DNA from: Parasitella parasitica NRRL 2501
Lineage: Eukaryota; Fungi; Mucoromycota
DNA: 64,000 bases
Reading direction: 5' to 3'
NCBI GenBank assembly: GCA_025201805.1
Contig: MU619247.1
Coordinates: 294,482 to 358,481 of the forward strand
Shown: one piece after another, positions 1-64,000 of the stretch
Layout of the letters: every line of letters starts with the position of its first letter
How positions within the stretch are numbered: the stretch's first letter is position 1
The notes under the pieces: model-generated
Seen by the model: the letters and a program-made list of their open reading frames with translations, nothing else
Told to the model about the DNA's origin: nothing
Databases searched by the model: none
Made by a program: the position numbers and the translations under genes

Positions 1-183
1 CATCAGGTATTGAAGTGTAAAACTTGCAATATTTACTGGAATCGCGATGCCATGGCCTCGAAGAACATGCTCACCATTGCCACATCAATTTGGTGTGGAA
101 ATGGCCGCCCCCAGGTCTTCAAAAGACATACCGCCACCTCGAATGTGGTTGTTGCTGCTCACTCCGGTGAGTCAGCAACTTAA
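1..183 (+). CDS. C-terminal fragment of a Fanzor (eukaryotic TnpB-like RuvC nuclease), 5' part outside the window
   Basis: Frame 1 reads HQVLKCKTCNIYWNRDAMASKNMLTIATSIWCGNGRPQVFKRHTATSNVVVAAHSGESAT*. This has the second CxxC of the zinc finger, the WNRDxxAxxN RuvC-III motif and the downstream RP motif typical of Fanzor/TnpB. Confidence 0.85.
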   Translation, partial: HQVLKCKTCNIYWNRDAMASKNMLTIATSIWCGNGRPQVFKRHTATSNVVVAAHSGESAT

Positions 184-365
184 AGGTATTGCAGGTAAGA
201 AGCTGTAACAATTCTGATTCTTCTGAAAGATACTAACATTGTCTCCATGTTCATACTCATGTCCCATTTTCATCTTGTTGTCCCATTTTCGTATTCGTGA
301 CCCAACTCAATTTGGAAATGACCAAAATTTATTTTCATTGGCCCAACCTAGTTTCGTCAACTGTA
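184..365 (+). mobile_element. Candidate right end of the Fanzor-bearing DNA transposon (Tc1/mariner-like terminus) and putative omega-RNA region
   Basis: The reverse complement of 340-365 reads TA|CAGTTGACGAAACTAGGTTGGGCC, a Tc1/mariner-style TA|CAGT start. Short internal repeats are present (GTCCCATTTT twice near 261 and 280; CCCAAC at 301 and 342). The matching left end is not in the window. Confidence 0.5.
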
Positions 366-1410
366 CGCATCTTATAATATAGATTACAAGGCTATACAAA
401 CACTTTTTTATATGACCAATTTTCAAATATTCAAAAACACCTTTTTTTGGTAGTTTTTGAATAAAAGCGATTATATTTTGAGCAAATATAATCCCATAAA
501 CTCGATCAAGCAATTCGTCATGCCAGTTCCTACACATCAATATTTTGTTCACAACTGTTTCTTCATTACTTCTGTTGAAAATAAAAATCTTGTCTCGACC
601 ATATGCTGTAAAATCTGCAAAATCTTGTTCTTGCAATATCTCCACAACAAACTTAGATATCAACAATCCAAAAACATAATCAGGTACAGTTATTATACTA
701 GTATTATTCTGTAGTCTTAGTTTCCACCCTAAATCCTTAACTAAAAATCATCCTAAAGGTTGTCCCAAAGTTGAAAATCTTCTTCTGTTCGCTTCGCTTA
801 CTACAGAACTGGCTACGCAGCAGTGATAAAGCCAGATAAGGCAAAGAAAATGTTACCGTCCTGAGGCTTGAACTAAGGCCTCTGTTGTGGATATCAGAAA
901 GCTTTCACAGAAGCGCGCTTCCTTTGATGGTATCATAAAATGACATGTTGGTTATGGAATTATATAATGATCAGTAATTGGAACAGAAGAATAAGAAGAT
1001 CGAGAAGAAGGATTAAAGAGATCTCCTCAACAAAAAGATGCGAAATGCACTATGGATGTTGAATAGTGAGTTGAATTTCTTGGAGACTTCTTTTAGTACT
1101 ATTTCTCTGATGGTAAAAGAAGCAAGAAGACGATATTGTTTATTATAAAGTTTATAAACTTTATGTTGACCTTACGTTACAAAATCGATAAACGCACAGC
1201 TTCATATGAAAACTATCTTGCCCGCGTAAGAGTTCCGCCTGTAACGAATAATCTAATTTGAAGATACCTCGTTGGTAATTAGTAATTATCTTGGTAGTAC
1301 GTTTCTGTTGTGCTCACGTATACAAAGAAGACTCCGGAAGGTATTTAAACTTCAATTTCTGATATTTTCAGGGAGGTCTCATTTTTTATTTCGTGTTTTC
1401 GCTAGAAAAA

Positions 1411-1875
1411 ATGAAGGTCGTTCATATCGGTGAGTCTTTAGAGTGTGGCAACGTACCCTTGCAGGCCAATTTACTGTATATACGTTAGTTATTGTCAAAT
1501 TTAAACCTGAAATCACAGAGGAAGTTAAAAACGCCGCCGTCGAGGACGTTTTAGCTTTAAAGGACACGATTCCTCAAATCACCACTGTCAGTGCAGGCAA
1601 GAATTTTACTGATAGAGGCAAAGGATATGAATACGGTAATAGCGATTTGAATGCGTGTTATACAGAGATTGCGTGCTCATTTTGTGAAATTAGGTTGGGT
1701 TGTTGAATTAGAAAAAAAGGAGGTAAATACATACGACATGCAGGCAGTGCAAGACACGCTAATCGTTCTTTTACAGGATCTTCCTGCTTATGCCAGTCAT
1801 CAATCTCATTTGGACTTCTTAGCCAAATATAAGCCTGCATTTGAGGATGTCCTTGCTTTTGATTACGAATTTTAA
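1411..1875 (+). CDS. Stress-responsive A/B barrel (Dabb) domain protein, 4 exons
   Basis: Spliced product MKVVHIVIVKFKPEITEEVKNAAVEDVLALKDTIPQITTVSAGKNFTDRGKGYEYGWVVELEKKEDLPAYASHQSHLDFLAKYKPAFEDVLAFDYEF; HIV.xKFK start, YxxHxxH and FDYE end; three GT-AG introns. Confidence 0.9.
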
Positions 1876-1936
1876 ATAAAATATATATTTTATACAGTTT
1901 TTGTTTATGGAGGGAATAGGTGGATTATCAAAGCTA

Positions 1937-4900
1937 TTAAGAGGATGTAGTGGTGGGTGCGGGTGAAGGACTAAACATTTTTCTATCGTTGAATATAGTG
2001 CCAAAAGATGAAACAGTAGAAGGCGTAACTGTATTTTTACCATCGAATGCTGCAGGAGAGTCAAGGGGGGTTTTGAGTGTCATTTTCTTACTGAAACGCT
2101 GACCAGTTCTTTCAGTCTCCCAATCTTCCCATTTCTTCATGACGAGACGAGTAGGGTCAAATTTACCATCTGCATCGCCATGCGAATCGCCCTTCTTTTC
2201 ACCTACGACAACACGAGTGGCGCCCCAACTGAAGTCGTCGAAATGCCAGAACGAATACAGAGGTAAAACAAAATTCCAAATGGGTAAAGCGAAGAGATAG
2301 ACTATAATAAGGCGGATGACATGAGAAACAGCGCAACCATGCAAGCATTAGCCTACTTACCAATCATCCACAAAACATAAATAAATTTGAAGGTTGTAAT
2401 TGCAATCAAGACTGCAGGAAGCCCGAGGATAGCAATTAACAATGCAAGAGATTGCCATTGAGGGTCGCTTGATATGGCTGTATTCACAATCAAGTATACA
2501 GTCATAACGATAGCAGCAGGCAACACCAGAGTACCAATTAAATCAATAAACACAGAGAATTGCATTGACAAACATGCAATACCACAGAGATCAGACACCA
2601 GCACAAGCTCCATCAAATTGTGAACCGTTGAATTGATCCAACGACGACGCTGGGAAAGTAACACTTTGAATTCATCAGGAACTACAGTCTTACAGCGTGC
2701 TTGAGGCACAAACATCATTTGACGTCGAGGAAATGTACGCAGCATGAGGGTAGACAAAAATCGATCCTCACCGAGGAGCAAGAGATTCTTTTCGTGCAGT
2801 GTGGTGACCACATTTTGATTGTACTCGAGAATGATATCGGGATTTGCCAAAATGGGGACCCAGGCACCATTCTTTGGCGATTTAATACGATACATACTGA
2901 AACAGCCAGGCAAGCAAGTGACGATACCAAACAATGACTCGAATGCTTTTGCATAATGATGGGAGATATAGTATTCAAAGACCTGGATAGCAGTTACCCC
3001 TTTATATATAAAGATTTAGTATAAGCGACTCCATGTATATAAACATATCCTTGCACCTTACATGATGATCTTTTGTTGGCGATTCTAGTTTCACCGCACA
3101 AGCCCATGATAGTAATATCGTTTGCCATGGCAGCAACCATGTATGTGAGAGCATCAGGCAAAACTTTGGTATCAGCGTCAACCTAGCATAGCATGTCAAT
3201 ACATATTCCATGCAAATGTGCGCCATCCTTTTTTTTTTTTTTTTGTACCATTAAAACCAATTCAAATTTATCAGGTGTAACTCCCTTCATCAGCCATGTC
3301 ATTTTCCAGAAAATTTCATAGTCGAGTTCAGACAGACGGTCGTTGAACAAGACACGCTGAAAGTAACTCATCAAGATGAGCTGAATATACACAATGTCAG
3401 AATGTTTGCTCATGCACGTATCATATAACTCTAACCTGAGAATCACGTTTGCCACGATTACCGGCTTTTGGAAGATTAGCCTCTTCTTCTGTACCACATT
3501 TGACAATGGTGATACAGGGTACACCTTTGTAATGACCAGCATACTAAAAAAAAGTTGACAAAATGAGCGACAATTCCCGGGGTTTCCGCTGACAAGTAAC
3601 TTACCACTTTGGCCATATTCAATTGCTTTTCACCGTCTGCAATGGCAAGATATGATGCTGGCTTAGGGTTTGTCATGGTGGGATCAAGATCCATCATACT
3701 GACAACAATGTCTGGAGTCGATTTAGATTCGCCATGGCCAGTAATCATACCATCAGCAATAACAAAGAAAATCTACGGATCTCTAGTCAATAAACAGTTT
3801 ACTGTTAGAATCTCCTCCAGGAGACTTACTTTGTGCTTTTTTGAAAAGGTCGTTTCGGCCAGACTGTCCATAGTGATGCGAAGGCCCTCTTCACCCTCAG
3901 AATAGCATGTTACCAACATGACAGTGTACAGCTCGGTGGTTACAATATCTGATTGGGCACCAGTCCCCAAGCCAACAGCCGAGCTTTGTTCGCTGAGAGG
4001 GGTATTACGAGACGAGCCCGAACCCAAGGAAGTTGAAGAAGCGTTTTGAACGACGCCATAGTTATTGTATGGACCTGGAATGTGATTTGCAGGATCATCA
4101 TTACCACCTTTAATGGAACGCCAGGCCAACCAATTTGATCTCCCCCCGGGCTTGGTCAATCTGCGACTGATGAACCATTGGAAAAGCAAAGCCATCGAGT
4201 AGCGGATGACAATCATGACGATAATGACTACCAACATCAACGTCATGATCATAGAGTCGGCAATACAGCCACCCGTTTCCGTCTCCATGATACCCACTTT
4301 ATAGCGAGCTGCAAGACATTTGCGAGCATCTTTACCTGCTTGCGAATACAGCAAGGCGTATGACAGATCGTTTGCTAGGTTGTTACGGATAGCGCGATCG
4401 ACTTCTTGACCAAACGGAGGAGTAGGATAATTCATATATTTTGTCAAATTCAGCACTAACATTACACAAGAAAATTAATTGGGGTTGTTTGTTTTTCAGT
4501 CAATTTCCTTTTACCTGAATCGCCAACTAAAGTTAGACTACGACCATATACCAAATTTTTGTTTAGATCCTGCCAGTCAAAGCCAATAACGGCTGAAGAT
4601 TTGTAGTATCTGTGTAATTCAGCAAGCGAAAAACAGGTATTGTCGGGAGCAGCTAAACCGCCGCCATAAGGATTTACAAGAGCACAGTTGGTCATTGCCA
4701 TAGCAGGGAACTTTGTACAAGCGCCCGTAGTATCGCCGTCAAAGATGCTGCTGATGTCTGTGTTTTCATAGTCGTTTGTCAGATTTATGCCCTTGGTTTC
4801 AAAGAAAGACTTCATGACATCCATTGGATAGATTGTGCCAAACACTCGAACGTCGCTGTAGTACACTGGAATACGCGCGCCGTTTGTTACTCTGGAGAAG

Positions 4901-5865
4901 GGAGAGTTGCTGTCGGGCGTAGGACAGAGCGTCTTGTTGAGCCCGTAGGTGATGAACGCAAGAGCGCCGCACAGAATGAAAATGATATAGCACAGCGACA
5001 GTTTTTCTCTCCATGCCTGTTGCACCATGGCGTTTCTTTTCCGAAGACACACACGCAAGAACCAGTTCGGGATGCAGCAGGTCATCAAGAAGGCAAGCCA
5101 TGCCCACCAGCTGGTGAGCACTTTGACCTTTTCCTCTGGCGGAGGAGGCTGTTTTTTGTGCGTTGGCTGTGGTTGTGACATTTGTGGCTGATTTAACAGT
5201 GCTTGTTGTTGTTGTTGTTGTTGTTGTTGCTGCTGCTGCTGCTGCTGGATTTTTTGTTGCTGCAACTGATTTTGCAAGCGATTAGGCATGGGATAGTTGT
5301 TGGGACGAGGTCGCTGCTGCTGTTGCTGTTGTTGAGGATGGCCATACTGTCCATTGTGATATCCTTGCTGTTGCTGTAATCGCTGTTGTTGCGAAGGAGA
5401 TCGAATCATACCTTGACGAGGACGCTGCCTTTCAGGACGAGAAAGCGATCTGGATCTATTCATACTCACTCTGCGGTAAGGGCCTTGACCGCCCATGGGA
5501 CCCGCAGGCACCATCGGCTGATGTTGCGGTCTCATTGGCCTTCCGCCTTGTGTAGGCATACGCTGTGGTGATGGCTGTTGTCGAGAGGATTGATACATGT
5601 GATTGACCGACTGTCTGGGCTGTTGCTGCTGTTGATAGTGTGAAGGAGGACGTCTCTGCGGCTGCTGCTGCTGCTGCTGGTGGTGGGGCGGAGGACGTGG
5701 GCGGTTTAATTGATCCATGCTGTAGGATTGCACTCGTGAGCCTCGTGATTGCTGCTGTTGATGTTGCATTTGGGGAGACATCACTGGAGGCCTCATCGCA
5801 TAAGGCGATTGAGATAATCGAGGATCAGGTCGGTACCCACTGGATCGATTGTTTGGGTTTGACAT
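1937..5865 (-). CDS. chs: Chitin synthase, class IV (Chs3-like, Chitin_synth_2 family), multi-exon, polyQ N-terminus
   Basis: Motifs [38 protein letters not shown] and [12 protein letters not shown]; AWREK transmembrane region; no myosin motor domain. Confidence 0.95.
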
Positions 5866-6148
5866 GATCAGAAATATCAGACGGAGGAAAAATATTTACA
5901 AATTTAAACAATAAAAAAAAGAGAAAAAGAGGAAAAAGAATAAAAAGAAGGGCTCTCCTCTTTTAAGGTGAATGCTGCTATTTTCATCTATTTGGAAGAA
6001 AGAAATCCTGTGTGTGTATATGGGATATGCTGTTCTTCATTGGGTGCAACTTTTTTTTTATTGTGTGTCTGTGGCCCCTGGAAAATATTATATTGTGATT
6101 CAAGTGTCACCAGCAAGCTATTTATATTCTGTGTACATTTTAGGATAT

Positions 6149-8735
6149 TCAAACAAGATGTGCTAGACAAACAAATTTCGTTAGATGTTGGTATGATCTT
6201 TGTCTGCAGCAAAGCAACTTACATTGCGATGGGCCAATCAAGGCAGATGTGTCTTGCACAGTTACTTGATGAAGTCTATTGTTAAATCTATACTGGACTC
6301 GCAGCTTCTTCTTTTCGCCTAGGCATGGATCATAGAATCCCAAAATGTTTGTCTAATATAAAAATAAAAAAAAATAAGCCTTCTAAATTAATGAGAGACC
6401 AGCCCGAACAAAACCTTTGAATGACCGCCTGGGATTGTTAGTCGAGACTCGTTGACAAGCGTCTGAATAACGGTTGTAACGTCGATCACTCCATCAGCAT
6501 CATCACTGTCATTTTCATCATCCAAATTCTCTAAATGGCCGTACCAAGCCTTTACGATAACAAGGCCTATTTTTTTTTTCATAAATATCAGTACATATCC
6601 CTTCAAACCCCTTTTTATTAATGTCGTAAATACCATTAGTCTTTTTCTCCTCTTGTTTCTTCTTTCTATCGGCAATATCCATCATTAGTGTTTGCGCATC
6701 TAAAGCCTCTTGTTTGCGATTTGCAAGATACTCTGAATGCTCTTCTTTCAGTTCATTGATTTTCCTACTTCAAGTCAATATAGAACACACCAGCGATAAC
6801 AATCGTAACTTACTCTCTGATGAGCTTCTTGCGACGGGGTTTTAGCACCAGTTGATCAAGGGCAACCGCAGCTGAAGCTGGAATCACAGCACCAAAGAAC
6901 GCTAATCGAAGATCAAACTCGGATGCCAGAATTATAGGTAATACAACTTTCTGCCCAAGACGAGAAACCCTAAATTATGAAGGGTATCAATATCCGTTCC
7001 CCCCCCCCCTCTCTGTCTCATTTCCCTCCTTTTTATCCCCTTACCTAAATTTAACAATAACACCCAAAGGCAACCCACATTCCATTGACATGCCAACTCG
7101 TACATGTTCCGTCATTTTGTGGTCACTACCGATACTAACAACCACTCCACCTTCTGATGATAAAGTACAAGATGTACGAAGGCGTGCTTGATTGGGTAAT
7201 TTAAAGGTATGCTCACCTGCAATGTGCGACGACATGATCCCAGTCTATTCTTGCCAGCGATTAGCGTCTTCATTTTCTACATCCTGCTACTAAATATACT
7301 TTACCTGTATTTCTCCGCTGTAATTACCGCGTTTGTTCACGCCTGCTATACCAAGCGCCACCGAGGATCTGTCCATCTTTTGGGCCACATCACCACCCCA
7401 GCCAAAAAGAGACCATTCACCAGTTCTATACGTCATGTAGCCTGTAGTAGCAGAGAAAAGTCGGCGTCCCACAGTAGCCGAGAGTACGGGAGGGTCGTAA
7501 ACGGAATTTAATTGAGCGGTAGTATTGACAAAGCTGTAATATGGCCGGGTATATCAGCGATCAATTGGTGCATCTTTTTTTTTTTTTTTTCATTTACCTG
7601 TCTGCAGAAATTGAATAATACGTTTTTAATGAAAGCATTCTTGGCTTTAATAAAGTGGCAGTAATCTAACAGCCTATTTAGTAAATTACCAATACTCATC
7701 TATTGCTCTTACCTCTCCCCATAATTTAGGGGATATTGTATGGCGGATTGTGCCCAGTACATTGCCACCGCCCATGCCAGATCTAGAGACCATCGACCCA
7801 CCTATAACGGCACGAGTTTGGGGTCCAATTTGTGTCTAATAGCCATGTCAGTTGCCAATGCACTCATGCAGAGTGCTGCTTAGATTATATAATATACCTC
7901 GAAAGAATGGCGCATGAATAATTGTTGTGTTTGCGCTTTGGAAAGTGCATGCACAATGGCATTTCTCTTTTTAACAGGCTGGATTTGCTGTCCAAATCCA
8001 GCAAACACAGGTGGCTCGTATGGGTCAAACACTTGTGTTGCGTCTAACGTCAGTTGGAATTCTCCTCTGGATCTCACTAGATTCTCCAAATCTTGCTCTC
8101 TCTTTTGGCGAGCCTTCTTTTCGAATTCATCTCTCAGCTAGGATGCATTAGTCTACCAGAAAAAAACATAATGCCACAACACCATAGATCCCTTACTTCT
8201 TCGGTTGATTTATAGCGAGGTCCAATATCCCAAGATGCATTCAATCCTTCTTCGCCATATGTATCGTAAATGATTCTCTTTTGAGGATCGGATAAGACTA
8301 CATGGAAAATCCACGGTTACCATGCGATGCATGATTACTGCCTGTACCCATACCTTCAAATGCCTTTTGGATTACCTGAAATCTTGATTCTGCCATCTTT
8401 TTCTTGGCCTCGTCCGTATGCTACGTGAAATATGAGTGCACTCGAATTTTCAATTTGACAATTAACGCAAATGTACCTTGTCAGGATGGAAAAAACGACA
8501 TAATTTCTTGTAAGCCTCTTTAATCTCTTCCTCTGTAGCCTACACGATGACACCCATGAGTAACTGAAAACAGCATCAATCAGCCGTTGCAAACTACCTT
8601 TTTCGAGATGTTTAAAACACCATAGAAATCTACGGATGAAGGCGCCAAGTCCTTTTCAAGTTTCTTCAAGTCATCATCGTCTGCTTGATGCTCAGGTGGA
8701 TCATTCATTGTCTGTGTATATTCATAAGGATCCAT
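6149..8735 (-). CDS. DNAJC11: DnaJ subfamily C member 11-like protein (N-terminal J domain, C-terminal DUF3395), multi-exon
   Basis: DFYGVLNISK...HPDK J domain; GLVIVKAWYG, IDVT, GFYDPCLGEKKKLRVQYRF C-terminal signature. Confidence 0.9.
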
Positions 8736-11339
8736 TTTTTTCAACAGTTGCAATTTAAAACAGAAAAAAAGACAAGATACCCTTGTGTGGTGTTTTGTAT
8801 AATAATGCACAGTTGCAGCGAGTGACTCTTTAGCTTCTTTGGGCCGGGTATCTAAAATACGTAGCACTGAGGGCATATCTCGTTGGTCGTCAAGAGGTAA
8901 AACCAGTAGTGTTTTTTCGTATATACTGTACATATTGAAACTGCCAGTTTATAACCTTAATTTCCTCATGATTAAAACATAATAAAGCTTGTCGTTTTCC
9001 TGCGTAATGGTAAAGTTTAAAGCCATCAACGTTACAACACCCCCCCCACCACAAGCCAAGGGCAAAAAAAGTTACAGTATGTGAGTCAAGATCATCGATC
9101 CTCAAGTTGTGATCTCAGGTATTGCGCATTGCGAAAAGATTCTACAAATAAGGATGGCGTTGATGTGATAGCAACTGATATATCATTCAAGATAAAGTTA
9201 ATTTCCAGTAGTGGGGTTTCTTTATGCTTATCACAGTCTCAAGTCATCTGTGCAGCTTATTCCAGAGAGTAATTATGATTGAACTGGCTTCATTTTGCAA
9301 TACAATCCTGCAAGTGAACTAAATGCAATTATATATCACAAGCCAGGCAACCGAATGAAAATGGGCATAATCAACACTATCGACATGTACTTCAGAACCT
9401 GAAACTAAACAATCACTAACGGGCCACAATTAAACATTGTTTGAATTTCATATTGTTTAAATGTTGAGATATATCCGTTAGATATTGGACATCTTAATAA
9501 GCTCAAATATTTAGACAAGTCTATAGAACTGCAGAGGCATTTAAACTAAATTACAAAACCATCAAAGTTTCAAATTATTGTAAGGCTTTAAGTTATACTT
9601 ATCCGTCAAATTATGCATTTACACAATGGCAGTTTATCTTTGAATCCAAATTTAATTATATGTCTGTTCAAAAATCATAGCATATTCAAGCAAATGACAA
9701 TCTCTATTTTTATAACTTCACATTATTATATCTGTTGAGTTAAGTCAGCATATCCAATATCGAAGAAAGAATATGTAGTCGGGACCCGTTATAACGGACG
9801 ACTTGATGTACAAAAATGTGTTTGGTATAGCAAGTTATCCCCTATTCAGAATTTGATACTCTACAGTACAGTGCCTGGAATCTGGAACCTACCAGAAACC
9901 TATTAGGAAGCTTAACTTTCGTTAGCAAAATTACCCTCAACCTCAATCCAAACCTCTATTTTTCTCTCTATCTTGCATGCTTAGCATTAGAATCGCAAAA
10001 AAAGGGACTCCTGAACCGACATTAAGCATTATTATAAGCAACAATAGTAGTAGGGCTTTTCTGTCACTAGTAGTTAGCAACCTATATGACTTATTCACAA
10101 ATAACAAGGGGTTATTACAGCAAAACATTGCCTTCATTAGTTATCCTCTTCTGCTTCCAAACTCAATGAGCTACACCTGTTTGATCATATTACTATGAAG
10201 AAATGTATACCTGTGGCATCAAAAATACTTATTTTATAGAGCTGTGTCATGTACTAGAATGGATATTGACGTGATATCATCTCCAGATAGACATTTTTTA
10301 CAGCTTAAAAGCATGAATTTTTACTGCGTGTGCCATTTTTTGATTGCTTTTTATAAACTAAAATGGCCTAAAAACACCAAAAAAGTATCCATTGGGAAAA
10401 AAACTATATTATATATGATTTTGGTGCAATTTGAGCATAATTTTTTTTTCGATGCAAAATGAAGGATTTTTTCGATTTTTTCCTTGTATCCACACATCTA
10501 AAATCAACGATTATGCATTATCCTCAATTTTGGCTCCAAAAATGCAACTTTTTACTATAGCATATATTAGAGGAAAATGACCGTAAAAGACCATTCCTTG
10601 ATCTGAAAGACTGGAAATGCTCTTTGATTAAGCAAAATTTTGGCTTTTCCCTCTTAATCTGTTTTGAAGTTTTCTCGACATAACTCCTTCCATAAGCATA
10701 CGAGAATTATGAAATAATACCATCGTGTAGAGCGTCCAAAAATACAGCTATTATCATAGATTGATAGCCGAGATATGCATGGTATCGGGGATGATATCTT
10801 GCCTTAAAGAAGTAATTTCGTTTTCTAATTGTACAAATGGAGTTTCTGAAAGAATTTTTTCTTCCTGATTTTGGTCGCGTTTAATCTCCGCTATTAGAGA
10901 AAAAGTTAGTGAATAAAAGTCGCTACCTTCTTCTGTTGTCAACTTAAAAAGTACAAAAGTTTGCTCTAAGCTATGCAATATGTAATCAAAAGATGCTTTA
11001 TAGTCTAATGAATTACTTTGAATTACTTTTTTTTTATATTCGAGACCATTAAATATTGTTTTCTTACAGTTTTTGTCTTTTTTCTGACAAGACACAATAA
11101 AGTTCGCGTAGACAAAAAAAAAAAAAAATCAAGCGCCTGAAATCTACGCTGGCTTTGCAAAGGCACACACTTTTGAACCATTCCACTATTAAATAAAAAT
11201 GGAAGAGATGGCGCATGTTTGACTAGCTGTTCTACTGTGCAACTGAATATAGAGAACCCAACTTGGTACTTGTTTAGCAAGACATTCTACACCAGAAGAC
11301 GTCAAATCAACTGAGGTTATAAGAAAATGCCAGAGAAAA

Positions 11340-11495
11340 GGAAACAAACTGCCACCAGGATAATACACCCATTCATAAAAAATTATCTGTTAGAAATCTA
11401 TGAAATCCCAAGGACATAATGTGTTTATCTTCAACCTTGCTCTCCGTTTCTGAATCCAATTAAAGGTTTTTGGTCCAAAATTAACAGGTACGCTT
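11340..11495 (+). mobile_element. Degenerate Tc1/mariner (DDE_3) transposase fragment
   Basis: DNTPIHK (~11359) followed, after a frameshift, by CVYLQPCSPFLNPIKGFWSKIN, a decayed DNxxIH...YLPPYSPxLNPIExxW motif. Confidence 0.75.
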
Positions 11496-12113
11496 ACACC
11501 GTCAATAGACAACAGTAACCTATTTTAAAGACTATCTTGAACTAAAGATATGAGTTGAATAGTTTATTTCACAGCACATTCTCTTTGTATTTTCGTCGGG
11601 AATAAAACAAAGCAATTACTCTTTTTCTCTAAACATGGAAATCCCCACTTAAAAAATCTTTTTAAGGAAAATTTCTTAGCTTTTATCAAAAATAAAAGGT
11701 TTGTTAACAAAAACCCTGATGAATATTTTCACAATAACCATGACCTTTATCATTTATTTGAACTTTTGTTTCAGAAACTGCAAAATGACAGTGCATCAAC
11801 AATCATTCAACCAAAAATTGTATCACTCAAAACGCAATCTGTTGGCATCAAAACGAGGATTTGATTCAATAATAATTATTTGCATGTTAACAAATAGGTT
11901 GAATAGCTTCAGAAGTATTGGTTGTGCGAATTTTCACACATATTGCTTGCATTGCTTCTCCCACAACAAGAATGTGTAATATAGCGTTATTGCCATGAAA
12001 GAAAATGATTCCCCTTATATCTTTATTGAGTAGCCTGCTTCAGTGAACATGATACTAGCGTCCATCTCTAAGTCGACAACAATTCTAGGTAACAACTTGA
12101 AATAAGGCAACCA

Positions 12114-12167
12114 AAAATGTTGCTGAACCTTGTCATTAACAAAATGTTGCTGAGCCTTGTCATTAAC
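12114..12167. repeat. 27-bp tandem duplication just downstream of the USB1 stop codon
   Basis: AAAATGTTGCTGAACCTTGTCATTAAC followed by AAAATGTTGCTGAGCCTTGTCATTAAC (one mismatch). Confidence 0.9.
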
Positions 12168-12171
12168 ATGT

Positions 12172-13083
12172 TTAATTAAGCGATACAGTCTCTAAGATGT
12201 TACCCATCTTGATATAAACTTTATCGATGTTAAAGACGTCTTTTGCTAATTCTTCTATCATTTCAGGTGGTATATGAATTGATTTAACAGTTGAATCCTT
12301 TAATGACCAAGCAATGCTGGCATGAAATCGAGGCGGATCATAGAATGTCGGTTTGTGATAGTTTTTCATTACTTTATCGATACATGTCATGCATTCAAAT
12401 AGCTACAGAGGGACGAATCAGTTTTATAAGATGAGTTCTCTACACGTCCATGTTTAACTACACGTACTTGGTTATATCCATGTCCTATCTCTAATGTCAA
12501 GAAGGATCGAGTTTTTTCATCATTGGTCAAATGCGCTATTTGAGCAAAAGACAGATCGAATCTACTTGAATTTCGGAGCGAAGCTTTGATGTCTGCCTTG
12601 AATGGGCTTACTTGATATCTTCGTAAATATACAGGTCTGCTTAAGCTAATATGATGCTCTGGAAGCAATTCTGCTTGTTTTAAGTGAGGTAAAAGCTTTT
12701 GTACTTCAACAGATAAATCAACTGGATCAGCGAAAAAAAAAAATTAACCCCCATATTGTGTTGTATAGATCGAGATTCTGACCTTTACAATAAACGTATG
12801 TTGCCCAACTATCGTGTTGATGTGGTACTGTACGAACACGCCCTTGATGATCTTTTTTGCTTTGCTCAGGTTTTGGCTGATCAAAAAAAGAAGGTAATTT
12901 TGGCATTTTCGGCACACTTTTGATATGATTTTGAGTCATCCATAATGTCAGGGGTCTTCAACTCTTATACCTTTTATTGGCATTATCGTTTGATGCTTTT
13001 CTTTTCATGCCAATTTTTTGATCGCGTTGATCCTCAGCATCCACTTCGTCTTCAGAGGAATCGTACTGCACAAGCGAATTCAT
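12172..13083 (-). CDS. USB1: U6 snRNA phosphodiesterase Usb1 (2H phosphoesterase), multi-exon
   Basis: N-terminus MNSLVQYDSSEDE, HQGRVRTVPHQHDSWATYVY, and two HxS motifs (HISLSR, FHASIAW). Confidence 0.9.
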
Positions 13084-13219
13084 TAATTAAAGATAAGATG
13101 TGTTGGAAAGATATAGGTAAAACCATCGACTACACGGCTTGACTGTTGCTTTTTGAACTCAGGGTTGTTATTTATCTCACTGCATCACATTTCTTTCTAA
13201 TAACGTACACAAAAAGGTA

Positions 13220-13808
13220 ATGAAGCAAGAATCCACGTTAAATCCAAAAAGTAACGAAGATGGTAAGTGTCAAAATCGAATACAACCTCACCTACTGATA
13301 AGGGCAGTAGAAATGGATATTGTGTCGAACACCATCAATATGACTGAGGATATAGTGGAGGATTTTGCAAGACAACTCGACCAAGGTATATTGTACAAAT
13401 AGCAAATATAAAATGTATTGTTGTTCATGTATATATCTAGTTGTTCGTATTCGGGATACAATGGTGGAAGAGGTACAGGAGGTTCAGAGACAGCAGCTAG
13501 GTGATAGCGATCAAGATGATGAAGATGTCATGTTTGGGTATCAACAACTGCCTCAAGACGACGACGCTGATGATGATTATGGGTATGATCAGTTAGCTTC
13601 AGGTGATGATGAGGAGGGGGAAAATCAAGCTATCATTAAAGATCCATTGCAAATTGAGGTGGCAGCATCCGATCGACTGAAGCCAGGTAACTCTACTTTG
13701 TTGCCTAGCAACCAAATGTTCAACATGCTGATCAAAATACATTAGAAACTTCAGATCTAATCAAGACAATCATGGGTAGTATTCGACTTCCCGATGAAGC
13801 AATTCCAG
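13220..13808 (+). CDS. Acidic protein with male-enhanced antigen 1 (MEA1)-like C-terminus; last exon probably lost in the N gap at 13914-14043
   Basis: Acidic GYQQLPQDDD region and exon ETSDLIKTIMGSIRLPDEAIP resemble the MEA1 IKxxMxxxxLPxxAIPxWA motif; canonical introns. Confidence 0.6.
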
Positions 13809-13913
13809 GTAAATATAATTTTATTAGAAAGAAAGACGAAATAAATGAGACAAATAACCAAACCAAATGCACGAAATGACTAACATTTCTCCTTCAATTT
13901 TTTTCTTTTTACT

Positions 13914-14043
13914 NNNNNNNNNNNNNNNNNNNNNNNNNNNNNNNNNNNNNNNNNNNNNNNNNNNNNNNNNNNNNNNNNNNNNNNNNNNNNNNNNNNNNNN
14001 NNNNNNNNNNNNNNNNNNNNNNNNNNNNNNNNNNNNNNNNNNN
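13914..14043. other. Assembly gap (other gaps at 16935-17008, 22489-22513, 25556-25565, 27739-27748)
   Basis: Runs of N, mostly next to long A/T homopolymers. Confidence 1.
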
Positions 14044-14360
14044 AAAAAAAAGGCCTGATAATGAAAAAATCAACCAGGGGAACGAATAACAATGTGTGCA
14101 AGCATCTAATATGGTAAAAAACAGTGTTGAGTGGTGACTGCACAGCGTACGATACACTGTCTATTGGTTGAATCGCAATGCAACTTCTCACACTCAGATC
14201 AAGCCCAAAACCAAAAATTTCGCCTCCTCATTCAATACACCTTTTATCACACTAATAATTTTATTTTAATAAAGTAAGCATGAATCTCTCACTATGAGAT
14301 TGAAATTTATTTTTTCTGGCTTAACGCGATCGACTAACGTGCTTCCATCTGTACTATAGA

Positions 14361-14823
14361 ATGCCTAAGGAAACTACCAAACGTACCAAGCCTGCCAAGG
14401 TTGATGAAAAGAAGAAGAGAAGCAAGAAGGACCCCAATACTCCTAAGCGTGGCTTGTCTGCATACATGTTCTTTTCTCAAGATCAGAGAGCAACTGTAAA
14501 GGAAGAAAACCCAGAGGCCTCATTTGGTAAGTTTTCTAGTCGTTCTCCATCATTTGAACAGTCTATTTATTACATGATTAGGTCAAATTGGTAAGATTCT
14601 TGGTGAAAAGTGGAAGAAGATGTCCGATGATGAGAAGAAGGTAAATGTCAATTAAGTCTACCAGGGCAAAAAGCTCATATTTTTTTTGATCCATAGCCTT
14701 ATAACAAGAAAGCTGAAGCCGATAAGAAGCGTTATGAAGATGAAAAGGCTGCTGTAAGTAGAAAAAACTTGGCCACACTAAGTTTATAACCTTGATCTAA
14801 TTACATTCATCTATTAGCAATAA
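14361..14823 (+). CDS. NHP6: Nhp6-type single HMG-box chromatin protein
   Basis: [72 protein letters not shown]; three coding introns plus a likely 5'UTR intron (~14274-14359). Confidence 0.95.
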
Positions 14824-15015
14824 GAAAATCACAACCTCCTAAGATTTACCCTTCCTCTATTTTCTTCCAAGTTTGTTCTATTATCCCCAAAGCCTTTTTT
14901 TTTTTTATTTACAAAAGAGTGCTTTCAAATTATATACGTATATATAAACCTTCTCACTAAAAAAAAATATGAAAATTGCCATTAAACGCGTCTAAATTGT
15001 TCATTGTTTATTGTT

Positions 15016-17163
15016 TCAAGAGAGCATCACGTCAAACAAAAGATCTGGTTTTTGAAAATTGTTGTGAACGACGTTGACGAGCCAGTATCTGCTGCCAATG
15101 TCTTGCAGTATCTTTTTACTTGCGCTATTAGGAGCATATTGCTCTTCCCATTCGGCCCATAAACTAAAAGCCTCAGCCTGTTGTGTTTTGCATAATTAGT
15201 AAAATGAAGCTTTTCCGACTTTGCATGTATTTGCCTACCTTCCACGCTTCAAAACTAGCTTTTTCAATAATGGTAGGTTGGATGATTTCTTTACCAGGGA
15301 AAACACCCCATGTTACAGCATTTTGTGCTTCGGCGTCTGATACATTAGTTGAAAAATCACCCTACATTTGTTTTAGCGTATTATTTTCGGCATCTGTTAT
15401 TATCGCTACCTTTTGATTTGTAGCATAGTACGTGATTGAATCGTCTTTCCCGAGACGACAAAGCAATTCTTCCACTTGCTGATCAGACACAAAGAATTCA
15501 ATGAAGGCCTTTTGATAAACATACCCATTCTTTGGACCCCATCCGTAGATTTCGTCTTGACTGGGTGCACCATTCACTGCGGGTTGAGAACTGACGGTCC
15601 AGTATCCACGCTGGTTAATGTCTGTCAATCTTTGACGAATAGCCTCGCTCTCTGTATGGAGAGCTTCCTCACACCAAGGAAGTGATTTAACCTGTCCGTT
15701 GATATAATTCACAAATAACTCAGTGATATCTTGCTCAGTCTCTGGCTCTCCCCATTTTGTTATAGCTTGGGATGTCTATTTTAATCATGTTTAGATCCGT
15801 GCTCGTGCTCGAGCGCGTGCACAAATAGTCTGTACTTACAAGTAAAATTGGACCTGCACTGTACGTGTTCTCGCCATAAGCTAGACGACCTTTAGTATGA
15901 CGATTGTAAATCTTCGCTTCTTTGTCTTACCTGGTGAGCGAGAATCACCATAGCGACCATTGGGGAATTCATCCCATACCTCGACTTTGGCAGGGTCATG
16001 GATAGGAGCCCAAGGAGAAACCTTATTTGCCTGTAAACCAGTCTATGGTATGGTTAAAATCTACCTAATGTCGACAATGAAGTGACTTACTTCTTTATGC
16101 AAGTGCAACGCTTCCAGTATCAAACGAGTAGATCTTTCTAAATTGAGTGTGGAGATATGGAAGTTGCATACGCCTGCTTCTCTGTGTAACTTCTGGATCA
16201 TTTCAACAGCAAGATTGACACCATATTCCTTGACTTTTTGATCGTCGCCCTGGTTGTTTTCTAATATATCAGTTGTGTTCGCAGTAAATTATGATAAAAC
16301 CGATTATTTTACCTTAATTTTATCTAGGTCAGACACGACATTGGCAGGTACTTTGACATTACATAAATTGATCATACGGCGGAAACTTTGGTAGGTCGGA
16401 ATAGGCATGATACCAGGAACGATAGGCACCTGAATGCCATGAGCACGGCATTTTTGCATCCATATCACATAAGCTTCCGTATCGTAAAACAATTGTGTCA
16501 AAATAAAGTCTGCCCCTGCTTCCACCTTTTCTTTGAGATATTGAATATCTTGCTCCTTGTCTGGGCAATCGATGTGTCCTTCAGGATAGCCAGCGACACC
16601 AATGCAGAATGTATCGCCGTAATACCTGCGAATGTACTTGACAAGGTCAATTGCATGTTGGAATTCATTGTCAACGGGCATCCAGTATTCGTGGCCTCGA
16701 GGTGGATCACCGCGCAATGCCAGGATGTTGCGAATGCCAGCCTTCTTGGCCTGCTCGAGAGCTTCGTCAATCTTGGCTTTTTCCATGTTGGTACAAGTCA
16801 AATGCATCAGTGTATCCAAACCATAAAGACTTTGAGCTGTTGTACATAATTCTAGTGTGCGATCATGTGTAGATCCTCCGGCTCCCCATGTGCATGAGAT
16901 AAACTCAGGCTCAAGGTGAGCCATACGACCGAGANNNNNNNNNNNNNNNNNNNNNNNNNNNNNNNNNNNNNNNNNNNNNNNNNNNNNNNNNNNNNNNNNN
17001 NNNNNNNNAAAAAAAAAAAAAAAAAAAAGGCACAATAAGCATAGGGTTAAATGACCATCTCAATCAACGCAATTACAAGCTCGGTTTTTGGAGGAAAATA
17101 TTCAAAACTGTAAGCAATGCGTTTGCTCTTTTGCGCTTGTTCGATTTTATCAGTAATTCTCAT
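15016..17163 (-). CDS. MTHFR: Methylenetetrahydrofolate reductase (Met12/Met13 family; short linker suggests Met12-like), multi-exon, N gap inside
   Basis: [90 protein letters not shown]. Confidence 0.95.
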
Positions 17164-17341
17164 TTGAAAGAGAAGCAGTTAAGTAAAAGAACAACCTGAG
17201 AGAGAGAGATGCAATTGTAGATGTGACTTTTGATGAAAGAGGAATCATGATACGGTACCCTTTTGTATGGGGTGAAACAGATTCTAATAGGATATGATCC
17301 TCTTGCAGGGTAAAATGGGATTACAATTTTATTCATTTTGT

Positions 17342-18469
17342 CTATTTTTTGGTAGGCCTTCTACGGCCGCCGACTTTTGCCCCCATAACATTCACTTTTT
17401 CTCCACCACCTCTCTTACGAAGAGACTTTTTAGTACCAGAAGAATCCACATTCGTCTTTTGTTCCTCCTCCACAGCCTGATCTCCTTCGACAATCTCCTC
17501 TTCGTATTCCTCTTCGATTTCCTCCTTCTTACCCAAAGCCTTGTGAATCAGACGTTTAGGCCAAGCGATAATGAAAAGACTGCTGACAGTCGGCTTAGTA
17601 ACCCATTCAGTATTCAAATGTATAGGCTCTTTAGTTCGCTCATCGGGATATACAATGATATAGTTATCGCCCTTCACTTCGCAGCGCATGTTTCTTTGAC
17701 CAACCTCAATATAACTACGACCCAAGGTAGCAGCACGGCCCTTGGGAGCATCATGGATCATATGAGCTCTAGCTTCAGTGACAAATTGAGCGATTTTACG
17801 CTTTTCTTGACGGTAATTGATCTGGCCAGCGATATGTTGCATGCCAGCAGCAATGAGCAAAAGAACAACAGTGACAGTGCCTATTCCCGGCCTGAAGCGG
17901 CTGTAAAGGTAACCAGTACCACGCCAGCGAGGTACACCATTTTTGTAAAAGAAGTTGTAACGTTCGCGGCTTTTGGCATCACGCAAAATTGATACAATGA
18001 CACCTAGACGCGTGAATCTTTCTTTTGCCTTTGGATCACCCTTGTTCTTGTCAGGGCTTTTTTGGTTCGAGTTAGCAGGCTAATTCCTCCTTAAAACGAA
18101 ATACACTCACTGCCATTTCAAGGAGAGTTTACGGTAGGCTTTACTGATTTCAGTTTGAGTTGCTGAGGGCTTTGGACAGTTGTTGATTAGCATAGATTGA
18201 TAAATAGGGAAAAATTCCACTTACAGCTACTCCTATCCATTTGTAGAAATTGACGTCTTTGCCTTCAGCCTTTTCCAAAGCATCAACAACATCAAAGATC
18301 TCAAAGTCGGCTAGTAGCAAAGAATCTTAGTGTCTCAATGTTGGTCGTAATTCATCGACAATTTACCTTCGGTCCAAGCTTTTACTTTGGGAATCATAGA
18401 GAATATAACCATGGCAACCAAGAGTAGGCTCAGGATGCCTTGGTTTTTAAAGAATTTTACACGCGCCAT
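17342..18469 (-). CDS. ERJ5: ER-localised J-domain membrane protein (Erj5-like)
   Basis: Signal peptide then WTEADFEIFD, J domain with HPDK split by an intron, RERYNFFYKNGVPRWRGTGYLYSRFRPG and a transmembrane helix. Confidence 0.88.
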
Positions 18470-19116
18470 GTAAAATAAATTGGATTGAAAAGAAGGATAA
18501 AATAGCTTTTACAGTGCGGCTGGTAAATTTTGCCCGTTTTAAAAAAACAAATGGCGATTTCCGATAAATGATTAGCTCAATTTGGCGTTACTGAGAGCTA
18601 CTCTCGGCAATGATGTTAAGGCTTTAATTCGTTCTTTTCGCTCTTATATTAGCTATTATGATGAAGAACACATTTTTTATGAAGATGGAGAATATTCTCC
18701 AATTTACTCAAGCGTACCACATCACATCATTGGACAATCTTCAATCTTCAATTGAAGTACATTGTCATGATCTCCTGTCTATAATTATGGCAGATCACAT
18801 TCTTTTTGGGTGAAGCAATATAATGAAGTAATTAGGAAAGAAAGAGTAGGCCAAAAGTTACAAGCCGCGTAAGTTTTCTTTTTTATTATGAATCTTCTCT
18901 TATTTACTAGGATTTACGTTATTTAGTCCTAAATCCGTTAGTCTGCTATTCACAAGAATCTTTGAAGTCGTCAAGGAGAGAGCAAGTTTTTTTTTGTTTG
19001 TTAAGTAACTATTATTTATTAGAGAAACATAGCCCATGAATTTGAATTGGCATCACTCCGTGTGTCGCGAGAAGTATTTAAGGACGTAGTAGTCATTGCT
19101 CAGGGTGAAAGTGGTT

Positions 19117-19217
19117 GGTCATAACACAGAAGTAGTCCAAGAAGATGGTAATAACACAGAAGTAGTTCAAGAAGCTGGTCATAACACACATAAAACAGAA
19201 GTATTCCAAGAAGCTGG
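19117..19217. repeat. Imperfect 30-bp minisatellite, about 3 copies
   Basis: GGTCATAACACAGAAGTAGTCCAAGAAGAT / GGTAATAACACAGAAGTAGTTCAAGAAGCT / third copy with a 9-bp insertion. Confidence 0.85.
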
Positions 19218-19623
19218 AATCTACAGGATCAACAGCTGCCTCACGATCTTGATTATGTTGGAGATCATTTGCAACAAATGTTATATAGCTAATTTTTACG
19301 TGTAATCAATATATCTTTAAAATTTTAATCTTCTTCGTCTTAATTAAGCGATATGATGCTATCAGCTATCAGTTCTTCCCAAATGATCTTTTGTTCCGCA
19401 GGAACAACGCAGCAAAACTTCTAGCAACTAGCTGATCTCTAGTAGATTTTGTTATATCCATAGTATATAACGGTTTTCATTATTTTCAGTACGTTGTCAT
19501 GGCAACCATTTCTGGATTGGATTTGAATATAAAATACAGCGAGAATGATTGTCGTTTGTCACCAAGCTACATGTCGCATACTGCCTTTACCAAACAATCA
19601 GTCTTTTTTTCCTACAACTACGC

Positions 19624-19985
19624 AATGGCAGCCCCTTTTTATTTCAAGTACAGGCAAGAAAAACGTTTACAATGAGCAAGGAAAATAGGTGTTTTGAACC
19701 TTGGAAGATGTCGTGACGCAAATCACAGATCCCAACAATGCACTTGAAACTGTAACGAATTGAAACATCTATCTATCTAACATCAAGCCTTGTTATTAAA
19801 ACTGTTGCAAAGGAAGCAGCTGCGACTCGCAAAACCAAGGAAACCGGCCTCTACTGCTGTGTATAATGATTAAAGCGACAAGACCAGAGAGATGCTTATG
19901 GATCGAATTATTAAAAGTCCTGAGGAAAGAGGTAGAGCGGCTCATTTTGCAAGACAGCTTGGATTCGACGAAGGAACCGCTCTTT
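19624..19985 (+). mobile_element. Degenerate N-terminal (HTH) part of a Tc1-like transposase
   Basis: Fragments VYNEQGK and SDKTREMLMDRIIKSPEERGRAAHFARQLGFDEGT, interrupted by stops and frameshifts; the start resembles the N-terminus of the element at 54593-55915. Confidence 0.6.
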
Positions 19986-20858
19986 AAACCACCTTCTAAG
20001 GAGACACACGTTTCACTAATGTGTGTGTGTGTGCATTAACATTAAAGTTGATCCAGTGTAAACTCATACTTCCAAATATTTTAATCTAATTTTGCCACCG
20101 AATAATAACGCTCTAGGACACAGTGCTTTTCTATTGAAAAAAAAAGGAAAGAAAAGAAATAAAAGCTATTTTTGTATGGCCTGAGTATGCACAATTTCTT
20201 GGAGAAATTATGAGTTTTCAGATAATCTTTAAAGGGATAAAGCAATATTTTGGCTACCATTTTGAAAGTTCGAGTCAAATCTTTCGCTTAATTCGGCCAT
20301 TTCACCATCTCAAGACACATAGTATTGAAGAGAAATACTCACTAGGGATCTATAATATAGGACAAGTTAGTTTTCCCTTCCGAGAGCTCTTGTCTCTACC
20401 TGAGTCATCAAACGACACCACACTCAGTACACACGGCTTGATTAGGCAGATTACAAAGGTGAAAAAAACTCAACTTCATCATTGACAGTAATATTTCGAG
20501 ATCAAAAATTCTGTACCTATCAATTCTTGCTTGAACGGCGAGAAACTCTTGCGAGCCTCACATTACGATGGATTCAAATGCATGCCAACAGATAACCAGA
20601 AACAGATGGCAAACAAGTAGAACTAATTGCCAGCGATCCCATATATCTTTGTTGATCAGGATAAAAAAAATTTATGGCGCAACGGCACGGAATCGACTAT
20701 TGTGAACAGGGCTTACTAACCTGGCACATTGGAGGTTCTGACAGGCTGAAAGTGTCGCCGTATATTTGATTTATTGATGGTCATACAATTTTGATTACTT
20801 TTTCTTTTTTTTTTTTTTTTTTTTTTTTTTTGAAATGCAAACAAACTCTTGACACATA

Positions 20859-21974
20859 ATGAGGGTATTGCCAATCTATATACCACTGTTCATGTTATTT
20901 TTTAAAGTCATAACTACGGCACCTCTGAATGGAACTATTCGACGCTTTTATATTGCAGCACAAGAGGAGCTATGGGATTATGCACCCATGCACTGGGATA
21001 ACGTGCGAGACCAACCTCTCACACAGGCGCCGTCGTCTCTTTATACCACTTATCGAAGAAACAAACGCATAGGTTCTGTGTATCATAAAGCTTTCTATCG
21101 ACAGTATCGAGATGATTCATTTTTGAATCCAATAGCGCACGATACAGTTCTGGGAAATCTGGGGCCCATCATTCGAGCAGAAGCAGGCGATCAAATCCAT
21201 ATTACGTTTTACAACAAGGCGTCCTATCCTCATAGTATTCATCCTCACACAGAGGATGCTGATGTGATTGATTTGCCCGGACAGTTTGTTCTGCCAGGTG
21301 AAAGGTATCACTATGTATGGGATATTCCAGCAGATTATGCATTTCCCGAGAATCAATCATCTGTGATTTGGTCTTATTCATCAAAAGCATCGCCTATAGG
21401 CGACGTCAATGCAGGTCTATTGGGTCTGGTTGTTATTTACAAAGCTGGTACGCTTGAGTTTCCCTCTCCAGGCTCCATGTTTCAGCGGCCCACAGGGATT
21501 GATCAAGAAGTGTTTACGCTCATGACCAATACAGATGAAGCAAAATCGACGTATTACACTGAATCAGGGGCTCGGCTTGGGTTTAGCGTGGATCGGTTAA
21601 AAGAACTGGAGGACACGGATCCGCTATTCAAGGAATCGAATCGAATGTACCATATAAATGGCTATGTCTACAACAACAACAAGATCATTAACATTGTTTA
21701 TGGCTCCAGAGTGCGATGGTATGTTGTTTCGTTTGGAGTTTCCGATCAAGACGTCCATACAGCCCACTGGCACGGAGCCACTATGCTACACCATGGACAT
21801 AGAGTCGATGTGGTTGACCTAACGCCTATCAGTTTTGAAGTCGTAGACATGATACCTGACAATGTAGGCCAGTGGCTTTTTCATTGTCACGTTGCCTCTC
21901 ATTTTGATTCGGGTATGAGCGCCTTTTATCAGGTTGAAGAAGTCATTTACACAGGCGATGAAGGTTGGGAGTAA
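20859..21974 (+). CDS. Secreted two-domain cupredoxin / ceruloplasmin-like multicopper oxidase homologue, intronless
   Basis: Signal peptide; RRFYIAAQEELWDYAP, LGPIIRAEAGD, HSIHPH, HTAHWHG, WLFHCHVASHFDSGM. Confidence 0.88.
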   Translation: MRVLPIYIPLFMLFFKVITTAPLNGTIRRFYIAAQEELWDYAPMHWDNVRDQPLTQAPSSLYTTYRRNKRIGSVYHKAFYRQYRDDSFLNPIAHDTVLGNLGPIIRAEAGDQIHITFYNKASYPHSIHPHTEDADVIDLPGQFVLPGERYHYVWDIPADYAFPENQSSVIWSYSSKASPIGDVNAGLLGLVVIYKAGTLEFPSPGSMFQRPTGIDQEVFTLMTNTDEAKSTYYTESGARLGFSVDRLKELEDTDPLFKESNRMYHINGYVYNNNKIINIVYGSRVRWYVVSFGVSDQDVHTAHWHGATMLHHGHRVDVVDLTPISFEVVDMIPDNVGQWLFHCHVASHFDSGMSAFYQVEEVIYTGDEGWE

Positions 21975-22013
21975 TTTAAATAAACATTTGTTTTTTTTCT
22001 TGCAGACGCTATA

Positions 22014-25000
22014 ATGAAACGTCAATCATCTATAAGCTCTTTCTTCACAAAGCAGGTGGATGATAAAAAGCCAAGATTACAGCATCGGGGAGAACAGGAG
22101 AATACTGCTACGACGACTTTTGCAGAAATTGATCCCTCTACGGCACCTGCTGCACCAGCTCCGAGAAAATCAATTGCTGATCCTGTATTATCAAAACCTA
22201 CAGTATCAAATCAAGAATTACAGAATTTACATGAAAAATTCTCAAAGAGATTTGGATCAATCGACAAAGAGAGACATCTCAAACGCCAACGTGTTGAGCA
22301 ATTGATGGCAGACATTTCCAAGCAAAAAGAAGAGATTATACCACTCCAAAAATTCACACCTTTGGAGACACAGGTTGTTGAACTGAAAGCCAAATATCCT
22401 GGGTGTCTTTTGTTAATCGAAGTTGGCTACAAGTTTCGATTTTTTGGAGAAGATGCAAAGGTAAAGAATCTTTTTTTTTTTTTTTTTTNNNNNNNNNNNN
22501 NNNNNNNNNNNNNTTTGCATACATAAATCTCTTGTTGACGTTTATGTGTATAGATTGCTTCTCGAATTTTACATATTGCAAATTTTATCGATCGCAACTT
22601 TTATGTTGCTAGTATACCTGTACACCGACTCGATTATCACGTCCAAAGGTACAATGAGAAATGTGCTTTACTACAATTGTTTAAAACTAAATCGCGACAT
22701 TTTAGGCTTGTAAAAGCGGGATATCGAGTAGGGATTGTCCGTCAAACGGAAACAGCGGCATTAAAAGCAGTAGGATTAAATAGAGGACAGCCATTCCAAA
22801 GAGAACTTAAGCAAATGATCACCAAAGGAACAATGGTTGAGGATATGGTTAGCCCCCAGACTACGGGCTATCTCATGTGCTTGGTGGAGGAAAAACGAGG
22901 AGGGCATGGATCCGACGAAAGAGTGCACATAGGCATGGTTGCAGTCCAGCCTTCCACGGGAGACATTATATATGACGCCTTTGACGATACATACATGCGT
23001 ACAGAACTGGAAACTCGATTATTACATATAGAACCTATTGAAATCCTGGTCCCCCGTGTTTTGAGTAAACCTACCGAAAAGTTGGTGAAACATTTATCCT
23101 TACAAAAGTCTACATCATTTGGAGAAGAATCTGTTCGAATCGAACGCATGTCGCTGGAGGATACATTCTGTAGTGATTATAACGCAGCACTGACCTTTGC
23201 GTCAGACTTTTATGCAACTACATCCTCGCTGCCTCAGGTGGTTGAACTGGCAGCAATCGTGATCAAGGCTTTGGCCTGCACCATTCGCTACCTCGATGAA
23301 TTCGAGTTGACCAGCACACTCCGTAATGCCAAATTTTTTAAGCATTTTATATCAGCAAATCATATGCTACTCAACGGCAACACGCTAGTCAATCTTGAAA
23401 TCTATCGCAACAATACAAATTTTACAGAAAAAGGATCTTTATTTTCGATTCTGAATCACACAAAGACGAAATTCGGGCAGAGGCTGTTAAGAAAATGGGT
23501 TGGAAGACCACTTGTCAATATCAACAGATTAAACGAGCGTGTCGATGCAATTGAAGAGTTGGCCAAGACTGATAATCCTAAAAAGAATATGGCATTATCA
23601 CTCTTTATGAAACTGCCAGACATCGAGAAAGGACTATGTCGTATTCATTACGGAAGGGTAAATTGAATTTGTTATTGCTAAATCATCGTACTAAATCGCT
23701 GTGTTTTTCAGTCAACTCCCAAAGAACTCATACAAGTGCTGGATGCATTGATGAAAGTTTCTACCGCTTTCCAAAAGGCTCATGAACCTAGATTTGACTC
23801 TGATTTACTGAATCGATTATTTGACACATTACCTACAATCCATTATGATGTTGTCGAATTCCGAGATGCCATTAATCCTAATTATAGTGGCGATAATAAA
23901 GTAGATTTGTTCAGATCAGAAGAACGTTGGCCCGAGATTCCAAAGCAAAAGAAAAACATCAAATACGTGGAAGTCCTGCTTGAGGATCACTTGGTAGAGA
24001 TGAAAACAGTAACTCGAATGAATAATCTCAAGTTTGCCTTTGTTTCGGGCATCGAGTATTTAATAGAGGTCCCCAACACTTGTACCAAGAAAGTACCCAA
24101 CGACTGGATCAAAATAAGCGGTACCAAGGCTGTCAGTCGATACCACAACAAATATATCATGGATCAGCTCAAAGAACGAGAGCAGTACAGAGAATTGCTT
24201 TTTCTAGCAGCAGAGAAAGCCTACACGCATTTTTTGGCAGAAATTTCTGAAAAATACGAGCATTTTCGAGATGTCGTTTCTTGCTTAGCCCATTTGGATT
24301 GCTTAGTATCACTTACAATTACTGCCAGTCAATCGGATTATGTCAAGCCTGCCTTCAACGCAAATGAAAATGAGACTACCATTAAAGTTATCGAAGGTCG
24401 ACATCCAATTGTCGAGCGTCTAACGAGAACGTTTGTGCCAAACGATATTCTTTTTGACGGTAAACAAAAAGCGATGATCTTGACAGGTCCCAATATGGGA
24501 GGCAAAAGCTCGTATATTCGTCAAATAGCCTTGATAGCCATCATGGGGCAAATTGGATCCTACGTACCTGCAAAATCTGCGACATTAAGCGTTTTGGATG
24601 CTGTATATACTCGAATGGGAGCCACAGACAACATGATGCGTGGCGAAAGTACATTCATGGTAGAACTGCATGAGACTTCTGACATTATGAAGCAGGCTAC
24701 AGCCAAATCTCTGGTCATTTTGGATGAATTGGGGAGAGGTACAAGCACGCATGATGGACAGGCTATAGCCTATGCTGTTTTGAAGCACTTTGTGCAACAA
24801 GTCAAATCTACCACCTTGTTTGTAACCCATTATCCCTCCTTGGGAAAGCTTGTCAAAACGTTCCCCGGGCAAGTGAGAAACTGTTATATGAGCTATATTG
24901 AAGACGAGGATGGTTCAGGTATTGGCAAATTTTTTATATGTATTCAGGAAAATTGACGCTTTGCTATATAGATTTAGCCAATATCGTGTTTTTGTACAAA

Positions 25001-25275
25001 TTGGTGGATGGCATTGCGATGAACAGCTACGGGTAAGCCTGTGCTCATGAAACAACCCTGCATTCTATCTAGAGCTTTATTTTTGTAGTATGAATGTTGC
25101 TAGGCTGGCCAATATACCACTGTCTGTGATCAAAGCAGCAAAACAGAAGTCTGATCAAATGCAAAAAGAGATGGAGGAACGTCAGTTTCAAAACAGAAGG
25201 ATACAAATATTAAAGAGCGTAATGCAGCCTGCGTTTGACATTGATCAGATTAAGAACGAGCTAGCACTATTGTAA
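22014..25275 (+). CDS. MSH3: DNA mismatch repair protein Msh3 (MutS-beta subunit), multi-exon
   Basis: N-terminal PIP box [14 protein letters not shown]...[13 protein letters not shown] (Msh3-specific YKF), [42 protein letters not shown]. Confidence 0.95.
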
Positions 25276-25608
25276 ATCATATGTAAAAAAATACTACTTT
25301 TATTCCAAATAAAATGTTTTCACTGTTCAAATGTTTGATCTTTTAAAGGCACTCTTTCAAACAATTCGGTATACAACTTTAGTGATGGACAAGTCTTTAC
25401 CGAGGTACTTTTCAATGCCATACTCACTAATGTGAGTGGTTTTCTTGCTCTTTGCTTTGAGGAAGAAGCAGCAGCGTTATTATTAAAAGATTTCGGTGCT
25501 TGAGATTTCTCTTGTACAAACTGTTTAATTAAAAGTGACAAATGCAGGCTATTACNNNNNNNNNNACTTTATTATGCCATTCAATTATCTTTTATCATTG
25601 TCATTAAT

Positions 25609-26446
25609 CTAGATTTTCTTCTTTTTCGGTACCGTGTCTCTATCCCTGCTACTCTTATGTTTGCGACGTTTACTACTACTGCTCTTCTTTTTTTCCGATT
25701 CCTTTTCGTTCTTCTCTCTAAAGTAAGCAGCCATGGGATCCTCATCATCAGCTTCCATGTCAACCTTTGCTGCTTTGGATCTCTTCTCTGGCCCAACTAA
25801 CGGAACACGATGAATAAGATTCTTGTTTGTGCCAAAGAGTTGACTATCCTTTGAATACCTTCAATCATCTGTGGAGCTACATTCATCTTTGGCTGATCAT
25901 CATCTGAATCGTCTTCTTCACCTCGTTTTTTATGCTTTTTAGGTCCTGTGTGCGAATGGTCTACTTGAATTGTGCGCCCCAGAACCTGCATTTCACTAGT
26001 CAATCAAAGCTTTAGCTCCTGACTATATAAAACCCACTTACTGTAGCACCATTTAAATTGTCTACAGCCAAAATGGTACTGCGTTGATCCTCGTATTGGA
26101 GAAAAGCAAAGCCTTTTGACTTGCCTGTTTTTCGGTCGCGAATAAGCTCAACATGGATAATTTCACCATATCTATATGAAATCATAGCATTAGTTTCTCC
26201 ATTGACAGAGGCTTGCTTTTATTACATTACTGTGAGAAAATACAAACAATATCGCCCTCTGTCAAATCGTAAGATAAACCACCTGTATATATCCAAGCAG
26301 AATTTTTATATTGATTGTGCCATGAACCAGAATCAGACCATGAACCGCTGGCTATTTCTATTCGATTGATTCTTTGAATCTCTTTGACAGTACTATATGA
26401 CTACCATGAGTAATTAGCGGATACTGGTTGCGATTTCTTACTTCAT
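25609..26446 (-). CDS. IST3: RES-complex RRM protein Ist3/Snu17 (RBMX2), multi-exon
   Basis: [72 protein letters not shown], and a lysine-rich tail with DPMAAY. Confidence 0.9.
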
Positions 26447-26735
26447 TTTTTTGTACTATCCAGGCAAAAAAGCTTTTGGCGTGGCTAAAATTGGCAATTA
26501 TGTACCATCACTCCGGCATGCGAAACAGTGTGTAAGTCTTGAAAGAAGACAGGTATTCATATTGTTTGATGTATTGCTCTAAATTCAAAAGCTGCATACC
26601 ATTAAAGTGGTGAATAGTAATGGCAGCATCTCAAATATTAAAAAAAAAAACTTTCAACAATGAACATTGGAAACAAAACACGAGTGTAATGTGTCAAAGG
26701 CTTTTAATCAAATACTCTTTTTATTCGATACATGT

Positions 26736-27470
26736 TTACATGCTTGGATTATCGTACTTTGCATGGTACTTTTCCATCTCTTTTGCATATTCTTCGCGGA
26801 GGGTTTTCGCTTTATCAATAAAAACCTTCTTTTCACTTTCGCCAAGAGCTTTATACTTCTTTGAAGCTTCAGCAGATTGAGTCATAGGGTCTTTGCCAAC
26901 AACAGCAGGGTCGTTGATAGATCTAAGATGCTCAACAAACAAAAAGAAGGAGCTTTGGCCACGCTTAGGGCGTTTAGGATCTCTCAAAGTTTTCAACTTA
27001 TATTTCCTTCTCAATGCATTTTCTTTTTCGAATTCTTTAGGTGTGGTCTTGCTCAGGACTTCATTCAAGAGGTCATTATGAGCTTTGGCTTCAGATTCAA
27101 ACTTGTCTAAATAGACCTGGAACTTTTGTAAGAGACCAACAAATCAATCAATGGCAATCATCAACAAACCTTCTTTTCAGCAGCACTCATTGCCTTCCAA
27201 GCAGCACCCATTGCTGCGTTTCCTTTTTTCATGTCTATCCTACCATTAGGGAGCTTGTAATTGTGCATATTTTCGCAAAAATAAATTTGCCATGCGCTGC
27301 GAGGTTTGGCAGGAACGTTTGCCAGGACTAATAAAGTACTTTCAGATTTCCATCGTGCTAAATTAAAACAAGTACTTACTGCTAGTAAATTTCTTGGGAT
27401 GCAGGTCAACGGTAGTGATGTACGATCGTGACTGAATACGCAACGTGCCGAATGCTTTGATAAGAGACAT
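26736..27470 (-). CDS. Tandem HMG-box protein with mitochondrial-type presequence (Abf2/TFAM-like)
   Basis: MSLIKAFGTLRIQSRSY presequence-like start; box 1 PAKPRSAWQIYF...WKAMSAAEKKVY; box 2 DPKRPKRGQSSFFLF...YKALGESEKKVF. Confidence 0.8.
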
Positions 27471-27876
27471 GATTGTTTTGATAGAGAAGAGGAATAAGAT
27501 GAGGGAAGAATGGGCTTTTCATTTAAAAGAATTCAACACTACCATTATTGTTGTGATGATGACGTCAAAACAAATAGCAAGAGTTAATACAGTAGCATGA
27601 AATATTGCCAACATTCTATGATTTAATGTTGATTGAACTGGATAGAGTATAACCTTGTGTTCAAATCATTATCACTGCATTGACAATGTAATTTAAGAGA
27701 TATCTAGTAGATACACTTTTTTTTTTTTTTTTTTTTTTNNNNNNNNNNAAAATAATTAAATGCTACTATAATAATGATGATATAGTGTGTACTGAGTCGC
27801 GCCGCATTAGAGACAAGCATTTGATTCGACGTTTTTTTTTTATTTTCTTTTCTTTCCAACATTTAGTCAATTTATC

Positions 27877-28032
27877 ATGGATAACAATCCTTTTCGAAGC
27901 CAACAACCACAAGCAGGTAATTACATGACATCGAATGCAGGTGGTCAACCTCAACAGCAGCCTTATCAGCCAAGCTACAATAATAATTCCCTGGGAGGTG
28001 GGTATTCTTCTTTTACTCCAACAACGGGTTAT

Positions 28033-28065
<33 letters not shown>

Positions 28066-28722
28066 TCACAACATCCACAACAGCCACAGCAACAGTCTTG
28101 GCAATACCAACAGCCTCAGAATAGTAGTATAATCCCGTCTCCTGCTCTCCCTCAGCAAAGCAATTTTATGTCGACGCTGCCTCAACACAACTCATTTACA
28201 CCTACGTCTATTACTAATCCTGCTCCTCCAACCCAATTTTCTCCTTATGCATCGAATGCTACATTGTTGCCATCTACTAATACCGGTAATCTTAACACCT
28301 CGTCTCATATGAATGGCTTTGGTGCTGAAGGCGCTGGTAATAGTGGTAGCACCTCATATCAATCTTATGCTATGTCAATGCCAGTGCCAAACACAAACAG
28401 CTACCCCAACAACAACGCCAACAACAACGGGTTTGGCAATCCTAGCCACCAACAACTCCATCATCATCAGCAGCAGCAGCAGCAGTATCACGGTCCATCG
28501 AATTACTATATTCCTCCCAATTTTGGCATGTCCACTGCCACGACTACTACGTCCAACAATAACACCAATATGTTTTCATCACAACCTAGACATGCATCTG
28601 TAGATGCGAGAAGTTTATTAAAGGGTACTCAAGTGCGTACTGTTCAGTGTCCTGTTTGCCAAAAGACAATTGAGGGCGATGACATGGCGGTCAATCATCA
28701 TGTTAATGAACATTACACATAG
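27877..28722 (+). CDS. Q/N/S/P-rich low-complexity protein with a C-terminal CCHH (UBZ-like) zinc finger
   Basis: 281-aa intronless ORF; N-terminal NPF; polyQ tracts; C-terminus CPVCQKTIEGDDMAVNHHVNEHY. Confidence 0.8.
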
Positions 28723-28850
28723 TAATAAAACCACATGATCGGGATGATGTGTTTAAAAAGGGTTTGCATAGATTTTTCTAATCATTTTCTTTTTTTTCTC
28801 ATCAAACTTTTTTTCTTTTTCTTTGTTGATAAAAAAACGAAAAAAAAAAA

Positions 28851-29375
28851 ATGGACGCTGTGATGATTCAAGATGTTAATAAATGGAATTATTCATTATT
28901 GAAAGAACTTCGTGATGAAGAGAACATGAATATGAAGGTGCCACCGCCATCACCTCAAGATGCGTCCATGCTGGAAGCCGTTTTCTCGCAACATTTGTCT
29001 GCTAAAATTCATGCTGTAGTGAACCCCAGTCATGATTCCTCATCAGAACATGCTCAGAAACTGGAAAAATTACTACTAGCGCACAGAAACCCCACATTGA
29101 AACGGCATATATACCACAAACGACCGTCTCGCATTCCCGTCTCATCGTCACGCATAATTCATAAGAGAAACAAAAGAATATCAATGCAACAAGATGCGTT
29201 AGCCAATGCTTTGGAGAAGATTCACATTTCTTCAAGCACTGCTGAAAAGAAAAATTTAGCGACTAAAAAACCTTATTTAAACGGGTTAGTTACCATGGTA
29301 ATGAACAAATCCAGAAAAAATAATTGCAGCGCCCACGAAACAATTATTCAAGATGTGAAGGATATGGACATATGA
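28851..29375 (+). CDS. Hypothetical protein, 174 aa
   Basis: Uninterrupted ORF with an A-rich start context and AATAAA downstream; no recognisable domain. Confidence 0.6.
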   Translation: MDAVMIQDVNKWNYSLLKELRDEENMNMKVPPPSPQDASMLEAVFSQHLSAKIHAVVNPSHDSSSEHAQKLEKLLLAHRNPTLKRHIYHKRPSRIPVSSSRIIHKRNKRISMQQDALANALEKIHISSSTAEKKNLATKKPYLNGLVTMVMNKSRKNNCSAHETIIQDVKDMDI

Positions 29376-29551
29376 GAGCATGAAAATTTTATTATGTAAA
29401 TACGGTATATTTGCGCATTTTGTTACGCTACATTAGTGAGTTTTTTTCTTTGTTTTGTTATTGATGATTTTGATTTAATAAAAATCTTGATTATTATTTT
29501 TTTTTCTTTTTTTTTTTATTGAAAATGATAGCTGCCATTTGCTTTTTGTTG

Positions 29552-30053
29552 TCAAGGCATTGTTGGTGAAGTTGGTGAAGTTGGTGAGATTGGTGAGGTT
29601 GGCGAAGTTGGCGAAAATGGCGGTGGTGGTGAACCTGCTGTTGACGGTGAAGCTGTCCGTGGGGATAGTGATGCACTTTTCGTATTCTCATCTTTGACTG
29701 CACAGCAAAGAAAGCATGCTAACAAACTAGATCACATAATGCTGTTTACACAAAAAGCGGTAATTTGAAATTATAAAAATGTAGTTACCATGCAAGACAA
29801 CAAGATTCTTTTTTTGGCGCTCTTGATTTCTTGTGAAATATCACAGTTTCTGGAGACGGTGTTGGCTCATAGGCTACATTCACATATAAAAAGGGAAATA
29901 CATGTTAGTCTTCAATATATATATATATATATATTTTACTTTGCATGGACATTTACCCGCTGTTTGCACCAAACCCAAGGGAGCTTTCACTTGTGGTGTA
30001 AAATACCGATCTGGTTGTAACTGATTTTTGTTTATTTTCTCGTCCGAGCTCAT
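29552..30053 (-). CDS. Small CYSTM-like (cysteine-rich membrane module) protein with an SPT-repeat tail, 3 exons, absent from the ORF track in this frame
   Basis: Manual splicing gives MSSDEKINKNQLQPDRYFTPQ|PMSQPSPETVIFHKKSRAPKKESCCLAC|LLACFLCCAVKDENTKSASLSPRTASPSTAGSPPPPFSPTSPTSPISPTSPTSPTMP*. The first donor (GTGAAA) is weak. Confidence 0.7.
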
Positions 30054-31574
30054 TCAAAATATAGTAAAGAAGAAGAAAGAAAAAAAAGAAAGAAAGAAAG
30101 AGAGAATGAATGAATGATGAATCTTTGAACCATGTATTGAAACCAATTGGCTTATAATAAGGAGTGGACAGATGTTACACATCTGTAAAAAAAAACAATG
30201 ATCCCAAGTTGGAATAATTTGTTGATCAAGTAGTAAGCTACTAACATATGCTTTCGGGAAACCCGGATAAGAGTTTCCAAAAACATAAATCTATTAATTT
30301 CATTTTCATATAGAAAATTTAGTTTTTCAGGAGCATTAGCAGATTTTTGGTTGATTTCAAGTTGACAAATAGTTGATGGAGATTATTATCATCCGTGTAT
30401 TTGACTAACCAAGTTAAATATTGGAAATATACTTTGAAGTTAGCATTTTTGCTTTCAGATGTAACATTTAATTGCATTTTTGTATAAACAAAGCTAAAAC
30501 TGTTGAAACAGCTTCGTTTTTTTTTTTTTTTTCATGTTGCAGATCATACATGAAGGGTTAATCACAAAAGGAAAAAGAACTTGATGTGCTGTAAAACAAC
30601 AAAATATCACACAGAAAGCTTGTTGGCAGTACGGTTTCTATGTCGAGTTTGTAATTTAGGCTTATTCATAGCAACCTCTAAGCAAGATTCATCATCTTTG
30701 TCATATGCATGCATCAAATGATGGGACCCAGCTGGGTGTCATTCATTTGCAATTTGCTATACTTTTTCTGTAAAAATTGATTCTCATTACAAAAAAATAT
30801 TACGCCGAATACTGGTGCCACAAGCTGAAGCCTATTACAATTCTTGTCGTCAAACAATGCATATTGCTACTGTACTACTGTATATGTCTATTAAAGCGAT
30901 TGTTACGTTTTTGTATGCTACATACATTAAAATGCAAACTTATGCATTTATTGCAACAACAACATTTTCAAACTAGAGAAGTGAGAATATACTACAGCAT
31001 ATGCTTATTTACCTAATAGAATAACCTGTAAAATTTTCATTTTTTATCATCGCATATATAATAAAAGTCTAGCTAAATCAAAATGTGAACCGATTATCTC
31101 ACATTCATGGCTACCTAGTAGAAAACATGTATAATAAAATTGAACCAATATAAATGAAGCAAGCTTGGAATTTTACATCACCTTTGATTCATCTTTTGAA
31201 CCATATTTATGCGTAGGTACTCACATCTTTGATTTAAATGTTTGTTGCACAAATCTTCATGACAGTGATCGCTGCAGATCTTCTACACATACAGTAGATA
31301 TGATTAGACATAAAAATGTAATACAATAGGATTAGAATGCCAAGTTGTAGTATATGCGGCTCATTGTTATAGGACCAGCAACTAAACAACGAGATTGATA
31401 TCAGAAAGTTGCCAAGTAGAATTATAGAGATCCCGTAACCCATTATAAATCCAGATTTCTAGTTGTACGGTATTGCAAATTACATGGACATTTTACAACA
31501 CATAATAAAGCTTTATTGTTTTTCTATATTTTAGCAAAAATGAAAAGGTAAAATTGGTATAGTACATTGTTAAT

Positions 31575-34500
31575 TTACAAAACGGACAAAGATTGTTCAT
31601 GAACTAATTCAGAGTAAGTGCCATTAAGTGCCAATAATTCAAAATGGGTGCCTTGTTCAATAACACGGCCATCTTTCACAACACAGATCAAGTCAGCATT
31701 TTGAATTGTAGACAAGCGATGAGCGATTGTAATGGTGGTTCTCCCTCCTTCTTCCAGAATGTTGTCCAGGGCCTGTTGTACGAGCTTTTCGCTATCACTG
31801 TCAAGAGCAGAAGTAGCTTCATCTAGGAGCAAAACCTTGGGCTTGCGGATCAAGGCACGAGCAATAGCAATCCTTTGCTTCTGTCCACCAGACAATTGGC
31901 TTCCCTTATTCCCAACTCTTGTTGATAGTTGATCAGGCAGCCCAGAAATGAATTCATAGATATTGGCAGCTTTACAAACGTCTTCAATTTCCTGTCGGCT
32001 TACTGGCTTCGAATCATCAATGCCAAAGCGAATGTTATCCTCTATGGATAGATCAAACAGCACAGGTTCTTGCCCAACAAGCGACATATGGCTACGAAGA
32101 TTATAGAGAGAGTATTTTTTGACATTGCTCTCATCCAAAGAGGCAGCACCCTTGAGGGGATCGTACCAGCGTTGAAGCATACCGATAGTAGTGGATTTAC
32201 CGCACCCAGAAGGACCAACGAGTGCGATACTCTGACCAGATTTTCCTTGAAGATTGAAGTCACCATTAAATACAGTAACATCCTCTCGAGCAGGATATGC
32301 AAACTTGATATTCTTAAATTCAATATCTCCCTTGACAGTACCAATTGGCGGTTCAAGACCTTCTAGCTCAGGATCAATCTTGGATTCACGTTCGATGACG
32401 GCGTAGGAAGCAATGGCAGCGTATTTGGCTTTACTAAATGCAGACGCAAAGGTAGTGCTGCGGCCAGCAGATTCAGAGGCCGTCATTATAACCTATGTAT
32501 AATTATTGTAAGTAATAAGATGGTGGCAATTTGTGAACTTGACTTACAGTCATACTGGTGAACATCTGCTGGAAATCAATCATGCCATTTTGAATAAAAC
32601 GAGCGCCTGCGTAAAATGCCAATGCGCTTGTATAGATGTTGATGCCTTTACCCAATCCAGCAGCGATAGATGATAAATAAGCCTTCTTTATAGCCAACCT
32701 GTGAGGGCGATCAGTAGCACGATAATAGCGCTCTTCAAAGTGTGCTTGTTTGTTTAATGCAGCTACGGTTCTAACTTCGCGGATGGCTTCACCAGCAACT
32801 TGGCCACTCTCAGCATTTGCTTTTTTAGTTTCATCTTCAAAGCCACGCTGAACACGGAATTCATAAGCTGTGGCAGCAGTAAGAAAGGGAGCCATACATA
32901 AAACAACCAAAGTAAGAGCCCAGCTGTGGATAAAAGCAATGATAAACGCAGAGATAATAGTAGAGAAAAGTTGCGTAACATCACCCCATGTTTTAGTCAC
33001 CATTTCACTGACGTTACGAGCGTCAACGGCTAACCTTGTAGTAAGAGCACCGGTATTGTTTTCTTCCAGGTCAAAGAATCCGACTTCTTGCTTCATATAC
33101 GCTTCGAATACCTCGAGTCTGAGCCTCTTGGAGAACCTCTCGCCGCAGATCTCATAAGCGCAAAACTGAGTGCCGTTGCCAATAAAAGAAGCGATTGCAA
33201 TCATCACAAAGATGAAAGAATACAGGTTGGTGCCTTGAAGAGGGCCTGGTTGGATATCCTGTCCTGGCACACTAAGGATACCGATGACTCGCGAAAAACT
33301 GAAGCTGTAAACAGGGAAAATGCAGCCAGCAACAGCAGACCCAACGATGCCAGTGCCCAGATACTTCCATTCAGGACGCATGTGTCGCAAGACTTTCCAA
33401 ATAGGAGCCTTTTGTTTCTTCATTTCATTCTTGATTTTCTTTTGCTCGGCAAGTTTGAGCTCATACGCGTCAATTTCCTTGTTGGCTTCAGCTCCAATGT
33501 ACTTTTCATCACTTCGAGACGAGACATTGGTAGTAACCTTTGTGAGAGCTTGGCGCTCCTTTTCCAGGATTTGCTGCTTGACTTCAGACTCTTCTTGTCT
33601 CAATAAATCTTCCGCATCTAGCTCAGCATTACCGGCGGCACCTGCTTCTTTGTTTTCCTCAGTGTCAATAGCCTGCTTGCGGACGAGACCTGCATAAGTT
33701 CCACCCAATTCAATGAGCTCTTGATGGGTACCGCGTTCAACAACGGCACCATGATCCAGCACTACAATTAAATCGGCCTTCATGATAGTAGAGAGACGAT
33801 GAGCAACAACAATAGTGGTGCGGGAGGCAGAAGCTTTGTCAAGCGCATTCTGAACAAGACGTTCAGACTGGGTATCCAATGCAGAGGTAGCTTCATCCAA
33901 CAGCAAAATGGTGGGGTTCTTTAGAATCGCACGGGCAATGGCAATTCGCTGCTTTTGACCGCCAGAGAGCATGCCACCTGCATCTCCAACAAGCGTATCG
34001 TAAGCATTGGGCAATTGAGAAACAAAGGCGTGGCAATTTGCTTCCTTTGCAGCTGCAATCAGTTGCTTATCAGAGACGTCGGCTTCAACACCCATAAGCA
34101 AGTTCTGTCTGACCGTCATGTTGAAGAGCACAGGCTCCTGGCTAACCGTTCCGATTTGTTGACGAAGCCATCTCACATCAAGATCTTTGACGTTATTTCC
34201 GTCAAGAGTGACCTCGCCAGAGAGAGCATCATAGAAGCGCTGAACAAGCTGGATGGTGGTTGATTTGCCAGAGCCGGAGGAGCCAACAATCGCCACAGTC
34301 ATCCCAGGATTGATTTTCAGTGAAAGATCGTGCAAAATGGTGAGATCAGGCCGAGTAGGGTATTTAAAACGCACGTTTTTGAATTCGATAGCGCCGACAA
34401 CTTTGTCAGGGACAAGACCTGCTGTTGCATCAATGTCGATTTCAGGCACACGGTCAATGATTTGATATACCTTGTAAGCCGCGCCACGAGCACTGGATAC

Positions 34501-35662
34501 AGCAGATAAATTAACAGGCAAACGGATCATACCTATCAAAATCAGGACATTAGCACGCAATAGCAATCTGGTCAAACAGGCAGCAAAACTAACTCATCGA
34601 TCCCATCATCATGGATAAAAACGCAACAAATACATCAGGGCCTGTTAATTCGCCTTGCACCACCTTGGTTGATCCATACCACAGCGCCAGACCGAAAGTA
34701 CAGAAAAGAATAAACATAAACGTGGCAAAACCAAACCCTAATGATACACCACGCTTGATGCCATACTGACATGCTTCATCCAGCTTTTCATCGTATCGTT
34801 TCGAGAACCGCTTTTGTAAAGTAAACGAGTAGACTGTGCGGATGGACTGGAACGTCTGTTCTGCAACAGAGCCGGCGCTTGCATACGCATTTTGCCCCAT
34901 AATGGTGTATTTTGTGATGAAATAAGCCATTCCTCTGCCTGTGCCAAACATCAGAGGCAGCGTTGCCAGCATGATGACCGCAACTTGCCATCCTATATTA
35001 CATTTTAGAAAGGCAATCCATGCCGCGTTTTCTTATGCAGTTATTCGTACCTTTGACAAACGCTACTACGAAACCACCAACAAACTGTGCAAACAACTGC
35101 ACCAACATGCCCATTTTCTCGCTGATGCCGTCTTGAATAATTTGTGTGTCCGACGCAAGCCGAGTGTTCAGTGATCCATCAGCGGCTTTATCAAACCAGC
35201 TCATGTCTTGCTTCAATACAGAATGCAGATACAATGATCGAATGCGTCGAGTCTGACTCTCGCCTGTCAATACCCATAAGCAGTTTGACAGATATGCTGC
35301 AATTAAAGATGCCGTTCCCATGTAAGCCATAATGTGGATGACTGGCAGTGTTGCCTCCAATAGTATGCTCGGATCGTTTAGTGATCCAGTGAGATTATTG
35401 ATAAATGTTCCATAGATTAATATCGACACAGGCTGCAATGCACCAGATCCAATGGAGAATATAGCTGCGAGAAGGATCAAAAATCGCTCTTTAGGGGTAG
35501 AAAAACGGAACAGCTTGATGATCGAGACTGCAGGGCCCTTTTTTCTTTCGTATTTGGGTTTTGTGTCTGCATCGTTTAAAGTCTCTTTAGCTGAGGATGT
35601 AGAGACATCTGAAACCGCTGGGTCCTCTTTCTTCCCTTTGTTGTCGAGCTGTTTTTCACTCA

Positions 35663-35663
<1 letters not shown>
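31575..35663 (-). CDS. Full-size ABCB (MDR/P-glycoprotein) transporter, TMD-NBD-TMD-NBD
   Basis: Two NBDs with Walker A (GSSGSGKST, GPSGCGKST), LSGGQKQRIAIARA and LLLDEATSALD; three introns. Confidence 0.97.
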
Positions 35664-35722
<59 letters not shown>

Positions 35723-38473
35723 ATAGATAAATCCCAACAATAGGAATCTCGATTATTTATACACATGTTGAAAGTAGGCAAATGTCGCACAGGAGGCCGC
35801 TACGCCGATTTTATCCAAATTTGTTGACATGTCTGGATTGAAATGACAGCGAGTCCGCTGAATCTGCAGAGCATGATAGGCAGTAGGTGCGCTTTTCCGG
35901 TAGCATCAGATTTGTGTTTTATTGCGTAACACTATAAATTGCTACTTGTCATTTGTATCTCGTGTAGCATCGCCGCAGCATGTTTTCTGATCTCAATCAG
36001 TATCTTGATTTTAAACGATAAATGCACCTGAATGCGCTATTAGAAATCTCCCATCACTCGTAATTATGCAGCTACTGATAGGATGTGCGCTTTACAGGAC
36101 AATGTTGAAAGTGTACAATAACAGTTTTTTGATCTTTGGGAAAAAGTTTCGACTGATTGCCATATATAATGAATTAAGCCTTAATTGGTATGTGATTGTC
36201 CCACCTTGGAGCGCTTTTTGGATCAAATCGCCACTTCATTCTCGGCGCCTGCTCCATTCTTGAGCATTTCGTTTTTTGACTAAAAGTCAAAGACATTATT
36301 CAGCAAGACTGTTTGTCGAAGAATATATAAATTTTGCAGTGATGTTTTGAATGTCATCTCATCTTAAACGCTTTGATTGCGGCCTCTATTCGCTTGTCCT
36401 GGAAATTGATTTTACCACGGCTGATTGAAATTCCTGAGTACACAAACACACGTAGCTCAAGGGTGAACCATATTTCCTTTATCCCGAATTTTTTTAAATG
36501 ATCTGTGCCTTGTTTTATTAGTCAAACTGGTCCTGCTGGATCATTAGTTTTTAATGCTAGTCTCAGAAATGAGTACAGTACATCAATCGCATAATTGATT
36601 GTGGAAAGCCTGTCTCATAGACATCTGCTCCAGTTTAACTGCCATTTGTTTACATTACGCGTATTATGATGAAAGACTGATATACAACGATCAATGATTC
36701 TACTGATTTTGGGTTCTAGCATTAAGTATTTGTACTTTTTGCTATGTATCGGTGACGATACCATTCGCACAATGCATAAAAGAAACAAGAATTTTTCATT
36801 TCATATAATTACTTCATTATTACTATTAGCGATAAACCAAATAGTCTCTCGTGTTTATCAAGTGCTTGGGCAAAAGATTTGGTCTCTAAAGTGGGTTAAT
36901 CAAATAATCTAATCTAACCAAGATGGTTTCATATGTACTGTAGGTATTAAACTTGTGCCATTTTCCGACATTATATCGAATCCTGGTATACAGCCAAAAC
37001 AAACGTACTAACGTAATATTTACATTTCATTCCACAATGGGTTTAAGTCTATGTCAAGAGGCATGAAATTCAATTGGATGCCAACAATATTTTATGCAAA
37101 TGGGGTAGATAATGGCTATGGCTCTAGCTGATTTTGCATATGTCCTGGAAAACCTTTGAGTTTTTTTTTTTTTTTTTATCTAAAAAATAAGTTAAAGCAT
37201 GCAAAATTGATACTGATCAAACCATTTGCCAAGTACTCCATCCCTTTGGATAATCGTTGTCTTGATCTTGCGAAAGAAAGAAAAAGTTTAGCCAAGGCTA
37301 ATCTCTGCATAACTTGCTAGACGATTCTATTCAAGTCGTAAGCAAAGTGCTGTTGTTATCGTTGCTGAATAAAAGGGTTTGCCTATCATCAGTTTCAGAC
37401 CGTACCTACTTCCATTCACAGAGCATCTACAGCGCTTTATTCTTGAATCGTTATCTCTGAAAAAGATTTTACAAAGCGGATTGCTGTATAAACGCACCCA
37501 TCTTGGTTGATATTTTGTAGCTGCCAAGTCATCAAATCAAACACAGTTCTAAAGACCCTTTTCTTTACAGGAACATTAGTTTATCACAAGGTCACATTGG
37601 TAGCTCATAACGACATTCAGACCCTCTTTTGCTTGAACAATGTTATAACCGACGTTACGTATGTCATCAAACCATGCAATAGAGTAATGGTGCATACAGA
37701 TATGACCCCAAATTATAGCGATGTCCGAATACGGACACACATTTACTACTAAACAATCATCGATTCGGTAGATTAGATGATTGTATATTTACGTAATTAG
37801 GATTAGAGTTTTTGGGAGAACATAGCATGAACAAACTGTTCAGATGCCACAAGCAGTAGCCATGGGTTTGACAGATGACTGTGCCAAATAGTTTAGAGCA
37901 AATCAATTCATCCAAAGTCGTGATCCGCCCAATAAATTTCACTAGTGTCATGTAACAAAGTAAAAAAAAAAAAAAAAACGATATACTTGCCAAAATCAAG
38001 CTATAGCAAACTAAGGATCTATCTATATAGCATTGCATCGTAATTCAAGAAAAAAAAGGGCTTGTTTTGCAGCATAGCAAACATTGTTGTTTCAATGGGG
38101 ATCTCCTGCATACATGTACCACTTGGTACCTTGAAATGTAAAGTATGCGCTCGTATCATTTCAAAAAAAAAAAGTGGAGGCTCTGTATGATCTCTTTACT
38201 ACAGCTGATTAAGCTCAACATAGCAACGTCTACACTGGTTTGATAATTTTCTAACAATACTATTTATGTTGCATTCGTCAATAGTACTGCAATTGATTTT
38301 GCAGTATCGAATGTCATTGGCCTACATGAGAATGATAAAACAGAACTGTGGCTCAGGTGCCACCAACCTTAAACATTTCTCTTATGCAGCCATGTACCGT
38401 ATAAAAAGTTCCTGGCATTTGATTTTGAAAAAGGCCTTTTTTTTTTTTTTTTTCTTTGTATCTCTTATATTAA

Positions 38474-39460
38474 ATGTCTAAATCTCAGAAAATAAGTCTG
38501 CCTCAAGTAAATCCCCCTCCTCCACAAAAGAAAAGCAAATCGGTTGCGACTAAAGTTGTCTCAGCTGTGCTTGCTTTATTGGCTGCTTACTTTGTTTTCA
38601 CGGTTATCAGCATTGAAGTCAATGGCAGAAGAGGGGTTGTATCAGCAGATGAATGGAAGGAATTGATCAAGAAGCACCCATACCAAAGAAAAGAGACAGA
38701 CCTCCGTTCCCCTTGTCCTATGTTGAACACACTTGCCAATCACGGATTTATCGCCCGAGACGGCCGTAACATCAGATCTGAAGATCTCTTTGATGCTCTC
38801 ATGCTGATGGGAGCCCCTCCCTCGGTTTCAGTTCTTATTCTGAATTACGTTTACTTTCGACTGCAAGAGCCTCAGCCTCAAGATCCATTCTGGGCTCAGT
38901 TTAGGTCTTTGAAAACTCTGGATCTCGACCGTTTGACAATATTTGATGTATTGGAACACGATGTATCTCTCACAAGAAATGACACTCTTTTGGCACATCC
39001 AGATACTACGTATGTTGTGCCAGCATATGTTGAGAGAATGATAAAGCTTGCTGAAATGAAAAACCAAGGTAAATCAAAGGGCTTTTTTACGCGAGAAAAT
39101 GAACATGATGTTCGAAAGCTGCGATGGTTGGAATCAATAAGGGACAACAGACATATGCATCTGGATCTATTTGCTCAGGTAAGTCGGCTGTTGTGGCAAT
39201 AAGCTGGCACCTTCTGAATCTGGACGTAATTGTAGTTTGCCTCAAGCACCGAATGTTCTTTATTGTTGGATATTATTGGCCGTGATGGAAGCATTTCATT
39301 ACCACACTTAAAGTCGTTCCTTTTACACGAAGCTTTCCCGGAAGACTGGCATCCTCGTGAAACAACGTTTCCCCTTAAACATTTGATCATAAAGCCTATG
39401 ATCTGCTGGCATGGACTTCGTAAAAGTCAAGTGTCCTTGGACTTGATTGATGAGCTTTAG
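38474..39460 (+). CDS. Heme-thiolate peroxidase (chloroperoxidase / short unspecific peroxygenase family), 2 exons
   Basis: RSPCPMLNTLANHGF proximal-Cys motif, EHDVSLTRND motif and C-terminal E-x-FPEDW; N-terminal hydrophobic anchor. Confidence 0.92.
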
Positions 39461-40773
39461 CTGTAAAAAAAATACTGTAATAAAGAGTTCTCGCTACATG
39501 TAGTATGTTTATCTTGAGGCGGTGGCAAATTTAGTTCGCGATATTCCTGTGATGATCATTCTCACAGCTATGCTACAATAGTGTAGCAGTGTACCCAAGG
39601 GTCTGATGAGGATGCCCTTTATTTTATTTGGTTTAAGCGTATTTTTCTCGGCAATGCTATAATATAAAGTTACTATCAATGATTTATCGACTTGACATAT
39701 TATTAAATAGAACGAAGTGTTCAGCTTAAAAAATCGCCTTTTTTTGGGATTTCGAATCTCCTAATTTGGTTGATTCAAGCTACTGTATTTCGCCTGACTT
39801 TCAACATGATTTACTCTATTGAAAGAGCTTTTATTTCGAATCAAAATACATGATCATTTATTTCACGCTTTGTTTCTTACTCACATAGTTTATTATAGTT
39901 TTCTAAAGCTTCTATATATTTTTAATTAGTTTTTGAAAATGAGATGATATACTTGATTTAACGCCGACTTCTCAAAAATCCGAAACTTGAATGGGAATTA
40001 AAAAAACCAAACAAGGCATTTATAAACTCTATTCCTCGCAGGATTGTGTTTACTTTGCTGTGTTCTTGTTAATATTATAGGATTATTGGCGACATTCAAC
40101 ATTGGATTCGATCCAGGAACGGTAACCGTGACAACAACGGAGTTGAAAATAAAGTTAACCAATGTGTTATATGAATACAAAACAATGAGGATGATAATGC
40201 ACAGTCTTTTCAATAGAGTCACCTTAAACTTATTGTAAATCAAATTAATCAATTAGTTTTTATGACGATTCAAATTACATGGTGTTTCGTTATGCATAAA
40301 GCATCTGAATTGATATAAATAAGCCCAGATTATAGCAGATGTTGGAGTTTTAGTAAGAGTATCAATCTATTATAATCTTTATATTATCTTTTTCATTGTA
40401 GGAAAGTGGATTTTAGCATTTTAAGAGGTCCCTGTAGTATGAATATGGCGTAGATGCCAAACCATTTCATAAAGGCTGTCATTATTGTATCTAAATATAT
40501 CTAGCATCTATGTCCATCATAATACGTAATAGAGGGTATAAATCGAGTGCCATGATGTTAGATTTTACATTGCTCAGGTCAATTAGGATTATCATATTTC
40601 GAAAGAATACAAAATGACAATTAAGCGTCATAGGAGTTTCAATCAAGATGGCATCAGTGAGAAGACTACAATGTAAAATATCTTTTTAGAAAACTTTACT
40701 TGGTTGCTGCTTTACAAAATAAAAAGGAAGTAAATAATTATTTTTGGGGTTTCTTTCTTTATCCTAATCATAA

Positions 40774-42279
40774 ATGGTACCGATTGATCAATCATCAGCC
40801 ATGCTCAATCAATTGGATGGCCAAGGGTATTATAAGTAAGTTTTTTTCTCGTCTATTTACGGCATTAATGCTGATCAAGTTTCTTCTAAAAGCAGTGAGA
40901 TGTACGGTCAATTATCTGTAAACATTGAGCAGCAACAGCAACAGCAGCAGCAGCAAACGCCAACACTAACAGCACATCATCCCCATCACTTGGACACATC
41001 ATCTTTCCGTACAGTTTATCTAGGAAACGTATCAAGTGATTTATCAGTTTCTAGTATCATAGACCATGTTAAGACTGGACCAATTCAAGCAATCCGACTT
41101 TTACCCGATAAAAATGGAGTTTTTATAACTTTTATAGATTCGTATGCGGCTAGTCTATTCTATCATGAAGCTCAAAGAAGTCGACTGAATATACACGGAA
41201 TTGAATTAAAAATTGGGTGGGGCAAGCCAAGCCAGTTAAATCCACATTTGCAATGGGCAATACAAAATGGTGCCTCTCGTAATGTGTATTTGGGCCTCCT
41301 GGATGAATCAGTACAAGAGCAAGATTTAAGAGATGATTTATCGAAATTTGGTCATATTGAGCACATCAAGATTATTCCCGAGAAATGCATTGCATTTGTT
41401 CACTACCTTTGCATATCAAATGCTGTCAAGTGCGTCAATACGTTAGCCGCTGAACCAAAATGGGCATCCAAGCGTGTCAATTTTGGCAAAGACAGATGTG
41501 CTTCTCACACTATACATGCACCTGTATACCAACATCCTATATTTTGCGCAGCGCAATCCCCTCAATCCCCTCTAGCATCATCAGTGTCACCGCCAGCCTA
41601 TGTTTCGCCTCAATTCGACCTGCTTACCGGGCTACCTGTTATGTACACCCATGCTATGGATCACAATCTCAGTGGTGTTTCGAATAGAACAATATACCTT
41701 GGTAACATTCATCCCGACACCACCGTTGAAGACATCTGCAATGTGATTCGAGATGGTATTTTATCTCAAATTCGACTTCTGCCAGACAAACATATAGCGT
41801 TTATCACATTTGTTGATCCTCGAGTTGCGTCTGATTTTATGAATCAGGCTTTGAATCAGTGTATTGTTATCAAAAATAGACGTCTTAAAGTTGGATGGGG
41901 TAAACCAGGCGCGTTGCCTGCGAGTGTGATTCATGCAGTCCAGAACGGCGGATCGCGGAATGTGTACATTGGCAATATTGACGATACCATCACTGAAGAA
42001 AAGCTGAAGCACGACTTCTCGGAATATGGCGATATCGAGCTGGTAAACACGTTAAGAGAAAAGAACTGCGCATTTGTCAATTTTACTAGCATTGCTGGAG
42101 CTGTTAGAGCGATTGATGGAATTAGAACTAAAGAGGAATACAAGAAATTTCGTATAAACTATGGGAAAGACAGGTGTGGAAAAGCCTCCAGATCACGACA
42201 ATCATTTACAAAGCCCAACATAAACACAAATACTGAAACTCAAGCACAAACATTGCCAATGTCACAGAATCAAATTTAA
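40774..42279 (+). CDS. Four-RRM RNA-binding protein of the Nrd1 (S. pombe) / Mrn1 family
   Basis: RTVYLGN...LKIGWGK, GASRNVYLG...VNFGKDRC, and a second pair RTIYLGN...LKVGWGK, GSRNVYIGN...INYGKDRC. A probable first exon at 40774-40826 splices in frame. Confidence 0.9.
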
Positions 42280-42333
42280 CTTTATAAAATACAGTAATAA
42301 TATTAATTCTACTGTATATTTGATATACACATC

Positions 42334-44310
42334 TCAATATCTTCTAGTTAACTTGATCTTCAACGACTCAGGGCCTAATAAACCAATACCTCCGCCGTTC
42401 GCATTCTTCAAACCATGTCGATGTTCGCTGTTTGGAGCCAATGTCCATGTGTATCTTTTCAACATCATAGCTTGGACAACTCTTTGTTCAGACAAACTAA
42501 AGTTTTGACCAATACATGTACGAGGACCATACCCAAAGGGCATCCAGATGGCATCTTTACGATAGTTGGTGCTCTTTTTGTCGAATCGATCTGGGTTGAA
42601 TTCTTCAGGATTGTCCCAATACTTTGTGATGTGATGTACGCTGTATAGTTCCTAATACACAGAATTAAGTATCTTGTAAATGAGCATTATACAGCGAGAA
42701 GCAGATCTTACAATCGAAATACGTGTTTCTTTGGGCACAAAAAAGCCTCCTAGATTTGTATCCTTAGTAACAACGCGGGGTAGATTTCCGGACGTCGGTG
42801 GGTTGATTCTCATGGTTTCATGAATACAATTGTCTAAATATTCCATCTGCTTCAGTTCTTCTCTCGTTGGAATGATATCTTCTGGAGAATCACCCAAGAC
42901 ATGGAGCACCTCTTGTCGGGCTCTCTCCTGGATTTCAGGATTAGCAGCAAGGTAGTACAAGAAGGAAGCAGTTGCACTGGCGGTTGTCTCATGTCCTAGC
43001 AAGACAATGAATAAATGGATTATATACGTCAAATGATGCCATTTGATATTTACCTGCAACAAAGAATACGGCGAGATTAGAAACTAGCTCTCCGTCAGTC
43101 AGGTATGAATTGTTGGGTACATGACCATCTTCTGCAGCCATAATCATCAAAGTGAGCAAGTCAGGCTCGTCAGCACCACTCGAGTTCAAATCATTAGATA
43201 AAACTAGGTGATTGTCACGAATTTTACGCTTTCGATCAATAATAATGTCTGATAATATTTTGCGTAGATTTTCATTTGCTTTACGAGCTCTGTTACGATA
43301 AGGTATGTACTTGGATGGAATGCGAGTGTATGCAGGGAATAAATAAACAAGCGGATCCCTCACTATACCTACAATACAAAGATGTAAGGATTTTTTTTGT
43401 TTTTGCTTTGTTCTTGTATTGTTGTATGCCTTACTAAAGGCTTCTTTGTATAAAGTTGCATAAGGTGAGGCTGGATCCGTTACGGCTTCCATATCAAAAT
43501 TCTATGCAAATGCATAATGAATATCTCATTCTGCCACGAGCATGTATTACGAACTTACGAAAATACCAAGACCAAGACAATCGAGAGCGTATCTGTATTA
43601 TACAATCAATATTGCTTATTAAGGATCCATTATTGACACCACCTGCATACCTTCTCATATAGTCAGCCATGTCGATAATGTCTCCATTTTCCTGTTTATC
43701 CATAGACGCAAACATGTGCTTTGTGATCTGGCCAAAGACTTCGACTGGCATGGCTCTATGAAATACTGGGTTTGCCACGCTGCGTTGCCTTTTCCAATCT
43801 TGACCATTGGCGTTTCCCATGTTGGGCTCTTGGTTTGTCAAGATGAGATCCTATTTTTTTTTCAAAGCTATTAGCTATGTGATATAATGGCTGTATCTAG
43901 ATTCTTACAGGGTCCATTGAAATCTTTTCTTTAGGGTATGTATATACATCTTTCAATAGCATTTGCAGTAGGATTGGGTCACCCACTGTCAAAGTCCATC
44001 TGCCAAGGATATATTTCAAGCAAAGGCCATGTTGATTGATTGTAGGCAGCATGAGTTTTTTCATACGAACATCATGGCTCTCGCCCTTAAGAATGCTCCA
44101 GAACCAAGGCAGCGAGTTGACTTTTGGAATATGAGCCAAATGTTTGGGAACTACAAACACCCGCCAAAATGACTTGACGACATATGAAGTGCCCAGGAGA
44201 GATAGAGTGAGACTCCAATAGAGCTTTTTTTTATCTGCAGCTGGCACCAAGCTGGACAGTTTTATGGAATCAGTGATAGAACTAAAGTTGAAAGAAGAAG
44301 AAGAAATCAT
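42334..44310 (-). CDS. Cytochrome P450, multi-exon
   Basis: WKRQR, FFVAGHETTA (I-helix, split by an intron), ETMR (ExxR), PDRF and PFGYGPRTCIG heme motif. Confidence 0.95.
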
Positions 44311-44469
44311 GTTTGATTATGCCGAGTTGGGTTCAGCACACTTTCAATTCTTTCTTCTTTTTTTTTTTTTATATATATACGTTTAAAAATGTCCATTTAT
44401 TGTTGACCAAATATGGTCAAAGACCGAGAATAATGCTGCGCGGATTCCCCATTTGCTTGGGTGCTTTAT

Positions 44470-46065
44470 TTATACAGTGTTATCGTAATGAGCTACTCGT
44501 GGTTCAAGCTCCAAACTTCTCTCGTACAAAAAGTCAACATCTCGGCTTGTTTCCAACTGGAAGTTGATGTAGTCTTGGATTTCAGGTACAATTTGAAAAG
44601 TGTAAGGCGGCGACTGGAACTGTTTGATCTCGCGGATGACCTCTGCAGCCTTTTGCTGTTTAGCAAAATTGATCAAGGTACTTGATTTCTTTAAAAGGTC
44701 GGGATTTCCGTCTTCAATGAACGTTAGGTCCTGTAAATAGATGCCCAGAAATGGGATGCAGGGTGGGTTCACAGAGTGAATCATTTCACGATACTCTGTA
44801 AAATTGCGATTTGAGCCCATAAGTTTTCTGATATGGGCGAGCGATTGGCTAGTGCGACTACTGACAAGCTCCCAGGTCTTTTTCAATCTACCAATGGCGC
44901 TGTTGTCAAACGCAGAAAGAATTGCCATACAAGTATTGTAGTTTTGCATCTCCAGACAGCGCTATTTGATTGTTTTAGTCTGGTGGTCATATACATGTAC
45001 AAACATTCCAACCTACATTTGCAACTTGCGACCAATGCTTGATGACCACAACGCGCTTCTTGGCTTCTTTGTTGCTCAAAATGCTTCCAGTAACCCAGGA
45101 TGTCAGACGATTGCAGTAGTCGATGGATAGCTTTACATTCGCTGCATTGTCTGCGTAGTCTCTTGACCATGCTTTTCCTAAACATTCGATAGGCTGGATG
45201 CTACTGTACAGCTTGAAATCCATGATAGTCAGTTGCCGAGCCAGCTCGAGAGGATCAGTGTCTAGCAGACGTATATGCTGCATGTTTTTTGGTATAATGG
45301 GCATGGGTCCATACATTGCATTTGGGATCAGTTTTTTCAAACCGCCGCCATTTGCATCTAATTCTCGTCTCTTTTTAATCAGCCGGTTCAATTGCTCTGC
45401 AGAAAATGAAGATGAATCGCAGATGACTGTATTCGCAAAGAACTGTAGCTTGTCTAGAATGAATTCGTCTTCATTATTATAGTAGTTTTCCAGCCAGTTT
45501 TTCATAACGTTGAATACACTATAAAAATGCATGTAGGTGATCAGTATCTTTTTTTTTTCCTCTTCAGAGGGGAGAATCTGTTACCGAAGACGAACAAGCT
45601 TTTGCTTTCTTTCTGTCCAAATCTCCAGTTCGTCAGGCGTCAGCTCTGCTGGTGGTGCCAAATTGTAGCGCTCTTGCAACAAATCCACGAATTCTTCTGT
45701 TGTACAGAATGATCTGTATGTCAATAAGAAATTGGCGATAAAACTCATGTCTATGGCACAGTTACAGTAGTTAGTATTTCTGTTTTCAGCGCTCATCGCA
45801 TTGTACTGTTACCAATAAAATCATGAAGCGTCAGGCGCTCAACAAGTGCTCGAAGTGTGCCGCCTTTAACGGCCTTGTCTTGAGTGAATTCAATATCACT
45901 TTCGGCATAGTCATAGCCCAAATACCAAAGTTCCGATTCATCCTGAGAATTACCACCATGGCCAAAGCTGAACTGCCGTTTCAAAGCCTTGTGGTCAGAG
46001 GGTCGAGTCAAGCTAGATGTTGAGACGTTTGATGAGCTAATAGATGGTCTGTATGACGAAGCTAT

Positions 46066-46097
<32 letters not shown>

Positions 46098-48492
46098 CAG
46101 ATAGTTGTGATCCAGATTGGCTATTTTTTCTATTATACAATCGAGAGAATATCGGTGCGCTTGACGTTTCTAAGGAAATGCTGCTTTCGGTCGATGCAGT
46201 CTCATTATTGCTGACGCTTTCACGATGTGCCATGCTGCTATTTTTTTTGTTGTCTATTTCAAAGTATGATTGCACCGGTGATCGTGGGACCTGCTCATTG
46301 TTCCTCACATCGCCATTTCGCATCAACCAGATCTTTCTCTCGCCCACCATCTGCACGATATTTGAAAATATAGTTTCAATTGCTTCTTCTATGGCCGCCA
46401 CGTATTCTTCTATCGCAGCAATGCTGGCTGCCAGGTTATTCCGAGTATCTGTCAACGTCTGAACCGCGCTGAACAACAAACCAACGGAATTGTATAGCTT
46501 TTGTTTCATATTACGAAATTCGGGCAATGATTGGCTTTTTGTTGCATCAGCATGACTAATGTCTATGTCTTTGAGGATAGCAAGGTAACTCCCAGTCTGT
46601 GATGATAGATTTTGAAATAATATGATGACGTTTGATCTTGTTTTCTGATTCAAAAGATGGAGCTTCTCTTCATTCGATGGTAAATCGCTCGTTTCAACGA
46701 CGCCGCCTTGCTGCTTTTCCAGTGTATGCGTATATGCCGATGCTTTCCATAGTGCATTCGTAGAGCCGAGAATCTGCTTGGCATGGGTTTGAAGACTGAC
46801 GATTAAATCCTGATTCAGGGGATATTTGCCTTTGGTCTGTTGTGGAGTAGCAAAAGAAGGCAAGCTGCTTTTTCCTCCTCCTTCTCCTCCCTCTGCATTG
46901 AAAGGGTGGTCAAGTACAACAAACTTGGGACTGGTATGCTCGATCCTGACATTCTTACTCTGACAAACCAGGATAAATCTTCGGACAGCGTTCAGTACAT
47001 CAGTCGCATCTCGTTGCACTCTACTCAGAATTTCGTTATTTGGCTCATTGACCACTTTGGCAGACAAAATCAACTTGGCCAACGTCGATAAAACAATGCG
47101 CAAAGGCTCTCTCGCTTCGAAATCTTGCAAGTGGGGAGCGTCTCTATCCATGGAATGAGACGAATACAACATATGTCGAACGGCGTCTACCACAACTACA
47201 ACTTTCTGCTTGAAAATATCAGAATCTTGGGCTTGTACGATAGAGTTGTTGAGGTCCTGCACTGACTGGGCGATTTCTATAGCGATAGTCTTCCATGTCA
47301 TTGGCATGTCATCATCGGCATCGTCCGTACATGAAGAGGCTTCCTTTTGCTCTTTTTCCTCGACCACATCCTCTGCTTCAGAATTCCGACGTTTCTAGAT
47401 ATACACACGCTTGAGAGCCATGTATAATTCCATGTCAAATTTGCGCAGTACTTACCAATTGGCCGGTAGCTGGGTTGATATCATCAAAATCCCAGGTCGT
47501 TTCATGAGTGATTGAATTGCCATAGTACACTTTTCCCTGAGGCGTGGTTCGTCTTGTCCAGAATTGCATCAACTATTATGTATAGAACAGTTTTTAGTCC
47601 AAGCCTTTTCATGTACCGTGACTAGAGCACTTTTTTTTTTTTTTTTTTTTTTTACATTTACATGTTGCTCTCCGGAAGAAATGGGAGATTCAGGTAAATG
47701 AATGGCTGGTATATTGCTCCTTGTCTTTTGCTTCCCAAAGACGCTGTAGTCATCGAAATTCTCCAACTGAGTTGTGGAATATCGATTGGGGTTTCGAGGG
47801 GGCGGCAAGGAGATGGAAGAGTGTGCATCATTACTGCTGTGTTCATGTTCGTCATCAGAATCCAAAAGACTGGGATGGTTCCATCGTAAACCACCTGTGT
47901 GTTGATTAAAGTAAAATTTGGTAATGCCATCGTCAGCTATTTGAAGGGTCCATCCTTCGGGTAAACTCGTTTCCTGCTCTTCGTGTTGCTGTTGTCGGAC
48001 AGGCCTCTGCAAATAGGGCGCTGTAGAGGGGCTGTTGCTCATGTACGGGCTATTCCTGGGCTGCTGCGAATATCGATGCTGAGGGGTAGTCGTCGGTAAG
48101 CTGTTGGCTGGATGCTGGCCCAAGTTCATGCTTTTGATTAGGCTTATCGTCCTGGCCTCTTCTTGGCTATCATCGTCGCTGTCGTAGTCGTCTTCGTTGT
48201 CAGCATAAACATCAGTGTCAATGTCGCTGACATCGGTTGAAGGGTTGCATTGATTTGCAAGCGATCTATTGCTTCTGGAATGAGCCAGATCGACAATTTG
48301 AACATAGTTGCTTGGGAACCAACCTCGACTACCTTTGCACCAGCCATCCCACCAGCCTGAGTCCAATTGCGAAAGAACCTCGATGAATTCGCCCTTTTCA
48401 AAAGACAGCGATGACTTTTCTGACGATGAAAAAGCGTACAACGCCTTGACTCTGCAGATAATCTTTGGGAAATTCGCAGTGGTGCTGGCCAT
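44470..48492 (-). CDS. Ras guanine-nucleotide exchange factor, Cdc25-like (SH3, two WW, RasGEF_N, RasGEF)
   Basis: SH3 ALYAF...GWWDG...GWFPSNYV; WW domains LPEGWT...YFNQHTG and WTRRTTPQGKVYYGN...TTW; GGTLRALVERLT, FLLTYRSF, LARQLT, PCIPFLGIYLQDLTFIEDGN. Confidence 0.93.
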
Positions 48493-48983
48493 TTTTTTTT
48501 TATTTTTTTATTTTTTTTTTGTAAATGTGAAGAGAAAGTTGAGCAAATGGAAGAAGTGCTAAAATAATTTTTTGTAAATCGTAACCAAAAAGGAATACAA
48601 AAACCATAATAATAATCGCTTCTTGGATTATTTCAGTTTCTGGCCTCATGTCATTTTTGATTTGCTCAATACGCACCCAATCAGACATACTCTTATGCCA
48701 TGACAAATAACTCAAATCGACTTTACTTGCATAGTAGTCTTGTACAAGCTAGCAGGATACAACCTAACAGCATGCATCCTAAACGCATTGTTGCGAAGAA
48801 CGTGGCAGCAGCAGGGTGATGCTTGAAAGTCCGCGCTCCATTGCTCCCAACTGTCAATGTAATAATACTCAAGGGGTATGTATTTGGATAAACATTTTAT
48901 ATGATCAAGTTACACTCGATGGATCATCTCCGATTTTTTTTTTTTTTTTTTTTTTTTAAAACAATATTATATAGTACGATTTT

Positions 48984-51900
48984 TTATATCATTATTAAGC
49001 TCGGTAAGCATTTTGAGGGTATGACAAGGTCGAATTTACCTACAAGCGAACGCAGTGTTATTTATCATAAGCAGAAATATATACAACGAGAAAGTTGACT
49101 TACCTGGTATTGCTACAAAGTAATCACACACTTCTCTGCAAAACCTGATTCTATACTGGTCTGGAGGGACCACAGTAACTTCTTTTCTTGGCTGCAAGGT
49201 TGATTTGCTTTTCGACTCCAATTTCTTATACCAGGTGTACGCACCAATGAAATCTAAAAGCCATACATTTACTTAGGAGGCAGATAAAATCATGCCATTT
49301 TACGTATTTACCAACGATGCCTACAGTCATCTCACAGTTGTTGTCATCGATGCCTACTAGTAATGAGTAGTCCATGATGTTGCATTTGTACAGGAATTCA
49401 GTGTCGTTGATTATCGCCAGCTCTATAATGGATTTAGACTGTTCATGTACAGGCAATCTGGTTCGATATTCTGCCATTTATTTAGTTATCGCTCTGATAT
49501 AATATACAACATGCCCTGGTTCAGTGTTACCATTCAACCAATCTCCGTCCCACAGTGTGGTATCGTGTTGCTGTTTGCGGAACTCGTCCACATGTCGATC
49601 CTGTATTCCTTTGAAATCAAACCTCTGCGTGCAACAAACATTTGTGGATGAGTGTATACGAATTGAATGGCGATGCATATTTATACCTTGTAAATGCTTT
49701 GATTGAAAAACAAATGCTCCATGACAAGCACATCTAGATTCAAGATTGATTTTTTATCAGCGGCGTTCTTGATTCGGATGGTAAAAAACCCAAATATCTT
49801 TGCCAATACAGACGGTTCCTGGTTATTTTTACATGGCGTGAGTTTTTTCGTAGACATCTCCATAAATAGTACTAGTGCCTTACATTACAAGATTTCTTTA
49901 CATGGTCAAAGTATTTAGGCGCAAACTTGAGAAATGCATCTTTTTCGGCCACATTCCACGCATTCATCATCTCTTTTATGACAAACCGGTCATCTATACA
50001 CACCCAAACTCAATGCCAGTATCTGTCCAGAAAAGAGCAGCATCCTTACCTTGCGTCTTGTAAAAGTGGCTCTTGCTTTTCCCTCCACTCGCCGTCCATG
50101 TTTGACATCGACATAGCGATTCTATCATCAATTGATTGATGTTGCACTGCCTACGAAGTGCTTCAAACTCCTTGGCGTAATAGATTATGCATGTAAATTC
50201 CACGCCTTTATGAACGAATTCTACTCGTGTAGAGATAAGCATATGATCTAGCCGAAACCACCATATATATATATAAAAAAAAAAAAACCTACTATGCTTA
50301 ATATGCGGACTGATGGTCTTTTTGCCATTGAATAGTGGCTGATCTTTGCTTTCGTAAAAGTAAGATGCTACCTTGACTTCTTTGGTCTCCTCTTGTTGTT
50401 GAATTGCGGCAAGAGGCTCTAATGTGCGCTCTGTCAGATTTCGCTTCAAATCAGCACCTTCTACTTTGTTTTCCTCCTGCTTTTTGGTCCAAGGCGAGAG
50501 CCGTGCCTTTAAATCCTCAAGGCGCTTTGAATTATTGATACTCACTTCTTCAACGCTTGATTTGACTACTTCTGTAATCATGGTACGGAACGATGCCGTT
50601 TCAGACGTTGCTCCTGTGGATGGCGATATATATTTACGCTCAATTGATGAATAATAGCCATCAATAACGTTGGGCAGCTGTGGCAGTTTCTTCTTTGCTG
50701 AATTGGGTATATGGTCGCTTGCAGGTCTGTTTGACTCTGCTGTACTTGTCGATGATAAGCTGGGGATCGAGGGGTGTTTGCCGCTGGACATGGTAGAGTG
50801 ATTTCTGTAGTCTGTGCCTTCATCGTGCAGTATCTCTTGAATGTATTCGTTTGAGCTTAAAGTGTAGGCAATAATAGACGTGGGCTCATCCTCTCTCACA
50901 AGTACAGACGAGCCTGGAAAGCAATGCACTGATTTCAGAGAGATGTAATCAGGACTGTGCCAGCCACATGCATCGGTTACTTCGTCGCATTTAGACTCTT
51001 GCCATTCTGTCAAATACTGAATGATAGATTCAGACTGTATTGCAAAATACCTTCTGAAATCATTGAGTTCGTTCAGGCTGGTGTCTGATAACGCAGACAG
51101 CATGGCCTGATGATCTGTGTCCAATCTCTTGCTCAATGCTCTGATTTCTGAATCAAGAGCTTTAGCCTCTGACTGCAGCTGCAGCTTTGCTCCCGGCGAA
51201 TCGTCTCCAAGACTGCGTATCTTTCTCCTGCTTTCTGCAATAGTGTAGTGGTTCAATAAGTCCAAATGTGCACGAATGGACTGGAAGAATAAATCAACAT
51301 CGCACTCTGCGCTTTTATGCTTCCACTCGATCAGTGTTGTAACGCCCAGTCTTGGCGCAGCAAACGCAATTTTATCGTTGGGCAGTGTTTCGGGGGAAAT
51401 TTGGATGCGAGGCACCCGCAGTTCGTAAAACTTTGCATCTTCGCATGTAAACCTGAACACAATGCCATTATAAAGAAAGCATCGGCTGATCCTCGACCCA
51501 ACACAGTTTCCAGCAGTCTTACTTGTCGTGTGGATGCAAAATGGCTCTGGCGATGCTAGTTTCGAGCTATAAAACACAAGCTCCAGGTACTTTGCAAACG
51601 AAAAACAAGCTGCTTCGTCACTGAGCACAATAGGTGTCGTATTGGTATCGCACACATTGCACACAAGCCAAGAGAGAATCCTGTCTCTGTTCTGTTCGGT
51701 GCTGCTAGATTCGACGCTGGCGTAGACATTGATTCGACTGATGCCATGCGTAAAGCTAAAAACATGGTTGATCAATGGCTGCTGGCATCCATGAAATTTG
51801 CTGCATTGTCGATTGTTTAGCTGCGTCGATGATTTGGATGAAGACAGAAGAGGCGTTGCTAACGTATATGAGGACGACTCTGATGACTTTTCCTGAGTTG

Positions 51901-53096
51901 GGGCATCTGGTATTGGACTTGCAGCCGTATCAGATAATAAACCAGGTATAACTAGCACTTGCTCATCAATGTGAAGCTGACATGAAGATTGGCTTTGGTC
52001 GCACCAATGACGGATTGTGTGCCCTAATGACTGATCAATGTTTGGGAATATGGGTGTGGCACTATTAGCTGGTGATTCGTATTGAAAATATTCAATTTTA
52101 CTCATGAGGGGTCCCAAACAGGGACGATCAGGGCATCCAATGGGATAGCAGGTAAAGCCGATTGTGATACTTTGGTGCTGCTTGAAGCTATTCAGCGACG
52201 TCGTATCCAGTAGTAGATGCTGTAGCCCCTTTCTGCTGTCAGCTAATAGTGTCGGTATTCGTATTGAAGAGTATGCAGTGATTGATTGCGGAAGTTGAAC
52301 CTCAGGGACAAAAATTGTCCTCTTGATGGGGTGAGACAATGACGACAAGAGTGAGGATCTTCGTCTTGATTGTTGTCTGAGCGATGTTTTTGCGCTATCC
52401 GTTGCTGGTGCAGGGACTTCTTCCTTTATCATAAGCATCCTTTTCTGCTCAATCATCATGTCCTCTTCTGCTTCAAGTCGATTGAGTAGATTTGGGTATG
52501 GAAAATGGCATTCAGGGGACGACGAGATTAATGCATATTCAATTTTCTTTTTCAATTTACAAAACCTGTGAGGGTCGTTTTCCTTGATTGGATCAAACTC
52601 GAGCTGCTGCTGATCTGCTGTACCTGAAGCTGCTGCTGCTGCTGCAGTTGATTGTTGTAGTCTTTTACTAAGGTTATCCAGCGACAATCCTCGCTTTACA
52701 GTACTCAGCGGACTACTCTTTCTTTTGGCCGTTTTTTCGCTGTCAACCGATGGTGGCGGCGTTGGAGGTAGATGTCTTGCTGTCGTTGCCAGTTTTCGAA
52801 ACCATCCAAACAGTCCGTTGGGATCACAGTTTTTCTCGATTTGATCTAATTTAGCTTTCGTTATACTTTCTGCAGCAACACCCGTTTCAGCAGCTATATT
52901 GGTAGTTGACATGACCGATTTCACATGACTATCTCGCATCACATAAGTTTCTAAATAGAGGCTGTAGATCAAGTAGACAAGGCTCTGTACCAAACCCACT
53001 ATAGTTGCTGTGAAAGTTTCATCCTTTGCATTCAACCCATAAATACGAATAGTTCCCCCAATTGGAAAATACATCGAATGCATGCCTGAATTTTAC

Positions 53097-53127
<31 letters not shown>

Positions 53128-53528
53128 TTGTAGCAGATGCATGCAGCATAGCATAAACAGGCTTTGTTACCATTGCTGATAGGCGCTCCATGCATAACAT
53201 TCGCAAGGAACTTGGAGTCCTTTGGTGTATTCACAAAGAGCGTTTCTATGTGGATTTGCTTATTCTCCCCGGTACTATTCAACGACTTTTGAAATAGATC
53301 AATTGATACCCTGTTCAGCACATCAGCCCAGGGTTTGAAAGGGATTTTTAAATCGTTTAGCCAAGCGTATACTAATTTTGAAATATGGCTTCGTGAAGTT
53401 TCATCGACGATCAAACGTGTCGGCGTTGTTGGTAATGGTTTTACCGGTAAGGGCTTCAAAATCCGCTTTTCAGTTGTTGCTGCGGGTTCCTCTCTTGTAG
53501 CCAACAAAACAGCTTTGAGACTCTTCAT
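48984..53528 (-). CDS. Fab1/PIKfyve-like phosphoinositide kinase lacking the FYVE domain, multi-exon
   Basis: Cys/His-rich Fab1 region (FSFAKYLEL), VREDEPTSIIAYTLSS, and kinase motifs SGGKS, DRFVIK, LAKIFG, DFKG, NDTEFL, IMDYSLLVGID, IVDFI, YRIRF. Confidence 0.88.
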
Positions 53529-53859
53529 GATGAGGTTGGTATAAAGCGAAAAGAAAAGAAGAGAAGATTATATTCAACAGAAAAGGGAGAGACAAAAGCT
53601 TTATTTTTTTTTGGGGTTCTACAAATTTCAAATTCGTCACCAGGTGATACGTGCATTTCTAAACAGATATCGAGATTTGCACTGTCGAGTTTGACCGTAG
53701 TTGTTAAAGGTCATTTTAGAAAACAAGACTGGATTTCCAACTAGCTGAACAAGTGTCCACAACAAATATCAAATGCATCAATTTTGTCTCTATTTCATAA
53801 AAAAAAAAGTTGTTGTGGATGTACTCCAGGTTAAAAACATTTGGTAGCCTACAAAGCAA

Positions 53860-54525
53860 TGTGAAGATCGTGCACGGTGCAAAGACATTCACGCAAGATC
53901 ACTAAATTCTGGATTAATGTGAACCCGCAACAACGAGTGTGTCGTACCAAAGATTTTAGAAGAATGAGCATCTTTGACACTTTTAATTGCCCACTGTCTC
54001 GACTCTCTCAACTGCCCACATCACCTATCACTGTTTGTTGTCTAAATGTCAATATTGCAGTCTACCCATTGTGTAAAGAGCGTGGAGAATCCAGAGGGCA
54101 CTTGATCAATATCCGAGGAGATGAGCTCAACAAGCATGCGGACAGATAGGATTTCCACAAGTTGGCCAATCTTGGTATTTTTAACAGACATTTAGAAACA
54201 TACTACATACTCATCATCGCCATTATTGAAGTATGGAAGGCTCATTGGTGGTGGTTCATCTTTGATTCAATGCCTCCAACATCCAACTCTTTTCTCAAAA
54301 TGCAATCACAAGATAGTCTGCTTTCATCTTTTGAGTAATTGATACATTTTTAGATATATTTTTATGTTCTTTTCTCTCCTCTCCTCTCTCTCTATTATCT
54401 TGTATTTATTTATTTTTTTTCCGTTTCAGTATAATTATCCCTATCCATATCTTCACATTGTTGAGCACCGCTTCTGATGGTCCGCAAGTTCATCTTTAAG
54501 TGCAACAAATAAAAACAAAAAAAAA
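53860..54525 (+). mobile_element. 3' relic of an L1-like non-LTR retrotransposon
   Basis: PLCKERGESRGH zinc-knuckle remnant and EVWKAHWWWFIFDSMP, resembling the IWxAHWxFIFD ORF2 C-terminus; pyrimidine-rich 3'UTR, then AATAAA and an A tract near 54508-54525. Confidence 0.6.
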
Positions 54526-54592
54526 CTTCTCAAAAGGCAGGTTTCGTTTCCCTGAAGTTCGATATCTCTAACAATCTTTATTAAACGTTGAT

Positions 54593-55915
54593 TTAAATAT
54601 GTTCCTCACTTGAGCACTTTTCAAAAACGTTCACAAAATGCTGTACAAACGCATGGAGGTGATTGGGAGGGACAGAATTACAAGCTTCAGTAAGCCGTGT
54701 AGTTGAGTCCTCTTTGTCCTCAAATTTACTACACTTGACTTTGTTCTTAACTATTGCCCAAAACGGCTCGATTGGGTTGAGCTCTGGAGTATAGGGTGGA
54801 AGATAAATAGGCTTATAGTCTCTCTTAGTTACAAGTTCATCTATTTCTTTAGCAGTGTGAATAGGCACATTATTCATAACTGTGTAATGACCCTTCATCT
54901 CAGGGAGACAGTTCATCTCGTCCATAGTTTTCTCAAGAAATACATGGTAATGGCCAGTAACAGTACCTCTAGACACAGACTTTTTGTTACTAGATGGCGT
55001 TTTTCTTTTGCGATTATAAAAATTGGTCTTGATGCGCTTGGACCATTCCTCTTGGGGGTTTCGAAGCTCCATGGATACAACAAATTTAGAAGAAATGGCG
55101 CCCAAAATCGTATGCGATGCTGCTCTCGTAGAAAGAGTGGATTACAATAGCTGGTTTTCCTTTTTCAGCCCAACCACCTGAAGGTCGCATGTTGATATTG
55201 AAAGCAGATTCATCTACAAAAACGCAGCTTTCAAGATAATCCATATCTGTTGCAGTCCATTGTTTGACCCAAGCCAGTCGATTATCAATCTTGGTGCTAT
55301 TGTTTCTAGCAACTGGTTGAAGTATTACTTTCTTGAAAGAAAGATTGCACTTGGTCGTCATGAAGTTATAAACAGTACTCTTTTTAATACTTAAGTCTGC
55401 AAAGTTGTGAGTGAGAGAATCAACTGCGTCAGTCAATCGTGCTTGCGGGTTATCATCGAAAAAATCTACTAGGTGAGTTTTATGTTCTGGTCCTAGCTGA
55501 GGCTTTGGTCTATTAGCCAAGTTTATCTGCTTTTCTAAAATATTCCAATCCTTATCTTCTTAAAGTCTTTTAGCCCACTTTTGAGCCGTTCATTCGGCAA
55601 TACCGCCAGCTAAGCGACGAGACTTCGCAGCATCGAAAAGCTTAACTCTATTCGTATAAACAAACAAAAGCCTTTGTTCGATTAAATATTTATCTAAACC
55701 TTTCTCTGCAGTTTACATGTATTTGCAATCTCCTATGTTTGTATCTAACTCCAAGCCAGGCTCCTGCTCACTTCCTTATATTTCACAGTACTATCTAATA
55801 CGAGTTACGGTGATCAAGTGGAATTGAGTTACCTTGTCTTCCGATTCATGGTATCATTTCCCTGCTCATCGACAATCTTTCCTTGTCCATCTTCGTAATA
55901 AAAATGACAACCCAT
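54593..55915 (-). pseudogene. Tc1/mariner DDE_3 transposase pseudogene (near full length, frameshifted)
   Basis: MGCHFYYEDGQGKIVDEQGND start, HTH region, VFVDESAFN, VMNNVPIH (catalytic D changed to N), YLPPYTPELNPIEPFW; frameshift near 55100-55140 and in-frame stops upstream. Confidence 0.92.
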
Positions 55916-56934
55916 TTCCTTTTCCTTTTTTTTTTTTTTTTTGGTATTTATTGTCGAGTTCTATCTTTGGCGCAACCATAATAGTAATGTGAGTTACCAC
56001 AATAATTTTATAATAAGCACTACTCTCTCAAGTTATACATTTATACTATCAGTTCAACGTTTGTCTATCAAACTTCTCTCTGTTGTCTGTTCTAGTAGCA
56101 TTAAGGTATGCAATGCATTCCATATTGACGATTTTATTAGGAAAAAGAAAAAAAAAAGGCAGATATGGTATAGCAGAGGTCGAAACTATATTTTTTCAGC
56201 TATTTGAAATGCTCTGACATTAAGCCATATACCAATCCACATTCAACTATAAAGAAGTAAATAAATAAAGATGGAATTACTTTTTCGGGAAGTTTCCGTA
56301 GATGATGAGGTTGCAGGGATAATAACTCTAGTTTGCTTGTTTAAGCAATGGTCGAGCCAATTTGCATTGGTGAGGCTGGCATTCTGGTATACACTTTTAA
56401 TCAATTGCTTCAGATGATACTGTTGCGTGGACCGATATTTACCTGATATAGGATTTAAACTAAACGATTATTCAATAACGAATATATATAACACACAACA
56501 GTGGTATAACCAAAGTTACCAAAACTAATGGTTAAGGGGGATAAAGACTCTTGTTTATTTGTTTGAATATGATAGCTTATATAATACTTATATTGAGGGG
56601 GGGGGGGGAGTGTTCTGATCGTTTGACTAATATAAGAGACGACCTGGCATGCGCCACCACACAACAATATACTTGCATGAGTATCGGGAGAACCTTCTCA
56701 CCGAAACTTCCAACATCAATTGGTATTTGTAGGGGTTTTCCTTCATTAACTCTAGTGATGTACTTGCAAAAAAATCCCTGGAAAAGATCTTGGATTTAAC
56801 GCAAAGTGAATTGACTATCTCATTGTTGATTTCTTTTTAAAGAAAAAGGCTACTCAGTTCCTCCTCCTCTTATTTTAACCAGAATTTTGTTTTTCGTATT
56901 AGTAAACTTTTGCCTTAGGATCTGAGGGCTAATA

Positions 56935-57120
56935 AAGGTCTTTGGGCCAAGACGAATTGGCACGACGATGTAAGCGTCTTTAAGCTCCAGCTTCACCATG
57001 GAATCCCCCCTGCTCAATTCAGTCTCTTCTCGTTGTAAGCAAACTATTTTGAAGCGTTTCATTTGTATGCATTGGTCTAGAAGCTTACCTGATCTTGGAT
57101 ATTGGAATTTTACAACGATG
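56935..57120 (-). mobile_element. Reverse-transcriptase relic, DIRS (tyrosine-recombinase retrotransposon)-like
   Basis: LDQCIQMKRFKI...LSRGDSMVKLELKDAYIVVPI resembles the LNxxxxxxHFKM...GDYMxKxDLKDAYxxVPI DIRS RT segment, with the catalytic D altered. Confidence 0.6.
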
Positions 57121-57235
57121 CGCTGCTAGGTAAAATGAGATGACTCGAGGGGCGGAACCAGCATGTTCAGAATCCGCTGTCAATCACTTTATTTTAAAGG
57201 CATTGTCCGGGGTTACATCTTCAAAAAAAAACTAG

Positions 57236-59147
<1,912 letters not shown>

Positions 59148-59236
59148 ATAAAGTGATTTAGCACAAGTATAAACAGGCTCCTTCATATTTTTACATGATA
59201 GCATGTCAAAATGAAAGCGCCAGGTTTATCTTATAT

Positions 59237-59693
59237 TTATTGGGAGGTCAAGATATCAGAGTCACCGGCATCAGTGATGGAAAGAACACTGGTGCGGAAG
59301 AGCTTACCACAAGCAGTACCGAGATCGATGTTGTTACCATTGTAATGGTGAACACCAGTCTTGGACAACATGGCGTAGTACTCGATCTCAGACTTGCGGA
59401 GAGGAGGGCAGTTACCAGCAATGATGATCAACTTGGCTATTTGGGTGCAAAATGTTAGCAAAACGTCTCGGGGGAACAATCTCTGCCCAAGGGACAGAAG
59501 ACTACAATGGTTTTTGGGCTCCTGCCCCCCGAAAAGATGCAAAACTGTAGTCTGATAAACACTTACCCTTTCCTTGGCGGATGGTCTTCAAGGTAGTCTT
59601 GTAACCAAGAGTATACTTGCCAGACTTGGTAACGAGTTGGAGACGAGAGTTGATGGACTCGGCGTTCTTCTTGGACTTGACAGTAGGGGCCAT
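59237..59693 (-). CDS. RPL30: 60S ribosomal protein L30 (eL30); coding intron 59437-59566 and a 5'UTR intron ~59703-59752
   Basis: [42 protein letters not shown]|[63 protein letters not shown]. Confidence 0.98.
59468..59532 (-). promoter_or_regulatory. Intronic kink-turn hairpin, predicted eL30-binding RNA element in the RPL30 pre-mRNA
   Basis: RNA strands 5'-UCGGGGGGCAG-GA-GCCCAA and 5'-UUGGGC-AGA-GA-UUGUUCCCCCGA form a 6-bp C-stem, an AGA bulge, tandem G.A/A.G, then U.G opening an ~11-bp NC-stem with one bulged U. Confidence 0.85.
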
Positions 59694-60159
59694 TTTTATC
59701 TGCTATGGGTTAATTTTCAGTTTTGCCAGCGATTCGCCAAATGTACACTTACAGGTTGTAGACACGAAAGAGGAGGATCACAACAACACTCAAATTCAAT
59801 TTGACTTTTTCTGTTTGCCGAAGAAAAAAAATTTTACAGGCGACTACCATTTGGTGCCAATACACAAGCCACTAACTAATGCTCATGGTCTCCCTTTGAA
59901 TTGCCAGAGGGATCAGCGACGTGTTCTGCGTGGAAGCCCCTCGACAACCAATGTGCTTGTGTGTATGTGTGGGTGTGTGTGTGTGTGGGGTCACCAATTA
60001 TCACAGCGTATTATACATTTTAATCGTCAGTTTCGTAGATTAGACAATTTGATGGCTCTTTTTGGCTGTCCCTTGAATGCTCAATCATCTGTTTGATTTA
60101 GGAGCCCGCATAGCGAGATCGTAATGCGTAACTTGTCTTTCGCAAAAAAAAAAAAAAAA

Positions 60160-60599
60160 ATGTCTGAGGAACGCAGTATACCCATTGATGTTGCATTATT
60201 CCAAACACTCGAATCGAAATCAACTGAGCTATCAAGTCAATTCGCCATTCAGGTAGAGCAGATACAAAAACAGCTGAAACAAGTATGTCCTGCCATCAAG
60301 CAATAGCGCATATTATTAATACAAAAAAAGATGTCTCAATCTACTGCAGAAGCAGCGGACGTGTATAATCTATCGGTTAAAAATCTAGCACAGGAGATAG
60401 ACTCCAGCACCAAAAAGACCATCGAGCTGATCACTCACTGCGACGAACTTGACAAAGATTTATCACAGCTACTTGAATTATCCAGACAAGTGTAAATATC
60501 ACTACTATTCCTGAAAGCTTTCGTTGACCATTTAAAAATAATAGAAAGACTGCAAATAAAGCACTAGATCAGCTTCAGCAAGCCTTATCCGAGCATTAA
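60160..60599 (+). CDS. BORCS6: BLOC-1-related complex subunit 6 (BORCS6)-like coiled-coil protein, 3 exons
   Basis: IDVALFQTLE...VYNLSVKNLAQEIDSSTKKTIELITHCDELDKDLSQLLELSRQVKTANKALDQL matches the BORCS6 C-terminal helix pattern. Confidence 0.75.
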
Positions 60600-60787
60600 A
60601 GCAATAAAGAAATTTACGCCGAAACCATAGTAATTGTCTCGTATTTTTAATTTTTGTGAAATAAAACTAAATGGTAATTTACGAAGAACTTGCTGCCCCC
60701 TCCAGAACCAGTGATATGCCACAAGCCAGTGTTAAAAAAATACAACCATATACAACGCAAAACCCAATTCCACACTTTCCATACACC

Positions 60788-61634
60788 TTAATTTCCGCCG
60801 TAACCTCCACCAACTCCACTACCTTCCTGCATGTTAGGGTTAGCCATACCGCATTTGGCACAATGAGTGCGTTTCGCGAAATCTATTATCATTTTTTTGT
60901 TAGTATATTCTACCGGTTAGTCTACGGAACAGCTTACTGTGGAAAGAGCAATTTTCGTTTCTACACATCCAATCTCCCGCTAATATAGAAAGAAAAAAAA
61001 ATCTCAAAAATTATATACGTGTAAAGAGACATAGACACAGAATACATACGTTTCATGGGAGGAACACTTGGTGTGTATCCAGCTGGAGGTGCACCTGTTG
61101 GATTGTATGGCTTTGCAGTGCTGCATTTGAGACACTGGAATCTAGAAGCAAAGTTATGAGAGCTACAAGAAGGACTAGATACAAAAACATCAGTGCCATC
61201 TATCTACATGTTGTCTGCTATATATATGTAAAGTATACCAAATCCAATCGCCAGCCCTGAATTGAGTGCTATGAGGTCCAGAAGAACTACTGCCCGAAGG
61301 ACCACCTTGATGTACCCCACCATAAGCATACCCTCCGCCACTTGTAGGATGTCCTCCACCATACGAATACCCTCCACCATTTCCACCGCCCGCATATCCT
61401 CCACCAGGAGGAGCATAACCACCACTATTTTGTCCGCCATAACCACCATTAGGTTGACCACTATACCCATAACCACCTCCTCCGCCATTTACACCGCCAT
61501 TTCCTTGAGCGTAATTTATACTGTTATACCCTGGTTGACTATTTGTTGGTTCGGGTGAATATCCATAGCTAGATTGATGAGGCGAATACTGGGTGTGTTG
61601 TTGCTGGATATGATGCTGATTTAGTGGTGCTTGT

Positions 61635-61666
<32 letters not shown>

Positions 61667-63581
61667 TTGTTGTTGCTGTTGCTGCTGCTGCTGCTGGTTT
61701 GGATTAGGTGTATGACAACGGAAGCATGTATTACGAGATGCAAAGTTTTGAAATCCACATGCCGCGTTGGGACAATACCAATCTCCAGGTCTGAAGGAAA
61801 TATGGTGGTGAGGTCTTCCGCCGTTGTTATAGCCGCCGTGGTAGCCAGCATTTGGTGGTGGCGGTCCACCAGGAACGCCTCCACTATGCATATTGGGGTA
61901 GGGTTGAGGGTGTGACGATGGAGGCAGCTGTTGCATTGGAGGCCCATTGACGAGCTTCTTATTACCCTTCAAAGCCTTGGGCGGCTTTGGCCCTGCGCAT
62001 TTCTTGCAATGCATGCGCGAAGAGTAATTGTGAAAGTTACAAGAAGGGCACATCCAGTCGCCATGAGAGAACGGTTGCGGAGGTGGTCCTTGGCCTGCTT
62101 GTGGCCCTGGGTTTGGGTTTTCAGCATTACATTTGAAGCAATACAAGCGAGAAGCAAAGTTATGGAATGAACAGTTGGAGCAATTCCAATCGCCAGGACG
62201 TAGCTGCCTACTTTTTGCCTGCAAAGGGAATGGAACCAGCATGTTGCCTGCTGCTTCAATCACTCGAGTGGAACTAGGGCAAACTTCAATAGGACGATCA
62301 CCCAAACAGCGACCATTCAGCGACAAAGCGCGCATAGCATCATCATGCTGCTGAAAGACAACAAAGCCGGAAATACTAGGCTTCGAGTTATCTGGAGGCT
62401 GGATCATCCACATGGTCGTAGGTCGAAGTCCATTGGAAGAGAACCAGGCTTCCAACTCGCCCTGAGTCACTTCAAAGGGCAGGCCAGCCAAGTGAATTAC
62501 TTGGGATTCTTCCTTTTTAAACTGTTTCAAGTCGGCATTGGTATCAATCGGGTGAACAAAGATATCAGCATGACGGAATCTGAGCAGATATCGCAAGACG
62601 ATCACCGTGGTCAAGGCATTGTTCAAGCCAACAGTCTGATCAGTGACACGAGTGAGATCAAATGCCTCGCACAAATCACGCAGCGACGTTGATCGTAAGC
62701 TGACTTCCGGGTGGTGTACTTGCCAGCGTTGGATCTCCTGCTTTAAATCAAACATGCGACAAAATGATAAATAGCTGGGCAATGTGATGTTTTTGTCGCG
62801 AGCCTCACGAGACAATTGAATGCGAAGAGGCCATCCACCATGAGTGACGAAGCAAAAGCTCTTGGGCTCGACTTCAGTTTGAATGTAGTTGTCGAATGTA
62901 GTAATGGCATCACTCAAAGACCCTGCGGTTTCAAGCATGCTTGATTTGATGCCAGTAACTTCGCTGCAAAAAGCTGTGAGCGGTGTACGTTCAGGCTTGA
63001 CAAATATCTGTTGCTTATGGAGAACCTCCATGCTGAAAGCATCCACAACCACAAAAGACAGTTCTACAAACACCCAAACAAACTGGTAAATGCATACACA
63101 TACACTAGTTTTACTACATTTACATACCTATAATCTCTGAATTTTCCTTGGTAACTTGCACCGCGGCAGGATTAGTTGGGTTTTCATCACAAGTAGCCTC
63201 CAAATGAATCAAAATCAATCTTTCAAAAGGAACCAAAGTCTCTAGAGGAGCAGTAGACGTTGCTTCAAATTTGACGGGAACAGAGTGTTCATTTGTATTG
63301 TTCTCTACAGTAGTATTGGCTTTAATGGGACTGCGATCTTCCTGATTGTCAACTGCAATCTCTTGCTTGTCGTTTTCATTAGTTTCTGTAGCAACATCGT
63401 AATAAGACTCTTCTGGGTTCTGAGAGTCCACCTGTCCAGTCTCTGCTGTTACTGTCTCGTCATTCTCAAGTGGTTTGTGATCAGAATCTAAAAGAGGGCG
63501 CTTCGAAGGCGTTTCCTCTTTTTGTGCGTAATTGTCATCTTCTGCTTTACGCTTACGGTCAACTTCTATGTGTGCGTCCAT
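60788..63581 (-). CDS. Nrp1/Arp1-type RNA-binding protein (exonuclease-like domain, RRM, five RanBP2-type zinc fingers), multi-exon
   Basis: LIHLEATCDE RNase-H-like start, RRM LAGLPFEVTQGELEAWF, and five GDWxC...NF/Y..R..C..C fingers separated by Q- and G/Y-rich linkers. Confidence 0.88.
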
Positions 63582-64000
63582 TTTTTTTTGTTGTTGAGAA
63601 TAAACAAAAAAGAAGTGAAAGTTCTGAACCGCTCCCCCCCCCCCCTTGGGCTATAAAAACCGACAAAAAGCCACACTGATACCGGTATACATTTGGGAGG
63701 TTACTTGTATTTTATCAGACTAGATTTAACGGCTAAATCATTTCCAAAAGCTTCATGAGATACCTGAACAGGTCGAATTTATAGCAGCATTTTTGTTTTC
63801 AGTTTGCCATGATGTTTATCTCTTGGGAAAAAAAAAAAAAAAAGATTTAGTTCAGTGGTAAAGAATATATCAAATTTATCTCTTTTTTTGATCAATTTGA
63901 CCAACCCGAGACACATTTCACCATTATTTCATCGATAATATCTCTAAACCAAGTGAGCCGTGGACCACGCTGTAATTGTCAGTAGACTATATGAATGTCT

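What the first reader, a model, noticed from the sequence alone, without database searches (positions are those of the whole stretch)
1..183. Fanzor RNA-guided nuclease C-terminus at the window edge, missed by the ORF track
Seen: an open frame with LKCKTC followed by WNRDAMASKNM and GRPQVF, with the RuvC-III aspartate intact and a clean stop at 181-183. Known: this CxxC-to-NRDxxAxxN arrangement ends TnpB and Fanzor proteins, and Fanzors are reported from Mucorales transposons. Inference: the upstream sequence may hold an intact eukaryotic RNA-guided endonuclease whose target-adjacent motif has not been characterised.
Basis: partly seen in the sequence, partly recalled or inferred. Interest (0 to 1): 0.8.

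Follow-up and report, generated by a model that had tools for sequence, protein, structure and literature searches.

The report
Fanzor transposon with spliced guide RNA
This is the tail of a known kind of RNA-guided DNA cutter (Fanzor1) on a fungal jumping gene, and comparison with relatives indicates that the cell's splicing machinery must cut out the element's own end to assemble its guide RNA, a step I did not find described.

Summary
Window 1-183 is the last 60 codons of a Fanzor1 gene in a ~3.7-kb TA-flanked element with long inverted ends and about 30 copies in this genome. The rest of this copy's gene lies in a 2,635-N gap, so intactness cannot be told; many sister copies are broken. 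Sisters and a Mucor circinelloides copy show a 6-exon, 821-codon gene with the D-E-D triad. Left flanks read TTA in 27/27 copies and ATTA in 21/27, predicting a 5'-ATTA TAM. The guide-RNA scaffold overlaps the ORF end and covaries. After it, a GT-AG segment (195-351) spans nearly the whole right inverted repeat; removing it completes a 7-bp stem ending at the TA, next to flank DNA. The layout recurs in 7 divergent database relatives and 5 published Mucorales elements, the latter with compensatory changes, and the published PpFz1 guide begins inside the equivalent segment. The scan found this before on other copies in this genome; that note gave me the lead. The element is 95% identical to M. 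circinelloides against 72% for a host gene, suggesting horizontal transfer.

The parts
1..183 (+). 3' part of the last (sixth) coding exon of a Fanzor1 gene: second CxxC (codons at 16-18 and 25-27), RuvC-III Asp (46-48), stop at 181-183
133..149 (+). Predicted omegaRNA stem-loop 1, inside the coding frame
   Evidence: conserved in 8 sequences but little covariation
151..179 (+). Predicted omegaRNA stem-loop 2, inside the coding frame
   Evidence: 7 of its 10 pairs show changes on both sides across 8 sequences; region 128-194 folds at z = -4.9
179..194 (+). Invariant CTTAAAG linker and the TGCAG arm (190-194) of the last scaffold stem, ending at the predicted splice donor
   Evidence: invariant columns
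195..351 (+). Predicted 157-nt spliceosomal intron: GTAAGA donor, CTAAC branch motif at 233-237, no AG from 237 to 349, acceptor AG at 350-351; covers almost all of the right inverted repeat
   Evidence: same layout in relatives; no RNA reads
240..363 (.). Right terminal inverted repeat (inner limit approximate; about 145 bp in most copies, this copy lacks a 27-bp subterminal stretch)
352..365 (+). Predicted last 14-nt piece of the scaffold: element end plus the TA duplication; 3' arm of the 7-bp stem
364..365 (.). TA target-site duplication
   Evidence: all copies; 4 of 4 empty paralogous sites put exactly 2 duplicated bases here
366..385 (+). Flank DNA, predicted guide of this copy; differs among copies
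   Evidence: no matching empty target with ATTA elsewhere in the assembly
366..600 (.). Unrelated dispersed repeat (~80% identity among copies) into which this copy inserted; it continues on the far side of the element

Best explanation
The window begins inside a non-autonomous Tc1/mariner-type transposon carrying a Fanzor1 gene. SHOWN: element ends, 2-bp duplication, about 30 copies, exon layout and catalytic triad in sister copies, TTA-biased left flank, covarying scaffold hairpins, and conserved donor, branch and acceptor motifs. INFERRED: (1) a DDE_3 transposase supplied in trans moves the element. (2) A transcript runs through the stop, the right end and into flanking DNA. (3) The spliceosome removes 195-351, joining the scaffold (about 133-194) to the last 14 nt, which completes a 7-bp stem closed by the TA; the result is a scaffold of about 76 nt followed by a 15-20-nt flank-derived guide. 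(4) The Fanzor RNP cuts the empty site, 5'-ATTA followed by the flank, and repair from a filled sister or nucleus restores the element; the filled right junction reads TGTA and so escapes. This particular copy is more likely broken than intact (about 0.8), but its right end could still supply a guide in trans.
For: Protein: (PF07282 above cut-off for P0027). Ends and duplication. TAM: T at -3 in 17/17 copies seen first and 10/10 hold-out copies, against 5/28 right ends, Fisher p 6e-11; SpuFz1 shows the same logic, conserved CA before the left repeat and TAM CATA (PMC10432273), and the 3' TSD is part of the scaffold (PMC13565253). Scaffold. Splice layout: the window family plus 7 divergent relatives from Mucor, Rhizopus, Cokeromyces, Benjaminiella and Gilbertella keep TRCAG|GT (GC in one) and an AG 9-12 nt before the element end, with a 6-7-bp stem in register. 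Published ROr-1, ROr-2, ROr-3, MCi-1 and PBl-1 show the same layout with different letters: TACAG/CTG+TA, TGCACTTT/AAAGTG+TA, TACAGT/ACTG+TA, TACA/TG+TA, TACC/GG+TA (read by eye from PMC3627910 additional file 2). Intron-less SPu-1 has the equivalent stem contiguous. Related inverted repeats lie 300-400 bp from DDE_3 genes at two places in this genome.
Against: The branch motif lies 115 nt from the acceptor, far for a fungal intron. The AG-free stretch alone is weak evidence (2.8% of shuffles). CAG before GT is also the ordinary exon-end consensus and CTG+TA is the transposon end, so part of the pairing could arise from two separate constraints. The database relatives are kin, not independent. 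The Mycotypha relative (L064) could not be resolved. No transposase gene with exactly this family's ends was shown. Cleavage and homing are untested.
Confidence: 0.76

Rival explanations
1. The guide RNA is unspliced and short: TGCAG (190-194) pairs with a CTGTA just inside the segment (203-207), and the guide is fixed internal sequence from 208 on, as in the yeast-expressed PpFz1 RNA.
For: This hairpin is the predicted fold of unspliced 128-240. The published PpFz1 omegaRNA continues contiguously through GCAG|GTAAG, and its RNP cleaves DNA in vitro (PMC11423790).
Against: A partner within 40 nt of the donor exists only in the window family and in none of 7 relatives, while pairing with the element end is 5/5 in all 8. 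A fixed internal guide would not target the empty site and would not explain the left-flank bias.
Confidence: 0.07
2. The guide RNA is a long unspliced scaffold (about 235 nt) in which the inverted repeat is simply looped out of the last stem; the splice-like motifs are incidental.
For: The outer 5 pairs can form without splicing. Fanzor omegaRNAs vary in length (75-150 nt in PMC11423790).
Against: GT sits exactly at the stem boundary and AG exactly where the stem resumes in register, across different inverted-repeat families. A CTAAY motif lies 34-46 nt after the donor in all 8 loci tabulated. Several relatives have AG|GT sites that split longer segments into intron-sized pieces.
Confidence: 0.07
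3. The segment is spliced, but only as a 3'-UTR intron that strips the inverted repeat from the mRNA (for stability or to avoid RNA silencing); the family is now largely a decayed passenger with no working nuclease.
For: Many copies are broken, including the complete M. circinelloides copy (one premature stop).
Against: It does not explain why the letters before the donor change together with the element end to keep a stem, nor the covarying hairpins, nor the strict TTA flank.
Confidence: 0.1

Closest known systems
SpuFz1 / SPu-1 (Spizellomyces punctatus Fanzor1; PMC10432273, PDB 8GKH)
   Same: Best solved match (E 5.9e-12). Non-autonomous element with inverted ends and TA duplication, conserved bases before the left TA that predict the TAM, last scaffold stem closed by element end plus TA.
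   Different: SpuFz1 is 633 aa and intron-less, with 30-33-bp repeats and a contiguous 88-90-nt omegaRNA after the stop. Here: 821 codons in 6 exons, ~145-bp repeats, a scaffold overlapping the ORF end and interrupted by an intron-like segment, predicted TAM ATTA rather than CATA.
PpFz1 (Parasitella parasitica Fanzor1; PMC11423790, PDB 9CF0-9CF3) and ROr-1
   Same: Mucorales Fanzor1; scaffold ends in TTAA..TRCAG followed by GT; an insertion between RuvC-I and RuvC-II.
   Different: Distant in protein (E 0.0025); its omegaRNA sequence is absent from this genome. The published omegaRNA was defined in yeast, runs through GCAG|GTAAG unspliced and gave TAM ATN. ROr-1, with a nearly identical scaffold, has a ratchet-like AG|GT site and an acceptor 8 nt from its end. 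The insertion here is about 55 aa and K/R-rich; homology to the FRI domain was not shown.
Mucorales Mariner-Fanzor1 elements ROr-1/2/3, MCi-1, PBl-1 (PMC3627910)
   Same: TA (or TAN) duplication, inverted ends, intron-containing Fanzor1 genes, and the same donor-to-end layout.
   Different: This family's repeat and C-terminal motifs were not found in that paper's held supplements (the DNA file is cut short). The paper predates omegaRNAs and my term searches found no remark on the 3' intron.
IStrons (TnpB with group I intron; bioRxiv 10.1101/2023.11.20.567912)
   Same: Splicing and guide-RNA formation act on the same transposon end.
   Different: There a self-splicing intron removes the whole element and competes with the guide RNA (per title and abstract). 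Here a spliceosomal intron inside the guide precursor is predicted to be needed to build it.

Membership tests
Fanzor1 | RuvC-I Asp (DPG/DPN) | tested here: met
   VDPGRRD in sister copies L024, L039 and L051, aligned to SpuFz1; lies in the gap for the window copy
Fanzor1 | RuvC-II Glu six residues before the C4 zinc finger | tested here: met
   INEFKTSK then CNNC across an intron in sisters and L051; criterion from PMC13565253
Fanzor1 | Second CxxC followed by RD (RuvC-III Asp) | tested here: met
   window 16-48; PF07282 35.3 bits against cut-off 26.3 for P0027, 15.7 bits for the 60-aa window piece alone
Fanzor1 | Large protein, closer to Fz1 than to Fz2/TnpB, in a eukaryotic DNA transposon | tested here: met
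   821 codons by exon arithmetic; SpuFz1 E 5.9e-12 against 9B0L E 0.0053
Fanzor1 | Conserved structured RNA at the right end with a flank-derived guide | tested here: inconclusive
Fanzor1 | RNA-guided, TAM-dependent DNA cleavage | not testable with these tools
   TAM predicted from flanks only
Fanzor1 | Uninterrupted reading frame in this copy | tested here: inconclusive
   61 of 822 codons assembled, no lesion in them; the rest is N
Tc1/mariner-type DNA transposon | Terminal inverted repeats | tested here: met
   about 145 bp, 85-92% alike, starting CAGTTG
Tc1/mariner-type DNA transposon | TA target-site duplication | tested here: met
Tc1/mariner-type DNA transposon | DDE transposase in the element or in a partner with the same ends | tested here: inconclusive
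   None in the complete copy L051. DDE_3 genes lie near related but not identical ends (G000 C74, C52) and head-to-head with the relative in L056, whose left end I could not place.
U2-type spliceosomal intron (195-351) | GT donor, branch motif and AG acceptor at conserved positions | tested here: met
U2-type spliceosomal intron (195-351) | Joined junction in RNA | not tested

The most novel reading that the evidence does not exclude
Mucorales Fanzor1 elements build their omegaRNA with the spliceosome, sometimes in two or more steps at AG|GT sites, removing the transposon's inverted repeat so that the scaffold meets the flank-derived guide. This frees the nuclease to move between transposon shells, and it means the published PpFz1 omegaRNA, its short second stem and its ATN TAM come from an unspliced precursor made in yeast.
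Probability: 0.68. Interest if true: 0.85.

Novelty: new variant of a known kind. Interest (0 to 1): 0.7.

Why it matters
A Fanzor C-terminus in a Mucorales genome is ordinary. The guide architecture is not. If the inference holds, this is an RNA-guided nuclease whose guide is matured by the host spliceosome, a eukaryote-specific answer to the conflict between long transposase-binding ends and a compact scaffold. It would help explain how Fanzor1 is captured by many transposon types, since only the last 2-14 bases of the shell must fit. In practice it predicts the correct scaffolds for a large fungal clade that would be mis-designed from contiguous DNA, flags a published structure for re-examination, and gives a testable TAM (5'-ATTA).

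Tried and rejected
Upstream retrieval: N run; not pursued by another route. Transcript-derived database proteins: the Logan, ENA and JGI hits inspected read into introns, so they are genomic; no DNA was returned for P0112. Exon lengths were summed and stem arms were paired by coordinate. The big protein search was not used, since family scans settled the identity. Rejected: MuDR-type shell (2-bp, not 9-bp, duplication); Fanzor2 or bacterial TnpB (size, introns, PDB ranking); identity with PpFz1; an RtxA hit at E 1 and Rfam hits below threshold as chance. L064 (Mycotypha) and L046 were uninformative. Literature searches for spliced Fanzor guides found none; the library lacks most subscription papers. 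The host species was not identified.

Full report
Observation. Window 1-183 translates without a stop to a 60-residue tail holding LKCKTC, WNRDAMASKNM and GRPQVF, closed by TAA at 181-183. Alone it matches the C-terminus of SpuFz1 at E 7.8e-5 and the Pfam TNB domain weakly.

Where it sits. The window is G000:C11:294482-358481. Bases 1-365 match about two dozen places at 89-98%. Base 1 follows a 2,635-N run, and similar runs sit inside nearly all sister copies, whose two ends are assembled; I read them as gaps of a collapsed repeat. The left end lies about 3.3 kb upstream of the window, making this copy about 3.68 kb. Copies have ~145-bp inverted repeats starting CAGTTGACG with TA on both sides. 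A pattern search gives 58 ends of this family, 26 paired elements and 7 unpaired ends when the C99 pair is counted, and 15 ends of a sister family. This copy inserted into another dispersed repeat. In 4 of 4 empty paralogues the two flanks abut when one TA is counted, so exactly two bases were duplicated. That is the Tc1/mariner pattern. No transposase is in the element; DDE_3 genes lie near related ends at C74 and C52.

The gene. A complete copy in Mucor circinelloides (L051, 95% identical) shows six coding exons whose lengths sum to 821 codons in frame. It has a zinc-knuckle-like motif near the start, DPG, a K/R-rich insertion, NEFKTSK before the first CxxC, and the tail seen here. Its C-terminal 358 aa hit SpuFz1 at E 5.9e-12, PpFz1 at 0.0025 and the TnpB-like L79 at 0.0053, and pass the PF07282 cut-off. 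Relatives are spread across Mucorales. It is a Fanzor1. Only 61 codons of the window copy are assembled. Sisters carry 14 lesions in about 4,790 assembled codons, some of which may be assembly errors, and L051 has one premature stop. At that rate an intact gene is the minority case; I estimate 0.2.

TAM. The base before the left TA was T in 17 of 17 copies first seen. I then predicted T for ten unseen left ends and found 10 of 10. Right ends have it in 5 of 28 (Fisher p 6e-11), and A precedes it in 21 of 27. Relatives in M. circinelloides and M. flavus also read ATTA. SpuFz1 has conserved CA before its left repeat and a CATA TAM (PMC10432273), so the same reasoning predicts 5'-ATTA, with TTA the strict part. 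The filled right junction reads TGTA, which would protect it. No empty target for this copy's guide is in the assembly.

Scaffold. Window 128-194 folds into two hairpins at z = -4.9. In eight sequences, whose proteins range down to about 41-58% identity, 95.7% of cells pair and 7 of 15 pairs change on both sides. No shuffle of 500 reaches the covariation score, and slid controls pair at 33-43%. The sequences are kin, so these are not probabilities. CTTAAAG and T-R-CAG-GT-AA are invariant.

The intron-like segment. In the window, GCAG|GTAAGA at 194/195 is followed by CTAAC at 233-237, no AG until 350-351, and then 14 nt to the TA. The donor-side arm TGCAG, continued by TT, pairs in register with AACTGTA: 7 bp. 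The same holds in M. flavus (two families), M. saturninus, Cokeromyces, Rhizopus microsporus, Benjaminiella and Gilbertella (GC donor): 6-7 bp, acceptor 9-12 nt before the end, across two unrelated inverted-repeat types, with a GAAA tetraloop in R. microsporus. A more distant metagenomic copy has a longer arm matched by a longer end, 8 of 9 pairs, though its end is a guess (L057). Four relatives hold AG|GTAA sites that split the segment into intron-sized parts.

Independent cases. The 3' ends of five published elements (PMC3627910 additional file 2; read by eye) show a donor after the scaffold and an AG 2-12 nt before the end, and the letters before the donor change with the end: TACAG/CTG+TA in ROr-1, TACAGT/ACTG+TA in ROr-3, TGCACTTT/AAAGTG+TA in ROr-2, TACA/TG+TA in MCi-1, TACC/GG+TA in PBl-1. 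Intron-less SPu-1 has the equivalent stem contiguous. ROr-1's scaffold is almost the published PpFz1 omegaRNA up to CAG|GT and then diverges. The PpFz1 RNA was defined in yeast; by the paper's numbering (U26, C50-C58) its guide begins shortly after GCAG|GTAAG (PMC11423790). I infer, without having seen that locus, that it is an unspliced form.

Weak points. There is no RNA evidence here. The branch motif is 115 nt from the acceptor. The AG-free stretch occurs in 2.8% of shuffles. In this family alone an internal CTGTA (203-207) can pair with TGCAG in the unspliced RNA; it is not conserved, so I treat it as a rival or a precursor fold. One relative (L064) could not be resolved.

Horizontal transfer. 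The element is about 95% identical to the M. circinelloides copy across introns and ends, while the CRM1 gene beside that copy is 72% identical to its counterpart here. One gene is a thin control, but it points to recent transfer. Relatives at 54-58% protein identity carry either nearly the same or a different inverted repeat, so the gene has changed shells.

Comparison and verdict. It works like SpuFz1 and meets every Fanzor1 sequence criterion I could test. It differs in a guide precursor split by a spliceosomal-type intron, which I did not find in the papers searched. New variant of a known kind; interest 0.7.

Noticed in passing
G000 left ends at C1, C5 (two), C18, C23, C29, C33, C34, C51, C58, C96: Eleven copies share a changed second base of the left repeat (CTG for CAG). 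It never occurs at a right end, where the base is needed for the predicted stem; the variant evidently still spread.
   Followed up: partly
L053:3670, L058:5468, L059:6081, L065 about 5300; ROr-1: AG|GT sites inside the 3' intron-like segment, suggesting tandem introns with no exon between them (recursive splicing).
   Followed up: partly
L050 (G000:C39:33219-37625) and 13 more ends: A second family with a near-identical repeat (CAGTCGACG) carries a different Fanzor, with the same acceptor position and a T before the left TA; a 179-bp miniature copy lies at C6:288608-288786.
   Followed up: partly
window 366-780 and L021:5290-6189: The host repeat has over 200 candidate copies, and a ~200-bp stretch appears in direct orientation on both sides of the insertion, so it may be a tandem or LTR-like unit.
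   Followed up: no
window 203-207: An internal CTGTA can pair with 190-194 and bury the splice donor in a hairpin loop in the unspliced RNA; possibly a regulatory fold, specific to this family.
   Followed up: partly
L051:2690-2750 and 4490-4620: The protein has a CxxC-H-C zinc-knuckle-like motif near its start and a K/R-rich insertion in RuvC, about where PpFz1 has its FRI domain; a likely nuclear localisation signal.
   Followed up: no
L039:9352 (G000:C185): A sister copy with no stop or frameshift in 470 assembled codons has another sequence inserted in its right repeat, separating donor from acceptor by about 1.3 kb.
   Followed up: no
window 54731-55472, minus strand: Broken DDE_3 transposase remnant.
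   Followed up: no
L051:5754 region; P0053 and P0055: Two M. circinelloides gene models fuse an F-box-like host sequence to a Fanzor RuvC-I piece; probably an insertion mis-joined by the gene caller.
   Followed up: no
window 1937-5865, minus strand: Chitin synthase-like gene with a Q/P-rich start; ordinary host gene.
   Followed up: no

Follow-up and report, generated by a model that had tools for sequence, protein, structure and literature searches.

The gene for ribosomal protein eL30 (RPL30) in Parasitella parasitica carries, entirely within a coding intron and beside the branch point, a predicted kink-turn that is conserved with covarying stems across Mucoromycota and is present in both RPL30 paralogues of this genome. 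From its letters and its position, we infer that the element probably binds eL30 and controls the splicing of RPL30. Autoregulation of ribosomal proteins by splicing has been well worked out in budding yeast only. The recognition module proposed here is itself known from yeast, and we found no earlier paper describing an eL30 kink-turn next to the branch point in Mucoromycota.

The gene occupies positions 59237-59693 of the window (the whole stretch of 64,000 nucleotides that was analysed) on the minus strand, as do all of the features described below, and matches in Pfam and PDB identify it as RPL30. Coding exon 1 (59567-59693) begins with the ATG at 59693 and comprises 42 codons and one further nucleotide (MAPTVKSKK...RQGK), and coding exon 2 (59237-59436) runs to a TAA stop. 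Each exon matches the Pfam family Ribosomal_L7Ae (PF01248), and exon 2 matches the eL30 chains of many solved ribosomes in PDB, including 1T0K_B, the chain from the yeast L30-mRNA complex. The residues GKLFR are present in exon 2 and include the aromatic RNA-contact residue equivalent to yeast F85. As a separate observation on annotation, several RPL30 entries in public records are mis-annotated as proteins of 67-89 amino acids.

The intron that separates the coding exons (59437-59566; 130 nt, phase 1, GUAAGU...GCUAAC...AAUAG) is the one that carries the kink-turn. It had been proposed in a first-pass annotation made from the letters of the window, and spliced contigs from three public runs (X1, X2, and X24, the last a declared RNA-Seq library) bear the proposal out, with the splice joint 59436/59567 exact in all three. 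The gene also has an intron in its 5' UTR (59700-59752, 53 nt; joint 59699/59753 in X1), which is without the kink-turn. Run X1, an RNA-type run, holds an unspliced contig that takes in the entire coding intron with its two exon borders (59440-59595) and no retained contig of the 5'-UTR intron over 59721-59747. Because no retained contig is seen for this other intron of the same gene, the unspliced contig is unlikely to be DNA carry-over. A retained contig of a relative is found in X3, and its departures from the window are confined to the loop and the part downstream of the hairpin. Such contigs show the presence of unspliced RNA and not its level, and their depths are no measure of retention. 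In the unspliced RNA an in-frame UAG at 59504-59502 closes an ORF of 63 amino acids (59502-59693), in agreement with the read-through stop that had been predicted there.

The kink-turn hairpin spans 59469-59531 (intron positions 36-98), as placed by the covariance models R1 and R2 and the alignments A1 and A2. It is wholly intronic: 35 nt separate it from the 5' splice site and 9 nt separate it from the branch-point-like motif GCUAAC (59454-59459), the latter distance being counted from the last stem pair (G at 59469). Read along the transcript, the hairpin opens with the 5' arm of the NC stem, GGGGGGCAG (3n to 11n, 59522-59530), which by pair counts is matched to 59479-59471. It continues with G2n and A1n of the tandem sheared pairs (59520-59521), invariant in 12 of 12 sequences, and with the 5' arm of the C stem, GCCCAA (59514-59519), which pairs with 59490-59485. 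After a variable terminal loop (59491-59513), 23 nt here and 4-93 nt in other species, come the 3' arm of the C stem, UUGGGC (59485-59490), supported by the alignment and by pair counts, and the 3-nt bulge AGA (L1-L3, 59482-59484), in which L3 is A in every species. The other half of the tandem sheared pairs, G1b and A2b (59480-59481), is likewise invariant (12/12), and the hairpin ends with the 3' arm of the NC stem, UUGUUCCCCCG (59469-59479), where 3b is U and forms a wobble with G3n.

A simple kink-turn consists of a C helix, a 3-nt bulge, and an NC helix whose first pairs are G.A and A.G in tandem (PMC4316175). By sequence pattern, the window hairpin agrees with this definition (Klein et al. 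2001; Lilley nomenclature): a GCCCAA/UUGGGC C stem is followed by the AGA bulge, G1b.A1n, A2b.G2n, a U.G pair, and then the rest of an NC stem of 10-11 bp. It also agrees in how it has been kept, for G1b, A1n, A2b, and G2n are conserved in homologues and the helices are maintained by covariation. The letters that the first-pass annotation had assigned to the C stem, the AGA bulge, the G.A and A.G pairs, the U.G pair, and a stem of about 11 bp were all confirmed; it had further put the hairpin 8 nt before GCUAAC, and here the adjacency holds while the spacing has to be corrected to 9 nt. Thermodynamic stability by itself gives a weak and unremarkable signal (folding z-scores: intron, -1.1; hairpin, -1.5; overall range, -0.8 to -1.75), and the nearest-neighbour minimum of the window copy favors an alternative pairing of 59504-59492 with 59488-59477, a local hairpin in competition with the C stem. 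Since nearest-neighbour models give no score to G.A pairs, we treat the folding energies as neutral. The alternative hairpin is not reproduced by nearest-neighbour folding in Rhizopus microsporus, Umbelopsis, or Gryganskiella, and we do not claim it as a conserved switch.

A second eL30 gene lies on another contig of the same genome, with an exon 2 that is 98% identical to that of the window copy; its intron interrupts the same codon, is 168 nt long, and can be aligned to the window intron at GGGGGACAGGAGCC ... GGCAGAGAUCGUCCCCC only, with a C stem of just 3 bp. Orthologous loci were fetched from genomes by way of eL30 protein-search matches. The module is found in the same phase-1 intron in Rhizopus microsporus, Cunninghamella blakesleeana, Phycomyces blakesleeanus, Syncephalastrum racemosum, and two further Mucorales assemblies; in Umbelopsis, as a minimal hairpin with a 5-nt loop; and in Gryganskiella and Linnemannia of the Mortierellomycotina, with a GCAA tetraloop closing the C stem. 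A weaker version occupies the same intron in Gigaspora. In Umbelopsis and Mortierellomycotina the element can be as short as 34 nt. It had been suggested that orthologous Mucorales introns be examined for the core and for covarying stems, and both are found: at 11 other loci (Mucorales, Umbelopsidales, and Mortierellomycotina), the GGAG / NGAGA core of the orthologous intron shows little or no variation, and the stems covary.

In alignments A1 and A2, the letters G13 G14 A15 G16 C17 (5' GGAGC) and the 3' A-G-A are unchanged, the loop cannot be aligned, and no alignment of the remaining intron is possible, even from one paralogue of this genome to the other. Across the loci, the bulge reads AGA in seven sequences, UGA in four, and AAA in two, and its protruding base, L3, is A in all 12 sequences. 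Gigaspora and Syncephalastrum have the AAA bulge together with a G.U at the closing pair of the C stem, and position 4b.4n is mispaired in 8 of 11 sequences. For the structure given above, standard pairs fill 84-87% of the cells, a share that drops to 36-59% once the partners are displaced by 1-3 columns. Compensatory double changes occur in four stem pairs. At C-stem pairs 3 and 4, CG has become UA or AU in other genera, Umbelopsis and one Mucorales being examples of C-G to U-A in this stem, and Umbelopsis and Gigaspora have A-U instead of G-C where the NC stem has its base. The covariation score was equalled by none of 500 shuffles, a count that somewhat overstates significance because the compared sequences are related and part of the signal is shared ancestry.

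Within this genome the element is also confined to RPL30. For a covariance model trained on other species only (R2), the sole matches in the 79 kb searched were the window site (47.5 bits, E 3.4e-11) and the paralogue (50.4 bits). The full model (R1) gives the window site 61.5 bits, and its search of the whole 32.8-Mb genome returned the two RPL30 introns and nothing else. Beyond this genome, R1 had no match in 80 metagenomic eL30 loci, mostly not from Mucoromycota. Searches with both models found the motif absent from the introns that Syncephalis and Bifiguratus have at the same site, the latter 240 nt long, and gave no match in Basidiobolus, whose eL30 coding sequence is intronless, or in the eL30 gene of Schizosaccharomyces cryophilus, which has no codon-43 intron. 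On present sampling, the element is a trait of Mucoromycota that has been lost or has strongly diverged in Bifiguratus. Sequence descriptors were of little use: a generic K-turn descriptor is too noisy, with 0.3 hits per kb in the window, and a strict L30-type descriptor gave 5 hits in 77 metagenomic eL30 loci versus 2.4 in shuffles, which is no general enrichment. A scan of 58900-60100 against Rfam 15, with E values up to 10, found no family for the hairpin and returned only chance matches to Atu_Ti3 and snR42.

The same core recurs in the yeast gene, where the 3' strand of the RPL30 site, which we take to be CAGAGAU (...GCAGAGAUGG...), agrees with the window hairpin. The 5' strand of that site, ACCGGAGUG (...ACCGGAGUGU...), is borne out by the sequence of a published RPL30 primer (PMC8970588), and this upholds the earlier claim that the yeast GGAG strand shares its core with the hairpin. 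The likeness to the site of Saccharomyces cerevisiae (PDB 1T0K; Vilardell & Warner; Macias et al. 2008) extends further: both lie in the same gene and are simple K-turns with the bulged strand on the 3' side, both are built on a basal NC stem with the C stem on the loop side, both combine a GGAG 5' core with U.G at 3b.3n and a protruding A, each has an NC stem whose 3' strand continues into a splicing signal, and the outcome proposed here, as in yeast, would be a block of splicing before stable U2 engagement. The two differ in where they are placed. The yeast site is made of the 5' UTR and the region of the AUG and 5' splice site, so that it persists in the mRNA and also represses translation (PMC3706390), and it belongs to a different intron, one that follows codon 1, whereas the Mucoromycota site lies inside the codon-43 intron and is lost on splicing. 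The intronic hairpin overlaps neither the 5' UTR, nor the start codon, nor the 5' splice site. Because it is contained wholly in the codon-43 intron, we regard it as a positional variant and not as the yeast element itself; and because it leaves with the intron, only splicing could be controlled through it, and the mature mRNA would not be repressible at translation.

Two other fungal systems invite comparison. The rpl30 motif (Li & Breaker 2017, BMC Genomics 18:785) is known from Pezizomycotina only, in 36 species and mostly in 5' UTRs (PMC5640933). It too is a hairpin of fungal RPL30 genes that has a purine-rich internal loop and may bind eL30, but its consensus, GGCAC..AAUGAUC...UGAUGAUAAGGA..GUGCC, has no sequence in common with the Mucoromycota core, and there are no Mucoromycota among the species listed in its supplement. 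We rejected identity with this motif, from which the intronic element differs in consensus, structure, location, and taxa. In Schizosaccharomyces pombe, Rpl30-1 is reported to inhibit the splicing of rpl30-2, with degradation of the unspliced RNA (Lemieux et al. 2011, as cited in PMC4695336), so that here also eL30 lowers the splicing of the pre-mRNA of an RPL30 paralogue; the passage in PMC4695336 that recounts this work names no kink-turn. L30 goes unmentioned in Gao, Jones and Rivas 2021, and full-text searches of the literature on L30 or K-turns in Mucor or Rhizopus gave nothing relevant. The view first taken, that such an element had not been described for Mucoromycota, agrees with the literature and Rfam searches, in which neither a paper nor a family was found.

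The position of the hairpin suggests how it might act. A branch-point-like motif of the CURAY type follows the NC stem (...UCCC) at a distance of 8-16 nt in nine of nine Mucoromycotina introns, and together with the coordinates in the window this substantiates the earlier description of a module that lies wholly within a coding intron and adjoins the branch point. We propose that the kink-turn would serve as a feedback sensor: excess free eL30 would bind it in the intron, and splicing of the RPL30 pre-mRNA would be curbed. The bound protein would be seated on the NC stem, whose 3' strand ends 6-16 nt from the branch point, and could thereby hinder recognition of the branch point or engagement of the U2 snRNP. 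Yeast L30, from its site close to the 5' splice site, keeps U2 from binding or engaging (review PMC8047918). The unspliced RNA would be read to the UAG at 59504-59502, stopping after 63 codons and yielding no eL30, and would be degraded or retained in the nucleus. The distance from the hairpin to the 3' splice site is 30-60 nt in Mucoromycotina introns and about 190-205 nt in Mortierellomycotina, and at this greater distance occlusion of the branch point may fail and another mechanism may operate.

A further helix could contribute in some genera. In the window copy, AGACUACAGU (59544-59553), in the flank upstream of the hairpin, can pair with AUUGUAGUCU (59499-59508), a segment of the loop that includes the in-frame UAG, giving the topology of a pseudoknot. 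The score of this accessory helix was matched by 1 of 500 loop shuffles. The pairing GACUAC/GUAGUC also exists in R. microsporus and Syncephalastrum (5 of 500 shuffles in the latter); unrelated flank-loop helices with marginal scores occur in one further Mucorales and in Gigaspora, and no flank-loop helix was found in Phycomyces. A pseudoknot is favored by the kink in the SAM-I riboswitch (PMC4316175), and the present pairings are suggestive of an accessory pseudoknot that would be favored in the same way. Such a helix may stabilize the kinked RNA or draw the 5' splice site near.

Structure of this kind could, in principle, act without any protein. The whole element might be a structural splicing element that shortens the distance between the 5' splice site and the branch point, or that presents the branch point, with no feedback involved. 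Its conserved place beside the branch point and the helix that in some genera ties the loop to the intron's 5' part would both suit such a role, and comparable structural splicing enhancers or zipper stems are found in yeast, as in RPL7B (PMC12311795). We nevertheless consider this unlikely, since a plain helix would explain neither the variation of the stem letters around unpaired GGA / NGAGA letters that are conserved more than any other part, nor the restriction of the element to RPL30, whose product is the only protein known to bind precisely this core.

If a protein is involved, the protruding base points to which one. L30 accepts a protruding A or C and tolerates G, whereas Snu13/15.5K and L7Ae strongly prefer U (PMC1874613). 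The A found at L3 in 12/12 sequences agrees with the preference of L30 and fits that protein, not Snu13 or L7Ae. The element is, moreover, part of the pre-mRNA of the eL30 gene itself and occurs nowhere else in the genome. Through one surface, eL30 binds the K-turns of rRNA helix 58 and of its own pre-mRNA, with F85 as the main contact in yeast (PMC3706390). The intronic site presumably mimics the site on helix 58 of the LSU rRNA, a K-turn that is bound through the same protein surface but that is part of the rRNA and not a regulatory element; of the LSU rRNA gene, only a 3' fragment was found in the assembly.

A real kink-turn could also be bound by another member of the L7Ae family (Snu13/15.5K, Nhp2, or eL8), for example, as a spliceosome-linked or snoRNP-like intronic element, or as a stable intron-derived K-turn RNA like those reported from human introns. 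Kink-turns with tandem G.A pairs are recognized by all L7Ae-family proteins (PMC1874613, PMC4316175), and mammalian intron-derived K-turn or K-loop RNAs are reported to regulate the splicing of their hosts (bioRxiv 10.64898/2026.08.03.742641). Against such binders stand the protruding A in all 12 sequences, where Snu13 and L7Ae strongly prefer U, and the confinement of the element to two RPL30 genes of a 32.8-Mb genome. Its core, moreover, equals that of the yeast L30 site, with the 3' strand of the latter as assumed above. Termini of the box C (RUGAUGA) or box D (CUGA) type are absent from the hairpin, as is a guide region, and we rejected a box C/D-like or Snu13-bound intronic K-turn RNA as a class for it, given the lack of boxes and a protruding base that is A and not U. 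Taken as a whole, recognition by one of these other proteins seems to us quite improbable. Least credible, and very improbable, is an element acting at the DNA level (an intronic enhancer or transcription-factor site) or functionless shared ancestry: ribosomal protein genes can have promoter-proximal intronic transcription elements (review PMC8047918) and the compared sequences are related, but both arms are kept together across a spacer of 4-93 nt with double changes in four pairs, the rest of the intron is unalignable even between the genome's own paralogues, and the conservation extends across three subphyla.

With an eL30-responsive kink-turn that controls RPL30 splicing as the preferred reading, a broader one can be put forward only tentatively, and we hold it to be possible rather than probable. 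RPL30 feedback may be ancient in fungi, and its RNA sensor may have been repeatedly rebuilt or moved: budding yeasts would have it at the 5' splice site, Pezizomycotina in the 5' UTR, and Mucoromycota beside the branch point, and in at least one uncultured fungus-like lineage (L063) it would span a 5'-UTR intron. As part of the same tentative reading, some Mucorales might have a switch that combines the K-turn with a pseudoknot. There, the pairing of flank with loop might form only in the kinked RNA, by analogy with the SAM-I riboswitch, and eL30 might refold the whole intron instead of merely masking a site.

For the best-understood case of this kind of regulation, the element would supply a second natural architecture, in which the same recognition module sits beside the branch point and is removed with the intron. 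This arrangement would allow one to ask directly whether the steric block of U2 by L30 is independent of position, and it bears on whether control of translation is dispensable. The element is also a compact candidate for a protein-responsive splicing switch, and it may be a useful marker in the annotation of RPL30 introns. The circuit itself would be either older than the Saccharomycotina or of separate origin, and it would have been held through the whole radiation of the Mucoromycota, including in both of the copies that arose from genome duplication.

Nearest-neighbour folding of the eL30-type kink-turn (K-turn) hairpin in the window favoured, over the K-turn fold, an alternative 12-bp hairpin (UAGUCU.CUGUCC / GGGCAG.AGAUUG; 59492-59504 with 59477-59488, minus strand), which was not recovered by the same folding in any of the remaining species folded. 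This alternative hairpin ties up the 3' strand of the K-turn and overlaps the flank-loop helix.

K-turn-like pairings can also be drawn in metagenomic eL30 loci. The sole strong match to the K-turn descriptor among 77 such loci, with 6/6 NC pairs, is GUCUCU-GGA-GCUU / AGGC-UGA-GA-A-GGAGAC in a eukaryotic eL30 gene on metagenome contig Ga0114919_10003724 (L063:488-650), where a 5'-UTR intron is placed between the two strands: the 5' strand ends immediately upstream of the 5' splice site, and the 3' splice site contributes its AG to the C stem. Judged from the sequence, splicing out this intron would leave the strands adjacent in the 5' UTR. A weaker pairing in two loci (GUUGCU-GGA-CUUG / CAGG-CAA-GA-U-GGUGCAG; L048 and L055, about 600-790) scores 4/6, which is not above chance, and carries a candidate AUG within its 3' strand, a resemblance to the layout of the yeast RPL30 site.

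In the window, a 53-nt 5'-UTR intron (59700-59752, minus strand) is spliced in the public run X1, and the contig bearing this splice reaches more than 230 nt past 59900, so the 5' ends of some transcripts lie a long way upstream of CCUCCUCUUUCG, the pyrimidine-rich stretch near 59775 on the minus strand. Several public Mucoromycota eL30 records are just 67-89 aa long (proteins P0001-P0004 and P0052; loci L003, L004, and L102), and their annotation seems to have overlooked or wrongly modelled either the K-turn intron or exon 1. For the large-subunit rRNA gene, the assembly search returned only 3' fragments (G000:C61:68109-68718, locus L100, and C243:13299-13611); the rDNA array seems to be unassembled or collapsed.

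At the codon shared with the K-turn intron, Bifiguratus adelaidae has a 240-nt intron (L096:1327-1570) from which the L30-type core is absent; it contains a long imperfect hairpin with many GAUGA-like purine runs (CCACAGCAGGAUGAUGC...GAUGAA...GCUGUGG), whose z-score is not significant. The Mortierellomycotina counterpart of the K-turn intron is about 550 nt long (L011:1337-1885 and L102:1-465) and carries a conserved CUCAC 12-13 nt 3' of the hairpin, roughly 190-205 nt upstream of the 3' splice site. This CUCAC could serve as a remote branch point, or it could point to a different mechanism.
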